Source: Capnocytophaga leadbetteri | GTDB taxonomy: Bacteria > Bacteroidota > Bacteroidia > Flavobacteriales > Flavobacteriaceae | DNA length: 64,000 nucleotides | Direction: 5' to 3' (one strand) | Assembly (NCBI RefSeq): GCF_938018165.1 | Contig: NZ_CALIIH010000010.1 | The notes under the pieces: model-generated | Told to the model about the DNA's origin: nothing | Database searches by the model: none | What the model saw: the letters and a program-made list of their open reading frames with translations, nothing else | Program-made: the position numbers and the translations under genes | Shown: positions 1-64,000 of the stretch, one piece after another | Position numbering within the stretch: the first letter of the stretch is position 1 | Layout of the letters: each line of letters opens with the position of its first letter

Positions 1-213
1 GGCATTGTAATAATAGGCATTGCCCAAACTTTGGAGCATTTCCTGATTTACGAAGCCTTTCTGGGCTATCCTTTCATAAATTTTAATCGCATCAACGTAC
101 GAAAAGTTCTTATACATTTCATTTGCTTTTTCCAACTCTTTTTCTGGTTGTGCAAAAAGTAATGAAGTAGAACTTAATAAAGCTACACTAAAAGTTAATA
201 ATCTCATTTTTAA
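1..213 (-). CDS. Partial CDS (N-terminus only; the gene continues beyond the left window edge). Translates to a signal peptide followed by a TPR-like segment (MRLLTFSVALLSSTSLLFAQPEKELEKANEMYKNFSYVDAIKIYERIAQKGF...). It resembles the OmpA-family/TPR proteins that sit next to PorP/SprF genes.
   Basis: I translated the reverse complement of 1-213 by hand. It has a start ATG and the signal-peptide + 'YxxAIxxYERIAxKGY' motif I recall from flavobacterial OmpA/TPR proteins. It is not in the ORF track because it is truncated. Confidence 0.4.
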
Positions 214-274
214 CAATTAACAATTACAAATTAATAATTTATTGGTAAAGTGGTTAATGGTTAAAAATATTATT

Positions 275-1189
275 TTAGAAGAATCGAGGGGATACGATTT
301 TCTTATAGGTTTTAACAAGTTCATAACGCAAGAATATTTCGTGAGAACCTGAGTTGTATTTTGATAATTCAGTTGTTTCGTAGTCATAACCATAGCCTAT
401 AAACCAACGGTCATTAGCTTGGAAGCCCGCCATTATACTAACTGCGGCATCCCAACGATAAGCTGCCCCTATGACAAACTTTTCATTGAACATAAAGTTA
501 AGCGAGCCATCTACTTGCAATGGTGCTCCAAAAGAAGCTTTAGTAAGTACTGCTGGCTTAAACTTCACATTATCTGATAGGTTAAACACATAACCCCCGA
601 TAAAATAGAAGTGTTGTGAATTTTTAAGCACTGATACTGCCTTATCTTTGTAATGAGTAGTTTCTAACATATTAGGCACTGAGAAACCAAGGTAAAACTT
701 ATTAGTATACCAATATACTCCCGCTCCTATATTAGGAGAAAATACACTTTCGGTACCCGCTAAGGTAACATCGGTATTATCTTGTTTGCGCAACTCATCA
801 TAGTCTATTTGAAACAAACTACCAGAGCCTACGAGTCCGAAAGCTAATTTAGAATTTTCAAAATTCAATGTATACGATACATCAACTGCTAATTCTGTTT
901 GTTTTTGAGGGCCGATGCTCTCGCGGAAAATGCTTCCTCCTAAGCCTACATTGCGTAGGTTTTCCATCGGTTGGTGATAGCTAATACTACCATTAGTAGG
1001 TGCGCCTTTGATGCCTACCCATTGGGTACGGAACATACCAAAGAAACTTCCTACCTCGCGCGAACCAGTATAACCAGGGTTGAACAGCATAGTGTTATAC
1101 ATATACTGTGTGTACTGCGACTCTTGTTGTGCTAAAACTACTGAACAAAACAAGGTTGTAAGTAGTGAAAATAAGGTTTTTCTAGTCAT
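275..1189 (-). CDS. PorP/SprF-family type IX secretion system membrane protein
   Basis: 304 aa with an N-terminal signal peptide (LAQQ). It is beta-barrel-like, rich in G/Y/F, and has a C-terminal 'FLRYEL' aromatic terminus typical of the PorP/SprF family. A -7 box 'TAACTTTG' (reverse complement of 1267-1274) lies upstream. Confidence 0.65.
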   Translation of the reverse strand: MTRKTLFSLLTTLFCSVVLAQQESQYTQYMYNTMLFNPGYTGSREVGSFFGMFRTQWVGIKGAPTNGSISYHQPMENLRNVGLGGSIFRESIGPQKQTELAVDVSYTLNFENSKLAFGLVGSGSLFQIDYDELRKQDNTDVTLAGTESVFSPNIGAGVYWYTNKFYLGFSVPNMLETTHYKDKAVSVLKNSQHFYFIGGYVFNLSDNVKFKPAVLTKASFGAPLQVDGSLNFMFNEKFVIGAAYRWDAAVSIMAGFQANDRWFIGYGYDYETTELSKYNSGSHEIFLRYELVKTYKKIVSPRFF

Positions 1190-1472
1190 AATGAAACTGT
1201 AATTTGTATTCTTTACAATTGATTCTTAGTTAGTTACTATAATTATACATACTATTAAAAACGGCGCAAAGTTACACCTTCTTTTTTAATAATCAAATTT
1301 TTTTTACATTAATTAACGGTGAATGAGTAAAAAAAGTATATTTTTCTATTTTTTTAACTTTTATTGGATACTTATTTTTCGCTAATTATTCGTCACATAC
1401 TCGGCTGCGCCAGCTTGCCGACTTTCCTTCGCTCTTCCTATATCGTTCCTATATCCAACGTATAGGGTAAGT

Positions 1473-2405
1473 CTATACAGAAAATTTTTCTACTAATACC
1501 AAACTGAAATCTTTATTGTTATAAGAATTAATAAGTAGTATGCGGCGGGCTTTGTCTTCCTTTAGGTAGTGGCAGGCATACCACAAACCAAAAGCTGAGG
1601 CTGTAAAATATTCGCCACAAAGATTTTTATAGGACAATATAGGGCATTGCCAAGGTAGCGGAGTGGGGTCGCCAGTGAAAATAATATCTATATCGCTTAT
1701 GCTGAGAGCGTGATGCTGTAGAAAGTCAGTTATCCAAGAGGGGAGTTCGTCAGGTGTAACCTCATTGCGAAGACTAATATCTACGAGCTCGGCATAAGTA
1801 TGTTCCGCAGGAATAGCGGAAAGAACAAAGAAAGCTGCCCCCTCGCCCATCAGGTTGCTTTTTACCAACTGTTGCGTCTGTAGAAAAAAAGGAGCGTGTT
1901 CGTCTACCCCTCCTACTAAAGCATTGGCTATCAGCTGTTGTTCTAACTGCATTGTAGCATCTAACAGAGCAGACTCGAATGAGATAGCTCCGTTAACATA
2001 AGTCGTATTATAGCTGTGGCACTGCCAATGTAGGGCGAGTTGTCCGGCTACGGTGTTGTGAGTGGATTGTATGAAAGCTGTGGGGGTAAGATGTTGCTCG
2101 TGGTTATCGATCATCGCTTTGAGGAACTTTTCGGAGTCTTGAACACAGCCCATACCCGTACCTACTATTATAGCTTCAGGTGTAGTAATATTGGCTTCGC
2201 GGAGGGCTTCAGTAGCGGTAGCAATGCTCATTTTCACCCCTTTAGCCATTCGTCTGCTAGCATTGGGGGCTATATAATCCTTATAAGAAGGTTCTTGCGC
2301 ATAAAGCACCTCATCGGGCTGGGCTGGCAAAAAATCCTCGAATGAAGGGGTAGGAAAAGTAGGCTGGGCACTTAGGCAGGAGGCTCCGTTGATATAGATT
2401 TTCAT
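1473..2405 (-). CDS. Beta-ketoacyl synthase N-terminal-like protein (chain-length-factor-like, apparently lacking the catalytic Cys/His-His)
   Basis: It has a KS-like N-terminal region (IIVGTGMGCVQDSEKF...). At the position where the TACxS active-site Cys is expected the sequence reads 'TTYVNG'. The protein is only 310 aa, so the C-terminal His-His half is absent. Confidence 0.55.
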   Translation of the reverse strand: MKIYINGASCLSAQPTFPTPSFEDFLPAQPDEVLYAQEPSYKDYIAPNASRRMAKGVKMSIATATEALREANITTPEAIIVGTGMGCVQDSEKFLKAMIDNHEQHLTPTAFIQSTHNTVAGQLALHWQCHSYNTTYVNGAISFESALLDATMQLEQQLIANALVGGVDEHAPFFLQTQQLVKSNLMGEGAAFFVLSAIPAEHTYAELVDISLRNEVTPDELPSWITDFLQHHALSISDIDIIFTGDPTPLPWQCPILSYKNLCGEYFTASAFGLWYACHYLKEDKARRILLINSYNNKDFSLVLVEKFSV

Positions 2406-2481
2406 AGGTTTCTTGTCTTTTGTATGTGGGCAAAGATAATAAAAAAATTGTTCTTAGCGTTTTTTTGCTTATTTTTGCGGC

Positions 2482-2573
2482 CTGTGAGAGAAATGAGAAG
2501 GCTGAGAAGAATGGGAAGACTGGGAGGATTGAGAGGATTGTGAAGGCTGGGAAGAATGAGAAGGCTGGGAGGA
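2482..2573. repeat. Tandem array of about nine 9-bp purine-rich units (tgagaaggc / tgagaagaa / tgggaagac / tgggaggat / tgagaggat / tgtgaaggc / tgggaagaa / tgagaaggc / tgggaggag). Consensus TGRGARGRN.
   Basis: Read directly in the divergent intergenic region between the KS-like gene (-) and the ABC-F gene (+). The purine-rich strand matches the ABC-F coding strand. Confidence 0.8.
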
Positions 2574-2612
2574 GTTTGTTGTTTCAACATAATTTAAGAT
2601 AAAAATAATATA

Positions 2613-4475
2613 ATGAATTTATTATCAGTAGAAAATATATCTAAGGCTTTTGGGGAACGAGTTATACTCGAAAATATTTCTTTTGGTATCAATAAAGACC
2701 AAAAAATTGCCTTTATTGCTAAAAATGGCACTGGAAAGACGACTCTTCTGAATATTATGGCAGGGAAAGACTTGCCCGATAGCGGTCAGGTGGTGTTTAG
2801 GAAAGGAATACATATCGGATTTTTGTCGCAAAATCCGTATTTTGATGAAGAACTAACCGTAGAAGAGACTATTTTTGCTGCTGATAATCCTATTTTGCGT
2901 CTTATTCAAGCATATGAGCACGCTCTGGAGCACCCTGAGAACGAGGTAGCATACCAAAAGGCTTTTGAACAAATGGAGCTACACAACGCTTGGGACTTTG
3001 AGACTCAATATAAACAAATTCTCTTTAGGCTGAAATTAGACAATCTTAGTCTGAAAGTGAAGAACCTATCAGGCGGACAGAAAAAACGCCTCGCTTTGGC
3101 TAATGTGCTTATCAGCAAGCCTGACTTGCTTATTTTAGACGAGCCTACGAACCACTTAGACCTTGAGATGATAGAGTGGCTAGAACAGTATTTTGCCAAA
3201 GAAAATTTGACGCTCTTTATCGTTACTCACGACCGCTATTTCTTGGAGCGTGTGTGCAACGAAATATTAGAACTTGACGGAGGTGAGTTGTTCAGCTATA
3301 AGGGTAATTATTCTTATTTCTTGGAAAAGAAGGAACAGCGATTAGCACAAGAACAGGCTTCGGTAGAAAAGGCTAAGAACCTATACGTGAAAGAATTAGA
3401 CTGGATGCGCCGCCAACCTAAAGCACGAACAACCAAATCGAAATCGCGGATTGACGATTTTTACAAGATAAAAGAAGCAGCGCACAAGCGACGCAAGGAA
3501 CACACGGTGCAGCTGGAAATCAATATGGAGCGATTGGGTAGCAAAACGGTAGAATTTCACAACGTATGCAAGGCATTTGATAAGCTAACGATACTCGATA
3601 AATTCAGTTACAACTTCCTCAGAGGGGAACGGGTGGGTATCATAGGTAAAAACGGCACCGGTAAATCTACTTTTTTGAACTTACTAACTGGGGCTCTCCC
3701 CCCTGATAGTGGCAAGATAATAGTAGGTGACACTATCAAATTCGGCTATTATACGCAGGAAGGCATAGAGGTATTGCAAGGACAAAAAGTAATAGAGGTA
3801 ATACAAAAATACGGCGATTACATACCGCTACTGAAAGGGCGTACCCTATCGGCAGGACAACTATTGGAGCGTTTTCTCTTCGACCGCAAAAAGCAATACG
3901 ACTATGTGGAAAAACTCAGTGGTGGGGAGCTTAAACGCTTGTATCTCTGCACTGTACTTATACAAAATCCGAACTTTCTGATATTAGATGAGCCTACTAA
4001 TGACCTTGATATTGTAACGCTAAACGTGTTAGAAGATTTCTTATTAGACTACCCTGGGTGCTTGGTGGTAGTATCGCACGACCGCTATTTTATGGATAAG
4101 ATAGTAGACCACCTTTTCGTATTCAGAGGGCAAGGCGAAGTGGAGGATTTCCCTGGTAACTATACCGACTACCGCGTGTATGAAGAGAGCACTCCGCCAG
4201 CAGATGATGCTCCTAAAAAAGAGGCTACCAAAAATACTTGGCGCAAAGATGCTAATAAAGGTCTTTCATTCAACGAACAAAAGGAATACAACAGGTTAGA
4301 GAAGGAAATAGCGCAATTGGAAGAAAAAAAGACAGCTATAGAAGCTGCCTTTGCTGAGGGAAATCTTACTAATGATGAGATACAAAGTCAATCTGTTGCT
4401 CTACAAGAGACCCTTGTAGCCTTAGAGGAAAAGACTGAACGATGGTTTGAGCTAACAGAACGATTTGACAATTAG
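2613..4475 (+). CDS. ABC-F family ATPase (tandem ABC domains, Uup/EttA-like)
   Basis: There are two Walker A motifs (GKNGTGKTT, GKNGTGKST) and two LSGG signatures (LSGGQKKRL, LSGGELKRL). The C-terminal coiled coil and 620-aa length fit ABC-F proteins. Confidence 0.9.
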   Translation: MNLLSVENISKAFGERVILENISFGINKDQKIAFIAKNGTGKTTLLNIMAGKDLPDSGQVVFRKGIHIGFLSQNPYFDEELTVEETIFAADNPILRLIQAYEHALEHPENEVAYQKAFEQMELHNAWDFETQYKQILFRLKLDNLSLKVKNLSGGQKKRLALANVLISKPDLLILDEPTNHLDLEMIEWLEQYFAKENLTLFIVTHDRYFLERVCNEILELDGGELFSYKGNYSYFLEKKEQRLAQEQASVEKAKNLYVKELDWMRRQPKARTTKSKSRIDDFYKIKEAAHKRRKEHTVQLEINMERLGSKTVEFHNVCKAFDKLTILDKFSYNFLRGERVGIIGKNGTGKSTFLNLLTGALPPDSGKIIVGDTIKFGYYTQEGIEVLQGQKVIEVIQKYGDYIPLLKGRTLSAGQLLERFLFDRKKQYDYVEKLSGGELKRLYLCTVLIQNPNFLILDEPTNDLDIVTLNVLEDFLLDYPGCLVVVSHDRYFMDKIVDHLFVFRGQGEVEDFPGNYTDYRVYEESTPPADDAPKKEATKNTWRKDANKGLSFNEQKEYNRLEKEIAQLEEKKTAIEAAFAEGNLTNDEIQSQSVALQETLVALEEKTERWFELTERFDN

Positions 4476-4562
4476 GCGATTAGACAATTTGCCAATTAGA
4501 CGATTTGGCGATTTGATAATTGGCTCATTGACAAATTGACAAATCGACAAATCAACAAATTA
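4462..4562. repeat. Cluster of degenerate 9-bp mini-repeats of the 'TTGACAAAT / TTAGACGAT / TTGGCGATT' type in both orientations, lying between convergent genes
   Basis: gacaatttg ccaattaga cgatttggc gatttgata attggctca ttgacaaat tgacaaatc gacaaatca acaaattag. Units on opposite strands can pair, giving an imperfect hairpin. Confidence 0.7.
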
Positions 4563-5678
4563 GATGGATTTTCGGTAGGAGCGCCACCAACGTTCGGGGA
4601 TAGTACCTCGGATGGCCTCTTCGTAGTCTTGAGGTAAGCAAGGGATAAGTCCTGATGGGACGTGGTTTTGAGGCCCTGAGTACTTATCGCTACCAGGTTT
4701 CATCCACCAACGTTCAGTCTGTGTGCTTTTGAAGAACTCTATCTGTACATCCTCAATAGGCACAATATATTTAGTATAATTTTCGTCATTAATCACCGGT
4801 AACTCTTTGATACGGAAGTTGAAGCCCTCATAAAAATACCAAACCATTTCGGCCATCAGCTGGTTAGCCAAATCGGTATTAGGCACATTGAAAATGCCTG
4901 TTACTTGCACATTGCTACTGATACCGGCATAGCGCGTAATGGCACAGATTTCGCGGTTAGAAAAACCATTTACATTGCCCGGTGCATTCATATCTTTAGC
5001 TTGTACGCTGGTCATATCGATACTTACGATATCAGCATCGCGCATAGCAGGCTCTATACACTTCAGATCATTGACAACATTGCCCAAACGATAGGCTTCG
5101 AAGCACATCTTCTCAAGCAAATCGAGTTCTTCTTGGGCTACATAATAAGATTGATACCCTAAATTAGTAAAGTCGAGAAGATTGACAGGCGGCTCAGAAA
5201 TCAGTCGGCTCATATAAGAACTTTCGATAAAAAGCTCTTCCTCATTTCCAAAATCGAACTTAGCATCGACACTTACAAGATTTACCATTTGCTCGAGGCT
5301 ATCAAAAGCACGATAAAGCGAATAGGTAAACTGCTGCTCCCCCCCTATTACTAAAGGAAGGACACCTTTTTTGACCAATTCGGCTACAATTTCGCGAATA
5401 GCAAAATGCGTATCTTCGTCTGTTTCGCCCGCAGGAAGATTGCCTAAATCGGCAATGCTGAAGTACCAATTGCCTACGAAAAGAGAGTAAAGATGTCGGC
5501 GAAAATTACTAAAAGATTGACGGTTTTTCTCGACACAGAAGAAAGCGATTTTGACATCGCTAAGGTCGGGTAACCCTATGGAGTACAGGTGTTTTTGTAT
5601 CTGAAAGCCCACTTGCTGGGGCTTGTAATCATCTAAGGTAAAAGATGCTTCGACAGGTTGTAAATATGATAATGACAT
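4560..5678 (-). CDS. Arginase / formiminoglutamase (ureohydrolase) family protein
   Basis: 372 aa. The 'VIGGEQQ..' block sits where the GGDHS-like motif would be, and there are multiple Asp-rich metal-binding-like segments (SVDAKFDF, SIDMTS). A -7 box 'TATCTTTG' (reverse complement of 5704-5711) lies upstream. Family assignment is by recall and is moderate. Confidence 0.5.
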   Translation of the reverse strand: MSLSYLQPVEASFTLDDYKPQQVGFQIQKHLYSIGLPDLSDVKIAFFCVEKNRQSFSNFRRHLYSLFVGNWYFSIADLGNLPAGETDEDTHFAIREIVAELVKKGVLPLVIGGEQQFTYSLYRAFDSLEQMVNLVSVDAKFDFGNEEELFIESSYMSRLISEPPVNLLDFTNLGYQSYYVAQEELDLLEKMCFEAYRLGNVVNDLKCIEPAMRDADIVSIDMTSVQAKDMNAPGNVNGFSNREICAITRYAGISSNVQVTGIFNVPNTDLANQLMAEMVWYFYEGFNFRIKELPVINDENYTKYIVPIEDVQIEFFKSTQTERWWMKPGSDKYSGPQNHVPSGLIPCLPQDYEEAIRGTIPERWWRSYRKSI

Positions 5679-5755
5679 TGGTTATATATTAGGTAATAAT
5701 GCGCAAAGATAGTAAATTATTATCAATTATTAATTGTTAATTGCTAATAGTTTTG

Positions 5756-5763
5756 TACCTTTG
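5756..5763 (+). promoter_or_regulatory. Bacteroidota sigma-A -7 box (TACCTTTG), with TTG elements about 20 nt upstream
   Basis: 'ttgtacctttgc' matches the TAnnTTTG consensus. It lies 24 nt upstream of ATG 5787. The ORF-track ATG 5766 would sit inside the promoter. Confidence 0.5.
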
Positions 5764-5786
5764 CAGTGAAAAACAAGAGAGAAACT

Positions 5787-6044
5787 ATGTCATACACTAT
5801 CACCATAAACCCAGACTGTAGTCCGTTAGCTTTTTCAGAGTTAAAGGAAACACTTGATTATAAGGAAATAGGCAAAGCTAAAGAACCTAAAAAGGTAGCT
5901 TTGTCGGCTGACATTTGGGACGAAGAAGATTGGGGAATCCCCCCCGATGATATGGAGTTCTTAATGGGAATATCAAGAAAAATTAATAAAAATATAGCAA
6001 AACGCGTAGCTGAAGATTTTAACCTACCTTATAAAACTGAATAA
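5787..6044 (+). CDS. Small hypothetical protein and putative antitoxin partner of the downstream PIN protein. The start is corrected to ATG 5787 (MSYTIT...).
   Basis: 85 aa. Its stop lies 3 nt before the PIN gene start and both genes are on the same strand. It has no recognisable RHH/AbrB/Phd motif. Confidence 0.4.
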   Translation: MSYTITINPDCSPLAFSELKETLDYKEIGKAKEPKKVALSADIWDEEDWGIPPDDMEFLMGISRKINKNIAKRVAEDFNLPYKTE

Positions 6045-6046
6045 TT

Positions 6047-6514
6047 ATGATTATTATAGCCGACAGCAATATTTTTATGAATGCTCTTATTACCCCTGAC
6101 AGCTTAGTAGCTACCATCTTATCTGAAAGAAAGAGAATACAATACATAGTACCTGATTACCTCATAAAAGAAGTAACAGAGCATATACCAGATATTATAG
6201 GACGCACCAAAGAGCCTAAGACCCAACGACAGCTGTTAGCCGATTTTAAGAAACTATTGGAGGGGATTACTATTGTAAATATAAAAGAAGATGTAAAAAA
6301 AGCTAATATACAAAAAGCTGAGGATATAACCAGAGATGTTGATCCTTATGACTATCCTTTTATAGCCTTACACCTTGAGAAAGGGCATAAAATATGGACA
6401 TTGGATAAAGCGTTAAAAAAAGGACTTACAGAAAAAGGATGTGGACACTTCTTTGTTAGACAGGTAGAACTGATTTCAAGACTTTATAAAAAAGAGAATA
6501 AACCACAAAAATGA
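6047..6514 (+). CDS. PIN-domain protein (VapC-like putative ribonuclease toxin)
   Basis: The N-terminal 'MIIIADSNIF' supplies the conserved Asp at position 6. The remaining acidic positions are E (IKEVTEH), D (DVDPYD) and D (WTLDKAL), with spacing as in PIN domains. Its stop overlaps the downstream gene start (ATGA). Confidence 0.6.
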   Translation: MIIIADSNIFMNALITPDSLVATILSERKRIQYIVPDYLIKEVTEHIPDIIGRTKEPKTQRQLLADFKKLLEGITIVNIKEDVKKANIQKAEDITRDVDPYDYPFIALHLEKGHKIWTLDKALKKGLTEKGCGHFFVRQVELISRLYKKENKPQK

Positions 6515-7449
6515 AAATACTTCACATAGACAAAAATCACCCTTTGATGCTGGCACAGCTTGCGGCTCAAGGGTTTGAAAACCACGAGGACTATACCAGC
6601 ACTAAGGCTGAAATAGAAGCTAAAATAGCTGATTATGATGGAATTATTATCCGCAGCAGGTTCCCTATTGACAAGCTATTTTTAGACAAGGCTACTCGCC
6701 TAAAATTTATAGGAAGAGTGGGGGCCGGTCTTGAGAATATAGATGTGGCTTATGCTGAAAGCAAGGGTATCTGCCTCATAGCTGCCCCTGAAGGCAACCG
6801 CAATGCAGTAGGTGAGCACGCTTTAGGAATGCTGTTATCGCTACTAAACAAGTTTAAAAAAGCGAATAACGAAATCAAGAACGGCAAATGGTTACGCGAG
6901 GAAAATCGCGGTTGGGAGTTAGACGGCAAAACTGTAGGCATTATAGGCTACGGTAATATGGGCAAGAGCTTTGCTAAAAAGCTACGTGGCTTTGACTGCC
7001 AAGTAATCTGCTATGATATACTGCCTAACAAAGGTGATGAAAACGCTCGGCAAGTAACCTTAGTAGATTTTTTCCGTCAGGCAGATGTGGTAAGTCTGCA
7101 CACTCCACAAACACCCCAAACGACAGGAATGATTAATGAAGCGTTTATCAACAGTTTTGCCAAAAGTTTTTGGTTTTTGAACACAGCGCGCGGCAAGAGT
7201 GTCGTTACCGATGATTTGGTGCGCGCCCTACAAAGCGGCAAAGTATTAGGGGCTGGATTAGATGTGCTCGAGTACGAGAAAGCCTCATTTGAAGATTTTT
7301 TTAGCGATAAGCAGATGCCCGAAGCGTTTAAATATCTTTTGGAGGCTGACAATGTAATCCTAACCCCCCATATAGCTGGTTGGACACTTGAAAGCAAGGA
7401 GAAACTGGCTCAGACGATTGTGGATAAGATAATTAATTTTAGTCGTTAG
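6511..7449 (+). CDS. D-isomer-specific 2-hydroxyacid dehydrogenase family protein (NAD-binding)
   Basis: It has a GxGxxG Rossmann motif (GIIGYGNMG) and a catalytic-domain layout like the PGDH/GyaR family. The C-terminal 'LTPHIAGWT' supplies the His. Confidence 0.8.
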   Translation: MKILHIDKNHPLMLAQLAAQGFENHEDYTSTKAEIEAKIADYDGIIIRSRFPIDKLFLDKATRLKFIGRVGAGLENIDVAYAESKGICLIAAPEGNRNAVGEHALGMLLSLLNKFKKANNEIKNGKWLREENRGWELDGKTVGIIGYGNMGKSFAKKLRGFDCQVICYDILPNKGDENARQVTLVDFFRQADVVSLHTPQTPQTTGMINEAFINSFAKSFWFLNTARGKSVVTDDLVRALQSGKVLGAGLDVLEYEKASFEDFFSDKQMPEAFKYLLEADNVILTPHIAGWTLESKEKLAQTIVDKIINFSR

Positions 7450-7490
7450 AAAGCGACTCTATATAGGAAAATTGAGATTTGATATATCAT

Positions 7491-8309
7491 ATGAAAAAGA
7501 ATTATTTATTGATTGGGGTAGCGGCTCTGTTATTAGGGGGCTGTTGTGCTACCAAAACCTCTACCGCAGCGCAGGCCCCCAAGGGCGAAAGCGCGCTCAT
7601 CGCTAACGGTAAGCTATGGTCTTCTTACTTTCAGCAAAACGCTGCTGAATACGAGGCTCTTTGTCTGCAAGCCTTTAATGTAGCTCAGCTGCGTTTAGAC
7701 GAAGCTCTTGCTAAAAAAGGTGATAAACCGCTGGCTATCGTTACTGATATTGACGAGACTTTCTTAGACAACTCGCCTTTTGAAGCCTATTGTGCTAAAA
7801 AGGGTATTAGCTACTCGCAAGAGGCGTGGGAAGAATGGACGGTATTAGGTGATGCTAAACCGCTGGCAGGGGCGTTGGATTTCTTTAAATACGCTGACAG
7901 CAAAGGGGTTGCTATCTTCTACGTAACCAATCGTTTGGAGAAAGAGCGCGAAGGTACTGCCAAGAACCTACGCAAGTATAACTTTCCTTTCCCTTCTGAT
8001 AGTAGACTGATACTCCGCACCGCTGAGAAAAGCAAAGAGAACCGTCGCCTACAGATAGCTAAGGATTACGACATCGTGCTACTAATGGGGGATAACCTTT
8101 CTGACTTTGCTAAAGACTTTGACAGTCGCACCCCTGAAGGTCGCTCAGAAGCCGTACATAACAACCGCAATGAGTTTGGTAAGCGCTTTATTATCCTACC
8201 TAACTACTCTTACGGCGACTGGGAAGGCGCTGCCTATGGCAATAAATACTCTATCCCTGCTGAACAAAAAGAATTGATTATTAAGAATAAGACAAAAGCG
8301 TTTAAATAA
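7491..8309 (+). CDS. Lipoprotein e(P4)/OlpA-type class C acid phosphatase (5'-nucleotidase), HAD superfamily
   Basis: It has the DIDET(FLDN) HAD motif I, YVTNR, and a GDNLSDF motif. The lipoprotein signal is LLGGCC. I prefer ATG 7491 over the upstream TTG 7479. Confidence 0.75.
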   Translation: MKKNYLLIGVAALLLGGCCATKTSTAAQAPKGESALIANGKLWSSYFQQNAAEYEALCLQAFNVAQLRLDEALAKKGDKPLAIVTDIDETFLDNSPFEAYCAKKGISYSQEAWEEWTVLGDAKPLAGALDFFKYADSKGVAIFYVTNRLEKEREGTAKNLRKYNFPFPSDSRLILRTAEKSKENRRLQIAKDYDIVLLMGDNLSDFAKDFDSRTPEGRSEAVHNNRNEFGKRFIILPNYSYGDWEGAAYGNKYSIPAEQKELIIKNKTKAFK

Positions 8310-8350
8310 TTAGCAAATTGGTAAATTAGCAAATTAGCAAATGACAAATC
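8309..8350. repeat. Mini-repeat cluster 'ttagcaaattggtaaattagcaaattagcaaatgacaaatc'
   Basis: It belongs to the same TTGACAAAT/TTAGCAAAT family as 4462-4562. It lies directly 3' of the e(P4) gene. Confidence 0.7.
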
Positions 8351-8378
8351 TTGCGAGAGTGAGGTTTGTCATTTTTTT
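8341..8378 (+). terminator. Rho-independent terminator-like hairpin (stem atgacaaa / tttgtcat, 16-nt loop) followed by TTTTTTT
   Basis: atgacaaatcttgcgagagtgaggtttgtcattttttt, read directly. The stem is AT-rich, so this is a weaker terminator. Confidence 0.45.
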
Positions 8379-8386
8379 ACTTGGTA

Positions 8387-8401
8387 GGTCATAGTTTGTC
8401 C
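8387..8401. repeat. 15-bp exact direct repeat GGTCATAGTTTGTCC (left copy)
   Basis: It is identical to 13087-13101. The two copies bracket the phosphoesterase pseudogene and the two DUF262 genes. Confidence 0.8.
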
Positions 8402-8442
8402 GCTACTTTTATGACCTTTACTGCAATAAAAAATTGATAAAA

Positions 8443-8799
8443 TGAAAATACAATATTGTTCGGATTTACAGCTAGTTTTTTTTGAAGAAAGAAGTGAAAA
8501 AAGCGGCAAAAGCTAAGAAAGCTGGCGAGATTGAGCGTATAGTAGTCGCTACCCATTACGTCCCCACCAAAGAGCATTACCCTGAAATATACTTAGACAG
8601 TCCGCTAAATGAAGCTTTTGCGCAAGACCTGACCGATTTTATCGTCTCAAACCCTATATATTATTGGATTTATGGGCATCACCATTTTAACCAGCCTGAC
8701 TTTAAGGTAGGTAACACCCAGCTACTCACCAACCAATTAGGCTACGTAATGCGAGATGAACACGAAGGGTTTGATTGGGAACAACGGGTGGAGGTGTAA
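8443..8799 (+). pseudogene. Calcineurin-like metallophosphoesterase remnant with an internal deletion and frameshift
   Basis: ATG 8443 gives MKIQYCSDLQLVFF (compare MKIxHISDLHL of metallophosphoesterases) and then hits a stop. In the next frame, opened by a TTG, the C-terminal about 100 aa continues and carries a GHHH (GHxH) motif. The middle roughly 150 aa with the GDxxDRG/GNHE motifs is missing. Confidence 0.5.
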
Positions 8800-8874
8800 A
8801 AAAATATAAAAAAAGTTAATGTTGTATTAAAAAAAGTTGTATATTTGTAGCGAAAAATAAAAAAGATATATTTT

Positions 8875-10716
8875 ATGGAAGAAAATAGTATAAAAATGAA
8901 ATCTCTAATAGAGCTTAGAGATGGACGTATCTTCTATGTTCCAGCCTACCAAAGAGGCTACAGATGGAATACGGAACAAGTAGAAGATTTGCTTAATGAC
9001 CTTTATGACTTCGCCTCAGGGAAAAATGAAAATCAGTTTTATTGTTTACAACCTGTTATTGTAAAGCGAATTGTTAGAGATTCTCCTAAATGGAAAGAAA
9101 TTTATGGGGCAAATCCTACGCTCCATGCAGAGGCACCTATTTATGAGGTAGTGGATGGGCAACAAAGGCTTACAACCCTTTACATCTTATTGCAATATAT
9201 CATTAACCATACAACAGATGAAGAAGAAAAAGAAGAGGAACAAAATGCTATATACAATCTCATCTATGAAACAAGAAGAGATTTATCTGGTTATCTTCAA
9301 ACGATAGGAAAGCAATCTAATTTTAGTAATATTGATGAAAAACATGCTTTCAATGCTTATCAAAGTATAGAAAAATGGATTAAAAATAAAAGAACTTTTT
9401 CATTAAAATCTTCCAAAATACGAGAAAAATTAGCGGAATTTCTTTATCAAGATAAGGATACTAAAGAGGATTGTGGTTCCCTACAAGTAGTCTGGTATGA
9501 AATCAATGAAGAAAAGGATGTTATACGTGAGTTTCTAACTATCAACAATGGAAAAATCCAGCTTACAGAAGCAGAACTTATCAAAGCACTTTTCCTACAA
9601 AAGTGCCATTTGGGAGATTACCATTTGGAAACTACGCAAGGAAATATTGCACTTGAGTGGGAACGCATTGAAAATACCTTGCATCAAGATGATTTTTGGT
9701 ATTTTCTGAGCAATGAAAACAAGATTCCTTCCAATCGTATAGAACTACTTCTACGCCTAAATAAAGGTATCTTTGAAACAGATAAAAACAAACTCTTCCG
9801 TTCTTACTATGAGATATTTTATGAAAAAGAAAGTCTTACAGAAAAAGTAAAGGGGGTATGGAAAAATATGATTGCCATTTTTCGTACGTTCGAAGATTGG
9901 TATATCGACCCTATAAAATACAATATGATAGGTTTCCTAACTCACGCAGGTGTTAAGCTCCAAGATATTTATAATGAATATAAAAGCTCCGATGATCAAA
10001 AAGACTTTATAGATAGGCTAAAAAACTTAGTACGAAAAATTATCGGGGAGTATAAAGGAGAGAAAATTGAAAAACTTAGCTATAAAAAAGACCGTAATAC
10101 CATCAGAAAAATACTCCTTTTGATGAATATTCATACGCTAAATACCCAATTGGAAGAATTACGAAAAAAAAATAACAATATAACGAATAGTTCTTCTTAC
10201 AAATTCCCTTTTGATATATTTATCAGTCAAAGTTGGGATGTAGAGCATATTGATTCTGCTACTTCCAATCGATTAAAAGACCATAATGAACAAAAATTAT
10301 GGATAGAAAGTTGTAAAGACTTTATTGAAAAAAAGAAATGGGAGGAAGAAATAATACCTTTATATGAAAAATGGGAAAATGGAGAAGAAAAAGATTGGGA
10401 AAAATGCAAAGAAGCTATTATAACATTGGTAGGTGAAAATCCAGAAGAAGGTGAGGAAGACAAAAATGGAATAAATAATCTCACTCTATTGGATGCTGAA
10501 ACAAATCGCAGTTACGGAAATGCTATTTTTCCTCGTAAACGAAAAGAAATACTTGAAGCCATTCGCAATGGTAAATATGTACCTCAATGTACTCAAATGA
10601 TATTCTATAAAAATTTTAGCAACAGCTCTCTACAAAACACACTTTATTGGAGTAAAGAGAGCAAAGAAGCCTACTTAAACTATATAATTGAAATACTTGA
10701 TTCTTATGGAAAATAA
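8875..10716 (+). CDS. DUF262 (ParB-like nuclease/NTPase) + DUF1524 (His-Me finger/HNH-like) fusion protein, GmrSD-family type IV restriction-like
   Basis: The N-terminal DUF262 motifs are 'YVPAYQRGYRW' and 'VVDGQQRLTTLYIL'. The C-terminal DUF1524-like motifs are 'WDVEHIDSATSN' and 'NNLTLLDAETNRSYGNAIFPRKRK'. Codon usage is very AT-rich and K/E-rich. Confidence 0.75.
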   Translation: MEENSIKMKSLIELRDGRIFYVPAYQRGYRWNTEQVEDLLNDLYDFASGKNENQFYCLQPVIVKRIVRDSPKWKEIYGANPTLHAEAPIYEVVDGQQRLTTLYILLQYIINHTTDEEEKEEEQNAIYNLIYETRRDLSGYLQTIGKQSNFSNIDEKHAFNAYQSIEKWIKNKRTFSLKSSKIREKLAEFLYQDKDTKEDCGSLQVVWYEINEEKDVIREFLTINNGKIQLTEAELIKALFLQKCHLGDYHLETTQGNIALEWERIENTLHQDDFWYFLSNENKIPSNRIELLLRLNKGIFETDKNKLFRSYYEIFYEKESLTEKVKGVWKNMIAIFRTFEDWYIDPIKYNMIGFLTHAGVKLQDIYNEYKSSDDQKDFIDRLKNLVRKIIGEYKGEKIEKLSYKKDRNTIRKILLLMNIHTLNTQLEELRKKNNNITNSSSYKFPFDIFISQSWDVEHIDSATSNRLKDHNEQKLWIESCKDFIEKKKWEEEIIPLYEKWENGEEKDWEKCKEAIITLVGENPEEGEEDKNGINNLTLLDAETNRSYGNAIFPRKRKEILEAIRNGKYVPQCTQMIFYKNFSNSSLQNTLYWSKESKEAYLNYIIEILDSYGK

Positions 10717-13024
10717 TTTATATACCCTAGAAAAACTCCTTACAGAAGAATTTGAAAACCACACCCTTAAACAGATTGTAATCCCTAAGATACAACGCTC
10801 TTATGCACAAGGGCGGAAGGAAGAATTACAAGTACGCATGAGTATTCTTGAAGAACTCTTCAGAACCTTAAAGGAAGAACAAGATATAGAACTCAACTTT
10901 ATTTATGGCTCTTTAAAGGAAAACGGAACATACGAATTACTTGATGGGCAACAACGTATTACCACCCTATTCTTGTTATACCTTTATGCTTATTTACAAG
11001 AAAAAGGATCATTGCCTGATTGGTTCAAAAACTGTTTGACCTACGAAACGCGACATTCCTCTCGTGACTTTATTGAAGAACTATGCGAGCTAAATCAGCT
11101 TACAAATGAGGAATATACCTTACCTAGTACGTATATCAAAAACCAAAAATGGTATAATAATGCCTTCCGCTTAGACCCTTCTATAGAAGCAATGCTTATC
11201 ATGCTTGATACGATTGATTGGTATTATAAAGAAACAGGAGAGCGGATAGCTGATAAGTTGAAACATATTCGTTTTTATGCTTTGAATCTTAATAATTTCA
11301 ATCTTACGGAAGAACTATATATAAAAATGAATGCAAGAGGATTACCTCTTACTCCTTTTGAAAATTTCAAAGCCGATTTAGTAGGGTATTACAAACCTAA
11401 TAAAGATGTAGCTGATAAAGAGTTCAAATCGTGGTTAGACTTTGCCACTAAATTGGATACTGAATGGATTGACATTTTTTGGAATAAAGAAAGCTCTGAT
11501 AAAGATGTTGATAACCAATATTTCCGCTTTTTCTATCGTGTAGCAACAATTCTAACTATTATTTTTTCTAAAGAAAATTCTGATAGTTTTAATTTTTTCC
11601 GACAAGAAAGTGAAATTCAAACAGATGATAAAGCCCGTTATTTAGGATTTGGACATTACAAAGTGTTGTTTGATACTTTAGGAAAAGACAAAAGTAGAGA
11701 AATGCTAACGCTGTTGCTTGATACTTTCAAATCATACCCTACAATTTTTGAAGAGGCTAAAGCAGCTTGGGGAGAACAAATAACTCCTTTTGCTGATGTT
11801 AAAAACTATTCTCAAAAGAATGCCGTAGTTTTTGCAGGAATTGTCTTGTATATCCTTACTCAAAAAACTTCACCTAAGGAGAATACAGACTTTAAACATT
11901 GGATGCGTGTAGTGTGGAATACTGTTGAAAATACAGATATTAATGGGGTAGTTCCTCAAGTGGGTACTATTCGTGTTTTATACAATCTTATAAGTGAGAG
12001 TCAAGGAGACATTTATAACCATTTAGCACAACAGGAAAAAGGAGCTACCAATGCTATAGATGAAGAAATTCGAAAAGCAAAACTTATCGTACAAGATAAT
12101 AGGTTTGAAGAAGTGCTTCAAAAACAAGAAGGACACGAGTTCTTTAAAGGCTTTGCTGGGGTAATACTCTCTGAAGGAGTAAGCTATGAATGCCTTAAGA
12201 ATCGCGTAGAAAGAATAGCTCCTCTGTTTGATAAAACGGGTATAAGTCCCGAATATCGCAATGAAGAACATCTACTCATTAGAGCTTGTATAACAAGTTT
12301 TAGAGAAGATATAAATAAACTTACCAACAATATTTTTATTACAGAACGTGTTGAAGATGATTCTAGACTTAAAAAGTTTTTAAGAGAGAATATAGTTACG
12401 ACTTTCATTCAATCGATTCTAGATAAAGAAGAAGAGATTCTTAAACACCTACGTAATATCATTGAAAAGTTTAAACTTCCTGATGATTTATACAAACAAA
12501 ATTATGCTTATGAACGTCTTGTAAAAGAAGCTAAATTATTTGAGTGGATTAAAGATCACACTTACACTTACAATAATAAAGATGTTTATTTTAAATCAGG
12601 TTATTCAGCAGAGACTTGGACTTATTATTTACATTTCCCTGGAAGGAAATATGATTATTTGTATTTAAATAATAAACGTGGTAAAATAATACCTAAATTT
12701 AGAGAAAAGGGATATGATTTTAATGATACCAATGATGGCAATAATCAAAGAAAGGCTATTGAAAAGTACAATGATTGTTTTGGATATTGGCCAATAGAGT
12801 TAAGCAAAACTGTTAGTTTTTATAAAATCATTCTTAGTTTCAATATTGACAATAAATTAACCGTTTTCATTCCTGATTTACTCGTAGATGAAAATCTTCT
12901 CGCTTTATTTGACCAACCTAATTCTGAAAATAAAACCATTGTAAAAGTGTTAGACTTAGATAATGATGAAGTTACTATATTTTCTGCTATAGAAGAGATA
13001 GAAAATAAAGTTAACTCTTTATAA
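10688..13024 (+). CDS. DUF262 domain protein (paralog partner; no DUF1524/HNH motif found) with a roughly 500-aa uncharacterised C-terminal region
   Basis: Motifs 'VIPKIQRSYAQG' and 'LLDGQQRITTLFLL' are present. It overlaps the upstream gene by 29 nt on the same strand, which implies an operon. I found no EHI/NxxLLxxxxN motif. Confidence 0.7.
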   Translation: MKYLILMENNLYTLEKLLTEEFENHTLKQIVIPKIQRSYAQGRKEELQVRMSILEELFRTLKEEQDIELNFIYGSLKENGTYELLDGQQRITTLFLLYLYAYLQEKGSLPDWFKNCLTYETRHSSRDFIEELCELNQLTNEEYTLPSTYIKNQKWYNNAFRLDPSIEAMLIMLDTIDWYYKETGERIADKLKHIRFYALNLNNFNLTEELYIKMNARGLPLTPFENFKADLVGYYKPNKDVADKEFKSWLDFATKLDTEWIDIFWNKESSDKDVDNQYFRFFYRVATILTIIFSKENSDSFNFFRQESEIQTDDKARYLGFGHYKVLFDTLGKDKSREMLTLLLDTFKSYPTIFEEAKAAWGEQITPFADVKNYSQKNAVVFAGIVLYILTQKTSPKENTDFKHWMRVVWNTVENTDINGVVPQVGTIRVLYNLISESQGDIYNHLAQQEKGATNAIDEEIRKAKLIVQDNRFEEVLQKQEGHEFFKGFAGVILSEGVSYECLKNRVERIAPLFDKTGISPEYRNEEHLLIRACITSFREDINKLTNNIFITERVEDDSRLKKFLRENIVTTFIQSILDKEEEILKHLRNIIEKFKLPDDLYKQNYAYERLVKEAKLFEWIKDHTYTYNNKDVYFKSGYSAETWTYYLHFPGRKYDYLYLNNKRGKIIPKFREKGYDFNDTNDGNNQRKAIEKYNDCFGYWPIELSKTVSFYKIILSFNIDNKLTVFIPDLLVDENLLALFDQPNSENKTIVKVLDLDNDEVTIFSAIEEIENKVNSL

Positions 13025-13034
13025 TTCTACAAAA

Positions 13035-13068
13035 CCTCCCCCACTCCTAAAAAGTGGGGAGTTTTTTT
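13035..13068 (+). terminator. Rho-independent terminator (GC stem ctcccccact / agtgggga + TTTTTTT)
   Basis: aaacctcccccactcctaaaaagtggggagttttttt, immediately after the stop of the second DUF262 gene. Confidence 0.8.
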
Positions 13069-13086
13069 AAAGAAAAAAATATAGTC

Positions 13087-13101
13087 GGTCATAGTTTGTC
13101 C
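13087..13101. repeat. 15-bp exact direct repeat GGTCATAGTTTGTCC (right copy)
   Basis: Identical to 8387-8401. It is followed by the -7 box for the next gene. Confidence 0.8.
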
Positions 13102-13112
13102 ATTTTGTTTTG

Positions 13113-13120
13113 TATCTTTG
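13113..13120 (+). promoter_or_regulatory. -7 box TATCTTTG for the 13145 gene
   Basis: 'ttttgtatctttgcc' lies 25 nt upstream of the ATG. Confidence 0.5.
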
Positions 13121-13144
13121 CCGTGTAATTTTTAAAGTAATACA

Positions 13145-13435
13145 ATGAATCTTTACTTAGACGACCTCCGTACTACTCCTGAGGGGTTTGAGCGGGTGTA
13201 TAGTTACGAGGAATTTGTAGCTTATCTTCAGCATTATGGGTTGCCTGATTTTATCTCGTTTGACCACGATTTGGGCGAGGAGTTTTCGGGCTATGATTGT
13301 GCCAAATATTTGGTGGATTATTGTTTAGACCGTCAGTTGCCTTTACCCAAGTTTGTAGTGCACAGTCAAAACCCTGTAGGTAAGGCGAATATAGAACAAC
13401 TATTAGCAAATTTTAAAAAGAATATAGAATTTTAA
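13145..13435 (+). CDS. Standalone REC-fold (receiver-like) small protein. It resembles the 'cREC' cyclic-phosphate-processing receiver family.
   Basis: 96 aa. The REC catalytic-pocket pattern is preserved: 'YLDDLR' (DD), 'ISFDHDLG' (the Asp at the phospho-acceptor position), 'VHSQNP' (Ser/Thr) and 'GKANI' (Lys). It has no output domain. The cREC assignment is from memory of that family's description. Confidence 0.5.
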   Translation: MNLYLDDLRTTPEGFERVYSYEEFVAYLQHYGLPDFISFDHDLGEEFSGYDCAKYLVDYCLDRQLPLPKFVVHSQNPVGKANIEQLLANFKKNIEF

Positions 13436-13446
13436 TAAATAAAACT

Positions 13447-14355
13447 ATGGCTAAAAAAGAACAATTATTGCGATTAGTGCATATCGTAAAAGCTCTTGAA
13501 AAGGCTCCTGAAGGGGGACTTAGCTATCAGGAGCTATACGACTACCTAAAACAAAAACACGAGGATAAAGATTGTGAGAAGTTTAGCTTCTCAGAAAAAA
13601 CTTTTCAGCGGGATAGGCATCTGTTAGAAGATATTTTTATGATTTATATTGCGCCTAATGGTAAAGGGCGATGGGTGATTGAAGAAAGCGAACTAACAAA
13701 CCGGTATGCTATTTTTGACAACATTTTATTAGTAGATGCCTACCGTCGCACTAAAGAGATGCAAGAGGTGCTACTATTTGAACGACAAGAGAAAACACTA
13801 GGCTTAAACCATATTGAAGACATTATTGAGGCTATAGAAAAACATCGTACTGTGCGGTTTTTCTACACCAAATTTTGGGAAGGGGTTGCTTGCCAGCGTG
13901 AAATGGTGCCTTATGCCTTAAAGGAACACAATAGGCGTTGGTATCTGATTGCTGCTGAGCACAAAGAGCCTATGCAGTTTAAGGCTTTTGGCTTAGACCG
14001 TATTTCTCAATTGGAGGTTACAACTACTAAAGTACAACGCAAAAAAGTGAATATAGAAGCCCTTTTTAAAAATACTTATGGGGTAATGATTGATACGGAA
14101 ACACCTCCGCAAGAGGTTATTTTATCGTTTGACTACGAGCAGGGGCAGTATGTTAAAACCCTACCACTGCACCCCTCGCAAAAGCTATTAGAGGACAATG
14201 AGGATGAGGTGCGTATCAGCTTGCAGCTCGTTCCTACTTACAATTTTGTGATGGAGATATGTGCCCGCAGTCAGTATGTGAAAGTGCTCGCTCCTGCTAC
14301 ATTGGCAGAAGAGGTGAAAGAACATCTAAAAAAAGCATATGAACAGTATTTGTAA
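13447..14355 (+). CDS. WYL-domain transcriptional regulator (N-terminal wHTH + WYL, BrxR/CapW/PafBC-like)
   Basis: The N-terminal HTH-like segment is 'LLRLVHIVKALEKAPEGGLSYQELYDYL'. The central segment 'NRRWYLIAAEH' contains the WYL tripeptide. The gene starts 12 nt after the small REC-like gene. Confidence 0.7.
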   Translation: MAKKEQLLRLVHIVKALEKAPEGGLSYQELYDYLKQKHEDKDCEKFSFSEKTFQRDRHLLEDIFMIYIAPNGKGRWVIEESELTNRYAIFDNILLVDAYRRTKEMQEVLLFERQEKTLGLNHIEDIIEAIEKHRTVRFFYTKFWEGVACQREMVPYALKEHNRRWYLIAAEHKEPMQFKAFGLDRISQLEVTTTKVQRKKVNIEALFKNTYGVMIDTETPPQEVILSFDYEQGQYVKTLPLHPSQKLLEDNEDEVRISLQLVPTYNFVMEICARSQYVKVLAPATLAEEVKEHLKKAYEQYL

Positions 14356-14356
14356 A

Positions 14357-14388
14357 ATTTAGTCATTTGTAATTTGTCATTTGTAATT
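14357..14388. repeat. Mini-repeat cluster 'ttagtcatttgtaatttgtcatttgtaatt' (reverse orientation of TGACAAAT units)
   Basis: Two 'tcatttgtaat' units lie directly 3' of the WYL gene. Confidence 0.7.
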
Positions 14389-14394
14389 ATTTTG

Positions 14395-14402
14395 TATCTT
14401 TG
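14395..14402 (+). promoter_or_regulatory. -7 box TATCTTTG for ubiE
   Basis: 'ttttgtatctttgc' lies 19 nt upstream of ATG 14421. The track start 14400 is a TTG inside this promoter. Confidence 0.5.
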
Positions 14403-14420
14403 CAAAAAATTACGCATCGT

Positions 14421-15155
14421 ATGTCAGCAAACACAGTTACTCCTTATGAAAATTCGGCACAAGGCAAAAAACAACAAGTTACCCAAATGTTTAACACCAT
14501 ATCGGGTACATATGACGGGCTAAACCGTGTTATTTCTTGGGGTTCGGATATAAAATGGCGTAAGTTTGTGGTACAGAAAGTAGCTGAAATACACCCTACA
14601 GCTGTATTAGATGTCGCTACAGGTACAGGTGATTTGGCCATTGCCCTTACTGAAATAAAAGGGGTGAAAATCACTGGGTTAGACATCTCAGAGGGAATGC
14701 TGTCAGTAGGGCGCGAAAAGGTAGCAAAGCGCAATCTTGCTGACCGCATTACCTTAGTACAAGGTGATAGTGAGCAACTGCCCTTTGCTGATGAGACTTT
14801 TGATGCCGTAACAGTAGGATTTGGGGTGCGTAACTTTGAAGATTTAGAAAAAGGACTTTCTGAAATTAGACGTGTGTTAAAACCTAATGGTCGGTTGGTA
14901 GTCTTAGAAACCTCAGTACCTGAGAAATTCCCTTTTAGGCAGGGGTATCATCTGTATACTAACTATGTGATGCCTTTGGTAGGCAAGTTGTTTTCTAAAG
15001 ACCGCTCGGCGTACCGATACCTATCTAACTCGGCAATACACTTTCCGTATGGGAAGAAATTTCAAGAGATATTAAACAAGGTAGGCTATCAGCAAACTAA
15101 GTATTACCCTAAAACATTGGGTGGCGTCGCTACCATTTATATTGCAAATAAATAG
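14421..15155 (+). CDS. ubiE: Demethylmenaquinone / ubiquinone C-methyltransferase UbiE/MenG
   Basis: The SAM-binding motif is 'VLDVATGTGDLAIAL'. Length is about 244 aa. The synteny in which a PorT gene follows ubiE is as recalled for Flavobacterium. Confidence 0.9.
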   Translation: MSANTVTPYENSAQGKKQQVTQMFNTISGTYDGLNRVISWGSDIKWRKFVVQKVAEIHPTAVLDVATGTGDLAIALTEIKGVKITGLDISEGMLSVGREKVAKRNLADRITLVQGDSEQLPFADETFDAVTVGFGVRNFEDLEKGLSEIRRVLKPNGRLVVLETSVPEKFPFRQGYHLYTNYVMPLVGKLFSKDRSAYRYLSNSAIHFPYGKKFQEILNKVGYQQTKYYPKTLGGVATIYIANK

Positions 15156-15170
15156 AAAATAAAAATAATA

Positions 15171-15893
15171 ATGAATAATAAAAGTCTGAAAAAAACTCTC
15201 TTGCTATTGCTTGTGTTTATAGGTGGATTTCACCTCTATGCTCAGTTTAAACAACCTATGATAAACTTAGAGCATTTTGATGAAAAACGCTTTCAGTGGG
15301 GTTATTATTTTGGTGCCAATACTTTTGATTTTAAAATCGATTACAAAGAGCTAAATTATAACAACCCACAGCTACAAGAGATACGAAACGAACGAAAAAT
15401 AGGCTTCAATGTGGGGCTTACAGGGCAAGCAAGACTTATCAAGTATATTGACCTACGTATCGAACCGGGGTTGGTATACAACAAGCGCGTGCTTACTTTC
15501 CCCAACTTTACCGAGAGCAGAGATGCCGTACGCGAAGTGCCTTCTACTTATATCTACATACCTTTGTTGCTGAAGTTTAGTGCCGATCGTTGGTATAATG
15601 TGAAACCCTATGTAACGGCAGGTGCCTCTATGGTTTTCAACCTCAGCAGTAATGCTAATCTAACGATAGACAACAGCGATAGAACTTTCCGTTCCACTAA
15701 AAACGTATTTTTCTATGAATTCGGCTTTGGGTTCGACTTTTATACCCATTATTTTAGGGTATCACCTTCGGTAAGAGCTTTGTTTTCTATCAATAATGAG
15801 TTAGTACCTGACTATGACCCAAACAGCCGCTGGACGGGCAACCTCAATGGTCTAAAAACAAGAGGTTTCTTATTCTGTCTTAACTTTGAATAA
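15171..15893 (+). CDS. PorT/SprT-family outer membrane beta-barrel protein (T9SS-associated)
   Basis: It has a signal peptide, a roughly 240-aa beta-barrel with alternating aromatic residues, and a C-terminal 'FLFCLNFE'. Its position downstream of ubiE matches flavobacterial sprT/porT. Confidence 0.55.
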   Translation: MNNKSLKKTLLLLLVFIGGFHLYAQFKQPMINLEHFDEKRFQWGYYFGANTFDFKIDYKELNYNNPQLQEIRNERKIGFNVGLTGQARLIKYIDLRIEPGLVYNKRVLTFPNFTESRDAVREVPSTYIYIPLLLKFSADRWYNVKPYVTAGASMVFNLSSNANLTIDNSDRTFRSTKNVFFYEFGFGFDFYTHYFRVSPSVRALFSINNELVPDYDPNSRWTGNLNGLKTRGFLFCLNFE

Positions 15894-15894
15894 T

Positions 15895-16503
15895 ATGAAA
15901 AAAATACTTATAGCAGTAGGTTTTTGCTTAAGCTTAGCCTCATACGGACAAAATTTTAGTTACCCTATGGCGAGTCCGCGCCAAGTGATTACACAGCAGT
16001 TTTCGGTAAGCCAGATTACTGTAGACTATGGTCGCCCAAGTGTGCGAGGTCGTAAAATATTTGGGGAGTTAGTACCCTTTGGCAAAGTATGGCGATTGGG
16101 TGCTAATCAGGCTACTAGTATTTCTTTCTTACAACCAGTAAAATTTGGAGGAAAGCCTGTAAAAAAAGGTGATTATGCTATCTTTGCAACGCCTGAAGCT
16201 CACCAATGGACAATTATGCTCAACTACGATGCTAATGCGTGGGGCGCTTACAGCTATGACCCTAATGAAAATGCTATAGAATTTACTGTTCCGGTTACAC
16301 AAACTAAAGATTTGCAAGAATCACTTGAGTTTTCGTTTGAGACCCTCTCTAATGAGAAGCTCAACTTGGTTATCCGCTGGGAATACACCAAAGTAGAAAT
16401 ACCCATTGAGATAGACAAGAAAGAAACTATTGAAAAAATAGTAGAACAACTGAAAGAAGTAAAGCAATACGAGCGCGATTTAGAGGGTAAAGACACTAAA
16501 TAA
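15895..16503 (+). CDS. DUF2911-like secreted protein
   Basis: It has a signal peptide and the motifs 'ITVDYGRPSVRGRKIFGELVPFGKVWRLGANQAT'. The DUF2911 assignment is by recall. The ATG lies 2 nt after the porT stop. Confidence 0.5.
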   Translation: MKKILIAVGFCLSLASYGQNFSYPMASPRQVITQQFSVSQITVDYGRPSVRGRKIFGELVPFGKVWRLGANQATSISFLQPVKFGGKPVKKGDYAIFATPEAHQWTIMLNYDANAWGAYSYDPNENAIEFTVPVTQTKDLQESLEFSFETLSNEKLNLVIRWEYTKVEIPIEIDKKETIEKIVEQLKEVKQYERDLEGKDTK

Positions 16504-16518
16504 TAAAGTTTTTAGGTT

Positions 16519-17568
16519 ATGGAAAGAAAGAAAATAGTTCGCAAATACAGTATTTTTGCTATTCTTATAGCATTTTGGTTCATTTTCAGATACTTTCCGA
16601 CCTTTACTGAGTGGTTTTATAGTGAAGGTATCTATCCTTTTATTGCTAAACTGCTACATTTAGCCTTTGGATGGGTGCCCTTTTCTATGGGTGATGTGCT
16701 TTATACACTTTTCTTTGTGAGTATCATTATTGGTAGTATAAAGCATTTTAGCAAACTGTGGAAAAAACCGCTTTGGGCTCTTGATAAAGTAGCGAGCAAG
16801 GTCATTCGTATTGCATTGGCCTTCTTTATCTTATGGGGATTCAACTACTTTAGAATGCCCTTATCGGAGCGGCTTGGCATCAGTACTACTTACACTGAAG
16901 CTCAGCTGTATAAGGCTACTGAGGAGGCTATAGTTCGTGCCAATGCATTGCACCAACAATTAGCCCTTAATGATAGTACTAAGGTAACCTTACCTTTCAC
17001 CCACGATGAAATCTACCGCATCGCTCACGAAGCTTATCCTCTAGAAAAAAATGGCATCACCGATTTTCACGCTATCAAGAGTGTAAAATCATCATTATAC
17101 AGCAAGCTACTTACTTATATGGGCTATAGTGGCTACCTAAATCCTTTTACTAACGAGGCACAAGTAAACCGCAAAATGGTAGGTTATGCTATCCCTGTGA
17201 CAGCTTGCCACGAAGTAGCCCACCAAATGGGTTATGCTGCTGAAGAAGAAGCTAATTATTTAGGATATTTGGCAGCTAAGAAGATAGAAAATCCTTATTT
17301 CAGATACAGTGCTGCTCTTTTTGCTTTGCGTTATCTACTATCAGAAGTAGCAAAAGTTTCACCTGAAAAATATGACGATTATTACGCACAAGTACGCAAA
17401 GGTATTCTGGAAAATTACAAAGAAGTACGCCTTTTCTGGCAACAATACAAAAATAAAGCTGAACCTGTATTCAAGTCCAGCTATGATGTTTTTCTGAAAG
17501 CCAACAAACAAAGTGCCGGCATTGATAGCTACGATTTAGTAGTGGGGCTTATCATTAATGATAAATAA
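16519..17568 (+). CDS. DUF3810-like membrane protein with an HExxH-like motif (putative zinc metalloprotease)
   Basis: N-terminal TM helices are present. 'CHEVAHQMGYAAEEEANYLGY' contains HEVAH. Confidence 0.6.
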   Translation: MERKKIVRKYSIFAILIAFWFIFRYFPTFTEWFYSEGIYPFIAKLLHLAFGWVPFSMGDVLYTLFFVSIIIGSIKHFSKLWKKPLWALDKVASKVIRIALAFFILWGFNYFRMPLSERLGISTTYTEAQLYKATEEAIVRANALHQQLALNDSTKVTLPFTHDEIYRIAHEAYPLEKNGITDFHAIKSVKSSLYSKLLTYMGYSGYLNPFTNEAQVNRKMVGYAIPVTACHEVAHQMGYAAEEEANYLGYLAAKKIENPYFRYSAALFALRYLLSEVAKVSPEKYDDYYAQVRKGILENYKEVRLFWQQYKNKAEPVFKSSYDVFLKANKQSAGIDSYDLVVGLIINDK

Positions 17569-17572
17569 CAAA

Positions 17573-17869
17573 CTACAAGAATTTGTTAAGCTCCATTAGT
17601 AGTTCTTTACTATCTCTGAAGCCCTCACCACGCCAAATAAGGCTAAAGTTATTGAAGATAATAACTGTAGGCAAAGTGCTTATTTTTAATGCTTTACTAA
17701 GTTCCTTATTCCTATTTATCTCTACTTTTACTACCTTTACGCGATCTTTAAGTGCGGCTGATACTTCGCGCAATTCGCTATCCATACGCAATGAATTTTC
17801 TATCCCTTCAGAGTAAAAACAAATAAGTACAGGGGTATTCACATTGATGATATCTCCAAATTTTTCCAT
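17573..17869 (-). CDS. Thioredoxin-fold protein without a CxxC motif
   Basis: 98 aa. It has a Trx-like beta-alpha-beta pattern (VLICFYSEG ... LPTVIIF). A -7 box (reverse complement of 17895-17902, TACATTTG) lies upstream. Confidence 0.45.
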   Translation of the reverse strand: MEKFGDIINVNTPVLICFYSEGIENSLRMDSELREVSAALKDRVKVVKVEINRNKELSKALKISTLPTVIIFNNFSLIWRGEGFRDSKELLMELNKFL

Positions 17870-18006
17870 TTTCTTTTTAGTAATAATAATCGCACAAATG
17901 TACGACTATTTTTTGAAATACAAACTTTTTTGCTGAAAATTAGCATTTTGCTGATTATTTAGCTATTTATTAGTTATTTTTTAATTGCTAATTATTAATA
18001 GTTTTG

Positions 18007-18014
18007 TACCTTTG
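18007..18014 (+). promoter_or_regulatory. -7 box TACCTTTG for ccsBA
   Basis: 'gttttgtacctttgcc' lies 9 nt upstream of ATG 18023, in a leaderless-like arrangement. Confidence 0.5.
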
Positions 18015-18022
18015 CCCTTGTT

Positions 18023-20737
18023 ATGATACGAAAAATATTTTCTTTTATTTATTCTACTAAGCTGATGGCAGTGCTTTTCATAGGTTATGCTATTGCTATG
18101 GCAGCAGGCACTTTTATAGAAAATAGCTACGATATGGAGGCTGCACGTATTTGGGTGTACAACACTTGGTGGTTTGAAACTATTACGCTGCTTTTTGTCA
18201 TCAATTTTATAGGAAATATCAAGCGTTTTCAGTTGTTAAAAAAACAAAATTGGGCAGTGCTTGTACTCCATTTAGCATGGATTTTTATCATTATAGGGGC
18301 TGGAATTACTCGTTATATTAGCGATGAGGGGACTCTATCATTACGCGAAGGCGAAACTACTGACTCTTATTTGTCAGACCGCACTTATATCACAGCAATG
18401 GTAGATGGTATATTTGAAGGACAACCGCTGCGAAAAAAGCAACAAAAGGAAGTGCTCTTCTCAGTACACACGCAAAATCATTACCGCTGGGCTTCTGATT
18501 TCAAAGGAAAACCTTTTGAAATAAAATACATTAGTTTTTCAGCTAAAGCCCAAGGGATGAATGCCCTAACACTGGAAATAATATCAGGAGGAGAGCGGCA
18601 ACAAGTAACTGTTATGGGGCGCAAAGGGATGGTACACCCGCCGGTAACAGTGAAGGTCAACCAATTGGACTTTCATCTAAGCTATGGGAGTATCTATGTG
18701 GCGATGCCTTTCAGTATCAAGCTAAACGACTTTATAGCCGAAAAATACCCAGGTACTGAAAATAGTTATTCGTCTTTCAAAAGCAAAGTAACTGTAAGTA
18801 GCAAAGATGAGACCTTTGACGAAGATATTTATATGAACCACATACTTAACTACAAGGGTTATCGCCTATTTCAATCGTCATTTCACCCAGATGAAAAAGG
18901 GACTGTCTTATCAGTAAACCACGATTTCTGGGGTACGCTTGTTACTTATACTGGCTATATACTACTTTTTGGAGGATTATTAGCTTTTATGTGGATAGGA
19001 AAATCAAGGTTTAAAAGACTCAACCAACAGTTGCGCACTCTTCAGCACAAACGTAGTCTCGCAGTATTGCTGCTATTATTATATAGTGCAGTAGCTTCTG
19101 CACAAAATGAGTTACCGGTACCCGATAAGGCACACGCAGCCAAATTTGGGGCTTTGCTTATCCAAGATGATGGTAGGTTTAAGCCTATCAACACTTTTTC
19201 GTCTGAACTGCTCAGAAAATTGAGCAAACACGACACTTACAAAGGAATGAATGCCGACCAAGCACTGCTTTCTATGTTGCTAAGCCCGCAGGCGTGGATG
19301 CAAGAAGAGATTATATATGTAAAAAAAGCCAATGATAGTCTGCATCGCTTTCTGAATGTAGCAGAAGGGCGCAAATGGATTCGTCCGAACGACCTATTTG
19401 ACGCTAAAGGGCAATATAAACTCGCCCCCCTACTAAACGACATATATAGCACCAATAACCCTAACCAGTTTCAGAAAGATTTTAAAGAAGTAGACCAACG
19501 TATCAGCTTACTAAACAGAGCATTATATGGTGATATCTTTAAAATATTCCCTCTACCCCACTCTGATAACCACCGTTGGATTTCGCACTTAGACTATGTA
19601 CGCGACACTCTTTTGATAAGTGATACACAGTACAAACAATTTGTCAAAAATGCACTGCCCGCTTATCTTATCTTAGTACGCGAAGGTATAAATACTGGCG
19701 ACTACAGCCGTGCTGAAAAAGTATTAGACAACATACGTTTGCAGCAAGAACTTTATTCAGCAAAGGTATTGCCTTCGCCTACAAAAGTAGCAGTAGAACT
19801 ATGGTATAATAAGATAAACATCTTTGAGCAGCTTTTTCAAGGCTATTTATATGTAGGTACGCTACTATTTATAGTGTTATTACTACAGATTTTCATTCAG
19901 CATCGCATTTTCAATCTATTTACTAAAATAGGTATTTTCATCTTGTGGATTTTCTTTATCGCACACACACTGGGACTGATAGCCCGCTGGTACATATCGG
20001 GACACGCCCCTTTCAGCGATGCTTATGAGAGTATGATATATGTAGGGTGGTCGGCTATGGGGGCTGGTTTAGTATTCACAAGACGGTCACCCCTAACGGT
20101 AGCTGCTACTGCTTTCGTAACGGCTATGATTCTGATGATTGCCCATTGGAATTGGATGGATCCTGCCATCGGCACTCTACAGCCTGTACTAAATAGTTAT
20201 TGGCTGATGCTACACGTAGCAATAATAGTGGGTAGCTATGGTCCTTTCACACTGGGTATGATATTGGGTATCATCAATTTAGGACTGATGATAATAACTA
20301 CCCGAAAGAATGCTGGCAAACTCAATGCTATACAAGAAGAGCTAACCATAGTAAATGAACTATCGCTAACGGTAGGATTGGTAATGCTAACCATTGGCAA
20401 CTTTTTAGGAGCGATGTGGGCAAATGAGAGCTGGGGTCGTTACTGGGGGTGGGATCCTAAAGAAACATGGGCACTTATCAGCATAATGATATATGGCTTA
20501 GTAATTCACCTACGACTAATACCAAAAATGCAACATCGTTGGGTATTCAACTTTGCCAGTGTAGTAGCTTACTTCAGTATACTGATGACCTATTTTGGGG
20601 TTAATTTTTACCTCAGTGGTATGCATAGTTATGCTTCGGGTGAGCAGATTATTACCCCTGACTTTGTATATTATGCTGTAGGAGGGGTATGTTTATTAGG
20701 AGGTATTTCGGCTTGGAGAGCAAAGCTAATTTGCTAA
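18023..20737 (+). CDS. Cytochrome c biogenesis CcsB(ResB)-CcsA fusion protein (CcsBA, system II)
   Basis: 904 aa. The N-terminal half is ResB-like with TM segments and a periplasmic domain. The C-terminal half carries the CcsA WWD motif 'WANESWGRYWGWDPKETW' and conserved His residues. Confidence 0.85.
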   Translation: MIRKIFSFIYSTKLMAVLFIGYAIAMAAGTFIENSYDMEAARIWVYNTWWFETITLLFVINFIGNIKRFQLLKKQNWAVLVLHLAWIFIIIGAGITRYISDEGTLSLREGETTDSYLSDRTYITAMVDGIFEGQPLRKKQQKEVLFSVHTQNHYRWASDFKGKPFEIKYISFSAKAQGMNALTLEIISGGERQQVTVMGRKGMVHPPVTVKVNQLDFHLSYGSIYVAMPFSIKLNDFIAEKYPGTENSYSSFKSKVTVSSKDETFDEDIYMNHILNYKGYRLFQSSFHPDEKGTVLSVNHDFWGTLVTYTGYILLFGGLLAFMWIGKSRFKRLNQQLRTLQHKRSLAVLLLLLYSAVASAQNELPVPDKAHAAKFGALLIQDDGRFKPINTFSSELLRKLSKHDTYKGMNADQALLSMLLSPQAWMQEEIIYVKKANDSLHRFLNVAEGRKWIRPNDLFDAKGQYKLAPLLNDIYSTNNPNQFQKDFKEVDQRISLLNRALYGDIFKIFPLPHSDNHRWISHLDYVRDTLLISDTQYKQFVKNALPAYLILVREGINTGDYSRAEKVLDNIRLQQELYSAKVLPSPTKVAVELWYNKINIFEQLFQGYLYVGTLLFIVLLLQIFIQHRIFNLFTKIGIFILWIFFIAHTLGLIARWYISGHAPFSDAYESMIYVGWSAMGAGLVFTRRSPLTVAATAFVTAMILMIAHWNWMDPAIGTLQPVLNSYWLMLHVAIIVGSYGPFTLGMILGIINLGLMIITTRKNAGKLNAIQEELTIVNELSLTVGLVMLTIGNFLGAMWANESWGRYWGWDPKETWALISIMIYGLVIHLRLIPKMQHRWVFNFASVVAYFSILMTYFGVNFYLSGMHSYASGEQIITPDFVYYAVGGVCLLGGISAWRAKLIC

Positions 20738-20753
20738 ATTGCCAATTGTTTTT

Positions 20754-20761
20754 TACCTTTG
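20754..20761 (+). promoter_or_regulatory. -7 box TACCTTTG for the MarC-family gene
   Basis: 'ttttttacctttgcggc' lies 20 nt upstream of ATG 20781. Confidence 0.45.
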
Positions 20762-20780
20762 CGGCAAATTTTAATTTTTT

Positions 20781-21368
20781 ATGAATCTACATTTTGACAT
20801 CGTGGAGATAGTCTCTGCTACTATGGTACTATTTGCGGTAATTGATATTATCGGAAGCGTACCTATTATCATCAATCTACGTAAGAAAGCAGGACGCATA
20901 CAATCCGAAAAAACCGCTATTGTGGCAGGCGTCTTATTAGTACTTTTCTTATTTATAGGCAAGCAATTGCTGAATCTATTTGGTGTAACGGTTGAAGCCT
21001 TTGCTGTTGCGGGGTCTTTCATTCTGTTTTTCTTAGCCTTAGAAATGATTTTGGGCATCACCTTATACAAAGGTACTACCCCCGAAACTGCTTCAATTAT
21101 TCCTCTTGCTTTCCCTATAGTAGCGGGAGCGGGTGCACTCACTACTGTGTTGTCGCTTAGGGCTAAATACGGAGTAGAGAATATCATTGTGGCTATTATT
21201 ATCAACATTATAATTGTGTATTTGGTACTAAAATCGTCAGAACGAATAGAGAAGTTTTTAGGCAAACAAGGTATTACTGTTATTCACAATTTCTTTGGGG
21301 TAATACTGTTAGCCATAGCCGTTAATCTTTTTGCTACCAACATCAAAACGATGTTATTTACTAGCTAA
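20781..21368 (+). CDS. MarC-family (UPF0056) integral membrane protein
   Basis: 195 aa with six TM segments and a 'DIIGSVPII' N-terminal motif. Confidence 0.75.
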   Translation: MNLHFDIVEIVSATMVLFAVIDIIGSVPIIINLRKKAGRIQSEKTAIVAGVLLVLFLFIGKQLLNLFGVTVEAFAVAGSFILFFLALEMILGITLYKGTTPETASIIPLAFPIVAGAGALTTVLSLRAKYGVENIIVAIIINIIIVYLVLKSSERIEKFLGKQGITVIHNFFGVILLAIAVNLFATNIKTMLFTS

Positions 21369-21438
21369 CGCTTACCCTAATGACAAGAAACTGACTACTC
21401 ATATCGAGTATTTTTATAACCCTAATATCTAAAACAAA

Positions 21439-22230
21439 ATGCTAAACAAAGAAGATAATTTTTTCCTCTTAGCAGGTCCTTGTGCCATAGAAGGAGAGGA
21501 TATGGCTATGAAAATAGCTGAACGCATTGTTACTATCACTCATAAACTGAATATTCCTTACACTTTCAAAGGAAGTTTTAAAAAAGCTAACCGTAGTAGG
21601 ATTGATTCATTTACTGGTATAGGTGATGAGAAAGCACTGAAAATATTGCAAAAAGTAGGACAAACCTTTGGTGTACCTACTGTTACCGACATTCACCAAG
21701 TAAGTGATGCTGCCCTTGCTGCCGAATATGTAGATGTACTACAGATACCGGCTTTCTTAGTACGCCAAACAGACTTAGTTGTGGCGGCTGCCGAAACAGG
21801 CAAGGTAGTAAACCTAAAAAAAGGACAATTTATGAGTCCTGAAAGTATGCAGTTCGCAGTGCAAAAGGTTTTTGATAGTGGCAACAAAAAAGCCCTCATT
21901 ACTGATAGAGGTACGATGTTTGGTTATCAAGACCTAATTGTTGATTTTAGGGGTATCCCTACAATGCGGCAGTTCGCCCCTGTAGTAATGGATGTAACTC
22001 ACTCTTTACAACAGCCCAACCAACAGACAGGAGTAACAGGAGGCAGACCTGATATGATTGAAACCATAGCTCGAGCTGCTATCGTAAACAATGCTGATGG
22101 ACTATTTATAGAAACCCATTTCGACCCTGCTAATGCTCTAAGCGATGGGGCTAATATGCTACACCTCGACCTACTTGAAGGACTTTTAACGCGATTGGTT
22201 GCCATTCGCAAAACTATCAACGAATTCTAA
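21439..22230 (+). CDS. kdsA: 3-deoxy-8-phosphooctulonate (KDO8P) synthase
   Basis: 'LLAGPCAIE', '[10 protein letters not shown]' and 'DVTHSLQ' are DAHP/KDO8P-synthase family motifs. Length is 263 aa. Confidence 0.9.
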
Positions 22231-23651
22231 TGAATTATTCTAACGCGCTCTCTAACCCTATTTTCTCTCTAATAAGTACTATTTCCAGCCAAATGGCATT
22301 GGAAAGCTATGTAATTGGTGGCTTTGTTCGCGATTTCTTACTACAAAAGAAATTGCCTAAAGACATTGACATTGTCTCTATCGGCAGTGGTATTTCATTA
22401 GCTGAAAAAGTAGCTGAGCAATTGCCTAATAGCCCTAAAGTATCGGTGTTTAAGAACTTTGGTACCGCTATGATAAAAGCTGATGGCTTAGACATTGAGT
22501 TTGTGGGGGCAAGACGCGAAAGCTATGAGTCTAATTCGCGCAAACCTTATGTAGAGAGTGGCACACTACAAGACGACCAAAATAGACGTGACTTCACCAT
22601 CAACGCAATGGCTTTCTCGCTCAACAAAGATACTTTTGGCGAGTTGATAGATCCGTTTGATGGGTTAGGCGACTTAGAAAGAAAAATTATTCGTACTCCT
22701 TTAGACCCTGATATTACCTACTCAGACGACCCTCTTCGTATGATGCGTGCTATCAGATTTGCTACGCAACTAAACTTTCAGATAGAAGATACTTCACTTA
22801 ATGCTATTAGCAAAAACAAAGAGCGACTACAAATCATCTCTAACGAGCGCATAGTAGATGAACTACATAAGATATTATTAGCTGCTAAACCCTCTATAGG
22901 ACTAAAACTCTTATACGAAACCGGATTATTGCACTATATACTGCCTGAACTTATTGCCCTACAAGGAGTACAAGAGCAAGACGGACAAAGGCATAAGGAT
23001 AACTTTTGGCATACTTTGGAAGTGGTAGACAATATAGCAGAGCATACTGATAATTTATGGTTGCGCTGGGCTGCACTACTACACGATATAGGCAAAGCTC
23101 CTACCAAACGCTTTGACAAGAAAATTGGCTGGACATTTCACGGACACGAATTCGTAGGCAGTAAGATGGTATACCACCTTTTCAAAAGGTTACGTATGCC
23201 ACTAAATGACAAAATGAAGTACGTGCAGAAAATAGTAAAGATGAGTTCGCGCCCTATCGTTATAGCTGAAGACATCGTTACAGATTCAGCCGTAAGGCGT
23301 TTAGTATTTGATGCAGGAGAAGAATTTGAAGACCTAATGACACTCTGCGAAGCCGACATCACTACTAAAAACCCTAAAAAGTTTAAAAAATATCACGATA
23401 ATTTTCAGATAGTACGCCAAAAAGTAGTAGAAGTAGAAGAAAAAGACCATATTCGCAACTTCCAACCTCCTATCTCAGGAGAAGAGATAATGCAAACCTT
23501 CGGATTACCCCCTTCACAACCAGTAGGCGTTCTAAAAGAAGCTATCAAAGAAGCCATATTAGAAGGTAAAATACCTAATGAATACCAAGCTGCTAAGGCT
23601 TTTATGATGGAAAAAGCTAAAAATATGAAATTAATAATGGCGAATGATTAA
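22230..23651 (+). CDS. CCA-adding tRNA nucleotidyltransferase / poly(A) polymerase family with an HD domain
   Basis: The polymerase-beta motif is '[19 protein letters not shown]'. The HD motif is 'HDIGK'. The start overlaps the kdsA stop (TAATG). Confidence 0.8.
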
Positions 23652-24136
23652 TCATTCGCCATTATTCTTACATATCGTATGTAGCCTTTACCATTTATCT
23701 TTGTGTTAAGATTTTCTGTTTTAAGCTCTACTTCAGCATCCTGAGTATAATATTTATTATCTTCTACTGCTGTTTCAAAGCGTATTTTATAACCCTTATT
23801 CAGCTTACTATCTTCTATAGTAATCACTTTTACAGCACGCTCTCCCCCACTAATCGTAGCCCCTGTGATACCATCAATAGTCTGCCGCTTGCCATAAAAC
23901 TTCCACCACTCAGTTAGTTCACTATACCACTCAGGGTCATCACCAAGCACCTGTAAGGTCTGTTCGTATTTCCCTTGAGGGTTTATCAGCGAGGCTACAA
24001 TATAAGCCCCATCTCCTTTATAATTAGTAAGTTGTATTAAGCATTTGTATTTTTTAGACGTTGTCTGTTGTACAAATGAGGCTGTAAGCAAAGCCACTAC
24101 AGCTACTAAAGCAGTTATTAAGTATTTCTTTTTCAT
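23648..24136 (-). CDS. DUF2271-like secreted protein
   Basis: It has a signal peptide and '[11 protein letters not shown]'. The DUF assignment is by recall. Confidence 0.45.
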
Positions 24137-24144
24137 CTAAATTA

Positions 24145-25503
24145 CTATTTTAAAAATTCAACATTTATTCCTTTAAGAGCTTCGTTTTCTTTAGCCAGTT
24201 CATATACTGTCTCACCTAAATCAGTAAGAGCATTTTTGTCTGCCCCTTTGCTAAGTAAAAAGTTTATCACTTCCACATTCTTAGCTATCATAACAGCTTT
24301 TTGCAACGGAGAAAGCCCCTCATTATTCTTCTTATTTATATCGAGTGGATAAGCACTCAATTTCTCTAAAAATTCTAATTTACCTCTTTCTACAGCTGTG
24401 TGATAGAGTGTATTACCCTCGTTATCAACCATCTGTATATCAGCCCCTTTGCTTATCAGTAAGTCTACCATAGGCAAACTATTATTTTCAAAAGCGAATT
24501 GCAGAGCCGTATACCCTTCTTTGCTTCGAGCGTTAATATTATTCGCAGCATTAAGCAAGAGTGTTGCAATTTCAGGGGTATTAAGGGCTGCTGCATTCAT
24601 AAGAGGCGTTCTACCCTCATTATTAGCTTGAGCTGGGTCATTACCTTTTTCTAAAAGATAAGAGAGTACCTCTGTATCGCGATTTTTACCTGCTACTATA
24701 TAAAGTGGCGTTATACCATCACTGTTCACCTGATTAGGTTTTACCCCCAATTGCTCTAAATATTCAAAGAAATCACGTTTATTAGCAGTACGTCTAAAAC
24801 CTCTGGCAGCTGCAAAAAACGCATTTTCACCCTTCTTATTTACATTTTTAGGGTTTATTTTCTTCTTTATCAGAGATTCTATTATACTTTTATTGCCCAT
24901 AGTAGCAGCATAATAGATAGCATTATTGCCATTTGTGTCTGTAGAAGTCAGTTTCAGCCCTTTTTTAATGAAATAATCAGCTTCTTTGAGGTCTTTTAGG
25001 TGAGGAATAAGCATCAACAACAAATTTGCACCATCAGAATTAGTTTCTTTTAGGTTAGCTCCATTTTTCAGCAGTAATTCATAAAGCTCCTTATCTGTCT
25101 GTCCTCCTACGGCAGCAAAAAGTATAGGAGTAAACTGATGAGAGTCGCAACGGTTTATATCAGCCCCCTTACTGATAAGGTATTTCATCACAGGCTGATT
25201 ATTCTGAAAAGCAGCCCAATGCAGGTAAGTACGCTTATCGTGAGTGATTTTATTTACACCATTTCCCTCTAAATCAATAAGATAAGTAATGGTTTCATAA
25301 GGAGCAGCATTAAGTATTGCCATAGAAGTAGCATCAAAAGCACGAGCGTTAAAAGCTGTGGGGCTATTCCCTTCAGCTATCGCTTGTTGCACTTGTGCTA
25401 GCGAAGGCTTCTGCTTCCAATACGCTTCGGTCAGCAAGACATTCGTCTGTGCCCTCATAGTAAGCCCCATAAACACAAGGCATCCTATAAAAAGTTTTCT
25501 CAT
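24145..25503 (-). CDS. Ankyrin-repeat protein with an N-terminal signal peptide
   Basis: It has about 10 or more ANK repeats (TPLxxAAxxGxxxxVxxLLxxGAD patterns recur). The N-terminus is MRKLFIGCLVFMGLTMRAQT. A -7 box (reverse complement of 25532-25539) lies upstream. Confidence 0.8.
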   Translation of the reverse strand: MRKLFIGCLVFMGLTMRAQTNVLLTEAYWKQKPSLAQVQQAIAEGNSPTAFNARAFDATSMAILNAAPYETITYLIDLEGNGVNKITHDKRTYLHWAAFQNNQPVMKYLISKGADINRCDSHQFTPILFAAVGGQTDKELYELLLKNGANLKETNSDGANLLLMLIPHLKDLKEADYFIKKGLKLTSTDTNGNNAIYYAATMGNKSIIESLIKKKINPKNVNKKGENAFFAAARGFRRTANKRDFFEYLEQLGVKPNQVNSDGITPLYIVAGKNRDTEVLSYLLEKGNDPAQANNEGRTPLMNAAALNTPEIATLLLNAANNINARSKEGYTALQFAFENNSLPMVDLLISKGADIQMVDNEGNTLYHTAVERGKLEFLEKLSAYPLDINKKNNEGLSPLQKAVMIAKNVEVINFLLSKGADKNALTDLGETVYELAKENEALKGINVEFLK

Positions 25504-25709
25504 AAAAATCGTTATTTAGAATTAATCGCGGCAAAGATACAAATTAATAACAAATAATAAATATCCATCGACAATTTATTTTTCCCTTTACTTCAGATAT
25601 ACCTACACCGAACGATGAGCGAACAATGAGCGAAGGATAAGCGAAGAAAAACTGAACTCAACCATTTAATAAAAAACTATAACTTTTTGCTTGTTACGTA
25701 TAAAATTAC

Positions 25710-25717
25710 TACTTTTG
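25710..25717 (+). promoter_or_regulatory. -7 box TACTTTTG for alaS
   Basis: 'attactacttttgcagcc' lies 37 nt upstream of the ATG. Confidence 0.4.
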
Positions 25718-25753
25718 CAGCCTCAATATTATTTTATTGTTAATTGAAAATAT

Positions 25754-28390
25754 ATGACTTCACAAGAAATAAGACAGCAATTCCTAAAATTCTTTGAGAG
25801 CAAAGGGCATACCATCGTTCCTTCTGCTCCTATGGTTATTAAAAACGACCCTACCCTGATGTTCACTAACGCGGGTATGAACCAGTTTAAAGAGTTTTTC
25901 CTCGGCAATGCTAAACCTAAACAAACACGTGTGGTTGATACCCAAAAATGTTTGCGCGTATCGGGCAAGCACAACGACCTCGAAGAGGTAGGGCGCGACA
26001 CCTATCACCATACGATGTTCGAGATGCTCGGCAACTGGTCTTTTGGCGACTACTTCAAAAAAGAAGCCATTAGCTGGGCGTGGGAACTGCTCACTGAAGT
26101 ATATAAAATACCAAAAGAACACCTATACGTAACGGTATTTGAAGGTAGCGAGGAAGAGGGCGTGCCTTTCGACCAAGAAGCCTACGATATATGGAAAGAA
26201 CGTATCGCTGAAGACCATATTTTACTCGGAAATAAGAAAGATAACTTCTGGGAAATGGGCGATCAAGGACCTTGTGGCCCTTGTACCGAGATACACGTAG
26301 ATATTCGTTCTGACGAAGAAAAAGCTAAAATAGCAGGGCGCGACTTGGTCAATAAGGACCACCCTCAAGTGATTGAGATTTGGAACAACGTATTTATGGA
26401 GTTCAACCGCAAAGCCGATGGTAGCCTCGAAAAACTCCCTTCTAAAAATGTGGATACAGGTATGGGCTTTGAACGCCTCTGTATGGTTTTGCAGAAAAAG
26501 CAATCGAACTACGACACCGATGTATTTACTCCGCTAATTCAAAAAGTAGAAGAGATAACCAAAAGCAAATACTATAGCGGCAGCAATGTAAGTGCCGAAC
26601 AAGAGCAGACAAATATTGCCATTCGCGTGATTTCAGACCATATCAGGGCGGTGGCTTTTGCCATAGCCGACGGACAGTTGCCTTCTAATAACGGAGCTGG
26701 TTATGTAATACGCCGTATTTTGCGCCGTGCTATCCGCTATGGGTTCACTTTCTTAAACCAAAAAGAACCTTTTATATATAAGCTGGTAGAAACGCTCACC
26801 AAACAGATGGGTAGCACTTTCCCCGAATTAGAAAAGCAGGCATTTATCATTATGAATGTGATAAAAGAAGAGGAAAACTCTTTCTTGCGCACACTCGAAC
26901 AGGGATTGCTAATGCTCGATGTGATGATACAAAATACTACCAATAAACAATTGTCAGGTAGCAAAGCTTTCGAGTTATACGACACTTACGGTTTCCCTAA
27001 AGATTTAACCGCTCTTATACTCTCTGAAAAAGGATTGACTTTAGACGAGGCTGGCTTTGAAGAGAACCTACAAAAGCAAAAAGAGCGTTCACGTGCAGCT
27101 GCCCAAGTAAAAGCAGGCGACTGGGTTGTCCTTCGCGATGACGAAGAAGAAGAATTTATCGGCTACGATACCTTAGAGTCTGTGGTACGCCTTGTGAAAT
27201 ACCGCAAAGTGGAGAGCCAAAAAGACGGCACTCACTACCAATTGGTGTTCAACACTACGCCTTTCTATGCTGAAGGGGGCGGACAAGTAGGTGACAAAGG
27301 TACGCTACAGTCGGCTAATGGCGAGTTGGTATACATATTAGACACTAAAAAGGAGAACAACCTTATCATACACATAGCAGAGCACTTGCCCGAAAACCTA
27401 ACCGACCCATTTAAAGCGGAAGTACATCCGTTGTCGCGTCAGTTGGCGGAGGCTAACCACAGTGCTACCCACCTATTGCACCAAGCCTTACGCGAGGTAT
27501 TGGGTACGCACGTAGAGCAAAAAGGGTCTCGCGTATCGCCAGAAACCCTTCGTTTTGACTTCTCTCACTTTGCTAAAATGACTGATGAAGAATTAAGCGA
27601 AGTAGAACGCATAGTAAACAGACGTATTTGGGAAAAGATTCCATTACAAGAGCACCGCAATATACCTATACAACAAGCGATAGAAGCGGGGGCTATGGCG
27701 CTATTTGGCGAAAAATATGGCGACCACGTGCGAATGATACAATTCGGCGACAGTAGAGAGCTTTGTGGAGGTACTCACGTAAAAAATACTGGTGATATAT
27801 GGTTCTTCAAAATCCTTTCAGAAGGAGCCGTTGCAGCTGGTATTCGTAGGATAGAAGCCATCACTTCTGGAGGGGCTATGAAGTACTTTGCAGAGCAAGA
27901 AAAGTTAGTCGATAATATCAAAACTACCCTCAAAAACGCACAAGACCCTATCAAAGCCATCGTACACCTACAAGAAGAGAATGCTCAACTGCAAAAAGAG
28001 TTAGAGCTACTGAAGAAAGAGCAAGCTAAGAACCTAAAAGTATCTTTGAAAAACGAATTTGCTCCTATCAATGGGGTGCAATGCCTTATCAAACAACTCG
28101 ATTTAGATACTGCTACCCTCAAAGACCTCGCTTTTCAGTTAGGCAATGAGGTAGAAAATCCGTTTATCTTATTCGGTTCAGCATACGAAGGCAAAGCCTT
28201 ATTATTGTGCTATATCGGCAAAGAGCTTGCCCAAGCCAAAGGGTTAGATGCCGGCAAAATAGTAAGAGAGTTAGGCAAATACATACACGGCGGCGGCGGC
28301 GGACAGCCTTTCTTTGCTACAGCAGGCGGTAAAAACCCCGAAGGCATAGCCGAAGCCCTCGAAAAAGCACAGACGCTCGTTAGGGGGTAG
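25754..28390 (+). CDS. alaS: Alanine--tRNA ligase
   Basis: It has the class II aaRS core, the HxxxH editing motif region (HSATHLL), the C-terminal DHHA1-like '[15 protein letters not shown]', and a length of 878 aa. Confidence 0.95.
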
Positions 28391-28442
28391 TCGTTAGAAC
28401 AAATTCGCTAATGGGTAAATTTGCTAATTAATAATTATTTTG

Positions 28443-28450
28443 TACCTTTG
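28443..28450 (+). promoter_or_regulatory. -7 box TACCTTTG
   Basis: 'ttttgtacctttgcac' lies 18 nt upstream of ATG 28468. Confidence 0.45.
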
Positions 28451-28467
28451 CACAAAATCATTTAATA

Positions 28468-29529
28468 ATGAAAGAGACAGACATCATCATCATAGGGGCA
28501 GGCCCCACAGGACTTTTTGCGGTTTTCGAGGCAGGATTGCTGCGCTTGAAGTGTCACCTTATTGACACCCTACCCCAAGTAGGCGGACAGCTAACAGAGC
28601 TGTACCCGAAGAAGCCTATTTTCGACATCCCTGGTTACCCCAGCGTGGGGGCTCTTGAGTTGGTAGACAACCTAATGGAGCAAATTAAGCAGTATCAGCC
28701 CGAATTTACCTTAGGCGAAACTGCTATGACCCTCACTAAAAATGATGATGGCACTTTCATTGTTACCACCGATGCTGGCACGCAAGTCAAAGGCAAGGCT
28801 GTAGCTATTGCTGGCGGATTAGGTACTTTCGAGCCTCGCAAGCCTGAGCTTGAAAATATAGCTCAATACGAGGGCAAAGGAGTAGCTTATTTTGTAAAGA
28901 ACCCCGAAAGCTATGCGGGCAAACACGTAGTAATAGCAGGGGGTGGCGACTCAGCTCTCGATTGGAGTATCTATTTAGCCGAAAAAGTAAATACGGCCTC
29001 AGTTACCTTAGTGCATAGGCGCAATGAGTTTAGAGGGGCTTTAGATTCGGTTGAAAAGGTAAAAGCCCTAAAAGCTGCGGGCAAAATCAATCTCAAAACA
29101 CCTTACGAAGTGGTAGGGCTTGTAGGAGAAAACCAATTAGAAAAGGTAGTATTAGAGCAAGAGGGGGGCAATAAAGAGGAACTTATTGCCGATGCTTTTA
29201 TTCCTCTCTTCGGGCTTACCCCTAAATTAGGCCCTATAGCTACTTGGGGGGTTGAGATAGAAAAAAATGCAGTAAAAGTGAATAATGCCTTAGATTATCA
29301 AACTTGCATAGAGGGGGTATACGCTATAGGCGACGTAAATACCTACCCTGGCAAGCTAAAACTCATACTCTGTGGTTTTCACGAAGCTACCCTAATGTGT
29401 CAAAGTGTCTATAACCGTATCTATCCCAACAAAAAGTATGTGCTCAAATACACTACAGTAGTGGGTATTGATGGTTTCGACGGCACTCGCAAAGAAGCAG
29501 AAAAAGCAGTAATAAAATCAATTGATTAA
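28468..29529 (+). CDS. Ferredoxin--NADP reductase (thioredoxin-reductase-like, YumC type)
   Basis: FAD 'IIIGAGPTG' and NAD(P) 'VVIAGGGDSALD' Rossmann motifs are present. It has no CxxC redox-active pair. Length is 353 aa. Confidence 0.75.
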   Translation: MKETDIIIIGAGPTGLFAVFEAGLLRLKCHLIDTLPQVGGQLTELYPKKPIFDIPGYPSVGALELVDNLMEQIKQYQPEFTLGETAMTLTKNDDGTFIVTTDAGTQVKGKAVAIAGGLGTFEPRKPELENIAQYEGKGVAYFVKNPESYAGKHVVIAGGGDSALDWSIYLAEKVNTASVTLVHRRNEFRGALDSVEKVKALKAAGKINLKTPYEVVGLVGENQLEKVVLEQEGGNKEELIADAFIPLFGLTPKLGPIATWGVEIEKNAVKVNNALDYQTCIEGVYAIGDVNTYPGKLKLILCGFHEATLMCQSVYNRIYPNKKYVLKYTTVVGIDGFDGTRKEAEKAVIKSID

Positions 29530-29564
29530 TTAAAGAGACTACTAATTTTAATAACTAAATAAAA

Positions 29565-30665
29565 ATGAAGAGCATAAATGTACTATTAGCAAGTGTCTTT
29601 TTAGCCTTTTCGGCATCGCTACAAGCACAAATAGACACCCTTAGCAGCAAAACACTGCTAATGAAAGGGAAAATAAAAAAAGTAGAAGACTTCTCTTTTT
29701 TATTAGAACCCGACCCTAAAGGCGAAAAGAAATTCGACGGTAAGAACTATAACGTTTTTCCTTATGCCGAAGAGTGGGGGCTTGAAAAAGACGCAACAAA
29801 ATCTTCTAAAACTAATATAGCCTATATTTTCGATAATTCGGGCAAGAATTTAGAGATAATAACTTACAATGCTGAAGACCAGCCTTTTGGTGGGATGCGC
29901 TTTTTCTATGACAAAAACGGACATATTAACAGAAGTCAATCAGTATTTACAACTGGTGATGGTGAGTTTACGGTAGACCGCAAATATTTTTACAATGAGA
30001 AAAATCAGTTGGTAAAAATAGACGAGTATGACGGCGATACTTGGCTCATCACTATCACCTATAAGTATGACGATTGGGGCAACTGTATAGAGAAAAACAA
30101 AGTAGCGAGCGTATCTGCTTTAGAAAAAGACATTCAGCGCTACGAAGAGAAAAACCTCATTTTAGAGAAGAAAATACGCCCCGAATACACACGCGAAAAA
30201 TCGTATACCTATAACAATATAAACAAAGTAGCAGCTACTGAAGATAAAGTATTAGAGAAAAACGTATTCTTAAAAACACAAAACGAATACGATAAAGAGG
30301 GACGACTCTCTAAAGCTACTTTCTTAAACGAAGCCAAACAAGAAACCGTTTGTACCTATAAATACAACAAAGCGGGGCGACTTATACAGAGCATTTGCAC
30401 GGCTAATGACGACCCTAACTTCTATGTAGAAACAAATTATATGTTTAACAAGTCGGGCGAAACGCAAGTGGTAAAGACTCGTACCTCTGTCGCTTCAACC
30501 AAAGTATTCGACGAGCACAACCTGCTAACTGCCTATACTACTCCCGAATTCGATTATAAATACCATTATTCATTCGACAAAATGGGCAATTGGACGCAAG
30601 TGCTAATGTACGAAAACGGCAAACCTATCTGTGCACGTATCCGCAAAATAGAATATTTCAAATAA
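29565..30665 (+). CDS. Secreted protein with degenerate YD/RHS-type repeats
   Basis: It has a signal peptide. There are repeated YxYDxxG(R/N)L-like units (FFYDKNGHI, YKYDDWGNCI, YKYNKAGRLI, YHYSFDKMGNW). Confidence 0.45.
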   Translation: MKSINVLLASVFLAFSASLQAQIDTLSSKTLLMKGKIKKVEDFSFLLEPDPKGEKKFDGKNYNVFPYAEEWGLEKDATKSSKTNIAYIFDNSGKNLEIITYNAEDQPFGGMRFFYDKNGHINRSQSVFTTGDGEFTVDRKYFYNEKNQLVKIDEYDGDTWLITITYKYDDWGNCIEKNKVASVSALEKDIQRYEEKNLILEKKIRPEYTREKSYTYNNINKVAATEDKVLEKNVFLKTQNEYDKEGRLSKATFLNEAKQETVCTYKYNKAGRLIQSICTANDDPNFYVETNYMFNKSGETQVVKTRTSVASTKVFDEHNLLTAYTTPEFDYKYHYSFDKMGNWTQVLMYENGKPICARIRKIEYFK

Positions 30666-31000
30666 TGAGTGATATACATCTAAAAATAACCGACAGAGAG
30701 GGGCTTCTATATGAAATAGAAGCCCCTACTGATATGAATATGACCTTAATGGAGGTGATGCGCGCCTACGAGATTGCCCAAGACGGCGAGATAGGCGTAT
30801 GTGGGGGTATGGCTATGTGTGCCTCTTGTCAGTGCTATGTGCAGAATGAAGAGGCGGTTACGCTCCCCGAAATGGGGGAAGAAGAACAAGCTATGCTTTC
30901 TGAAGCTTTTCACGTAAAACCCAACAGCCGATTGGGTTGCCAAATACCTATAACCCCAGAACTCGATGGGCTCGAAGTGATATTAGCGCCTTTCAGTTAA
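30665..31000 (+). CDS. 2Fe-2S ferredoxin (adrenodoxin/Fdx type). The start is corrected from track 30590 to ATG 30665.
   Basis: The Cys ligands are 'CGGMAMCASCQC' and a later Cys in 'RLGCQI'. The 111-aa length is typical. Confidence 0.8.
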   Translation: MSDIHLKITDREGLLYEIEAPTDMNMTLMEVMRAYEIAQDGEIGVCGGMAMCASCQCYVQNEEAVTLPEMGEEEQAMLSEAFHVKPNSRLGCQIPITPELDGLEVILAPFS

Positions 31001-31042
31001 AAAAATATGGGATTTCATTTGCATTTCATAATTTAATTCTAT

Positions 31043-31050
31043 ACTTTTGC
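31043..31050 (+). promoter_or_regulatory. -7 box TACTTTTG for the M16 peptidase
   Basis: 'ctatacttttgcgtc' lies 25 nt upstream of ATG 31075. Confidence 0.45.
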
Positions 31051-31074
31051 GTCTGTTTAATGTTAATTCACCAA

Positions 31075-34005
31075 ATGATGTTAAAAAGAAATCTATTCTT
31101 ATGGCTATTCGCATTAGCCGTATCGTTCGGTGCTCAGGCTCAAAATTATGAGTGGAAAGAAGCACAAAGTGGTGGTTACAAATACAAATATGTAACCCAC
31201 GACCCTACTAATTCAAGGTTCTATACCTTGAAAAACGGACTGACCGTCATTCTCAGTCCTACGAATAAAGAACCGCGCATACAGTGCTACGTAGCTGTTA
31301 AAGCAGGTAGCAAAACCGACCCTTCTACTAATACAGGGTTAGCGCACTACTTAGAGCACTTGCTCTTTAAGGGTACTGATAAGTACGGTTCATTAGACTG
31401 GGAAAAAGAGAAAGTACAGTTAGATAAGATTGATGCGTTGTACGAAGAGTACAATCACACCAAAGATGCTGAAAAGCGCAAAGCTATCTACAAAAAAATC
31501 GACTCTGTATCAGGGGTAGCTAGCAAATACGCTATCGCTAATGAGTACGACAAGATGATGACTGCTATGGGCGCACAAGGTACTAATGCATTTACCTCGT
31601 TTGAAAAAACAGTATATACTGACGATGTGCCTGCCAATGCCTTAAACAAATACATCACCGTGCAAGCAGAGCGTTTCCGCAATCCTGTATTGCGCATTTT
31701 CCACACTGAGCTCGAAGCGGTGTATGAAGAGAAAAACCGTTCATTAGATAGCGATAACAGCGAGGTATTCGAAACTCTTTTTGCCTCATTGTTTAAAAAG
31801 CACAACTACGGTTTGCAAACTACTATTGGTACAGTAGAACACCTCAAAAACCCTTCGCTTAAAGAAATTCGCAAATACTTCCACACCTATTACGTGCCTA
31901 ACAATATGGCAGTAGTACTTTCAGGAGATTTCAATCCAGACGAAGCGATTGCCGAAATTGACAAGGCTTTCAGTTATATGACACCAAAAGCTGTACCTCA
32001 GTACACTTTCGAGAAAGAAGAGCCTATCACTGCTCCTATTATCAAAAAAGTAGTAGGCCCAGATGCAGAAAGCGTTTCTATAGCTTTCCGCCTACCAGGC
32101 AATCAAGATAAAGAAGCACTATTAGCTGATTTAGTAGGTGAAATCCTTACTAATGGCAAAGCGGGTCTTATAGACTTAAATCTTGTAAAAAAACAAAAAC
32201 TACTTGGGGCAAGCGCTTTTGCTTATACCCTTATAGACTATGGCGTACTATACCTATCAGGACGCCCTTTACAAGGTCAGTCATTAGAACAAGTGAAAGA
32301 CCTAATGCTCGGACAGATAGAAGACCTTAAGAAAGGAAATTTTGATGATGACCTTATCCCTTCTATCATCAACAATATGAAAAAGTACGTTATACAAAGT
32401 ACCGAATCTTATGCTAGCCGTGCTAATATGCTAATGGATGCCTTCACTGACAATCTTGATTGGAAAGACCGTGTAGCTTATGTAAACGACCTTTCTAAGA
32501 TAACTAAGGCCGACATCGTAGCTTTTGCTAACAAATACTTAGGCAATAACTACGTAGCTGTCTATAAAGAAAAAGGGCAACGCACCAATGTTGAGAAGAT
32601 AGAAAAACCTGCTATTACACCTGTTGAAACCAATGCTGACAAACAATCAGCTTTTGTGAAAATGGTGAACGAAATGCCAAGTACCCCAGTAAAACCTGTA
32701 TTCTTAGACTACAGCAAAGACCTACAAAAAGGTAAATTAGGCAAAGCAGAAGTACTATACGTACAAAACAAAGACAACGAACTATACCGCTTAAGTTTCC
32801 GTTATAAAATAGGTACTCTAAACGATTTGAAATTAGCCATAGCTTCTAATTATAGTCAATTCTTAGGTACTGATAAAATGTCAGCAGAGCAGCTCAGCAA
32901 AGAGTTATACAAGATAGCTTCTAGTTTTAATATCTCAACTAATGGCGAGTATACTACTGTTTATATTGAAGGGCTACAAGAAAACTTTGAGGCAGCAGTA
33001 AAACTTTACGAAGACTTTATCGCTAATATAAAAGTAGATGAAGAAGCGTTGAAAGCATTAAAAGCACGTGTAGCTAAAACACGTATAGACTCTAAAGCCA
33101 ACAGAGGGGCTATTATGCAAGCCTTAACAAACTATGCTTTATACGGAGCTAAAAACCCTTATAACTACACTTTCTCTGATGCTGAAATCGAAGCTATTAC
33201 AGGAAAAGAGTTGGTTGAGAAACTTAAAAAGCTAAACAATGTAGAGCAAACTGTTATCTATTATGGTCCTTTAAGTCTAAATCAGCTTACTGCTAAGCTA
33301 AAACCACTTCATAAGGTGCCTGCTAAGTTTGCTCAAGTAGCTCCTAAAAAAGAGTTTAAACAAGTAGAGCAAACTAAGAATCAAGTATTCTTTGCTGATT
33401 ATGAAATGGTACAAGCTGAAACCCGTTGGATTCGCAATACCGTTCCTTATAACCCTGCTGAAAGCACTGTTATTAAAGCCTTTAATAACTATTTTGGGGG
33501 CGGAATGGGCTCTTTAGTATTCCAAACTATACGCGAAAGTAAAGCCTTAGCCTACAGCACTTATGGCTATTACGCAACCCCTAGTAAGAAAACTGATAAG
33601 TACTATACACTTGCTTATGTAGGTTCTCAAGCTGACAAGTTTAAAGAAGCTGTTGAAGCTATGAATGAACTGCTCAATACTATGCCTGAGTTACCTGCTA
33701 ACTTAGAATTAGCTAAACAGCAAATCAAGCAAGAAATAGAAACAGAGCGTATCACACAAGACGGTATCATCTATTACTATTTACACGACCAACGTATGGG
33801 CTTAAAAGACGACATACGCAAACAGATATACCAAAACATAGATAATATCACAATGAAAGACATAAAGGCTTTCCACGATAAATATCTATCAAACAAACCA
33901 TATACGTATGTAATTTTAGCTTCAGAAAAGAAACTTTCTGAAGATGAGCTTAAGAAAATTGGTGATTTCAAAAAACTTAGCTTAAAAGAGCTATTTGGAT
34001 ACTAA
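31075..34005 (+). CDS. M16-family (pitrilysin/insulinase-like) zinc peptidase, tandem-domain, secreted. The start is corrected to the MMLKRNLFLW signal peptide.
   Basis: The inverted zinc motif is 'HYLEHLLFKGT' (HxxEH). It has a signal peptide with a 'GAQAQ' cleavage region. The roughly 975-aa length is typical of double-M16 proteins. Confidence 0.8.
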   Translation: MMLKRNLFLWLFALAVSFGAQAQNYEWKEAQSGGYKYKYVTHDPTNSRFYTLKNGLTVILSPTNKEPRIQCYVAVKAGSKTDPSTNTGLAHYLEHLLFKGTDKYGSLDWEKEKVQLDKIDALYEEYNHTKDAEKRKAIYKKIDSVSGVASKYAIANEYDKMMTAMGAQGTNAFTSFEKTVYTDDVPANALNKYITVQAERFRNPVLRIFHTELEAVYEEKNRSLDSDNSEVFETLFASLFKKHNYGLQTTIGTVEHLKNPSLKEIRKYFHTYYVPNNMAVVLSGDFNPDEAIAEIDKAFSYMTPKAVPQYTFEKEEPITAPIIKKVVGPDAESVSIAFRLPGNQDKEALLADLVGEILTNGKAGLIDLNLVKKQKLLGASAFAYTLIDYGVLYLSGRPLQGQSLEQVKDLMLGQIEDLKKGNFDDDLIPSIINNMKKYVIQSTESYASRANMLMDAFTDNLDWKDRVAYVNDLSKITKADIVAFANKYLGNNYVAVYKEKGQRTNVEKIEKPAITPVETNADKQSAFVKMVNEMPSTPVKPVFLDYSKDLQKGKLGKAEVLYVQNKDNELYRLSFRYKIGTLNDLKLAIASNYSQFLGTDKMSAEQLSKELYKIASSFNISTNGEYTTVYIEGLQENFEAAVKLYEDFIANIKVDEEALKALKARVAKTRIDSKANRGAIMQALTNYALYGAKNPYNYTFSDAEIEAITGKELVEKLKKLNNVEQTVIYYGPLSLNQLTAKLKPLHKVPAKFAQVAPKKEFKQVEQTKNQVFFADYEMVQAETRWIRNTVPYNPAESTVIKAFNNYFGGGMGSLVFQTIRESKALAYSTYGYYATPSKKTDKYYTLAYVGSQADKFKEAVEAMNELLNTMPELPANLELAKQQIKQEIETERITQDGIIYYYLHDQRMGLKDDIRKQIYQNIDNITMKDIKAFHDKYLSNKPYTYVILASEKKLSEDELKKIGDFKKLSLKELFGY

Positions 34006-34025
34006 ATCATAAGCAAATAATACTT

Positions 34026-34073
34026 AAAGAGAGGTCGCCTCAGATTGTTCTGAGGCGACCTCTCTTAGTTTTA
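34026..34073 (+). terminator. Rho-independent terminator (18-bp perfect GC-rich stem)
   Basis: aagagaggtcgcctcaga ttgt tctgaggcgacctctctt agtttt. Confidence 0.85.
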
Positions 34074-34173
34074 GTACCATTAACAATATAGTTGGTAATT
34101 AGTATTTTTTTACTATCTTTGCGGCGGTTTTTATCAATTATCAATAATAATCGATAGTTAAATATAAATTGTA

Positions 34174-35106
34174 ATGAAAAAATCTTTTTTAGATTATACA
34201 ATTATCAGCCTGAAAGGAATAGCTATGGGGGCAGCAGATGTAGTGCCAGGGGTATCAGGGGGTACTATCGCCTTTATATCGGGCATCTATGAAGAGTTAG
34301 TAGACTCTATCAGTCGTATCAATTTAAAAGCCTTTAAAATACTATTCAGCGAAGGCATAGGCACCTTTTGGCGCTATATCAATGGTAATTTCTTCGTAGC
34401 TTTACTATTAGGGGTGGGTATTAGTATATTGTCATTAGCTAAACTCATAAAATGGCAGTTAGAGCATTACCCTATAATGGTGTGGTCATTTTTCTTTGGG
34501 CTAATGATAGCTAGTGTTTTCTTCCTAATAAAAGAAATACAGCGTTGGAACCTTGCTGCTATCATTACTATGCTCATAGCTGGGGCAGTGGCTTATACCA
34601 TTACAGTAATACCTCCTTTAGTAAGCAGTGGCGACCAAAGTTTGATATTCTTATTTTTATGTGGTGCTTTAGCCATTTGTGCAATGATACTTCCTGGTAT
34701 TTCAGGGGCTTTTATATTGGTGTTATTAGGTGCTTATCACACTATATTAGACGCTTTAAGCAGTTGGAAACTAAAAGTGATTTTTACCTTTGCTTTAGGG
34801 GCTATCACCGGTATTCTAACTTTTTCTAGAGCCTTAAAATGGCTTTTTGCTACCTACAGAAACCTTACTTTTGCAGGGCTTACAGGCTTTATCATAGGGT
34901 CGCTAAACAAAGTGTGGCCTTGGAAACAAACCCTAAGAGTAGACCCTAGTAACGGCAGTGTGATATGGGAAAAAAGCATAAGTCCTTGTCAATTCGAAGA
35001 GATAACCAATACTAACCCTCAAATATTAACCTCTATAGGTTTGGCTATTGCAGGATTCCTCGTTATCTACGGAATCGAAAAATGGGCAAACCGTATAAAA
35101 CACTAA
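34174..35106 (+). CDS. DUF368-family membrane protein (putative undecaprenyl-phosphate translocase family)
   Basis: It has the twice-repeated motif 'PGVSGGTIAFISG' / 'PGISGAFILVLLG', and about 8 TM segments. Confidence 0.65.
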   Translation: MKKSFLDYTIISLKGIAMGAADVVPGVSGGTIAFISGIYEELVDSISRINLKAFKILFSEGIGTFWRYINGNFFVALLLGVGISILSLAKLIKWQLEHYPIMVWSFFFGLMIASVFFLIKEIQRWNLAAIITMLIAGAVAYTITVIPPLVSSGDQSLIFLFLCGALAICAMILPGISGAFILVLLGAYHTILDALSSWKLKVIFTFALGAITGILTFSRALKWLFATYRNLTFAGLTGFIIGSLNKVWPWKQTLRVDPSNGSVIWEKSISPCQFEEITNTNPQILTSIGLAIAGFLVIYGIEKWANRIKH

Positions 35107-35109
35107 TAA

Positions 35110-36426
35110 ATGTCGTCATTAGAAAGAGGAAACAAGAAACTACTGAATGCGTGGGCGTTTTACGACTGGGCAAACTCAGTATATTCACTAACTATTGTTT
35201 CAACTATATTCCCTATTTTTTATGGGTTATTGTTTAAAACGGCACAACTAACCCATATTTCACTCTTTGGCATCTTATTCAAAAGCACTTCTGTAATTGC
35301 TTTCGTTACCGCCTTAGCCTTTTTGTTAGTAGTGCTCCTCTCCCCTATTCTGAGTGGTATAGCCGATTTTTTAGGCAATAAAAAGAGTTTTATGCGCTTT
35401 TTTTGCTACTTAGGAGCAATTTCGTGTATCGGGCTCTATTGGTTTTCGTTAGAGCATATCTACTTTGGGCTGATTTGCTACTTTTGCGGAGTAGTAGGTT
35501 TCTGGGGAAGTATCGTGTTCTACAACTCTTATTTGCCTGATATTGCCCTACCAGAGCAGTATGATGCGGTCAGTGCTAAAGGTTATAGTTTAGGCTATGC
35601 TGGCAGTGTATTACTACTGATTTTGAACCTTATAATGGTAATGAAACCCGAATGGATAGGCTTTGAAAACGCTGATACTACTACTGCACTAACCACTATG
35701 CGCATTTCATTTATCACTGTAGGAATTTGGTGGATAGGGTTCAGTAGCATTCCTTTCAGATACCTACCTAACTATCATAGCGGTAGAGGAAAGCTGACAA
35801 AAAATATCCTCTTCAACGGTTTTAAAGAACTCCGAAAAGTATGGCAAAGCCTAAAGGCAACCCCCTCGCTAAAATGGTATCTCATTGCTTTTTTTGTATA
35901 CAGTATGGGGGTACAAACCGTGATGCTTATTGCTACCTATTTCGGAGAACAAGAAATACAATGGGGTAGTAGAAATGAGAGTACTATAGGGCTGATAGTC
36001 AGTGTGCTTATCATTCAATTAGTAGCTATCATAGGGGCGCGTTTAACAGTGACAGCTGTGCGAAAATTTGGCAACATTAGGGTACTGATTGGGCTAAATG
36101 CTATTTGGGTAAGCATCTGCCTATTGTCTTACTTTGTGTTTAAACCCGTACAGTTTTATGCCTTAGCTACCTTGGTAGGGCTGGTAATGGGCGGTATACA
36201 GAGTCTTTCGCGCTCTACTTATTCAGCTTATCTACCTGACACTAAAGACACTACCTCTTTTTTCAGCTTCTATGATGTAACCGAAAAATTAGGTATCGTA
36301 ATCGGGATGGGTATTTATGGTATTATAGACCAGCTAACGAATAATATGCGAAACGCTACTATTTCGTTAGTTATTTTCTTTGCATTAGGAATGCTTCTCC
36401 TTTTCAAAGTAAAGAGTAAAAAATAA
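35110..36426 (+). CDS. MFS-type transporter (UMF1-like)
   Basis: 438 aa with about 12 TM helices and a 'WAFYDWANS' N-terminal motif. Confidence 0.65.
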   Translation: MSSLERGNKKLLNAWAFYDWANSVYSLTIVSTIFPIFYGLLFKTAQLTHISLFGILFKSTSVIAFVTALAFLLVVLLSPILSGIADFLGNKKSFMRFFCYLGAISCIGLYWFSLEHIYFGLICYFCGVVGFWGSIVFYNSYLPDIALPEQYDAVSAKGYSLGYAGSVLLLILNLIMVMKPEWIGFENADTTTALTTMRISFITVGIWWIGFSSIPFRYLPNYHSGRGKLTKNILFNGFKELRKVWQSLKATPSLKWYLIAFFVYSMGVQTVMLIATYFGEQEIQWGSRNESTIGLIVSVLIIQLVAIIGARLTVTAVRKFGNIRVLIGLNAIWVSICLLSYFVFKPVQFYALATLVGLVMGGIQSLSRSTYSAYLPDTKDTTSFFSFYDVTEKLGIVIGMGIYGIIDQLTNNMRNATISLVIFFALGMLLLFKVKSKK

Positions 36427-36459
36427 ATCAGAGGAAAAAATATATAATTTGATATTGAA

Positions 36460-36678
36460 ATGTTGAAATTCAGGTTTTTTCTTGAGAAATACGGATTTGC
36501 CGTATCCTCTCGGTTAGCAGAGAAATTAGGGATGCGGGCAAAAGATGTACGAATAGCCTTTATCTACGGCACTTTCGCTACCTTGGGGGCATGGTTTGGT
36601 GTTTATTTATTATTAGCTTCTTTGCTGAAAATCAAAGACTTATTATACACTAAAAGAACTTCAGTTTTTGATTTATAA
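36460..36678 (+). CDS. PspC-domain small membrane protein
   Basis: 72 aa. 'SRLAEKLGMRAKDVRIAFI' is followed by a TM helix. Confidence 0.45.
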   Translation: MLKFRFFLEKYGFAVSSRLAEKLGMRAKDVRIAFIYGTFATLGAWFGVYLLLASLLKIKDLLYTKRTSVFDL

Positions 36679-36722
36679 AAAAATTAATAGGGGTATAGCA
36701 TTGTTATACCCATTATTTTTTG

Positions 36723-36730
36723 TATCTTTG
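36723..36730 (+). promoter_or_regulatory. -7 box TATCTTTG
   Basis: 'tttgtatctttgcc' lies 23 nt upstream of ATG 36753. Confidence 0.45.
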
Positions 36731-36752
36731 CCTCTTAAAAATAACATCTATT

Positions 36753-37667
36753 ATGATAGATCCTAATAAACTGTCGGTTGGCATATTGCTCCCTATAGAA
36801 TCATACGAAGGAGCTATTCCTAAAATGGAAAATCAAACACAGCTCATACAGCGTGCAGAAGCCTTAGGTTTTGATACGGTATGGGTGCGCGATATTCCGC
36901 TAAACAATCCAGATTTTAAAGAAGTAGGGCAAATATTTGACCCTTGGATATACTTATCGCATATAGCATCGCTCACCAAAAGCATCAAGTTTGGTATTGC
37001 AAGTGTTATTTTGCCACTGCGCCACCCTTTGCACGTAGCTAAAGCCTCAGCAAGCCTTGATGTACTTTTCCCTAACCGCTTTGTGATGGGGGTAGCCTCT
37101 GGAGACCGCCCAGTAGAATACCCTGCATTCAACAAACCTTTTGAGTTAAGAAGTGCACGTGTGTCAGAGCATATGCGTATGCTTAGAGAGTTGTGGAGCA
37201 AAGATTTTCCTACTTATAACAACGATTACGGTACCCTAATGGCCAATGTAGGCGATGTAGTACCTAAGCCCGTACAGAAAAATATACCAATGTATGTCAC
37301 AGGACACGTTGGAGGGGTAAACCTCGATTGGATTGCCAAAAACTCTGATGGATGGATTTACTATCCTCGCGACTTCGCTTTCACCAAAAAAATAGTACAA
37401 GATTGGGAAGAGGCGCTACAAAAAGAAGGGCAACCTAAGAAACCTTATATTCAACCTGTATATATAGACCTAATGGAAGATCCTAATTTCGAACCCCAAA
37501 AGATAGATTTAGGCTTCCGATTAGGGCGTACTTACCTAATAGATATGTTCCAAGAACTCGAAAAAATAGGGGTGAACCACACTATGTTAGTATTCAAGTA
37601 TTGTTCACGCCCAGCAGGAGAAGTACTCGAAGAGATAGGAAAAGACATTTTACCACAACTTAAATAA
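36753..37667 (+). CDS. LLM-class (luciferase-like) flavin-dependent oxidoreductase. The start is corrected to ATG 36753.
   Basis: It has a TIM-barrel LLM pattern (GILLP...FDTVWVRD...). Length is about 304 aa. Confidence 0.65.
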   Translation: MIDPNKLSVGILLPIESYEGAIPKMENQTQLIQRAEALGFDTVWVRDIPLNNPDFKEVGQIFDPWIYLSHIASLTKSIKFGIASVILPLRHPLHVAKASASLDVLFPNRFVMGVASGDRPVEYPAFNKPFELRSARVSEHMRMLRELWSKDFPTYNNDYGTLMANVGDVVPKPVQKNIPMYVTGHVGGVNLDWIAKNSDGWIYYPRDFAFTKKIVQDWEEALQKEGQPKKPYIQPVYIDLMEDPNFEPQKIDLGFRLGRTYLIDMFQELEKIGVNHTMLVFKYCSRPAGEVLEEIGKDILPQLK

Positions 37668-37676
37668 CAGCTTATT

Positions 37677-38627
37677 ATGACCATTACTCAATTTCAATAT
37701 GTTTTGGCAGTTGCCAAATACAAGAACTTTACTACTGCTGCCGAAAACAGTTATGTAACACAACCAACCTTAAGTATGCAAATACAGAAGTTGGAAGAAG
37801 AATTGGGGGTCACCATTTTTGACAGAAGCAAAAAACCACTACAGATAACAGAAATAGGAGAGCAAATCATCAAGCAGGCACAGACAATAGTAAACGAGTC
37901 TGAACGAATGAATGATATTGTTGCCCAACAAAAAGGATATATAGGGGGCGAATTTAGAGTAGGGATAATTCCTACTGTATCGCCTACCTTATTACCGATG
38001 TTTTTAAACAACTTTATAAATAAATATCCTAAGGTATGTTTAAAAATTGAAGAGCAAACTACTGAAAATATCTTGAAAAAAATAGGCGATGGCACTTATG
38101 ATGCAGGCATACTCGCTACTCCTTTAGCCAATCCTTCTATTATAGAGCGCCCGCTGTACTACGAGCCTTTTGTAGCTTATATACCCGTAAATCACAGGCT
38201 TCAGAACTCTAAAACCATTTATACTGGCGATTTAGATATCAATGATATTTTGATGTTAGAAGACGGGCATTGCTTCAAAGATAGTGTGCTAAACATCTGT
38301 AATCAAGATGTGATTGAATCGCGAAAACATTTTCAGCTAAAAAGTGGTAGTTTCGAGACTTTAGTACGCTTAGCCAACGAAGGTTTAGGTATGACACTAC
38401 TCCCCTATCTGCATTCGTTAGAACTCAAAGAAAAAGAAAAAGAATGTATTCATTATTTTGAAGAACCTTATCCAGCGAGAGAGATAAGTTTGGTATATCA
38501 TAAAAATGAACTTAAGATGCAAATAATCAAATCATTGCATAGTACTATTTCAGGAGTTATCAGAGGAGCTATTGCTTTCCAAAATGTAAAAATTATCAGT
38601 CCTACGCGAGAAAGGCACAAGATTTGA
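37677..38627 (+). CDS. LysR-family transcriptional regulator (OxyR-like)
   Basis: The N-terminal HTH is 'ITQFQYVLAVAKYKNFTTAAENSYVTQPTLSMQIQKLEEELG'. A LysR substrate-binding domain follows. Confidence 0.8.
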   Translation: MTITQFQYVLAVAKYKNFTTAAENSYVTQPTLSMQIQKLEEELGVTIFDRSKKPLQITEIGEQIIKQAQTIVNESERMNDIVAQQKGYIGGEFRVGIIPTVSPTLLPMFLNNFINKYPKVCLKIEEQTTENILKKIGDGTYDAGILATPLANPSIIERPLYYEPFVAYIPVNHRLQNSKTIYTGDLDINDILMLEDGHCFKDSVLNICNQDVIESRKHFQLKSGSFETLVRLANEGLGMTLLPYLHSLELKEKEKECIHYFEEPYPAREISLVYHKNELKMQIIKSLHSTISGVIRGAIAFQNVKIISPTRERHKI

Positions 38628-38685
38628 TAGTATAGAAAAATCAAAAAGAAAAAATTTAATTATTGTTTTTAAAATAAGTATTATA

Positions 38686-40779
38686 ATGAAAAATATATCA
38701 GTAGCCTTATTTTTACTATTTATTTCATTTGCTTCTTGCAGTTTTACAAGCAAGAAGTTCGATAATCCTGACAAGGATAAAGATAGAGTACTGCTTGAAA
38801 TAGTAGAGCACGTAATGATTAATGCGCATTTTAGTCCTGTTGATATGGATGATGCTTTCTCTAAGAAAGTATTTGAGAGCTATATAAAAAGTTTAGACGG
38901 ACAAAAGCGCTATTTTTTGCAGTCAGATATCAATGAATTCAAAAAATATGAAACCCTTTTAGATGATAATCTTAAAAAGGGAGACATTAGTTTCTTCAAC
39001 CTATCATACGAGCGACTTAAACAGCGTATGAAAGAAGCTGAAGAGATAAATAAAACCATCTTTGCAAAGCCTATTGACTTTAACTCAAATGATAAAATCA
39101 ACACGGATTATGAGCATTTGCCTTTTGTAAAAAATAAAGCCGAGTTACAGCAACGTTGGAAACAAATTATCATTTTTTCAACTCTTTCTACTTACTTAAC
39201 TAAACAAAAAGAAGAGGCTTCTAAAAAGGAAAAAGACGCTAAATATCAATCTAAAGGAGATGATGTCCTCAAAAAAGAATCAGTAGAAGCTACACAAAAA
39301 ACTCTTTCGGATATGTTTGGTATCTATAACGAGCTGACACGCGAAGAATGGTTTAGTCTTTTTGTAAATGCTATCACTGAAACTTTCGACCCTCACTCTA
39401 ACTATATGGCTCCTGATGTAAAAGAAGGATTTGACCGAGATATGTCGGGTAAATTTGAAGGAATAGGAGCTCAATTACAAAAGAAGACGGATGGTATCAG
39501 CATCACTGACGTAATTTTAGGCGGTCCTGTATGGAAAGGGAAACTTTTAGAAGTAGGCGATATGATACTAAAAGTAGGACAAGGAACTCAAGAGCCTGTA
39601 GATGTAGTAGGTATGCGCTTAGATGACGCTGTAAAGCTCATAAAAGGCCCTAAAGGCACTGAAGTACGCCTAACTGTAAAACGTGTAGACGGTACTATAG
39701 AAGTAGTACCTATCATCAGAGATGTGGTAGAGATTGAAGAAACTTATGCTAAATCGGTAGTAATACTCTCTAACGGAAAACGTTACGGACTTATCTACTT
39801 ACCTAAATTTTACATTAACTTTGAAGATACTAACCAGCGCAATGCTGCTACCGATGTAGCCCTTGAGATTGAAAAACTAAAGAAAGAAAACATTGATGGT
39901 CTTATCGTCGATCTTAGAAGTAACGGAGGGGGCTCACTAAAAACAGTTGTAGATATAGGAGGACTTTTCATTCCAAAAGGGCCTATAGTACAAGTAAAAT
40001 CGTCAAGAGGTAGCAGAGATGTCCTTTCAGATAACGACCCTAAAACTCAGTGGGATGGCTCTCTTGTTATACTTACTAATGAACTATCAGCTTCAGCTTC
40101 AGAGATTTTAGCGGCTGCTATGCAAGACTACAAGCGTGCTATCATTATAGGGGGTAAGCAGACTTTTGGTAAAGGTACTGTACAAAGTTTCGTAGATCTA
40201 AACGGATTCTTGCGCCAAAATGACTACGGCGACCTTGGTGCCCTCAAAATAACTATTCAGAAGTTCTACCGTATTAACGGAGGGTCTACTCAGCTAAAAG
40301 GAGTAGAAAGCGATATCGTAGTACCTGACAAATACAAATATATAGATATAGGCGAGCGAGATATGCCTAACGCTATGTCTTGGGATAAGATTGAGCCTGC
40401 TAAATATACTCCTTGGAGTAACAATGCTAATTTTGACAAGGCAATTGCTAACAGTCAGAAACGTATTAGTGAAAATCAATATTTAAAATTGATTGATGAA
40501 AATGCCCAATGGATTAAGCAACAGCAAAAAGATAATATATTCCCTCTCAACTATGAGGCTTATAAAAGTTTGATAGACAAGAATGAAGAGCAAGCTAAGA
40601 AGTTTAAAGCTATAGCTGATTATAAATCAGAGCTTAAGTTTGCTTCTACAGCTTCTGATGAAGCTAAAGTGAAAGGTAATGAAGACCTTAAACTACGCCG
40701 CGATCGTTGGCATGAAAACTTACAAAAAGACGTTTATATAGACGAAGCTGTGAAAGTACTTGAAGACTTAAACAAATAG
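38686..40779 (+). CDS. S41-family C-terminal processing (tail-specific) peptidase
   Basis: It has a signal peptide, a PDZ domain, the catalytic-Ser motif 'SASASEIL', and 'GKGTVQ'. Confidence 0.85.
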   Translation: MKNISVALFLLFISFASCSFTSKKFDNPDKDKDRVLLEIVEHVMINAHFSPVDMDDAFSKKVFESYIKSLDGQKRYFLQSDINEFKKYETLLDDNLKKGDISFFNLSYERLKQRMKEAEEINKTIFAKPIDFNSNDKINTDYEHLPFVKNKAELQQRWKQIIIFSTLSTYLTKQKEEASKKEKDAKYQSKGDDVLKKESVEATQKTLSDMFGIYNELTREEWFSLFVNAITETFDPHSNYMAPDVKEGFDRDMSGKFEGIGAQLQKKTDGISITDVILGGPVWKGKLLEVGDMILKVGQGTQEPVDVVGMRLDDAVKLIKGPKGTEVRLTVKRVDGTIEVVPIIRDVVEIEETYAKSVVILSNGKRYGLIYLPKFYINFEDTNQRNAATDVALEIEKLKKENIDGLIVDLRSNGGGSLKTVVDIGGLFIPKGPIVQVKSSRGSRDVLSDNDPKTQWDGSLVILTNELSASASEILAAAMQDYKRAIIIGGKQTFGKGTVQSFVDLNGFLRQNDYGDLGALKITIQKFYRINGGSTQLKGVESDIVVPDKYKYIDIGERDMPNAMSWDKIEPAKYTPWSNNANFDKAIANSQKRISENQYLKLIDENAQWIKQQQKDNIFPLNYEAYKSLIDKNEEQAKKFKAIADYKSELKFASTASDEAKVKGNEDLKLRRDRWHENLQKDVYIDEAVKVLEDLNK

Positions 40780-40866
40780 TCAATATAAATCAGAAAGAGA
40801 AAAACTTTGCTAAGGAAAAAATATCTTTAGCAAAGTTTTTTCTTTTGATATGTGTTAAAAAAGTTG

Positions 40867-40874
40867 TACCTTTG
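40867..40874 (+). promoter_or_regulatory. -7 box TACCTTTG
   Basis: 'gttgtacctttgcc' lies upstream of the TTG/ATG start region of the MscS gene. Confidence 0.45.
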
Positions 40875-40895
40875 CCACATCAATCTTTATAATTA

Positions 40896-42674
40896 TTGAT
40901 ATTTCACTTGAAAAGAATACTCTTCATATTATCTATATTTTGCTGTTTAAGCTCTCTATTTGCTCAAAGTGACAGCCTCTCTCAACAGGATATAAAGCGA
41001 GAATTAGAAGCTATTAAACTTATTCGATTAAAAGATTCTATAAAGATAGCTATCTTAATGAATGAGATTAAGGAGTTAGCGCATACTACTACCCAATCAC
41101 CTACCCCTACAAATACATCTGACTCTTTGGCTACTATCGAAAAGAAGCAAGAAATAGAAAGCCTACGCGAGAAGATACGAGGAAAGCCTATTGTTTTTCA
41201 GAAAGATACATTATTTTATCTATATACTTCATACGGCCCTTATGATATTGATACGCGAGTGAAATATATAGAAGATAAAATACAAACCTTGTATGACGAT
41301 CCTTTTTTCACCCCTGACTCAATTCAATTGAAGCCTTTAGGAGAGTACTTAAATATAATGTATAAGAAAAATAGTATTGTAGGCATTACAATGGTAGATG
41401 CTATGTGGGAGAATACTACTCAAGAAGATTTAGCCTCACGATATGCTAATGCCATTAAAAGTACTATTGTAAAATATAAAGAGCAAAACAGCCTGAAAAG
41501 TGTAATGATTCGCTTAGGAGAATTATTGCTTGTATTGCTCACTGCTTTTCTATTAGTATGGGGTATCAACCGATTATTTGAGTTCTTAAGAAAAGTAGCT
41601 ATCAACTCTGAACACCGCTTCTTAACAGGTATCCGTATCAAGAATTACGAGCTTATTAAGAAAAGAAAAATGGTAAAGGCACTACTTAAACTCCTTACTG
41701 TACTGCGAGTGGTTATTTTGCTTTTTTTATTCATCACTATTATACCTCTGATTCTTGACATTTTCCCTTCTACCCAATATTTATCAAAAATTATTATCAA
41801 GTGGATTAGTGAGCCTATAAGAGATATAGGTGTAGCTATTATCAATTATTTGCCGCACTTATTCAATATTATCATCATCATTATTATCACCCGTTACTTA
41901 CTCAAAGGGCTTCGTTTTTTTGCCTTAGAAATTGAGCGTGGTATCCTAAAAATAAAAGGCTTTCACCCCGAATGGGCTCGTACCACTTACAGCCTTATAC
42001 GCATAATGTTATGGGTTTTAGCTTTAGTAATTATATTTCCACGCTTACCAGGCTCTGACAGCGATGCTTTTAAAGGAATATCAGTATTCTTTGGGGTGCT
42101 TATTTCATTAGGTTCTTCCTCTTCTATTTCTAATGCCATAGCAGGTGTTGTCATTAGCTATATGCGTCCTTTTCAGGTAGGTGATTGGATAAAATCAGGA
42201 GAAATTATAGGGGTAGTAATAGAAAAAAATGCTTTAGTAACACGCCTTAAGACTATCAATAATGAAGATGTAACCATACCTAATTCGGCTATACTTAGTG
42301 GGGCTACTATGAACTTTTCTTCTATAGGCAAACAATATGGTTTAGCTTTAAATGTTAGAGTAAAAGTGCGCTATGATTATCCTGATAATCTAGTAGAAGA
42401 ACTACTCATTGAGTCAGCTCTGATGACTAATGGTATCTCTCCTACCCCTCACCCATACGTATTTCAGCTATCACTTGATGAACTCAATGCTTCTTATGAA
42501 CTTAACGCTTACACTTTTATCCCAGAGAATATGTATTTCATCAAATCTGATTTAGTAAAAAACATTCAAAATACCTTCAAACAAGCAAATATAGAAATAT
42601 TTTCTACTCAGTATATTGATATTCGAGAATTTAAAAAAGAAGAAAAAGCAAATAGTAAAGAGAATAAAAGATAG
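40896..42674 (+). CDS. Mechanosensitive channel MscS-family protein with a large N-terminal periplasmic domain
   Basis: It has a signal peptide, a central TM region, and the MscS beta-domain 'GDWIKSGEIIGVVIEKNALVTRLKT'. The start is non-ATG (TTG 40896, or TTG 40908 giving MKRILFIL...). Confidence 0.7.
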   Translation: MIFHLKRILFILSIFCCLSSLFAQSDSLSQQDIKRELEAIKLIRLKDSIKIAILMNEIKELAHTTTQSPTPTNTSDSLATIEKKQEIESLREKIRGKPIVFQKDTLFYLYTSYGPYDIDTRVKYIEDKIQTLYDDPFFTPDSIQLKPLGEYLNIMYKKNSIVGITMVDAMWENTTQEDLASRYANAIKSTIVKYKEQNSLKSVMIRLGELLLVLLTAFLLVWGINRLFEFLRKVAINSEHRFLTGIRIKNYELIKKRKMVKALLKLLTVLRVVILLFLFITIIPLILDIFPSTQYLSKIIIKWISEPIRDIGVAIINYLPHLFNIIIIIIITRYLLKGLRFFALEIERGILKIKGFHPEWARTTYSLIRIMLWVLALVIIFPRLPGSDSDAFKGISVFFGVLISLGSSSSISNAIAGVVISYMRPFQVGDWIKSGEIIGVVIEKNALVTRLKTINNEDVTIPNSAILSGATMNFSSIGKQYGLALNVRVKVRYDYPDNLVEELLIESALMTNGISPTPHPYVFQLSLDELNASYELNAYTFIPENMYFIKSDLVKNIQNTFKQANIEIFSTQYIDIREFKKEEKANSKENKR

Positions 42675-42680
42675 AATAGA

Positions 42681-43727
42681 ATGAAACAGCGATTAATTTT
42701 TATTGATGTAATAAGAGCATATGCTATCTGTATGATGCTTCAAGGGCATTTTATTACAGCTCTTTTAGGTGAACCTTATTGGGATGAATCGAATATTTAC
42801 TTCCATACTTGGCATTATTTTACAGGTATCACAGCTCCAGTATTTCTCACTATATCAGGCTTTATCTTCACCTACCTACTTATACGAGAAGGCGAGCGGA
42901 GTGGTGTAGGACTAAAAAACCCTCGTGTAAAAAAAGGAGCTAAACGAGGACTAATGCTTATAGGAGTAGCCTGTCTATTGCGCAAAGATATTTACTTTGT
43001 AGATATACTCCATTGTATTGGGCTAGCGCTCATTATTATGGTAGGTATATATCTATTAGCGCGAAAGCACGTCAGGCATCTGCTACCTATAATGCTTATT
43101 ACTACTACTCTTATCTTATTTACTTTCAATGAAACCTATAACAAATATGAGTATTCTTGGCTTCCTCAGATTGTAGCCAACTATTTCACACCTAAATACG
43201 GTACTTTCTTTACTATATTTCCATGGTTGGGTTTTGTAACTTTAGGAGGTTTTATGGGGTCTTTATTTTATTATTATCGCAATGCTAAATATCTATACCC
43301 CATATTTATAAGTTTACTTATTGTTTTTGGGGCAATCTTCCATTTTCAATATCATACCTTTCATTTTCTTTATTCAGTTACTGGCTGGCAGCATTTTGAG
43401 AATCTAGCACGCAATGGTTTCCTCTTTCTACGTATGGGCGATACTCTATGGACATTTGCTGTTTTTGTTATTCTACGTAATGTACTCACAGCCCAGTTTC
43501 TTCAACGTATAGGGCAAAATACGCTTTCTATTTATATCATTCATAGTATAGCTCTATACCATTTTATTCCAAGACTTAGCTTAGATTATTACTTCCATAA
43601 AAGCCTCAACCCTACTGAAGCTATAATCGGAGCTATTCTCTTTGTAATAGGAATTACTACTGCTTCATACTATTACCACAAAATATATAAATACGCAAAA
43701 GAAAAGTATTTTATAAAGGATAAATAA
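42681..43727 (+). CDS. DUF1624 / acyltransferase-3-like integral membrane protein
   Basis: 348 aa with about 10 TM helices. The N-terminal 'RLIFIDVIRAYAICMMLQGHF' pattern matches heparan-alpha-glucosaminide N-acetyltransferase-like proteins by recall. Confidence 0.45.
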   Translation: MKQRLIFIDVIRAYAICMMLQGHFITALLGEPYWDESNIYFHTWHYFTGITAPVFLTISGFIFTYLLIREGERSGVGLKNPRVKKGAKRGLMLIGVACLLRKDIYFVDILHCIGLALIIMVGIYLLARKHVRHLLPIMLITTTLILFTFNETYNKYEYSWLPQIVANYFTPKYGTFFTIFPWLGFVTLGGFMGSLFYYYRNAKYLYPIFISLLIVFGAIFHFQYHTFHFLYSVTGWQHFENLARNGFLFLRMGDTLWTFAVFVILRNVLTAQFLQRIGQNTLSIYIIHSIALYHFIPRLSLDYYFHKSLNPTEAIIGAILFVIGITTASYYYHKIYKYAKEKYFIKDK

Positions 43728-43764
43728 AGCCAATTCTTATAGAGGAATATTTCGAAGAAGAATA

Positions 43765-43805
43765 AAAAAATAAAGCCTACTAATTACTTAGTAGGCTTTA
43801 TTTTT
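43765..43805. terminator. Bidirectional rho-independent terminator (stem aaagcctact / agtaggcttt flanked by A- and T-runs)
   Basis: aaaaaaataaagcctactaattacttagtaggctttatttttg, between convergent genes. Confidence 0.8.
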
Positions 43806-43806
43806 G

Positions 43807-43879
43807 AGCGGGAGACGAGGTTCGAACTCGCGACATTCAGCTTGGAAGGCTGACGCTCTACCAACTGAGCTACTCCCGC
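43807..43879 (-). tRNA. tRNA-Gly (anticodon UCC), 73 nt, CCA not encoded
   Basis: I folded the reverse complement by hand: GCGGGAG-TA-GCTC-AGTTGGTA-GAGC-G-TCAGC-CTTCCAA-GCTGA-ATGTC-GCGAG-TTCGAAC-CTCGT-CTCCCGC-T. The acceptor is 7 bp. The T-loop TTCGAAC and the D-loop are canonical. Confidence 0.85.
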
Positions 43880-44027
43880 AATAAATATAGATGACAATAA
43901 GATTATTCCTTTTCAGCGGTGCAAATATACAGCTATTTTTCCATAACTTCCAAATTTATCACCTATTTTTTTACTAACTAATATCAATTTAACACAAAAG
44001 CAACTGATAATCAGTTGTTTTTAAATT

Positions 44028-44573
44028 CTATTTATTGTTAGCTAAATCTTTAAGTAACTTTGTCATTTCCCAAATTACTATTCCAGCACTTACTGAGACG
44101 TTTAAAGAATGTTTTGTACCATACTGAGGTATCTCTATCACTTCATCACTAAGGCTTACCACCTCTTGCGCTACTCCTTTCACTTCATTACCAAAAATCA
44201 CAGCATATTGCGTATGTGCTTTAGGCTGAAAATCATTAAGCATTACAGCCTTTTCAGCTTGCTCTATACTTATCACACACACATCTTCTGCTTTCAATCT
44301 CTCAACTACCTGTAGTGTATCTTCAGAGTACTCCCAAGCCACGCTATCTGTAGCCCCTAAGGCTGTTTTATGTATCTCTTTATTAGGAGGGGTAGCTGTA
44401 ATACCACATAGGTATATCTTCTCTACTAAAAAAGCGTCACAAGTGCGAAATACCGACCCTACATTATTAAGGCTCCTTACATTATCTAATATTACTATCA
44501 AAGGGGTTTTCTCAGCCTTTTTAAACTGCTCTATATCCAAACGATGAAGTTCACTATTTGCTAATTTTCGCAT
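44028..44573 (-). CDS. SpoU/TrmH-family RNA 2'-O-methyltransferase
   Basis: 181 aa with SPOUT motifs 'IVILDNVRSLNNVGSVFRTCDAF' and 'FGNEVKGV'. Confidence 0.75.
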   Translation of the reverse strand: MRKLANSELHRLDIEQFKKAEKTPLIVILDNVRSLNNVGSVFRTCDAFLVEKIYLCGITATPPNKEIHKTALGATDSVAWEYSEDTLQVVERLKAEDVCVISIEQAEKAVMLNDFQPKAHTQYAVIFGNEVKGVAQEVVSLSDEVIEIPQYGTKHSLNVSVSAGIVIWEMTKLLKDLANNK

Positions 44574-44575
44574 AT

Positions 44576-46777
44576 TTATAATCGGGTTACTTTATCTACC
44601 CCTTTCACATTTTTTATATCTAACATTAGTTTCTTAAGAGTGGCATTATTATTTATCGATATTGATACCTTGCCATTAAATACATTTCCTTCTGTATCTA
44701 TGTTTATATTGGTAAGTTTTACGAACTTGCTATCCAATATTACTTTTGAAATATCACTAATAAGCCCATCGCGGTCTATACCACTAATTCGCAAGCTCAC
44801 TTTAAAGTCTCGTTCATCTGATTTTACCCATTTAGCTGGAATAACCCTATAAGCGTAATTCGATTGCATTGATATAGCATTGGGGCACGTTTTCTTATGC
44901 ACTTTTACCCCTTCATTAATAGTTACAAAGCCAAATATAGGGTCACCAGGTATTGGGTTACAACATTTTGAGAAAGTATAGTCTAATGATTCTTCTTCTT
45001 TACCAAATACAATACTATCATAATGTACACCTTCTGTATAAGTAGGTTCTTCTACTGCCTTCTTTACTACTTTGCTCTTAAACAAACCGAAGAATGAGGT
45101 ACGATGCGAAGCAAAATCCTTAAGCATCTGGTTAGTAATCTCTCCTGTACCTGCCTGATAGTATATATCCAAACTAGTCTTAGTTTTGAAGTAATTAACC
45201 ATATCGTTCATCACTTCTTCTGTAAGATTAATTTTTAGCTGCTTAAGTTTGCGCAAGAGTATTTCTTTCCCTTCTGCTGCTACTGTTTTTGTCTCTTCCT
45301 TTAACGCATTTTTTATCTTGCTTCGCGCCTTCGAAGTAGTAGCGTAGTTCAACCAGTTTTTAGTAGGTTTAGCGTTCTCTGCTGTGATAATTTCTACCGT
45401 ATCACCGCTTTTTAGCACTTGGTTTAAAGGTACTAATTTATTATTTACCTTAGCGCCACGTGTTTTAAGTCCTACCCCTGTGTGAATTGAGAAAGCAAAA
45501 TCTATAGGAGTTGCTCCTTTAGGTAACGATTTTATCTCACCATTGGGAGTAAAAACAAATATTTCTTTAGAATAAAGGTTAAGTTTAAAATCTTCTACAA
45601 AATCTACCGCATTAGCTTCGCTGTTTTCAAATACCTCTTGCAAACGGTTAAGCCATACCTCTATCCCTTCCTCTTTTTGGTCGCCGTGTTTGTATTTGAA
45701 GTGCGCCGCATAGCCTTTTTCAGCTATTTCATGCATTCGTTCACTGCGTATCTGCACCTCTACCCATTTTCCCTTAGGTCCCATTACAGTAATATGAAGC
45801 GCCTCATAACCTGTTGATTTAGGGGAAGATATCCAATCTCTTAAACGGGTTGGATTAGGACGAAAGTGGTCTGTTACAATAGAATATATTTTCCAAGCGA
45901 GGAATTTCTCTTCTGAAGGTTCACTTTTGTAGATAATGCGGATAGCAAATTTATCATACACCTCCTCAAAGGTTACCCCTTGCGACTCCATTTTCCTATT
46001 GATAGAATAAATCGATTTAGGACGTCCTTTTATGTAGTAATCTATTTTCTGCTCATTAAGAGAGGTCTCTACTATTTTAGTAAAAGCATCAATATACGAC
46101 TGTTGCTCCTCTTTTGATTCTTCCATCTTACCGAGAATCATAAAGTAACGCTCAGGGTCTGTATATTTTAAAGCAAGATCTTCTAACTCTGTTTTGATGT
46201 TGTAGAGCCCTATGCGGTGAGCTATAGGGGCATAGATATAGAGTGTTTCTGAAGCTATCTTTGTCTGCTTATACTCAGCCATCGAGTCCATTGTCTGCAT
46301 ATTGTGCAGTCTATCAGCTATTTTGATGAGTATCACGCGTACATCATCGTTCATCGTAAGCAGTAGCTTCCTAAAATTCTCTGCTTGTAGCGAAATATCG
46401 TTCTCCCTACTCAAATGCGATATTTTAGTAAGCCCTGCCACTATATGGGCTATAGTTTTACCAAAAAGTTGCTCTATATCCTCATTGGTATATTCAGTAT
46501 CTTCTACCACATCGTGTAGTAAAGCCGCTGCTATAGACACAGCATCTAATCCTATGCGCTGTGCTACTATTTTAGCTACAGCTATAGGGTGAAATATATA
46601 AGGCTCTCCACTCTTACGGCGTTGGTTCTTATGAGCATTTACAGCGGTATCAAAAGCTAAACGAATGACTTTTTTATCTTCATCAGTTAGGGTTTGGTAG
46701 CTGATGCGCAAAAGCTCTTTGTACTCGCGAGCTATTGCTTTACTCTCTTCTTCGGTGTAATTAGCTGTTGTTTCCAT
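44576..46777 (-). CDS. Bifunctional (p)ppGpp synthetase/hydrolase RelA/SpoT (RSH)
   Basis: It has the HD domain (HDVVEDT), the synthetase domain, TGS, and a C-terminal ACT domain. Length is 733 aa. Confidence 0.9.
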   Translation of the reverse strand: METTANYTEEESKAIAREYKELLRISYQTLTDEDKKVIRLAFDTAVNAHKNQRRKSGEPYIFHPIAVAKIVAQRIGLDAVSIAAALLHDVVEDTEYTNEDIEQLFGKTIAHIVAGLTKISHLSRENDISLQAENFRKLLLTMNDDVRVILIKIADRLHNMQTMDSMAEYKQTKIASETLYIYAPIAHRIGLYNIKTELEDLALKYTDPERYFMILGKMEESKEEQQSYIDAFTKIVETSLNEQKIDYYIKGRPKSIYSINRKMESQGVTFEEVYDKFAIRIIYKSEPSEEKFLAWKIYSIVTDHFRPNPTRLRDWISSPKSTGYEALHITVMGPKGKWVEVQIRSERMHEIAEKGYAAHFKYKHGDQKEEGIEVWLNRLQEVFENSEANAVDFVEDFKLNLYSKEIFVFTPNGEIKSLPKGATPIDFAFSIHTGVGLKTRGAKVNNKLVPLNQVLKSGDTVEIITAENAKPTKNWLNYATTSKARSKIKNALKEETKTVAAEGKEILLRKLKQLKINLTEEVMNDMVNYFKTKTSLDIYYQAGTGEITNQMLKDFASHRTSFFGLFKSKVVKKAVEEPTYTEGVHYDSIVFGKEEESLDYTFSKCCNPIPGDPIFGFVTINEGVKVHKKTCPNAISMQSNYAYRVIPAKWVKSDERDFKVSLRISGIDRDGLISDISKVILDSKFVKLTNINIDTEGNVFNGKVSISINNNATLKKLMLDIKNVKGVDKVTRL

Positions 46778-46801
46778 TGTAATTGGGGTTTATGATGTTT
46801 T

Positions 46802-47578
46802 CTATTTTATGGTAGATGATAGTTTGCGCAGCTTGATAGCCGTCAGTACTTTTTTGGTATATAAAGGAAAATCAGCATTCAATAGCCAACCAAAATATCC
46901 TGGTTCATTCACAAAAATATCCTCTACTTTGCTACCTTTGTGTTTTCCAAAAGTAAATATTTCCTCTCCTTGGCTGTTATAGCCTATAAATCCAGCAAAA
47001 TCAGCTATTTGTTTTCGGTAGGTAAACTCACTTAGCTTTTTGATGTTATTCTCTAAGTCTTCATACTTATCCAGCTGGGCTTTCAGTATTTCATAGGTAG
47101 CATTAGTATCAGCAGTAGCAGTATGTGCCTCAAGCAGGTCTTTACCGCAGTAGAATTTATAAGCTGCCGACAAGGTGCGCTGTTCCATTTTATGAAATAT
47201 CGTTTGTACATCTACCGTCACACGATTGCCAAGGTCAAAATCTACTCCTGCACGTAGCATCTCTTCTGCTAGTAACGGAATATCAAACCGGTCTGAATTA
47301 TAACCTGCTAAGTCTGAATCCTTTATCATATTGTGTATTTGCTTAGCCAATTCTTTAAAAGTAGGCTCATTAGCTACTTTCTCATCAGTGATGCCGTGTA
47401 CTGCCGAAGCCATTGCAGGAATAGGAATCGTAGGATTTACCAACCACGTTTTGCTTTCTTTATTACCATTAGGATATACTTTCAATATCGAAATTTCTAC
47501 AATACGGTCTTTAGTAATGTCAATGCCTGTTGTTTCTAGATCGAAAAAACAGATAGGTTTTGATAATTTTAGTTCCAC
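46802..47578 (-). CDS. DEDD-family 3'-5' exonuclease (DnaQ/epsilon-like)
   Basis: Exo I 'FFDLETTG', Exo II 'GYNSDRFD' and Exo III 'HTATADT' are all present. Confidence 0.75.
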   Translation of the reverse strand: MELKLSKPICFFDLETTGIDITKDRIVEISILKVYPNGNKESKTWLVNPTIPIPAMASAVHGITDEKVANEPTFKELAKQIHNMIKDSDLAGYNSDRFDIPLLAEEMLRAGVDFDLGNRVTVDVQTIFHKMEQRTLSAAYKFYCGKDLLEAHTATADTNATYEILKAQLDKYEDLENNIKKLSEFTYRKQIADFAGFIGYNSQGEEIFTFGKHKGSKVEDIFVNEPGYFGWLLNADFPLYTKKVLTAIKLRKLSSTIK

Positions 47579-47606
47579 AGTATTTTGTTCAGTGTTTAAG
47601 GTTGTT

Positions 47607-47894
47607 TTATTCTTCTATTTCAGCAGAAAGCCCAGCATCTAAAAGAGCCATGCAAAGAGGCTTCAGATAGTCATAACTACCAGTTTTCACATCGCATTTC
47701 CCTTTGAAATGAACGATAATAGCACATTGCTCGGCCTGTTCAAAAGTATGACCGCACACCTGCACAAGAGTATCAATTACGTAGTCAAACGTATTGTAAT
47801 CATCATTGTATAAGATGATACGGCACTCCTCATCTTGTAGTTCAAGTACATCGGTTTCGGCTAATGTTTCTTCTAAATGACTGATAAACGGCAT
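47607..47894 (-). CDS. clpS: ATP-dependent Clp protease adaptor ClpS
   Basis: 95 aa. 'ILYNDDYNTFDYVIDTL' is the ClpS core motif. Confidence 0.85.
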   Translation of the reverse strand: MPFISHLEETLAETDVLELQDEECRIILYNDDYNTFDYVIDTLVQVCGHTFEQAEQCAIIVHFKGKCDVKTGSYDYLKPLCMALLDAGLSAEIEE

Positions 47895-47908
47895 AATACT
47901 AATCTTTT

Positions 47909-48565
47909 TTAGGTTTTTGTCACCCTATCTATCACATTCTCTCTCGAGAGAATTATCAGCAAGTCATCTTTATTAAGCTTAATGTTGGGGTCAGGGGTGA
48001 CGTTCATTTTCCCATCAGAATGCTTTACTGCCAATATATTTATCTCGTACTTATGCCGTAGGTTCAGCTCCATTAGTGATTTTCCTACATACGTTTTCGG
48101 CACTTTCACCTCGTAAATAAAATAATCTTCTGCAAATTTGAAATAGTCAATAATAGTAGGTCTCAAAACCGAGTAAGCTACCTTCTCTCCCATTGATTCC
48201 TCTGGGAAAATCACTTGGGTAGCTCCTATCTTATAGAGTACCTTTTCTTGGGTGTGATTTACTGCTTTACAAATGATATTTTTCACTCCCAATTCTTTGA
48301 GTTGCAGGGTGATAAGGATACTTGCTTGTATATTATCGCCTACACTCACAAAGGCAGTATCAAAGTCATCGCGTACTACCTTTTTTAAAGCGATTTCATC
48401 AGTAGCGTCTAATATTATCGCCTCTTCTATAATTCCTTCGTTAAGGGCTTGCTTTATCAGGTTTTCTCTTGTATCTATCACCAGTACAGTAGCCTTGTTG
48501 CGATACAGCGTCTTAGCCACCGATTTACCAAACTCTCCCAAACCTATCACTAAAAAATTCTTCAT
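47909..48565 (-). CDS. ktrA: TrkA/KtrA-family K+ uptake regulatory subunit (RCK N and C domains)
   Basis: The Rossmann motif is 'VIGLGEFGKSVA'. Length is 218 aa. It sits adjacent to a TrkH-family gene. Confidence 0.8.
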   Translation of the reverse strand: MKNFLVIGLGEFGKSVAKTLYRNKATVLVIDTRENLIKQALNEGIIEEAIILDATDEIALKKVVRDDFDTAFVSVGDNIQASILITLQLKELGVKNIICKAVNHTQEKVLYKIGATQVIFPEESMGEKVAYSVLRPTIIDYFKFAEDYFIYEVKVPKTYVGKSLMELNLRHKYEINILAVKHSDGKMNVTPDPNIKLNKDDLLIILSRENVIDRVTKT

Positions 48566-48586
48566 ATTTGTTAATCCTTAGCACAT

Positions 48587-48632
48587 TGATAATTGACAAA
48601 TCAGCAAATTGACAAATCGCCTCATTATCCTA
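48587..48632. repeat. Mini-repeat cluster 'attgacaaatcagcaaattgacaaatcgcc' in the ktrB-ktrA intergenic spacer
   Basis: TTGACAAAT-family units, read directly. Confidence 0.7.
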
Positions 48633-49953
48633 TTAATATATTCTCTTTCGGGTATTTATAGTTGCCTTCAGCACGCGGACGCGAAAGGGCTAAAGCAATA
48701 GTAAGCGGACCTACCCTACCCAAAAACATCGTAAACATCAGTATAGCCTGCGAAGCTTTGTTTAAATAAGGCGTAATACCAGTAGAAAGTCCGCAAGTGC
48801 TAAAAGCTGAAATAAGCTCAAATGCCACTTTATTAAATTCAAAATGAGGCTCTATACTTGCCAATACTACTATCATTATCAGCACATACATCATCGCAAT
48901 AAATACTAAAGCAGAGGCTTTGTTAAAAAGTTTCCACGAAATACGCCGTTTAGAGAACTCTATGTAGTTCTTGTTAAGCAGTGCCGTCTTAATTCCCAAA
49001 AACAATATACCTATGGTGGTCGTCTTTACCCCCGAACCGGTAGAGTTTGGCGAGGCTCCTATAAACATAAAAGTTACACAGAAAAGAATAGTAGCACTAC
49101 CCAAGTGCTCTAACGGTATAGTGTCAAAACCTGCTGTACGCAAACTTACTGAGTGAAAAAAGCTGATGAGCAACTGGTTAAACAATCCTTTGCCGTAAAG
49201 AGTATAATAGTTTTTATATTCTAAGGTGAAAAACAGCAAAGTACCTGCTAATAGTAGCACTATCGTCATCAGTATTGAAAACTGCGAATTAATATCAAGC
49301 CGTCTGCGCTTATGCTGCAAATACTCGCCTGCCTGAATGATAGTGGTAAAGCCTAACCCCCCAAAAATAATCAGAAAAGCGATAATTACATTCACATATA
49401 CATTGTAAGTATAGCCCTCAAAACTATGAGGAAAAAGTGCTATACCGGCATTGCAAAAAGCGGATACCGAATGAAATACCGACATAAACAGCGCCTGAAA
49501 AAACGAATAGTCTTGTATAAACGAGCCAAATAATAGCACCGCTCCTATTGCCTCAAATAGCAGAGTAATAAAAACCACTCGCTTAGTTACTGTATAAATG
49601 TCGTACATCTTGTTATGGTTCAGCTCTTCTGCCACCAAACGTTTCGTGTAAAAACCTATACGTTTAGCGATAAGCAAAACGAATACTGACGAGATAGTCA
49701 GCACACCTAACCCTCCAAACTGTATGAGTATCAGCAGTATAAACTTCCCAAAACCTGTATAGACAGCTCCTATATCTACTATTGATAGTCCTGTAACTGT
49801 TACCGCCGAAGTAGCCGTAAAAAGAGCCTCAAAAAAAGAAACTTCTTTATCAGGATAATGCGAAAAAGGCAGGTTCAATAGGAGTGCCCCGATGATAATC
49901 AACCCTACAAATGAAAGCATTATCAGGCTATAAGGCGATATTTTCTTTAACAT
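48625..49953 (-). CDS. ktrB: TrkH/KtrB-family K+ transporter membrane subunit
   Basis: 442 aa with repeated M-P-M selectivity-filter-like segments (GLSxxD / TAGF / GASP). Confidence 0.8.
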   Translation of the reverse strand: MLKKISPYSLIMLSFVGLIIIGALLLNLPFSHYPDKEVSFFEALFTATSAVTVTGLSIVDIGAVYTGFGKFILLILIQFGGLGVLTISSVFVLLIAKRIGFYTKRLVAEELNHNKMYDIYTVTKRVVFITLLFEAIGAVLLFGSFIQDYSFFQALFMSVFHSVSAFCNAGIALFPHSFEGYTYNVYVNVIIAFLIIFGGLGFTTIIQAGEYLQHKRRRLDINSQFSILMTIVLLLAGTLLFFTLEYKNYYTLYGKGLFNQLLISFFHSVSLRTAGFDTIPLEHLGSATILFCVTFMFIGASPNSTGSGVKTTTIGILFLGIKTALLNKNYIEFSKRRISWKLFNKASALVFIAMMYVLIMIVVLASIEPHFEFNKVAFELISAFSTCGLSTGITPYLNKASQAILMFTMFLGRVGPLTIALALSRPRAEGNYKYPKENILIG

Positions 49954-49964
49954 CGTTTATTCTT

Positions 49965-51434
49965 TTATCTTGAATAATTAGGTGCTTCTTTAGTAATAGT
50001 GATATTATGAGGGTGACTCTCTGCAATACCACTGGCTGTAATACGCACAAATCTACTCACTGCTTGCAGTGTTTCTATATCTTTAGCTCCACAATAGCCC
50101 ATACCTGCACGCAAGCCTCCAATAAATTGGTGCATACTTTCTTGCAACTCTCCTTTATAGGCTACACGTCCTACAATACCTTCTGGCACTAATTTCTTAA
50201 TATCGTCTTCCACATCCTGAAAATAGCGGTCTTTACTACCTTGGTTCATAGCCTCTACAGAGCCCATTCCCCTATACGATTTGTACTTTCTACCTTCAAA
50301 AATGATGGTTTCACCTGGTGATTCTTTCGTGCCTGCCAACAGCGAACCGAGCATTACACTATGAGCGCCTGCAGCGATAGCTTTCACTATGTCACCTGTA
50401 TATCTGATACCTCCATCAGCTATCACGGGTATTCCTTTGCCTTTTAGGGCTTTAGCAACGTTCATCACTGCCGATAGTTGCGGATAACCTACCCCTGCCA
50501 CTACCCTAGTAGTACATATAGAACCTGGCCCTATACCTACTTTCACAGCATCAGCGCCGCTTTCAGCCAAATAGAGAGCAGCTTCAGCAGTAGCTATATT
50601 CCCTACTACTACATCTAAGTCTGCAAACTTACTCTTTACTGCTTTCAAAGCATTAACTACTCCTTTAGTATGTCCGTGTGCAGTATCGATTACTACAGCA
50701 TCTACGCCCGCTTGCACTAAGGCTTCTGCACGCTCTACTACATCTGCGGTTACCCCCAAAGCAGCTGCCACACGTAGCCTACCGATACTATCTTTGTTAG
50801 ACATCGATTTCTCTTGCAAGTTAGCAATATCACGGAAAGTGATAAGCCCAACCAATTTATAGTTCTTATCTACTACAGGTAGTTTTTCTATTTTGCTGCG
50901 TTGTAATATCTTTTCAGCCTCTTTCATAGAGGTACCTTCATTAGCTATCACTAAGTTTTTAGCAGTCATCACCTCTACTATAGGGCGAGTATTGTCCTGC
51001 TCAAAACGCAAATCGCGATTAGTTACAATACCTTTTAGAATACCATTATCATCTACTATAGGTATTCCCCCTATGTTATTCTCCTTCATACAGCGCTTAG
51101 CATCAGCTACTTTAGCATCTAAATGTAGGGTTACAGGGTCAATTATCATACCACTTTCAGCGCGCTTTACTTTTCTTATTTGCTTAGCTTGCTCTTCTAT
51201 GGTCATATTTTTGTGCAGTACCCCTATACCACCTTCGCGAGCCATAGCAATAGCCATTGCCGCTTCAGTAACAGTGTCCATAGCAGCCGAAATAATAGGC
51301 ACATTTAGCGTGATATTGCGCGTAAACTGAGAAGTGATGGCAACCTCACGTGGTAGCACTTCCGAATAATTAGGAATGAGAAGCACATCATCATATGTCA
51401 GCCCCTCACTGATTATTTTGTCTTGAAAATCCAT
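49965..51434 (-). CDS. guaB: IMP dehydrogenase
   Basis: It has the CBS pair, the catalytic loop '[11 protein letters not shown]', and 'GGIRYTGD'. Length is 489 aa. Confidence 0.95.
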
Positions 51435-51521
51435 TTTTTAGTAAAAAGAAAATTAGTTGCGTGCAAATATACATCTTTTTTATATACGCACCAAATTTTA
51501 AATATTGTTTAATTTCTTAAA

Positions 51522-51560
51522 ATCAAAAAAAGGCTACCTAAAAATAGTAGCCTCTTTTTA
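51522..51560 (-). terminator. Rho-independent terminator after the YebC-family gene (stem aggctac / gtagcct)
   Basis: Forward sequence aaaaaaaggctacctaaaaatagtagcctcttttt. Read on the minus strand it is a hairpin followed by a T-run. Confidence 0.7.
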
Positions 51561-51593
51561 TATGTTATTCATTTTCATTTGTTAATTAACAAA

Positions 51594-52313
51594 TTACTCC
51601 TCCGCTTCCTTCATAGTGTGATAGACATTCTGAACATCCTCGTCTTCTTCTATTTTTTCAAGCAACTTTTCTACATCAGCTTGTTCTTCGGGAGTGAGTT
51701 CTTTGGTAACCTGTGGAATGCGTTCAAAACCTGATGAAAGAATTTCTATATTCCTACTTTCAAGCTCTTTTTGTATAGCTCCAAAACTCTCAAAAGGAGC
51801 ATAAATAAGAATACCATCTTCGTCAGCAAATACTTCTTCTGCTCCAAAATCTATCATTTCAAGTTCTAATTCCTCAGGGTCTATACCTTCAGCATTAATA
51901 CGGAAGTTACACGTATGGTCAAACATAAATTCTACCGAACCTGAAGTTCCCAATGTACCATTGCATTTATTGAAGTAGCTGCGTATATTCGCCACGGTAC
52001 GGTTGTTATTATCAGTAGCTGTTTCTATCAGCACAGCTATACCGTGTGGTGCATAGCCTTCAAAAAGTACTTCTTTATAGTTAGCGGTATCTTTTTCACT
52101 TGCTTTTTTTATAGCGCGTTCTATATTTTCTTTCGGCATATTAGCTGCCTTAGCATTCTGTATTACGGCACGTAGTCGCGAGTTACTTTCAGGGTGTGGC
52201 CCTCCCTCTTTCACTGCCATTACGATGTCTTTCCCTATACGGGTAAATGTTTTTGCCATTGCAGCCCAACGTTTAAACTTACGGGCTTTTCTAAATTCAA
52301 ATGCTCTTCCCAT
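51594..52313 (-). CDS. YebC/PmpR-family DNA-binding regulatory protein
   Basis: The N-terminus 'GRAFEFRKARKFKRWAAMAKTFTR' is the family hallmark. Length is 239 aa. Confidence 0.9.
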   Translation of the reverse strand: MGRAFEFRKARKFKRWAAMAKTFTRIGKDIVMAVKEGGPHPESNSRLRAVIQNAKAANMPKENIERAIKKASEKDTANYKEVLFEGYAPHGIAVLIETATDNNNRTVANIRSYFNKCNGTLGTSGSVEFMFDHTCNFRINAEGIDPEELELEMIDFGAEEVFADEDGILIYAPFESFGAIQKELESRNIEILSSGFERIPQVTKELTPEEQADVEKLLEKIEEDEDVQNVYHTMKEAEE

Positions 52314-52361
52314 CTTTTTTAATGATTAATTGTTTAATTATTAATGATAATAATTTTTATA

Positions 52362-52412
52362 CTAATTTACTAATTGACAAATCAGCAAATCGACAAATTG
52401 CCTAATTGACTA
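52362..52412. repeat. Mini-repeat cluster 'ctaattgacaaatcagcaaatcgacaaattgcctaattgactaattg'
   Basis: TTGACAAAT-family units between the CapA-family and YebC genes. Confidence 0.7.
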
Positions 52413-53469
52413 ATTGTCTTATTTTTCCTTCTTCAAATTGCAATTGTGCTTCAGGAAAATCAAGCCCTGTAAGCCTTTTTATTTCCTGAAATACCCTACC
52501 TTCAGCGTCCAACTCTAAGCCAATTCCTTTAGTTTGCTTTGTAGAGATGACATCTGCATATATAAAATTGCCGTTCTTATCTATTTTTATCTGATAGAGG
52601 GGGGCTATTCCATTAACACCTTGTAGGTTAAACTGTCCATAAGTATTAAAGTTGCCCATACTATAGGTGATAAACTTACCTTTGTACACCTCCACAGCAC
52701 GTGTAACGTGAGGCCCGTGTCCCAATACTATATCTGCTCCTGCATCTATCACTGAGTGAGCGAACTTATGCACATCGCCCCTATTTTCACCGTAGAAGAA
52801 CTCATTAGTTCGGGGTACGCGGGTATGTTTAGACCCTTCAGCACCTCCGTGAAACGAAACAATAACTATATCTGCCTGTGCTCTGAGTTCCTTTACTAAG
52901 TCGGTCGCCTGAGCTATATTGTTTACTGACAACATATTACTATTAGGCGAAAAGGCACAGAAACCGTATTTCACTCCGTCTTTTTCAAATACTACTGACT
53001 TATTTTCTACAGGCCCTGCGTGGTAAATCCCTACATTGTCCAATACTTTAGCCGTATTGCGTCGCCCTTTTTCTCCAAAGTCATTAGCGTGATTATTAGC
53101 GGTACTCATAAGGTTAAAACCAGCCTCTTTTAGTATATCACCATAGCGGTCTGGCATCCTAAAAGCGTAACAAGTACCTGCTTCCGAGTTTTTACATTTC
53201 TCTGAATTGCCTTCATCTAAAATAGCTCCTTCCAAATTACCAAACACTATATCGCCTTTCAGATAAGGTTTCACGTGTTTAAAGCTATTTTTAGCATCAT
53301 CTGGTGGCAGATTACCTGCCGGAAAAGCTGAGCCTATCATCACATCACCTACTGCCACAATAGTAAGAGTATCTTTTGTTACTACTGAGGTCGTATCTAT
53401 TTGATTATCAGTCTTTGCATAAATAGTCCCTGCAAATATAGTTGCTAATAATAGGAGTATTTTTTTCAT
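52402..53469 (-). CDS. CapA-family metallophosphatase-like protein (PGA-synthesis CapA homolog)
   Basis: It has a signal peptide, then 'VGDVMIG', 'GNLEG', 'NNHANDFG' and 'GHGPH', which are CapA/calcineurin-like motifs. Confidence 0.7.
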   Translation of the reverse strand: MKKILLLLATIFAGTIYAKTDNQIDTTSVVTKDTLTIVAVGDVMIGSAFPAGNLPPDDAKNSFKHVKPYLKGDIVFGNLEGAILDEGNSEKCKNSEAGTCYAFRMPDRYGDILKEAGFNLMSTANNHANDFGEKGRRNTAKVLDNVGIYHAGPVENKSVVFEKDGVKYGFCAFSPNSNMLSVNNIAQATDLVKELRAQADIVIVSFHGGAEGSKHTRVPRTNEFFYGENRGDVHKFAHSVIDAGADIVLGHGPHVTRAVEVYKGKFITYSMGNFNTYGQFNLQGVNGIAPLYQIKIDKNGNFIYADVISTKQTKGIGLELDAEGRVFQEIKRLTGLDFPEAQLQFEEGKIRQLVN

Positions 53470-53477
53470 CGTCTTTC

Positions 53478-54128
53478 TTATTTTTCAGCAATTACTTGTA
53501 CGCCTCCTGTCACTTTATCACCTAACTGTACTTTTACTTTAGTACCTAAAGGCAAGTACACATCTACACGCGAACCAAATTTTATAAAGCCCGCATCTTC
53601 ACCTTGCACTGCTGTATCACCTACTTTAGCGTAGTTGACAATACGTTTTGCCAAAGCACCTGCTATTTGTCGGTATAGCACCTCACCAAACACAGGGTTA
53701 TCTACCACTATAGTAGTGCGTTCATTCTCTTCAGAAGCCTTAGGGTGCCACGCTACTAAATACTTACCAGGGTGATACTTACTGTAGGTTATCTTACCTC
53801 CTAAAGCATAACGCGTTACGTGTACGTTTAAAGGCGACATAAATATCGACACTTGCAAACGTTTATCTTTAAAGTATTCTTTTTCAAACACTTCTTCTAT
53901 TACCACCACCTTACCATCTACAGGAGCGATAATATGTGCGTCATTTTTAGGCGTAAGGCGTTTAGGGTTTCTAAAAAACTGTAGTATAGCTATCAAAAAG
54001 ACAAAAGCTACCAATTGCACCAATAGCTTAAGCCATTCTATATCAATACAATAATGAGCTATCAAGGCTATTATTACCGTAATAGCAAAGCTAACCAAGA
54101 TAATCTTAAATCCTTCTTTGTGAAACAT
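53478..54128 (-). CDS. psd: Phosphatidylserine decarboxylase family proenzyme (short, membrane-anchored type)
   Basis: It has an N-terminal TM pair, a C-terminal 'FGSRVDVYLP' region containing the GS cleavage/pyruvoyl site, and a length of 216 aa. Confidence 0.75.
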   Translation of the reverse strand: MFHKEGFKIILVSFAITVIIALIAHYCIDIEWLKLLVQLVAFVFLIAILQFFRNPKRLTPKNDAHIIAPVDGKVVVIEEVFEKEYFKDKRLQVSIFMSPLNVHVTRYALGGKITYSKYHPGKYLVAWHPKASEENERTTIVVDNPVFGEVLYRQIAGALAKRIVNYAKVGDTAVQGEDAGFIKFGSRVDVYLPLGTKVKVQLGDKVTGGVQVIAEK

Positions 54129-54221
54129 AATATTCTAATATTTGCGGCAAAGATAAAACACTTTTTATTTATACCCAAAAATATGATTAATATTTTATTA
54201 GTACATCTGCATTTTTCAGCA

Positions 54222-54262
54222 TAAAAAAAGCAGTGCAACGAGGCACTGCTTTTTCCTTTTTT
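54222..54262 (-). terminator. Rho-independent terminator after the OmpA-family gene (stem agcagtgc / gcactgct)
   Basis: aaaaaaagcagtgcaacgaggcactgctttttcctttttt. Confidence 0.75.
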
Positions 54263-54277
54263 TAATATTTTGTTTTA

Positions 54278-55381
54278 TTAATAACTTCTGATAACCACTC
54301 GTAGCTCTACACGTCGTGCTTGTGCAGGGGTAGCTTGTGGGTCTATTCCTTTAAAAGCAGTCAGTATACGCTCGTTGCCTATCCCTTTAGCGTTTAGTAT
54401 CTGGGCAACAGCTACAGCACGCTCCATAGAGAGCACATTGTTATAGGCTGTGCTTCCTACGGCACTCGCATACCCTTCTAAGAGTATGGATAGTTCGGGG
54501 TGCGCTTGTAGCATCGTTACCATCTCATCTACTATTGTAGGGTCATAAGCTAAAGGTACCGTTTTATTATTAGCGAAATAGAGTAATGCTTTCTTATGCC
54601 CATAGGCAGCCAATAGCTGTTCTAACTCGCTGCGTTTTTCTGCCGAAATCTGTATAGGTACCCCTGTGGCTGTCACACTTTGCACTACTATAGGGGCATA
54701 GCCTGCTGTTGCCGTGGTGGCTGTAGTAGTAGCCGTAGTCACCGGTGCGTTTTGAGCTACAGCAGTAGGAGCTACAGTAGCTGTAGGGGCTGCCTTACTT
54801 TTAGCGGCTACCACTCCTGTATTGGCTGCTAAAGTAGCTAAGAGCAATTGCTGCTGTTTGCGCAACTGTTCTACCGTACCCGACAACTGAGCTAACTGCT
54901 GAGCTATAGCAGCAGTAGTCTGTGTTTGAACCACAGCTGCAGGCACTACAGAACGCTGAGCAATAGCTGTATTAGTAGCGGTACGGACAACCATTGTAGG
55001 GGTTGCTGTACGAGCTATGGCAGTATTACTAGCTGTACGAGCGATAGCAGTATTACTCGCTGTGCGGCTGATAATAGTACTACTAGCGGTACGAACTACT
55101 ACCGTAGGACTTACTGCTGCTGCCTTTACTAACCGATACTCATTTATAACTACCGAAGTAGGTGATATTTGTTCTGTCTTATAATTTACAGCCGATAGCA
55201 TACTGTCTAACTGCTTATCTCTAAGGGTAGTCAGCTCTGCCTTCCCTATTTGTTCTAAAAGATATCGCAATTCATCTACCGTCATTACTATCTCTGTCTT
55301 TTTTGGGGTAGGTGCTATCTGTGCATTTATGGTTTGCACACATAGCAATAGCCCCCCTATAATCTGATAGATATACTTCAT
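54278..55381 (-). CDS. OmpA-family protein with a central low-complexity 9-aa tandem repeat region and a C-terminal OmpA peptidoglycan-binding domain
   Basis: The C-terminal 'LEGYASAVGSTAYNNVLSMERAVAV...RRVEL' is OmpA-like. The central 'VVRTASSTIISRTASNTAIARTASNTAIARTATPTMVVRTATNTAIA' is repetitive. Confidence 0.75.
   Translation of the reverse strand: MKYIYQIIGGLLLCVQTINAQIAPTPKKTEIVMTVDELRYLLEQIGKAELTTLRDKQLDSMLSAVNYKTEQISPTSVVINEYRLVKAAAVSPTVVVRTASSTIISRTASNTAIARTASNTAIARTATPTMVVRTATNTAIAQRSVVPAAVVQTQTTAAIAQQLAQLSGTVEQLRKQQQLLLATLAANTGVVAAKSKAAPTATVAPTAVAQNAPVTTATTTATTATAGYAPIVVQSVTATGVPIQISAEKRSELEQLLAAYGHKKALLYFANNKTVPLAYDPTIVDEMVTMLQAHPELSILLEGYASAVGSTAYNNVLSMERAVAVAQILNAKGIGNERILTAFKGIDPQATPAQARRVELRVVIRSY
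54950..55105. repeat. Intragenic about 27-bp tandem repeats (about 5 units) encoding (R-T-A-S/T-N-T-A-I-A)n
   Basis: gctgtacgagctatggcagtattactagc / gctgtacgagcgatagcagtattactcgc and related units, read directly. Confidence 0.7.
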
Positions 55382-55383
55382 AA

Positions 55384-57141
55384 TTATTTTGCTGCTGGCG
55401 CACCAACTTTTGCTTTTTGTATTTCGTCTGTCGTTTTTTGCAATTCATCTTTTGCTTTTTGCACTTCGTCAGTCGTCTTTTGCAATTCGTCTTTTGCCTT
55501 TTGCACTTCTTCTCTCGCTGCTTGGGTTTCCAAAAGCAATTTTTCTAAACGGTCTATACGCTGTTCTGGCGTTTTACCTTCGCCTTCTCTGATGTTTTTC
55601 ACTACACTATCAATAAGTTGTTGTAACTCTTCAGGCGTCATACGTACTAAGCGCACTTGTTCGGCTACTGGGTAAGGCAAATGTTCTGCTACATATGTAT
55701 TTCTTAGCTCTTCCCATTGTTGTTTTTCTTTTAGCAGACGGTTTGCATTAGCGGTATCGCCGTTTTGGTAAGCCAACTGTATTTGCTTTTCTACAGCAGT
55801 TATTTGGCTATTGTAGTAAGCTAAGTTTCGTTTTTCAGGCGAAACAGTAGAAGCCGCATTTGTTGTGGTAGCAGAGGTGGTAGTTACCGAAACCGGAACA
55901 GTAGCGGCTTCAGCAGCACCCAACTGTTGCTCGTATAACTCTCTTTCTACTGACTTAGCCAATTTAATGCGTAGCCCTGCATTGTAAAATACATTGCTTT
56001 TTAGTTTGTTCACAGAGCTCAATGCGGTAGTTACATCTTCATTATGAGTAGTGTAAAGCAAGTTAGCAACGCCAAAAAGCTCTACGCGTTTGCCTAAAGG
56101 TATAGCCAAACCTACCCCTCCTTTAGCAAAAATACCCGACTTATTGGCTACACTTGCTACTTTGCCTACATAATTATCACCTACCTTCATATAGCCGGCA
56201 CCTATCTGTACGTAAGGCACTACGCCACTAGCTACATTTAGGCGTGCTAAGAAATCACCTCCGTATATTGATAGGTTATCAAAATTAGCAGAGAGCTTCT
56301 CATCAGTCATAGCACGGTGGTAATACCCTCTAATACCTATGTATTCAGTAAAGTCTACCCCTAATGCCAAACCTCCAAAGTAAGCATCGCGTAGGTTACT
56401 ATCGTTATTGAAGTTTAAGTAACCCAAAGTAGGCTCTATTACCACCTTGAAGCTCTTCAAGTTAGTATACGCTTGGTCTAAGGCTGTCAGCTGATTAGGG
56501 TTGCGACCACCTAAGTAAAGCTGTAGCCCTGCACCTACACTCCACGCTAAATGATTTTCCTCTTCTACGTTATTATCTATCCAAGTGTTATAAGCAGAAG
56601 TATTAGCTTCTGTAGGTTTATAAAGCACGTTGCTAGGGTCAAAGCTAAAACGAGTTGCTTTAGCTTGTACGTTCAGCGTAAGGCGACGGGCAAGGTTAAA
56701 CTTAGCCCCTAATCCTAATCCAAAATACACTTGGTCTTGGCTTAAGTCATTAGCTTTGATAGTCTGCACTCCTGACCCTAAAGTAACATAAGGCTGAAAA
56801 GAGTACGCTAAGGGTATATTCCCTTTCAGTTCGCCTCCCCATCTGTGTACTGCCACATCTTTAGCTTCAAAAGCATTGTTAATAGCAGTAGGAGCGTCAT
56901 AACCTGCAAGGGTCGATTTCATTCCCATTGCTTGTCTATACGAACCCAATAATTCTATATTTCTACCGAAGCCGAAGCCTACATAGCCACCTGCCATAAA
57001 GCCATTAGTGATAGCGGTTTTCTTCTGCCACCATACATAGTCAGCAGTAGGGGCTACTGCAAAGCTAATGTCCTTCACTTGCGCTCCCACCGATGTTGAT
57101 AAAAGAGCAAGAATACCTAAATTAAAAAAAGTTTTTCTCAT
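55384..57141 (-). CDS. Outer-membrane beta-barrel-like protein with a C-terminal coiled-coil tail containing 14-aa tandem repeats
   Basis: It has a signal peptide and a G/Y/F-rich barrel-like body. The C-terminus is 'QKAKDELQKTTDEVQKAKDELQKTTDEIQKAK'. Its stop is 2 nt from the start of the OmpA-family gene, so the two are an operon. Confidence 0.45.
   Translation of the reverse strand: MRKTFFNLGILALLSTSVGAQVKDISFAVAPTADYVWWQKKTAITNGFMAGGYVGFGFGRNIELLGSYRQAMGMKSTLAGYDAPTAINNAFEAKDVAVHRWGGELKGNIPLAYSFQPYVTLGSGVQTIKANDLSQDQVYFGLGLGAKFNLARRLTLNVQAKATRFSFDPSNVLYKPTEANTSAYNTWIDNNVEEENHLAWSVGAGLQLYLGGRNPNQLTALDQAYTNLKSFKVVIEPTLGYLNFNNDSNLRDAYFGGLALGVDFTEYIGIRGYYHRAMTDEKLSANFDNLSIYGGDFLARLNVASGVVPYVQIGAGYMKVGDNYVGKVASVANKSGIFAKGGVGLAIPLGKRVELFGVANLLYTTHNEDVTTALSSVNKLKSNVFYNAGLRIKLAKSVERELYEQQLGAAEAATVPVSVTTTSATTTNAASTVSPEKRNLAYYNSQITAVEKQIQLAYQNGDTANANRLLKEKQQWEELRNTYVAEHLPYPVAEQVRLVRMTPEELQQLIDSVVKNIREGEGKTPEQRIDRLEKLLLETQAAREEVQKAKDELQKTTDEVQKAKDELQKTTDEIQKAKVGAPAAK
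55405..55510. repeat. Intragenic 42-bp tandem repeat (about 2.5 units) encoding KAKDELQKTTDEVQ
   Basis: tttgctttttgtatttcgtctgtcgttttttgcaattcatct / tttgctttttgcacttcgtcagtcgtcttttgcaattcgtct ... Confidence 0.7.
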
Positions 57142-57271
57142 CGTTTTTAAATTATTTTTATTATAGTAAGTTTTTTTAGTTATTGCTAATCTATTCCCTA
57201 ATACATAAATTAGAGCTAATTCAGAAAAAGACTGTTATACACTGCCTTTTTATTTTATTTTGACAAGCTTA

Positions 57272-57688
57272 TCATTCTTCAATTTCTTGAGAATAAGATT
57301 CTCTTTGCTTATTCTTTCCTCTATTATAGCCATAAAAATAACCTCCAATAGCAGTAGGGAGGGCAACAATAAGCATTTTGAATATTTCTTTGAGAAGTTC
57401 ATCTTTCCCTATCCAAAGACAATAGCCTCCAAAAAGTAATAAAATAATTAGTATTCCAAATACTACTATTATATTTTTAGAAATAGCTTTCTGAGCATAT
57501 TTTCGTTGGTCTGCTAAGTCTTCTTTCTGAGCTTGTAATAATTGTAAGGCATATTGATGTGAAAGACTTAGTTGTTGCTTTTTTAACTCTATATCCTCTT
57601 TACGCAGCTCACTTTCCATACGTTGATTTTCGACAAACTGCCTGATAAGTTCATTATCAATAGGAGGTGTATTATTAGATATTTCCAT
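57272..57688 (-). CDS. Hypothetical small membrane protein (N-terminal coiled coil + 2 TM helices)
   Basis: 138 aa. It overlaps the upstream 63-aa ORF by 14 nt. No family was recognised. Confidence 0.35.
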   Translation of the reverse strand: MEISNNTPPIDNELIRQFVENQRMESELRKEDIELKKQQLSLSHQYALQLLQAQKEDLADQRKYAQKAISKNIIVVFGILIILLLFGGYCLWIGKDELLKEIFKMLIVALPTAIGGYFYGYNRGKNKQRESYSQEIEE

Positions 57689-57866
57689 ATATATTTTTAG
57701 TTTCTACTTCTATACCTCCAAATCCTTTTTCTCCCAATTTAGGAAGAATGATACGCACTTGCTCAATATCATTAGTATTTTCTCTTAAGAATTTCAAATA
57801 CTTCTTAGGATTATAAAACACTCTTTTATTTGTAAGAGTAGGATAAGTAGGGGTTATTGCTTTCAT
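57675..57866 (-). CDS. Hypothetical 63-aa protein
   Basis: It is preceded by a -7 box (reverse complement of 57894-57901, TACTTTTG) 28 nt upstream. No family was recognised. Confidence 0.3.
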   Translation of the reverse strand: MKAITPTYPTLTNKRVFYNPKKYLKFLRENTNDIEQVRIILPKLGEKGFGGIEVETKNIYGNI

Positions 57867-57955
57867 TATACTCTATATATTAATTTCTTACCGCAAAAGT
57901 ACGAATATTTTTCACTTCTACAACTATAGCCACTAAAATTTTATTTTTATAACCC

Positions 57956-57991
57956 AAAAAAAAGCAGCACATCTCTGTACTGCTTTTTTAT
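57956..57991 (-). terminator. Terminator hairpin after nagB (agcagcaca / tgtactgct, flanked by A8 and T6)
   Basis: aaaaaaaagcagcacatctctgtactgctttttt, with one mismatch in the stem. Confidence 0.65.
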
Positions 57992-57997
57992 CTGAAC

Positions 57998-58040
57998 TAT
58001 AATCGTCAAATTGACAAATCGTCAAATTGGCAAATTAGAA
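57998..58040. repeat. Mini-repeat cluster 'cgtcaaattgacaaatcgtcaaattggcaaattag'
   Basis: TTGACAAAT-family units immediately 3' of nagB. Confidence 0.7.
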
Positions 58041-59978
58041 AAAGTATCGTTTAAACGCTTCTATAGCTTCATAATCAGCCAAGCCTAAATTGCGATAGCG
58101 TTGTGCTGTTTGGCTATTGCGCGCTTCTGCACGTTGCCAGAACTCACGCAAGTCATCTCCTTGAAACATCGCACCATCTTTTTGTGATTGGTGGAAGAAG
58201 ATAGCCTGACGTTTCTTAAGCACTTGCGCCGGACTCATAGGCACTGCCATTTCTATTTCGTGTATATCCCATTCGTGCCAAGCGCCACGGTATAACCATA
58301 CCCAGCAGTCTTTCATATAATCCTTGTGTTTCAAGTTCTTAAGCGCTGCAAAAATAGCGTCTAAGCACACTTTGTGAGTACCGTGAGGGTCAGCAAGGTC
58401 ACCAGCGGCATATATTTGGTGTGGTTTTACCTCTTCTATAAGGTTCATTATGATGTTGATATCTGCCTCACCTATAGGGTTTTTCTTCACGCCTCCTGTT
58501 TCGTAGAAAGGCAAGTTCAGGAAGTGTACGTGTTTATCAGGTACGCCTTCGTAACGAGTAGCTGCCAATGATTCGTGGCGACGTATATTACCTTTTAGTT
58601 GGCGTACTAATAAGGTATCTATTTCATTAGATTTCTTATTAGTGATATTGCTGATAATCTCATCAAGTACAGCTACTTCGCCTTTGTTTTCTTTTACTAT
58701 ATCTTTAAACACTTCAGCAAATTTCAATGCTTCGTGGTCTGATACGGCAAAGTTACCTGAAGTTTGGTAAGCGATGTGTACTTCGTGTCCTTGTGATACC
58801 AAGCGGTCAAAAGTACCTCCCATTGAAATAACGTCATCATCAGGGTGCGGACTGAAGATAATAACGCGTTTTTTGTGTGGGTGTTCGCGTTCTGGGCGGT
58901 TAGTGTCATCAGCATTAGGTTTACCTCCTGGCCAACCGGTGATAGTGTGTTGTAGGCGGTTAAACATCGCGATATTCAAATCGTAAGCTGGGCCTGATTC
59001 GGCAAGAAGTTTAGACATACCGTTTTCGTTGTAGTCAGAGTCGGTAAGTTTAAGTATCGTTTTGCCCAAGTGCTCGCATAGCCATACGATAGCTTTAGCC
59101 TTAAGGTCTTCGTTCCATTGTACATCGGTCACGAGCCAAGGAGTGTTGATACGAGTAAGAGCTGAAGCCGCTTCTGCGTCAAGCACAAAAGTAGTATTAT
59201 CGTGCAATTGTAGGTAAGATGAAGGCACTTCCGAAGTAATATCACCTTCTACTGCTTTCGCCACGATAGAAGCTTTGCTGCTACCCCACGCCAATAGTAC
59301 AATGCGGCGTGCTTTCATCACAGTGCGAATACCCATAGTGATAGCCTGACGTGGCACGTTGTCTATACCGTGGAAAGTTTCAGCAGCATCAGAGCGAGTG
59401 ATATGGTCAAGAGTGATGATACGGGTTCCTGAATTGCGGTTAGAGCCTGGCTCATTAAAACCAATGTGACCTGTACGACCTATACCCAAAAGCTGGAAGT
59501 CAATACCGCCACATTCTTCTATTTTTTTATCATAACCTGCACAATAAGCTTGCAATTCTTCGTGCGAAACAGTTCCGTTAGGTATATTGATGTTTTCTTT
59601 AGGAATATCAATATGGTTGAACAGATGTTCGTGCATAAAGTACCAATAACTTTGGATATCTTGTTTTTCCATAGGATAATACTCGTCCAAGTTAAAGGTA
59701 ATAACATTTTTAAAGCTAAGCCCTTCTTCTTTGTGCATACGTACCAATTCGTCATACACTTTCACTGGCGAAGAACCTGTGGCTAAACCTAATACGCAAG
59801 GTTTTCCCTCTTGTTGTTTTTTTCTAATGAGGTCGGCTATTTCGTGAGCCACACTCACAGAAGCAGTTACAGAATTAGAGAAGATTACATTGTCTATCTT
59901 CTCAAAACGAGTTTCCTCAACAGACCCTGCTGGGTGATGAGCAATCGATGACACTTCTTTTTTAATATGTGTTCTCAT
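58035..59978 (-). CDS. nagB: Glucosamine-6-phosphate deaminase, long Bacteroidota form with a C-terminal LmbE/PIG-L-like deacetylase domain. The start is corrected to ATG 59978 (MRTHIKK...).
   Basis: The NagB motifs are 'LGLATGSSPVKVYDELV' and 'FNLDEY'. The C-terminal 'RVIIFSPHPDDDVISMGGT' is the LmbE signature. A -7 box (reverse complement of 60019-60026, TACTTTTG) lies upstream. Confidence 0.85.
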   Translation of the reverse strand: MRTHIKKEVSSIAHHPAGSVEETRFEKIDNVIFSNSVTASVSVAHEIADLIRKKQQEGKPCVLGLATGSSPVKVYDELVRMHKEEGLSFKNVITFNLDEYYPMEKQDIQSYWYFMHEHLFNHIDIPKENINIPNGTVSHEELQAYCAGYDKKIEECGGIDFQLLGIGRTGHIGFNEPGSNRNSGTRIITLDHITRSDAAETFHGIDNVPRQAITMGIRTVMKARRIVLLAWGSSKASIVAKAVEGDITSEVPSSYLQLHDNTTFVLDAEAASALTRINTPWLVTDVQWNEDLKAKAIVWLCEHLGKTILKLTDSDYNENGMSKLLAESGPAYDLNIAMFNRLQHTITGWPGGKPNADDTNRPEREHPHKKRVIIFSPHPDDDVISMGGTFDRLVSQGHEVHIAYQTSGNFAVSDHEALKFAEVFKDIVKENKGEVAVLDEIISNITNKKSNEIDTLLVRQLKGNIRRHESLAATRYEGVPDKHVHFLNLPFYETGGVKKNPIGEADINIIMNLIEEVKPHQIYAAGDLADPHGTHKVCLDAIFAALKNLKHKDYMKDCWVWLYRGAWHEWDIHEIEMAVPMSPAQVLKKRQAIFFHQSQKDGAMFQGDDLREFWQRAEARNSQTAQRYRNLGLADYEAIEAFKRYFF

Positions 59979-60092
59979 TTTGTTGATAATGATTTTTTTA
60001 TTACAAGTTTTGACACGGCAAAAGTACAATACTTTTATGAATTAAGCAAATAATTTTAAGAATTATTTATCACATTTTAAATACGAAACACA

Positions 60093-60141
60093 AAAGACGA
60101 AATACGAGCAATTCTTTTTCGTATTTCGTCTTTAGTTTTTC
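60093..60141 (-). terminator. Terminator after yidC (13-14-bp perfect stem agacgaaatacga / tcgtatttcgtct)
   Basis: aaagacgaaatacgagcaattctttttcgtatttcgtctttagttttt. Confidence 0.8.
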
Positions 60142-60165
60142 GCATTCGTCTTTCGCCTCTGGCTA

Positions 60166-61986
60166 TTATTTTCTTTGTTGCGCTTTTCTCTGAGCTTCTG
60201 CCTGCTCCATCATCTCACGCATCTTAGCCTGAAATTTGCTTTCTTTCTTAGGTTTCATCTTGTTTTCTTGTATCTGTGCGTGTATCTTCTTTTCGTCAAG
60301 AATCCAATGCTTAATAGCCAACATAATAAGGATAGTCAGCAAGTTAGACACAAAGTAGTACAAGCTGAGTCCGCTGGCGTAGTTGTTAAAGAAGAACAAC
60401 ATCATCACAGGCGATAAGTAAATCAAGAACTTCATATTAGGCATACCAGGTTGCTGTGGTTGTACGGTCTGTGCCATTGTCATTAGCGAGTAGATAAAAA
60501 TAGCTACTGAAGCCAATAGTGGGAACAGACTCACGTGGCTGCCGTAAAAAGGAATTGAGAAAGGCAACTCAAATATCGCATCGTATGACGAAAGGTCTTC
60601 TGCCCATAAGAAACTCTTTTGGCGAAGCCCAAATTCAGTAGGGAAAAAGTTGAAGAGGGCTAAGAACACTGGCAACTGCAAGAGGGCAGGAATACAGCCA
60701 CTCATAGGGTTTACACCCGCCTTGCTGTAGAGTGCCATCGTTTCTTGTTGGCGTTTCATCGGCTCTTCATATTTCTTGTTAATCTCTTCTATTTCAGGGC
60801 GTAGCACCTTCATTTTCGCTTGCGACACATACGATTTGTACACTATAGGCGATAGTAATAAGCGCACTATAATAGTCATCAGTATAATTACCAAACCTAC
60901 TGAAAAATAGTCAGCAAGGAAGTTGTACAGCGGTATAAAGAGCCACTTGTTCAACCAACCAAAGATACCCCATCCTAAAGGAATTAACTCGGTAAGCTCA
61001 TATTTATCATTGTATTGTTTTAGCACATTGTAGTCACTAGGACCAAAATAAAAGTGTAACGATTCACTTAACTCACCACCTTTAGTCTTAAGCGGAAAAG
61101 TACTTTTAAGGTTTTTAGTATATTTCACATCTTTGCTCTCTTCATTAGCGATGTTATACGACAAAAAGTCTCCGTTAGCAAAAGCGCTGTCCGAAATGAG
61201 CACCGAAGTAAATAGGTGTTGTTTATAGGCTACCCAGCTTACTTGCTCTTCTTTAGTACCGCTATTACCTCCTTGACTCATACGGTTTATTTTGTCGTCA
61301 GCATACCTAATAGCCGATTGGGTATAGCGGTTTTCATACGTTACGCTCTTTTCCATACGGCGTGCTTTCAGTCCCCATACTAACTCTATAGGATTTTGAC
61401 TGTTTAGCACTCCCGAAAGCCCCTGACTGCGCACTGCTACATCTACCATATAGCCTTCTGCTGGCAACGTATACACATATTCTAAATAGCTGTTTTCTCC
61501 TGTTTTGACCTTCATCGAAAGGAGTTGCTTCCCGTCTTTCTGACTTAGTGAAGGCTCAAAATACAACTGTTGGGTATTGAGTTCTTGCCCTTGAGTGGTT
61601 TTAAAATTGAGAGCAAAAATAGCGTTTTTATCCTTTATAAGATATACCGGCATCGACTCATACGTCTTAAACTGTTTGAGTAATACCTCTTTTAGGTCTC
61701 CACCTTTATTGTTAATAGTCAGCTTTACATCTTTATTCTCAATTACGGTCACTCCGTCTTTAGCAGTTGCTTGAGCGTTGCCATAAGCGAAAGCCCCTAA
61801 GTCAGCCGTAGCAGCAGTTGCTGTATTGTTTTGTGGGTTCTTGGTAGCAGCGGCTTGTTCTTGTTCAGCTTTGCGTTTTGCCAACTCTTCTTGGGTTGGA
61901 CGATTGTTATTCATTACCCATAGCAGCAAGATAAATATAAGCACAAAGCCTATGATGCTTTTCAGGTCAAACTTTTTTTCTTCCAT
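60166..61986 (-). CDS. yidC: Membrane protein insertase YidC (long Bacteroidota form)
   Basis: It has an N-terminal TM, a large periplasmic domain, and a C-terminal 5-TM core with the 'GCIPALLQLPVFLALF' motif. The C-terminal tail is basic. Confidence 0.9.
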   Translation of the reverse strand: MEEKKFDLKSIIGFVLIFILLLWVMNNNRPTQEELAKRKAEQEQAAATKNPQNNTATAATADLGAFAYGNAQATAKDGVTVIENKDVKLTINNKGGDLKEVLLKQFKTYESMPVYLIKDKNAIFALNFKTTQGQELNTQQLYFEPSLSQKDGKQLLSMKVKTGENSYLEYVYTLPAEGYMVDVAVRSQGLSGVLNSQNPIELVWGLKARRMEKSVTYENRYTQSAIRYADDKINRMSQGGNSGTKEEQVSWVAYKQHLFTSVLISDSAFANGDFLSYNIANEESKDVKYTKNLKSTFPLKTKGGELSESLHFYFGPSDYNVLKQYNDKYELTELIPLGWGIFGWLNKWLFIPLYNFLADYFSVGLVIILMTIIVRLLLSPIVYKSYVSQAKMKVLRPEIEEINKKYEEPMKRQQETMALYSKAGVNPMSGCIPALLQLPVFLALFNFFPTEFGLRQKSFLWAEDLSSYDAIFELPFSIPFYGSHVSLFPLLASVAIFIYSLMTMAQTVQPQQPGMPNMKFLIYLSPVMMLFFFNNYASGLSLYYFVSNLLTILIMLAIKHWILDEKKIHAQIQENKMKPKKESKFQAKMREMMEQAEAQRKAQQRK

Positions 61987-62009
61987 ATAAATATAATAAT
62001 TATCGTTTT

Positions 62010-63647
<1,638 letters not shown>

Positions 63648-63650
63648 TTA

Positions 63651-63999
<349 letters not shown>

Positions 64000-64000
64000 T

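Follow-up and report, generated by a model that had tools for sequence, protein, structure and literature searches.

The closest described relative of the locus analysed here is GrwAB, a two-protein type IV restriction system from Vibrio cholerae (Adams et al., Nat Microbiol 2025; PMC12137116). The fused GrwA protein is encoded first and is followed by GrwB, which is described as DUF262 together with "multiple domains of unknown function", and restriction is directed at phages with sugar-modified hydroxymethylcytosine or 7-deazaguanine (PMC12137116). Neither GrwA nor GrwB is protective alone in V. cholerae and both are needed; defence is lost with the R81A, H431A, N521A, and N530A substitutions in GrwA and with R86A in GrwB, escaper phages carry dpdA mutations, and homologues are found in about 1% of genomes (PMC12137116). 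TgvAB, from V. cholerae VPI-2, is alike in concept in that a DUF262-only protein and a fused DUF262-DUF1524 protein are both required, and it restricts glucosylated hydroxymethylcytosine phages.

We analysed a 64,000-nucleotide stretch of Capnocytophaga leadbetteri DNA, referred to as the window, in which the two overlapping + strand reading frames singled out by an initial annotation are present (Table 1). A Pfam search places PF03235 (GmrSD_N/DUF262) in both products, as had been proposed, at aa 16-241 of gene 1 (E 1.3e-31) and aa 21-231 of gene 2 (E 5.5e-22). The gene 1 domain is an NTPase/sensor domain with QR, DGQQR, and FxxxN motifs, the DGQQR arginine being R98, and the DUF1524 His-Me nuclease that follows has an intact H...N...N triad (H458, N535, and N544). 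The DUF1524 match scores below Pfam's own threshold. The catalytic and NTPase residues are kept, the nuclease triad is invariant, and the earlier assignment of gene 1 as a DUF262-DUF1524 fusion stands. In gene 2 the DUF262 motifs are QRSYAQGR, DGQQR (intact, with R84 as the arginine), and YIKMNARG. Beyond this domain the full-length protein has no match in Pfam, PADLOC, NCBIfam, or PDB sequences (the PDB sequence search being empty); the ~490 residues past DUF262 match no Pfam family, and a Pfam search of residues 241-772 matched nothing. Because only DUF262 is matched across these collections, we agree with the initial annotation that gene 2 is without an HNH motif. The NCBIfam search gave 0 matches for either protein, and PADLOC-DB 2.0.0 (2023), a database without a GrwAB model, returned only generic GmrSD-type N-domain matches (Orf5, HEC-06, SspE). 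An overlap of 29 nt between the genes had been described, and this applies only if the TTG at 10688 is used; an 11-nt overlap is preferred because homologues start at the equivalent of ATG 10706.

Table 1. Positions of the gene pair and of the features that frame it, in window coordinates.
Feature	Position	Strand	Remarks
15-mer GGTCATAGTTTGTCC, copy 1	8387..8401	+	5' of metallophosphoesterase gene; candidate operator or promoter element
Metallophosphoesterase remnant, frame gene	8442..8799	+	~490-nt internal deletion and frameshift; degraded in this strain
TATATTTG, -7-like box of Bacteroidetes type (TAnnTTTG)	8840..8847	+	27 nt 5' of grwA ATG
grwA-like gene (gene 1)	8875..10716	+	613 aa, ATG start; fused DUF262, helical linker, DUF1524
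grwB-like gene (gene 2)	10706..13024	+	772 aa from ATG; 778 aa from alternative TTG at 10688
Terminator-like hairpin CTCCCCCAC...GTGGGGAG and T-run	13036..13068	+	right edge of swapped segment
15-mer GGTCATAGTTTGTCC, copy 2	13087..13101	+	44 nt upstream of cREC ATG
cREC_REC gene, predicted cyclic-phosphate-processing receiver-like domain	13145..13435	+	PF20274 E 4.1e-28; conserved frame
WYL-WCX transcription regulator (annotated YafY family; BrxR-like)	13447..14355	+	Pfam WYL 7.8e-13, WCX 1.6e-8

Both proteins were compared with V. cholerae GrwA (AWB73057.1) and GrwB (AWB73058.1) and with the published hit sequences, each of these represented by its first 400 aa (preprint tables). Using BLASTP, gene 1 is 33% identical to GrwA over 435 columns (199 bits) and gene 2 is 36% identical to GrwB over 299 columns (134-147 bits), and the best matches are reciprocal for both gene 1-GrwA and gene 2-GrwB. 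These scores lie within or just below the ranges among the published GrwAB hits (176-245 bits for GrwA and 142-202 bits for GrwB); scores against the Tgv proteins are 23-58 bits, with gene 1 against TgvB at 45-58 bits. The gene 1 family profile gives 293 bits with GrwA (first 400 aa) and 29-44 bits with other GmrSD-like proteins, and the gene 2 family profile gives 278 bits with GrwB (first 400 aa) and 227-293 bits with other published GrwB hits; when matched against the wrong partner, TgvA, or TgvB, the window-family profiles give 23-48 bits. The DGQQR arginines correspond, with R84 of gene 2 equivalent to GrwB R86 and R98 of gene 1 equivalent to GrwA R81, and the nuclease asparagines are spaced 9 residues apart in both gene 1 (N535/N544) and GrwA (N521/N530). 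As only residues 1-400 of GrwB were compared, homology of the gene 2 and GrwB C-terminal regions is drawn through indirect links, for example P0423 and P0442, which align with GrwB over 370-391 aa and have matches to the C-terminal region of gene 2 as well (E 1e-13 and 1e-10). The published GrwAB hit table includes another Capnocytophaga pair, from C. endodontalis.

The interpretation we favour, at a probability of about 0.82, is that the C. leadbetteri pair belongs to the GrwAB family of two-protein, GmrSD-like systems for modification-dependent (type IV) restriction. The initial annotation did not recognise the arrangement and offered it as possibly novel, and this claim fails because the pair matches the already-named GrwAB (2025), with correspondence in architecture, gene order, lengths, motifs, and profile scores; TgvAB (2024), also a two-protein GmrSD-like system, is published as well.

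The two genes are closely associated in other genomes. Across 80 loci drawn from many phyla, 75 have a GrwA-like gene immediately upstream of a GrwB-like gene, and the projected gap between the two has a median of 15 nt; the remaining five have no more than 615 nt of upstream DNA, and in all 75 assessable loci the genes are coupled, with short or negative gaps. The C-terminal region of gene 2 is found in proteins of the same architecture only. A third gene of ~270 aa located 3' of the pair in two loci (L001 and L004) was rejected as a system component since it is not conserved across loci. The coupling bears on the alternative that gene 1 is a self-sufficient single-chain enzyme of the GmrSD/BrxU type, with gene 2 independent or accessory, for instance as a range-widening second sensor or an anti-inhibitor decoy. 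Gene 1 holds every catalytic motif, and single-chain GmrSD enzymes are reported to work alone (PMC4437046; HEC-05/06). However, the pairing in 75 of 75 loci, together with the failure of GrwA or GrwB to protect singly and the loss of defence in GrwB R86A (PMC12137116), makes this unlikely; Eco94GmrSD, BrxU, and HEC-05/06 act alone, whereas the GrwAB-type family is paired with a second DUF262 protein.

The top structural matches of both gene models are DndI (9jfl) and SspE (6jiv), and one could suppose that the pair senses phosphorothioate DNA as these proteins do, rather than modified bases. SspE and DndI are, however, single proteins linked to ssp/dnd modification genes, and from position 1 to ~24 kb of the window no ssp/dnd phosphorothioation genes were found; we consider this reading very improbable. 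In the structure model of gene 2, DUF262 is followed by a helical middle region and then by a small C-terminal alpha/beta domain. For the C-terminal end of this GrwB-type protein the predicted fold is that of a type III secretion chaperone or a YbjN-family domain, and part of the rest of the uncharacterised region bears a weak resemblance to the C-terminal domain of SspE; together these likenesses are one small addition to the published GrwAB description.

Identity with TgvAB was considered first and was ruled out by the absence of DUF7834 together with the profile-profile alignment, the order of the genes, and the bit scores, and we regard it as having next to no chance of being correct in spite of the shared requirement for a DUF262-only partner alongside a fused nuclease. 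TgvA family proteins are ~470 aa long and contain DUF7834 (PF25202; E 3.8e-44 for P0241), whereas gene 2 and three relatives have no PF25202 match; the absence of this domain from gene 2 excludes the pair from TgvAB. Using hhalign, the gene 2 and TgvA family profiles align over 92 DUF262 columns only, and the two protein families are >180 bits apart in profile scores. The TgvAB order, with the DUF262-only gene first and the fused gene second, is opposite to that of the pair, TgvAB lies within a type I RM operon, and the GrwB signature YAQGR occurs in none of the matches listed in the available part of the TgvAB hit table.

The composition of the pair is as the initial annotation described it. 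GC content is 0.318 compared with 0.390 in the remaining window, and with sampling every 250 nt the lowest-GC 4150-bp stretch (GC 0.316, starting at 9001) lies in the pair, the window mean being 0.383 and the sd 0.024. The proteins are also rich in Lys, Glu, and Asn (10.1, 11.3, and 7.8% for gene 1, and 8.7, 9.6, and 7.4% for gene 2, compared with 7.5, 6.2, and 5.6% for flanking housekeeping proteins). No DNA methyltransferase is near the pair, also in line with the previous description, and between position 1 and ~24 kb, which takes in ~9-11 kb on each side of the pair, the sole methyltransferase is encoded at 14400..15155 and is a small-molecule enzyme of the UbiE type. A methyltransferase would be unnecessary because unmodified host DNA is presumably not a substrate.

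By analogy with V. cholerae, the GrwA- and GrwB-type proteins would act jointly, probably as a complex, in which the DUF262 domains may sense hypermodified phage DNA (for example with sugar-modified hydroxymethylcytosine or 7-deazaguanine) through NTP binding and hydrolysis, and this sensing would license the GrwA nuclease to cut the modified DNA. A confident interface between the two proteins has been reported for GrwAB. In the framed slot described below, a conserved promoter would drive expression of the pair. The outcome, on the same analogy, would be direct immunity. The proposal of a horizontally acquired, two-protein GmrSD-like system for modification-dependent restriction is supported in the earlier interpretation, but its other suggestion, abortive infection, is disfavoured because GrwAB cultures are without the growth arrest or early lysis that typify it (PMC12137116). 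The modification recognised could differ from those recognised by GrwAB, because identity is just 33-36%.

The DNA to either side of the pair constitutes a conserved frame. The metallophosphoesterase gene on its left is intact (270 aa) in another locus (L011), and in contigs of the same species a TgvAB-type pair or PDDEXK_4/PDC-S26 nucleases are located exactly at the position of the pair. In one of these contigs (L096) the slot holds a TgvAB-type pair in the order TgvA then TgvB, and it can be aligned with the window until about 8869. The TATATTTG box is inside this conserved left frame and is a putative promoter element. On the right, the CTCCCCCAC...GTGGGGAG hairpin is kept 3' of GrwAB, TgvAB-type, and PDDEXK_4 cargos. 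These features are consistent with the pair being exchangeable cargo between the metallophosphoesterase gene and the cREC-WYL pair. Clustering at 90% gives 28 members for GrwA and 1198 for the WYL regulator, with ~1190 for neighbouring core genes. That the genes are instead a non-defence core ParB/DndB-like DNA-binding or regulatory pair, which the place of DUF262 within the ParB-like superfamily might suggest, is scarcely credible in view of this variable presence, the finding of other nucleases in its place, the low GC, and the invariant nuclease triad.

The WYL-WCX protein, for which the best PDB match is the WYL-domain protein 7qfz, is likely to regulate the slot. WYL homologues recur in 11 other Bacteroidota loci; among the loci compared, GrwAB outside Capnocytophaga is not generally accompanied by metallophosphoesterase and cREC genes. 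The 15-mer GGTCATAGTTTGTCC has 2 matches in the 64 kb compared with 0.03 expected, and 18 related loci hold an exact copy, which lies 5' of cREC in those that were checked. BrxR-type WYL regulators control defence islands (PMC9122601) and the association of cREC with WYL has been noted computationally (PMC7824862, PMC9503650). The arrangement here resembles that literature in that a WYL-WCX regulator sits beside swappable defence genes and cREC adjoins WYL, and we found in it no description of a metallophosphoesterase-[cargo]-cREC-WYL slot that is fixed and has precise cassette edges. A tentative and rather doubtful model is that the frame is a dedicated regulated expression site for interchangeable nuclease defence cassettes in Capnocytophaga, in which the WYL protein would bind GGTCATAGTTTGTCC and answer an infection-derived nucleotide or cyclic-phosphate signal, with cREC and the metallophosphoesterase resetting that signal. 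If true, the slot would combine a sensor-and-reset regulatory module with swappable type IV restriction cargo.

Placement of the pair in the GrwAB family means that thousands of pairs currently called 'DUF262 domain-containing protein', in Bacteroidota and other phyla, can be named as GrwAB-type type IV restriction systems. For the present pair, whose host is an oral commensal, the value is in annotation; we know of no modified Capnocytophaga phage. The slot itself, precisely bounded and beside a cREC-WYL pair, with its alternative GrwAB, TgvAB-type, and PD-(D/E)XK cargos in C. leadbetteri, is a second small addition to what has been published on GrwAB and offers a natural system for studying nuclease regulation and exchange.

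Set beside V. cholerae GrwAB, the C. leadbetteri pair differs in several respects. The parts that can be compared are only 33-36% identical, the host belongs to the Bacteroidota rather than the Gammaproteobacteria, and the V. cholerae copy is beside a Shedu gene in VSP-II, whereas the pair here is in a slot framed by metallophosphoesterase, cREC, and WYL genes; the insert that separates the catalytic His from the first Asn is shorter here, at 77 residues, than in GrwA, at 90. As for likenesses, the fused protein comes first (603 aa in V. cholerae and 613 aa here) and the long-tailed DUF262 protein second (821 aa and 772 aa), and the genes either abut, with the end of grwA being the start base of grwB in V. 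cholerae, or overlap by 11 nt, as here. Both systems share PAYQRGYRW and FYCLQP motifs in the A protein, IQRxYAQGR and YIKMNARG motifs in the B protein, DGQQR, and the H/N/N triad.

The two open reading frames proposed by the initial annotation, gene 1 (a grwA-like fused DUF262-DUF1524 gene) and gene 2 (a grwB-like DUF262 gene), were both found in place and are encoded as a tightly coupled operon. They overlap by 11 nt and not by the 29 nt first reported, because the start codon of gene 2 homologues corresponds to the ATG at 10706. Exact-sequence look-ups assign the window to Capnocytophaga leadbetteri and the gene 1 product to WP_304346974.1, whose sole annotation is 'DUF262 domain-containing protein'. 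The described AT-richness is borne out: the pair has a GC content of 0.318 and the remainder of the window 0.390. Of the 4150-bp stretches in the window, the one poorest in GC falls inside the pair, and Lys, Glu and Asn are enriched in both proteins, as had also been noted. No DNA methyltransferase is nearby, a UbiE-type enzyme being the only methyltransferase seen between position 1 and about 24 kb. Elsewhere in the window, a small ORF and a gene for a PIN_2-domain protein (E 8.3e-18), with a joint GC of 0.343, lie between arginase-family and 2-hydroxyacid dehydrogenase genes; both are absent from L011, a syntenic locus in a close relative, and they are probably a separately inserted toxin-antitoxin-like pair.

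Coordinates of the gene pair, its candidate regulatory elements and surrounding features in the window
Feature	Position	Strand	Remarks
Small ORF + PIN_2 gene	5766..6514		
Cargo slot + frame	8387..14355		pair between metallophosphoesterase gene and cREC-WYL; loci L094-L126
15-mer GGTCATAGTTTGTCC	8387-8401, 13087-13101		upstream of metallophosphoesterase remnant; upstream of cREC
Metallophosphoesterase remnant	8442..8799		
TAnnTTTG -7-like box	8840-8847		kept in left frame
Gene 1	8875..10716	+	613 aa
Gene 2	10706..13024 (first ATG) or 10688..13024 (TTG)	+	772 aa from first ATG
Terminator hairpin	13036-13068		conserved; start of right frame

Pfam searches recover the expected GmrSD N-terminal domain (PF03235, DUF262) in gene 1 (E 1.3e-31) and gene 2 (E 5.5e-22). 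The DUF1524 domain claimed for gene 1 scores below the Pfam threshold on the window sequence (20.3 vs 23 bits). Residues E457-H458, N535, N544 and N549 are invariant among 27 homologues at 39-87% identity, many gene 1 homologues match PF07510, and in an AlphaFold model (pLDDT 83) one strand ends in H458 and leads into a helical insert, after which come another strand (536-539) and a helix (541-547). Taken together, these observations show that the DUF1524 domain is real despite its sub-threshold score. Both proteins of the pair are DUF262 proteins whose NTPase motifs are intact, and one of them carries an intact His-Me nuclease. Searches of Pfam, PADLOC, NCBIfam and PDB sequences matched nothing in gene 2 outside its DUF262 domain, in keeping with the original description.

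A scan with the gene 2 family, limited to one genome per species, returned 80 loci in Bacteroidota, Clostridia, Campylobacterota, Actinomycetota, Proteobacteria, Chlorobiota, Verrucomicrobiota and other groups. A fused gene similar to gene 1 is positioned directly upstream and on the same strand in 75 of these, with a projected gap of 15 nt (median; range -30 to +86); the remaining five have at most 615 nt of DNA upstream. Residues 291-772 of gene 2, its C-terminal region, matched 260 representative clusters in a set of 1.84 billion proteins; nearly all of these are 750-880 aa long and match at the same position, so this region is confined to this one architecture.

In close relatives the pair occurs with metallophosphoesterase, cREC_REC and WYL-WCX regulator genes, arranged in two different ways and located at two places in the chromosome. 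Four C. gingivalis-like contigs (L007-L010) have the same five genes at a different site and in another order, with cREC upstream of grwA and not downstream of grwB. Other Capnocytophaga contigs, collected in a metagenome search with the WYL protein as query, keep the frame (metallophosphoesterase gene to the left, cREC and WYL genes to the right) and vary in what stands between. Among 28 contigs containing cREC, the cargo directly upstream of it is a PD-(D/E)XK nuclease (Pfam PDDEXK_4 or PADLOC candidate PDC-S26) in 17, GrwAB of a 67-69% identity lineage in three, GrwAB of a ~30% identity lineage in three, a TgvAB-type pair (GmrSD_N + DUF7834, then GmrSD_N + GmrSD_C) in three, and a UDG-like protein and another DUF262-containing set in one each. 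Just upstream of cREC, contigs L094, L109 and L115 have an ORF of 371-396 aa that matches nothing in Pfam, together with another DUF262 ORF (206-224 aa in L094 and L115, 564 aa in L109); a divergent GrwAB pair precedes these ORFs in L094 and L115, and in L109 no GrwAB was detected. The window aligns with two same-species contigs on the left to ~8813-8869 and on the right from ~13033-13039, so the unit that is exchanged is precisely grwA plus grwB. Cluster sizes are 1198 members for WYL, 1184 for a neighbouring housekeeping gene and 28 for GrwA, by which the frame resembles core genes and its cargo looks rare. The window's metallophosphoesterase gene is a remnant with a ~490-nt internal deletion and a frameshift; the L011 copy is intact (270 aa).

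Exactly two copies of the 15-mer GGTCATAGTTTGTCC are found in the 64-kb window, compared with 0.03 occurrences expected. Another 18 related loci have an exact copy, which in those checked lies upstream of cREC; the 15-mer is a candidate operator at which the WYL regulator may act. WYL regulators adjoining defence islands are known from the BrxR family (PMC9122601), the association of cREC with WYL has likewise been described (PMC7824862, PMC9503650), and the new detail is the specific slot alone. In 11 other Bacteroidota genomes (L019, L020, L036, L040-L042, L044, L054, L085, L090 and L093) a homologue of the WYL regulator (24-33% identity) is encoded no more than 6 kb from a GrwAB-like pair, suggesting a recurrent, though not universal, association. 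We consider it rather unlikely that the frame is a regulatory module of a sensor-and-reset kind serving swappable nucleases.

Two-protein GmrSD-like systems, TgvAB and GrwAB, are already in the literature. Identity with TgvAB, from V. cholerae VPI-2, was rejected: TgvA-family proteins (~470 aa) contain DUF7834 (PF25202, E 3.8e-44), which Pfam does not detect in gene 2 or its relatives, a profile-profile comparison of the two families aligns 92 columns of DUF262 alone, and the gene order is reversed. A stand-alone GmrSD identity is unlikely, and no phosphorothioation genes accompany the pair between position 1 and about 24 kb of the window.

GrwAB was described in V. cholerae of the West African-South American lineage; GrwA, encoded first, is a 603-aa fused DUF262-DUF1524 protein, GrwB, encoded second (821 aa), joins DUF262 to several domains of unknown function, and defence needs both genes, the DGQQR arginines (GrwA R81, GrwB R86) and the GrwA nuclease residues H431, N521 and N530 (PMC12137116). 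The system restricts Tevenvirinae and Queuovirinae, escaper phages are mutated in dpdA, and homologues occur in ~1% of genomes (PMC12137116). By analogy, the gene 1 and gene 2 proteins would act jointly, probably as a complex, sensing hypermodified DNA via their NTP-dependent DUF262 domains; the GrwA-type nuclease would then cut that DNA, giving direct and not abortive immunity. The earlier functional guess of a GmrSD-like defence module is probably right, and the supposed novelty of the arrangement fails by the criterion set with it, as the pair matches an already-named system. A specialist would recognise GrwAB; what the pair still offers is its annotation, a clue to how the C-terminus of GrwB folds, and a cargo slot whose frame may be regulatory.

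Against the first 400 residues of each reference (preprint tables), gene 1 is 33% identical to GrwA (BLASTP, 435 columns, 199 bits) and gene 2 is 36% identical to GrwB (299 columns, 134-147 bits); published GrwA and GrwB hits, similarly truncated, score 176-245 and 142-202 bits against each other, and either gene against TgvA or TgvB 23-58 bits. Family profiles of gene 1 (27 sequences) and gene 2 (30 sequences) give 293 bits with V. cholerae GrwA and 278 bits with GrwB, but no more than 48 bits with the wrong partner or Tgv proteins. Gene 1 and GrwA have in common the motifs PAYQRGYRW and FYCLQP and a nine-residue spacing of two nuclease asparagines; gene 2 and GrwB share IQRxYAQGR and YIKMNARG, with the DGQQR arginine at R84 and R86 respectively. 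On every feature compared (for GrwB, within its first 400 residues) sequence places the pair in the GrwAB family, as a distant member with 33-36% identity to the V. cholerae proteins.

Follow-up and report, generated by a model that had tools for sequence, protein, structure and literature searches.

A small receiver-like protein and a WYL-domain regulator are encoded directly downstream of a pair of DUF262 genes in the 64-kb stretch of DNA analysed here (the window), and the question that this locus raises is whether these two genes serve the neighbouring nucleases or form a unit in their own right. We lean, with moderate confidence, towards the latter: a resident cREC-WYL operon with its own promoter would occupy a hotspot of cassette exchange, the DUF262 pair being interchangeable cargo, the promoter box being read by the WYL factor and cREC acting as a phosphoesterase. 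The features on which this reading is built are collected in Table 1.

Table 1. Features of the cREC-WYL locus and its left-hand neighbourhood, in window coordinates
Coordinates	Strand	Feature	Basis
8387..8401	+	Relic copy of the box GGTCATAGTTTGTCC 5' of the metallophosphoesterase pseudogene; degraded -7 box GACCTTTA at 8413-8420	Exact match
8442..8796	+	Pseudogene of a calcineurin-like metallophosphoesterase (MPE): codons 1-13, ~455-bp deletion with frameshift, C-terminal 106 codons	tblastn; blastn against L123
8813..13038	+	Swappable cargo cassette, GC 0.30-0.33, own -7 box TATATTTG (8840-8847), two DUF262 genes	Homology breaks; GC profile
8875..10716	+	DUF262_A: GmrSD_N (DGQQR) and C-terminal His-Me finger-like region (EHID...NLTLLD...N); GmrSD-family type IV restriction-like	Pfam; PADLOC; motifs
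10688..13024	+	DUF262_B: GmrSD_N (DGQQR) and further C-terminal region; partner of DUF262_A	Pfam; TgvAB comparison
13039..13069	+	Intrinsic terminator, GC-rich hairpin and T run, ending the DUF262 unit; part of the conserved right flank	Terminator scan; inverted repeat; kept in L001, L002, L008, L123
13087..13120	+	cREC-WYL promoter: box GGTCATAGTTTGTCC at 13087-13101, 11-nt spacer, Bacteroidota -7 box TATCTTTG at 13113-13120	Cross-locus conservation
13145..13435	+	cREC, stand-alone, 96 aa, predicted phosphoesterase (cyclic-phosphate-processing receiver)	ORF list; Pfam PF20274; model
13447..14355	+	wHTH-WYL-WCX transcription factor, 302 aa	Pfam WYL and WCX; PDB profile matches; model; Foldseek
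14359..14386	+	Tandem 14-nt repeat TTAGTCATTTGTAA / TTTGTCATTTGTAA, 3' of the WYL stop codon and 5' of the ubiE promoter	Repeat finder

The two open reading frames that an earlier sequence-only reading had placed here were both recovered, with 11 nt between them. As that reading had held, the smaller product is a true cREC and not a piece of a response regulator: cREC, not Response_reg, is its best Pfam match, with 98.3 bits (cut-off 27) over HMM positions 1-87 of 88, NCBI names 93%-identical proteins cREC, and members of the family, as sampled in 3,967 cluster representatives (clustering at 50% identity) from bacteria and many large phages, are mostly of 95-190 aa. Phage cRECs, including the Nudix-cREC fusion of Serratia phage BF, are 41-45% identical to it. 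Searching the PDB with its sequence returned nothing meaningful (top match R2D2, E=0.25), and NCBIfam gave zero matches for cREC, the WYL protein and the DUF262 pair.

The predicted model of cREC exhibits a receiver-like Rossmannoid fold of four strands and three helices, with the Ser-bearing strand and the helix behind it closing the chain. Upon alignment of 71 relatives, D6, D7, D40 and D42 are kept at ≥90%, and H41, S74 and N76 are likewise conserved, the His being invariant between two Asp residues. Of the five REC pocket positions earlier described as retained, four are confirmed. The fifth is not: the canonical Lys belongs to the beta5-alpha5 loop, for which the model offers no equivalent, and the conserved K54 and K80 are both on helices. 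The protein also departs from canonical response regulators in having neither beta5/alpha5 nor an output domain, and no histidine kinase (HATPase/HisKA) was found among the larger genes from 2.6 to 23.6 kb, as scanned with Pfam, in line with the earlier claim that no cognate kinase lies nearby. We infer that the Asp/His/Ser pocket of cREC serves a phosphoesterase activity. Hydrolysis of 2',3'-/1'',2''-cyclic phosphates is predicted for the whole family, whose members "remain experimentally uncharacterized" (PMC9503650), and a literature search retrieved no later experimental paper on cREC activity.

For the second product, Pfam recognizes the WYL (PF13280, E=7.8e-13) and WCX (PF25583, E=1.6e-8) domains, the RRWYLIA motif is present, and PDB profile matches to PafBC, DriD, BrxR and CapW cover residues 109-296. 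Its N-terminal wHTH went undetected by Pfam; it is seen in the model at residues 3-78 (helices 3-19, 27-39 and 50-64 plus a beta-hairpin at 68-78) and is backed by full-length Foldseek matches to the same four proteins, with alignments of 330-350 columns for DriD, PafBC and BrxR, so that the proposed wHTH and WYL architecture is borne out. The structural comparison ranks DriD and PafBC first (E about 4e-12); the matches to BrxR and CapW are significant and score lower (E about 1e-7). All wHTH-WYL-WCX factors characterised to date, namely CapW, DriD and PafBC, respond to single-stranded DNA (ssDNA); the nucleotide-derived signal that had been suggested for the locus represents an older prediction and is not supported.

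The terminator at 13039-13069 and the promoter at 13087-13120 indicate that cREC-WYL is a separate transcription unit. The promoter box is a 15-bp imperfect palindrome, with consensus GGnCAnA-n-TnTGnCC, which together with the -7 box composes the pattern GGTCRTAGTTTGTCC-N11-TANNTTTG. It was discovered by comparing two upstream regions by eye and then extending the comparison across loci. A generic inverted-repeat search upstream of 8875 and 13145, where the earlier reading had proposed to look for an operator, produced only terminators and AT-rich chance pairs. At ≤3 mismatches only two copies occur in the window, and 8 further Capnocytophaga loci, in which cREC identity is only 78-97%, have the exact box at the same -44 position relative to cREC. 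In related genomes it precedes cREC, WYL, MPE and other cassette genes: Capnocytophaga loci contain 23 intergenic copies in the orientation of the gene that follows, and 9 variants come from other genera, the count for scrambled motifs being 0/40. A raw metagenome scan for the 15-mer gave mostly chance matches from unrelated environments, a geometry filter passing 16/120 loci, and all metagenome copies in a promoter context (20/20) show the 11-nt spacer when 10-12 nt are allowed. The spacer is fixed at 11 nt in length and not conserved in sequence. Considering its conservation, its fixed spacing and the scrambled control, the palindromic box is probably a functional promoter element. A sigma-70 promoter scan was uninformative (22 matches versus 23.9 expected), the promoter type modelled not being that of Bacteroidota, and searching the island with its flanks for Rfam families and tRNAs gave nothing, neither a riboswitch nor a tRNA integration site.

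Comparison with related genomes indicates that the DUF262 genes make up a TgvAB-like cassette of their own, interchangeable and recently acquired. GmrSD_N is matched in DUF262_A with E=1.3e-31 and in DUF262_B with E=5.5e-22; for the former, GmrSD_C is matched weakly (E=0.064), though the EHI...N...N motif can be recognized, and the PADLOC models Orf5, HEC-06 and SspE also match. The pair displays the two-protein organization of TgvAB-like GmrSD systems, with adjacent DGQQR proteins, one of them bearing a DUF1524 His-Me region. Homology to L123 ends at 8812 and restarts at 13039, and homology to L001 ends at 8887 and restarts at 13021. L001, the closest relative, lacks the DUF262 cassette and keeps cREC (99%) and WYL (96%). 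The content of the slot varies while its flanks are nearly identical: it is the DUF262 pair in the window, another GmrSD pair in L123, and in L001, L006, L007 and L085 a PD-(D/E)XK nuclease that corresponds to PADLOC PDC-S26. The GC profile of the cargo is lower, and the DUF262 promoter carries no copy of the palindromic box.

The flanks of cREC-WYL differ among Capnocytophaga species, and the pair is not core-syntenic. Taken together, the cREC-WYL site appears to be a hotspot of anti-phage cassette exchange in Capnocytophaga and related Flavobacteriales. A prophage or integrative-element origin was rejected, since integrase, tRNA and phage genes are absent and the flanks are housekeeping genes.

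Beyond the WYL stop codon, the tandem repeat of Table 1 belongs to a pattern found 8 times versus 2.0 expected. A related hairpin, TTTGTCATTT, lies at 8338-8375, and the two may possibly be island-edge sequences.

The second box copy of the window precedes the MPE pseudogene, which was traced by tblastn with intact 270-aa orthologues from L001, L007 and L008. In the syntenic L123, where the MPE gene is intact, TAccTTTG occupies the place of the degraded -7 box of the window, which carries two disabling substitutions relative to that promoter. Read-through from the 8387 box into the DUF262 pair was considered and rejected on account of these substitutions and of the deletion pseudogene that lies behind. 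An intact MPE relative in L016 matches Pfam Metallophos, and L044 and L048 encode cREC-MPE fusions of 309 aa whose phosphoesterase part corresponds to the PADLOC candidate PDC-S10 (E=1.7e-93). Apparent long cREC paralogues of 189-211 aa (L040, L045, L047, L051) turned out to be stand-alone MPEs that had been joined to the family via these fusions. Calcineurin-like partners of cREC are also reported for phage clusters (Iyer et al. 2022, PMC9503650).

A census of 41 dereplicated lineages, whose loci were recruited by similarity to the window cREC and whose ORFs were called crudely, provides approximate frequencies for these associations. No WYL gene lies within +/-8 kb of cREC in 22/41, and therefore a linked WYL is not needed by cREC; a calcineurin-like phosphoesterase adjoins it in 8/41, and a DUF262 pair is found within four genes of it in 9/41, in distant taxa and in several arrangements and orientations. 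Families c23 (tandem paralogues of about 446 aa), c7, c19, c126, c143 and c156 have no match in Pfam or PADLOC.

Both the enzyme activity of cREC and the regulatory logic of the operon are what we infer here, and the latter could run as follows. The WYL factor would bind the candidate palindrome, situated where a -33 element would be expected, and would control its own operon and a small regulon. Most likely it would behave as DriD and PafBC do, transcription being switched on when the WYL domain binds ssDNA or some other nucleic acid released by infection or damage. Where MPE is intact, cREC would act with it; the substrates would be nucleic-acid ends that are phosphorylated or carry a cyclic phosphate, or else nucleotide-derived molecules that arise in the conflict, and the outcome would be either repairing damage or removing the inducing signal as negative feedback. 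In the window strain cREC would work alone, because its MPE partner is a pseudogene.

The alternative closest to the sequence-only reading, that cREC and WYL are a dedicated regulatory or signalling module of the adjoining DUF262 pair in which a WYL-sensed nucleotide controls the nucleases, or else a self-contained abortive-infection module, appears unlikely. The recurrence of DUF262 pairs near cREC across distant taxa and in differing orientations speaks for it, as do the orthologous cassette of L145 (69% and 77% identity), which begins 39 nt 3' of cREC, the cREC-MPE-A-B strings of L009 and L014 that contain the pair, the RNaseT-A-B-cREC-AAA-MPE-WYL cluster common to Myroides and Sphingobacterium, and the fact that BrxR-regulated islands can hold the GmrSD enzyme BrxU. 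However, regulation of the DUF262 genes by the pair is weakly founded in the window, where a terminator parts the two units, the DUF262 genes have a boxless -7 promoter of their own and the sole upstream box is that of a decayed promoter; moreover, the closest genome has cREC-WYL with other cargo, unrelated cassettes sit in the same slot, and the pair itself is devoid of a toxin-like component. Some family-level functional coupling of DUF262 pairs with cREC may nonetheless exist, in view of that recurrence. A role of cREC as a non-enzymatic, single-domain receiver-like adaptor, phosphorylated by a small molecule or ligand-bound and modulating WYL by protein-protein contact, is highly unlikely. 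Single-domain receivers such as CheY do act as adaptors by this route, and cREC retains an acidic pocket and is co-translated with WYL from one operon; yet more than half of the cREC lineages have no WYL nearby, the fusion partners of cREC are enzymes (phage Nudix, bacterial metallophosphoesterase) rather than signalling domains, and an invariant His sits between the two Asp, while the beta5 Lys is missing and so is the signalling face that receivers form from alpha4, beta5 and alpha5.

How the box is read admits two further answers. The sign of the WYL factor, activator or repressor, is undecided, the BrxR/CapW repressors having identical architecture, and we hold it as a possibility, a minor one, that it is a repressor of that type, with the palindrome as an operator whose occupation occludes -33, and with operon and regulon derepressed once ssDNA releases the factor. 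These wHTH-WYL-WCX proteins control defence systems and match structurally, CapW leaves dsDNA once ssDNA is bound, and the TTTG within the box could be an upstream promoter element blocked by a bound dimer. On the contrary, a fixed 11-nt spacing with a variable spacer is what is reported for DriD activator sites and would not be needed by an operator, and DriD and PafBC outscore BrxR and CapW structurally. It is rather doubtful that some other protein encoded outside the locus, be it a transcription factor or a specialised sigma factor, reads the box, with cREC and WYL as members of its regulon and with other targets for the WYL factor. The box is invariant, whereas the WYL proteins adjoining cREC show at least three HTH types with HTH-region identity of only 38-55%, and therefore another factor could read it; L005 and L012 also have box-driven genes and lack a WYL gene in the surrounding 8 kb, and a separate box-driven locus of DUF6140 and two dynamin-like GTPases has no WYL nearby. 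Against this, WYL is the sole DNA-binding protein recurrent in the loci and is always within a box-driven operon (cREC-WYL, c143-WYL, WYL-cREC or WYL alone), box variants also precede WYL genes in other genera, and the -7 box is of the standard housekeeping type, which disfavours the alternative-sigma form.

The reading of a resident, WYL-controlled operon with interchangeable cargo can be extended, tentatively, to cREC, WYL and MPE as the core of a Flavobacteriales-wide, DriD/PafBC-like stress regulon, in which ssDNA or damaged nucleic-acid ends, arising from phage attack or DNA damage, would induce swappable defence cassettes through the shared box and cREC would reset or repair the signal. 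Such cassettes could comprise two-protein GmrSD pairs, PD-(D/E)XK nucleases, AAA+/SprT pairs and dynamin-like GTPases, and in a stronger form GmrSD-like pairs could be functionally dependent on cREC. If this extension were true, no regulon of this kind would have been defined in Bacteroidota before, and cREC would for the first time be open to functional study. Should the box be read by the WYL factor, an inducible regulon for defence or damage would be defined in Capnocytophaga and its relatives. The regulation of defence genes in Bacteroidota is poorly understood. The locus is a compact and culturable setting: its operon has two genes and a candidate operator with sharp limits, the phosphoesterase partner is present in some natural variants and absent from others, and the neighbouring defence cassette is swapped in nature. 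The gain in annotation is modest, as existing Pfam and NCBI names already fit the cREC and WYL genes.

Among known systems, the RtcR-RtcBA RNA-repair operon offers a parallel in logic: its sensor regulator answers cyclic-phosphate RNA ends and induces end-processing enzymes. Both systems would couple a ligand-sensing one-component regulator with enzymes predicted for the same class of nucleic-acid ends. RtcR, however, is a sigma-54 activator that senses through a CARF domain instead of WYL, its operon encodes the RtcB ligase and the RtcA cyclase, and there is no homology.

With the cREC family (PMC7824862, PMC9503650) the window protein shares the full-length profile, the REC-like fold, the two Asp motifs, the lack of a histidine kinase and the WYL neighbour. 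The sequence-only reading had found no described system with this composition, which cannot be maintained, since the cREC-defining paper lists WYL as a partner and shows cREC gene neighbourhoods and a contextual network in its legend 6 (Iyer et al. 2021, PMC7824862), and NCBI already names close homologues cREC. The adjoining WYL, and the metallophosphoesterase linked or fused in relatives, place the window gene in cREC contexts. It differs from phage cRECs in being chromosomal and in a bacterial defence hotspot, the phage ones belonging to RNA-repair or NAD/ADP-ribose clusters; RNA ligase, sirtuin, Nudix, 2H and KptA genes are absent near it, and no NAD-processing gene is found in the window. 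The pairing was therefore already predicted, and what is new is cREC-WYL as its own transcription unit, its conserved promoter box, which makes its regulation testable, the swappable cassette and the phosphoesterase link; neither Iyer et al. 2021 nor Iyer et al. 2022 (PMC7824862, PMC9503650) mentions the recurrent link to two-protein GmrSD-like pairs or the promoter box that these genes share.

The cargo is comparable to TgvAB, the two-protein GmrSD-family type IV restriction system of Vibrio cholerae VPI-2 (bioRxiv 10.1101/2024.04.04.588119), in its DUF262 plus His-Me nuclease protein, its DUF262-only protein and its overlapping genes, a likeness of described architecture. The gene order is reversed, and TgvAB sits inside a type I R-M operon, whereas the window pair adjoins cREC-WYL.

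As regards the regulator, DriD (Caulobacter) and PafBC (Actinobacteria) are ssDNA-sensing activators with the same three-domain architecture and are its best structural matches, although sequence identity is only 14-20%. In DriD promoters (PMC13004042) the target site overlaps -35 at a fixed distance from -10, and the candidate box is likewise placed. Differences lie in the Bacteroidota -7 TAnnTTTG promoter and in the apparent regulon, which resembles a set of defence cassettes more than one of classical DNA-repair genes. BrxR and CapW (PMC9122601, PMC9122588, PMC11662680) are also alike, as WYL repressors of the same architecture from defence islands, which in the case of BrxR can include BrxU. 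They usually head the system that they repress, whereas the WYL factor described here is predicted to be co-transcribed behind cREC and 3' of the cargo, with a promoter geometry that fits an activator better.

The 96-residue cREC protein matches cREC_REC (PF20274; E=4.1e-28, 98.3 bits, cut-off 27) over the whole Pfam model, in agreement with the small REC-type ORF read from the sequence, and proteins 93% identical to it carry the NCBI name 'cyclic-phosphate processing receiver domain-containing protein'. Its nearest homologues are from Capnocytophaga, with C. leadbetteri DSM 22902 at 99% identity at the level of the DNA locus. The family comprises 3,967 representatives (50% clustering, E<=0.001), mostly of 95-190 aa, and phage cRECs (180 records), including a Nudix-cREC fusion of Serratia phage BF, share 41-45% identity with the window protein. 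Among 71 non-identical relatives, with identity down to ~37%, positions D6, D7, R9, P34, D40, H41, D42, L43, S74, N76, P77, G79 and I83 are at least 90% conserved, while K54 and K80 reach 85% and 72%. The REC fold and its acidic pocket are real, as had been proposed. The domain is nonetheless shorter than a receiver, and because its fifth strand and fifth helix are absent, the canonical lysine, also claimed as kept, has no counterpart; an extra invariant His lies in the third strand between its two Asp residues.

For the downstream WYL protein, Pfam returned WYL (E=7.8e-13) and WCX (E=1.6e-8) and no domain in the N-terminal region, and the PADLOC CRISPR-associated WYL model matches at 2e-30. 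A WYL profile built from 20 relatives taken from related loci matches PafBC (4e-18), DriD (about 1e-15 to 1e-16), BrxR and CapW over residues 109-296. In the AlphaFold model (pLDDT 80.7), residues 3-78 form three helices and a beta-hairpin, and Foldseek aligned the whole protein with RNA polymerase-bound PafBC (3.8e-12), DriD with ssDNA and DNA (4e-12), BrxR (6e-8) and CapW (6e-7). The model and these alignments confirm the wHTH-WYL-WCX architecture, concurring with the earlier domain call.

The sequence-only reading, correct in its domain calls and in the observation itself, held that no system of this composition had been described. The cREC-WYL pairing is, however, a published prediction, since it is stated in Iyer et al. 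2021 (PMC7824862) and repeated in Iyer et al. 2022 (PMC9503650). The former defined cREC as a divergent kind of receiver that never occurs together with histidine kinases, and the latter follows it; the latter also lists calcineurin-like phosphoesterases among its phage partners and calls cREC experimentally uncharacterised, and a search of the subsequent literature found no experimental cREC paper. DUF262, GmrSD and ParB are not mentioned in Iyer et al. 2021.

Features of the cREC-WYL region and its surroundings (window coordinates)
Feature	Position	Strand	Remarks
Left outer island edge	8308-8386		hairpin-terminator with AATTAGCAAATT direct repeats
Metallophosphoesterase (MPE), pseudogene	8442-8796		upstream of DUF262 pair; a 105-aa ORF is its tail
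-7 box of DUF262 pair, TATATTTG	8840-8847		
Strong intrinsic terminator	13039-13069		directly after DUF262_B
Box (15-mer), GGTCATAGTTTGTCC	13087-13101		downstream of terminator
-7 box of cREC, TATCTTTG	13113-13120		11 nt after the 15-mer; cREC ATG 24 nt further on
cREC ORF	13145..13435	+	96 aa; 11 nt before WYL ORF
WYL ORF	13447..14355	+	302 aa
Right outer island edge	14359-14386		14-nt tandem repeat

cREC and WYL form a resident bicistronic operon. Its predicted -7 box fits the Bacteroidota consensus, TAnnTTTG, and the 15-mer is an imperfect palindrome (GGnCAnA-n-TnTGnCC). With up to three mismatches, the 15-mer occurs at two sites only in the 64 kb, 8387 and 13087, and no copy lies at the promoter of the DUF262 pair. 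Eight other Capnocytophaga loci (cRECs 78-97% identical) carry the exact 15-mer, equally far from cREC. Copies with up to two mismatches lie upstream of genes for c23 paralogues (c numbers denote protein clusters), metallophosphoesterase, WYL, c143 and c170, the last two being small genes preceding WYL in other lineages; all are co-oriented with the downstream gene and all except two are intergenic. The consensus, GGTCaTAGTTTGTCC-N11-TAtCTTTGC, conserves the length of the spacer and not its sequence: in a metagenome scan allowing 10-12 nt, 20 of 20 promoter-context copies have exactly 11. In loci of Bergeyella, Chryseobacterium, Myroides, Flavobacterium and Gelidibacter, looser variants with unchanged geometry lie ahead of WYL, cREC, AAA+, RNase T-like, SLOG and c19 genes. 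Forty scrambled motifs gave 0 matches, against 23 and 9 for the real one under the same filters. Together, these results show the 15-mer to be a conserved promoter element.

Among the DNA-binding proteins encoded in box loci, only the WYL factor recurs, its gene always lying inside a box-driven operon. The WYL proteins adjoining cREC are nevertheless of at least three types, 38-55% identical in the HTH region and differing in the recognition-helix region (SEKTFQRDR versus SNRTIRRDF), with the box unchanged, and at some box-bearing loci the WYL gene is absent within 8 kb. Because of this divergence and these WYL-less loci, the balance tips only slightly towards the WYL factor binding the box. 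Between the window and the Capnocytophaga loci L003, L006 and L007, cREC is ~90% identical and the adjoining WYL falls to 44% (HTH region, 38%); the regulator has either been exchanged or evolves far faster than cREC and box. A separate box-driven locus (L091:5451-10316, L155, L159, L166) encodes DUF6140, a 70-aa ORF and two bacterial dynamin-like GTPases, with neither cREC nor WYL nearby. Tandem arrays of c23 (L005:6011-10189, L012, L001:3219, L006:3237, L008:169) encode proteins of ~420-460 aa without a match in Pfam or PADLOC, and a box precedes several members. Such further genes under the box point to a regulon for defence or stress.

cREC is also linked to a calcineurin-like metallophosphoesterase. 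Natural MPE-cREC fusions of 309 aa occur in two Flavobacteriales MAGs (L044:7350-8279 and L048:7350-8279), their MPE part being the PADLOC defence candidate PDC-S10 (1.7e-93), and many loci carry a stand-alone MPE flanking cREC; partial fusions are seen in L043 and L050. In the window, the orthologue is dead: after codons 1-13 (8442-8480) comes a ~455-bp deletion with frameshift, and the -7 box of its promoter is mutated (GACCTTTA versus TAccTTTG in L123). Intact orthologues are present in L001, L007, L008 and L123.

The operon adjoins a cassette hotspot. Homology with C. leadbetteri L001 covers only 8478-8887 and 13021-14409, between which L001 lacks the DUF262 pair and has a fragment of PD-(D/E)XK type together with a 168-aa ORF. 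Metagenome contig L123, 94% identical to window 2492-8473 and with an intact 296-aa MPE, carries GmrSD_N+DUF7834 with GmrSD_N+GmrSD_C in place of 8812-13039, and PD-(D/E)XK genes (PADLOC candidate PDC-S26) fill the slot in other relatives. Cargo GC is 0.30-0.33 versus 0.38-0.44 in flanks and cREC-WYL. The flanks are housekeeping genes, with no integrase, tRNA or histidine kinase, the last as noted earlier. Repeats of the TTTGTCATTT(G) type lie at both outer edges (pattern, 8 occurrences in the window versus 2.0 expected) and are possibly recombination borders. Some 2 kb to the left of the island (5766-6514), a 92-aa ORF with a PIN_2-domain protein (155 aa) directly behind it resembles a toxin-antitoxin pair. 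In oral Flavobacteriaceae MAGs (L017-L038), cREC borders a variable slot between conserved housekeeping genes, WYL being absent within 8 kb; the slot is occupied either by a Sel1-repeat protein or by a PD-(D/E)XK-like gene together with c35 or with c7-c37.

The operon had been suggested as a possible regulator of the island with the adjoining DUF262 pair, or as a module of its own. In the window, direct co-regulation is disfavoured, because a terminator separates the two and the DUF262 promoter lacks the box. Their association nonetheless recurs. When cREC loci were dereplicated at 90% identity into 41 lineages, DUF262 genes adjoined cREC in 3, lay within four genes in 9 and within 8 kb in 9; the corresponding counts are 7, 12 and 19 for WYL and 4 (including 2 fusions), 8 and 9 for MPE. 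DUF262_A and DUF262_B precede promoter and cREC in the window and L089; in L145 promoter and cREC come first, then, after 39 nt, a pair 69% and 77% identical to that of the window. L009 and L014 show cREC-MPE-A-B-c143-WYL, Diaphorobacter has cREC upstream of the pair, and Myroides and Sphingobacterium show RNaseT-A-B-cREC-AAA-MPE-WYL arrangements. This is more than we would expect of a random neighbour; a shared hotspot would give the same. The cluster common to the last two genera, of different families (L040:3417-11466, L045:4102-11459), runs from the DUF262 pair through cREC, an IetA-like AAA+ and a short metallophosphoesterase to WYL, with a DEDDh/RNase T-like exonuclease gene in front in Myroides, which points to the module having been transferred as a whole. 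In Chitinophaga, Akkermansia and Crocinitomicaceae MAGs (L056-L059, L062, L077), cREC is convergent with an IetA-like AAA+ ATPase, a SprT-like protease and DUF262 genes.

The role proposed for cREC, together with any intact phosphoesterase, is hydrolysis of ends that bear a phosphate or cyclic phosphate, or of nucleotide-derived molecules, which would serve repair or signal removal. The WYL factor would bind the box and activate transcription on sensing ssDNA, as DriD or PafBC do; alternatively, it might repress as CapW or BrxR, being released by ssDNA. While the cREC-WYL pair is a further case of a predicted pairing, the promoter box with the regulon it suggests, the swapping of cassettes, the fusion to a phosphoesterase and the recurrence of GmrSD pairs near cREC are added here, and all are directly testable. 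In architecture, the level at which they were compared, the window DUF262 pair (DUF262_A, GmrSD_N with a His-Me-like C-terminus; DUF262_B, GmrSD_N only) equals TgvAB, a characterised two-protein system. In its position, the 15-mer in turn resembles the site in DriD-activated promoters, which cryo-EM (PMC13004042) places across the upstream promoter element with a fixed spacing to the downstream one: the 15-mer likewise lies over the upstream-element position, and its spacing to the downstream element is fixed.
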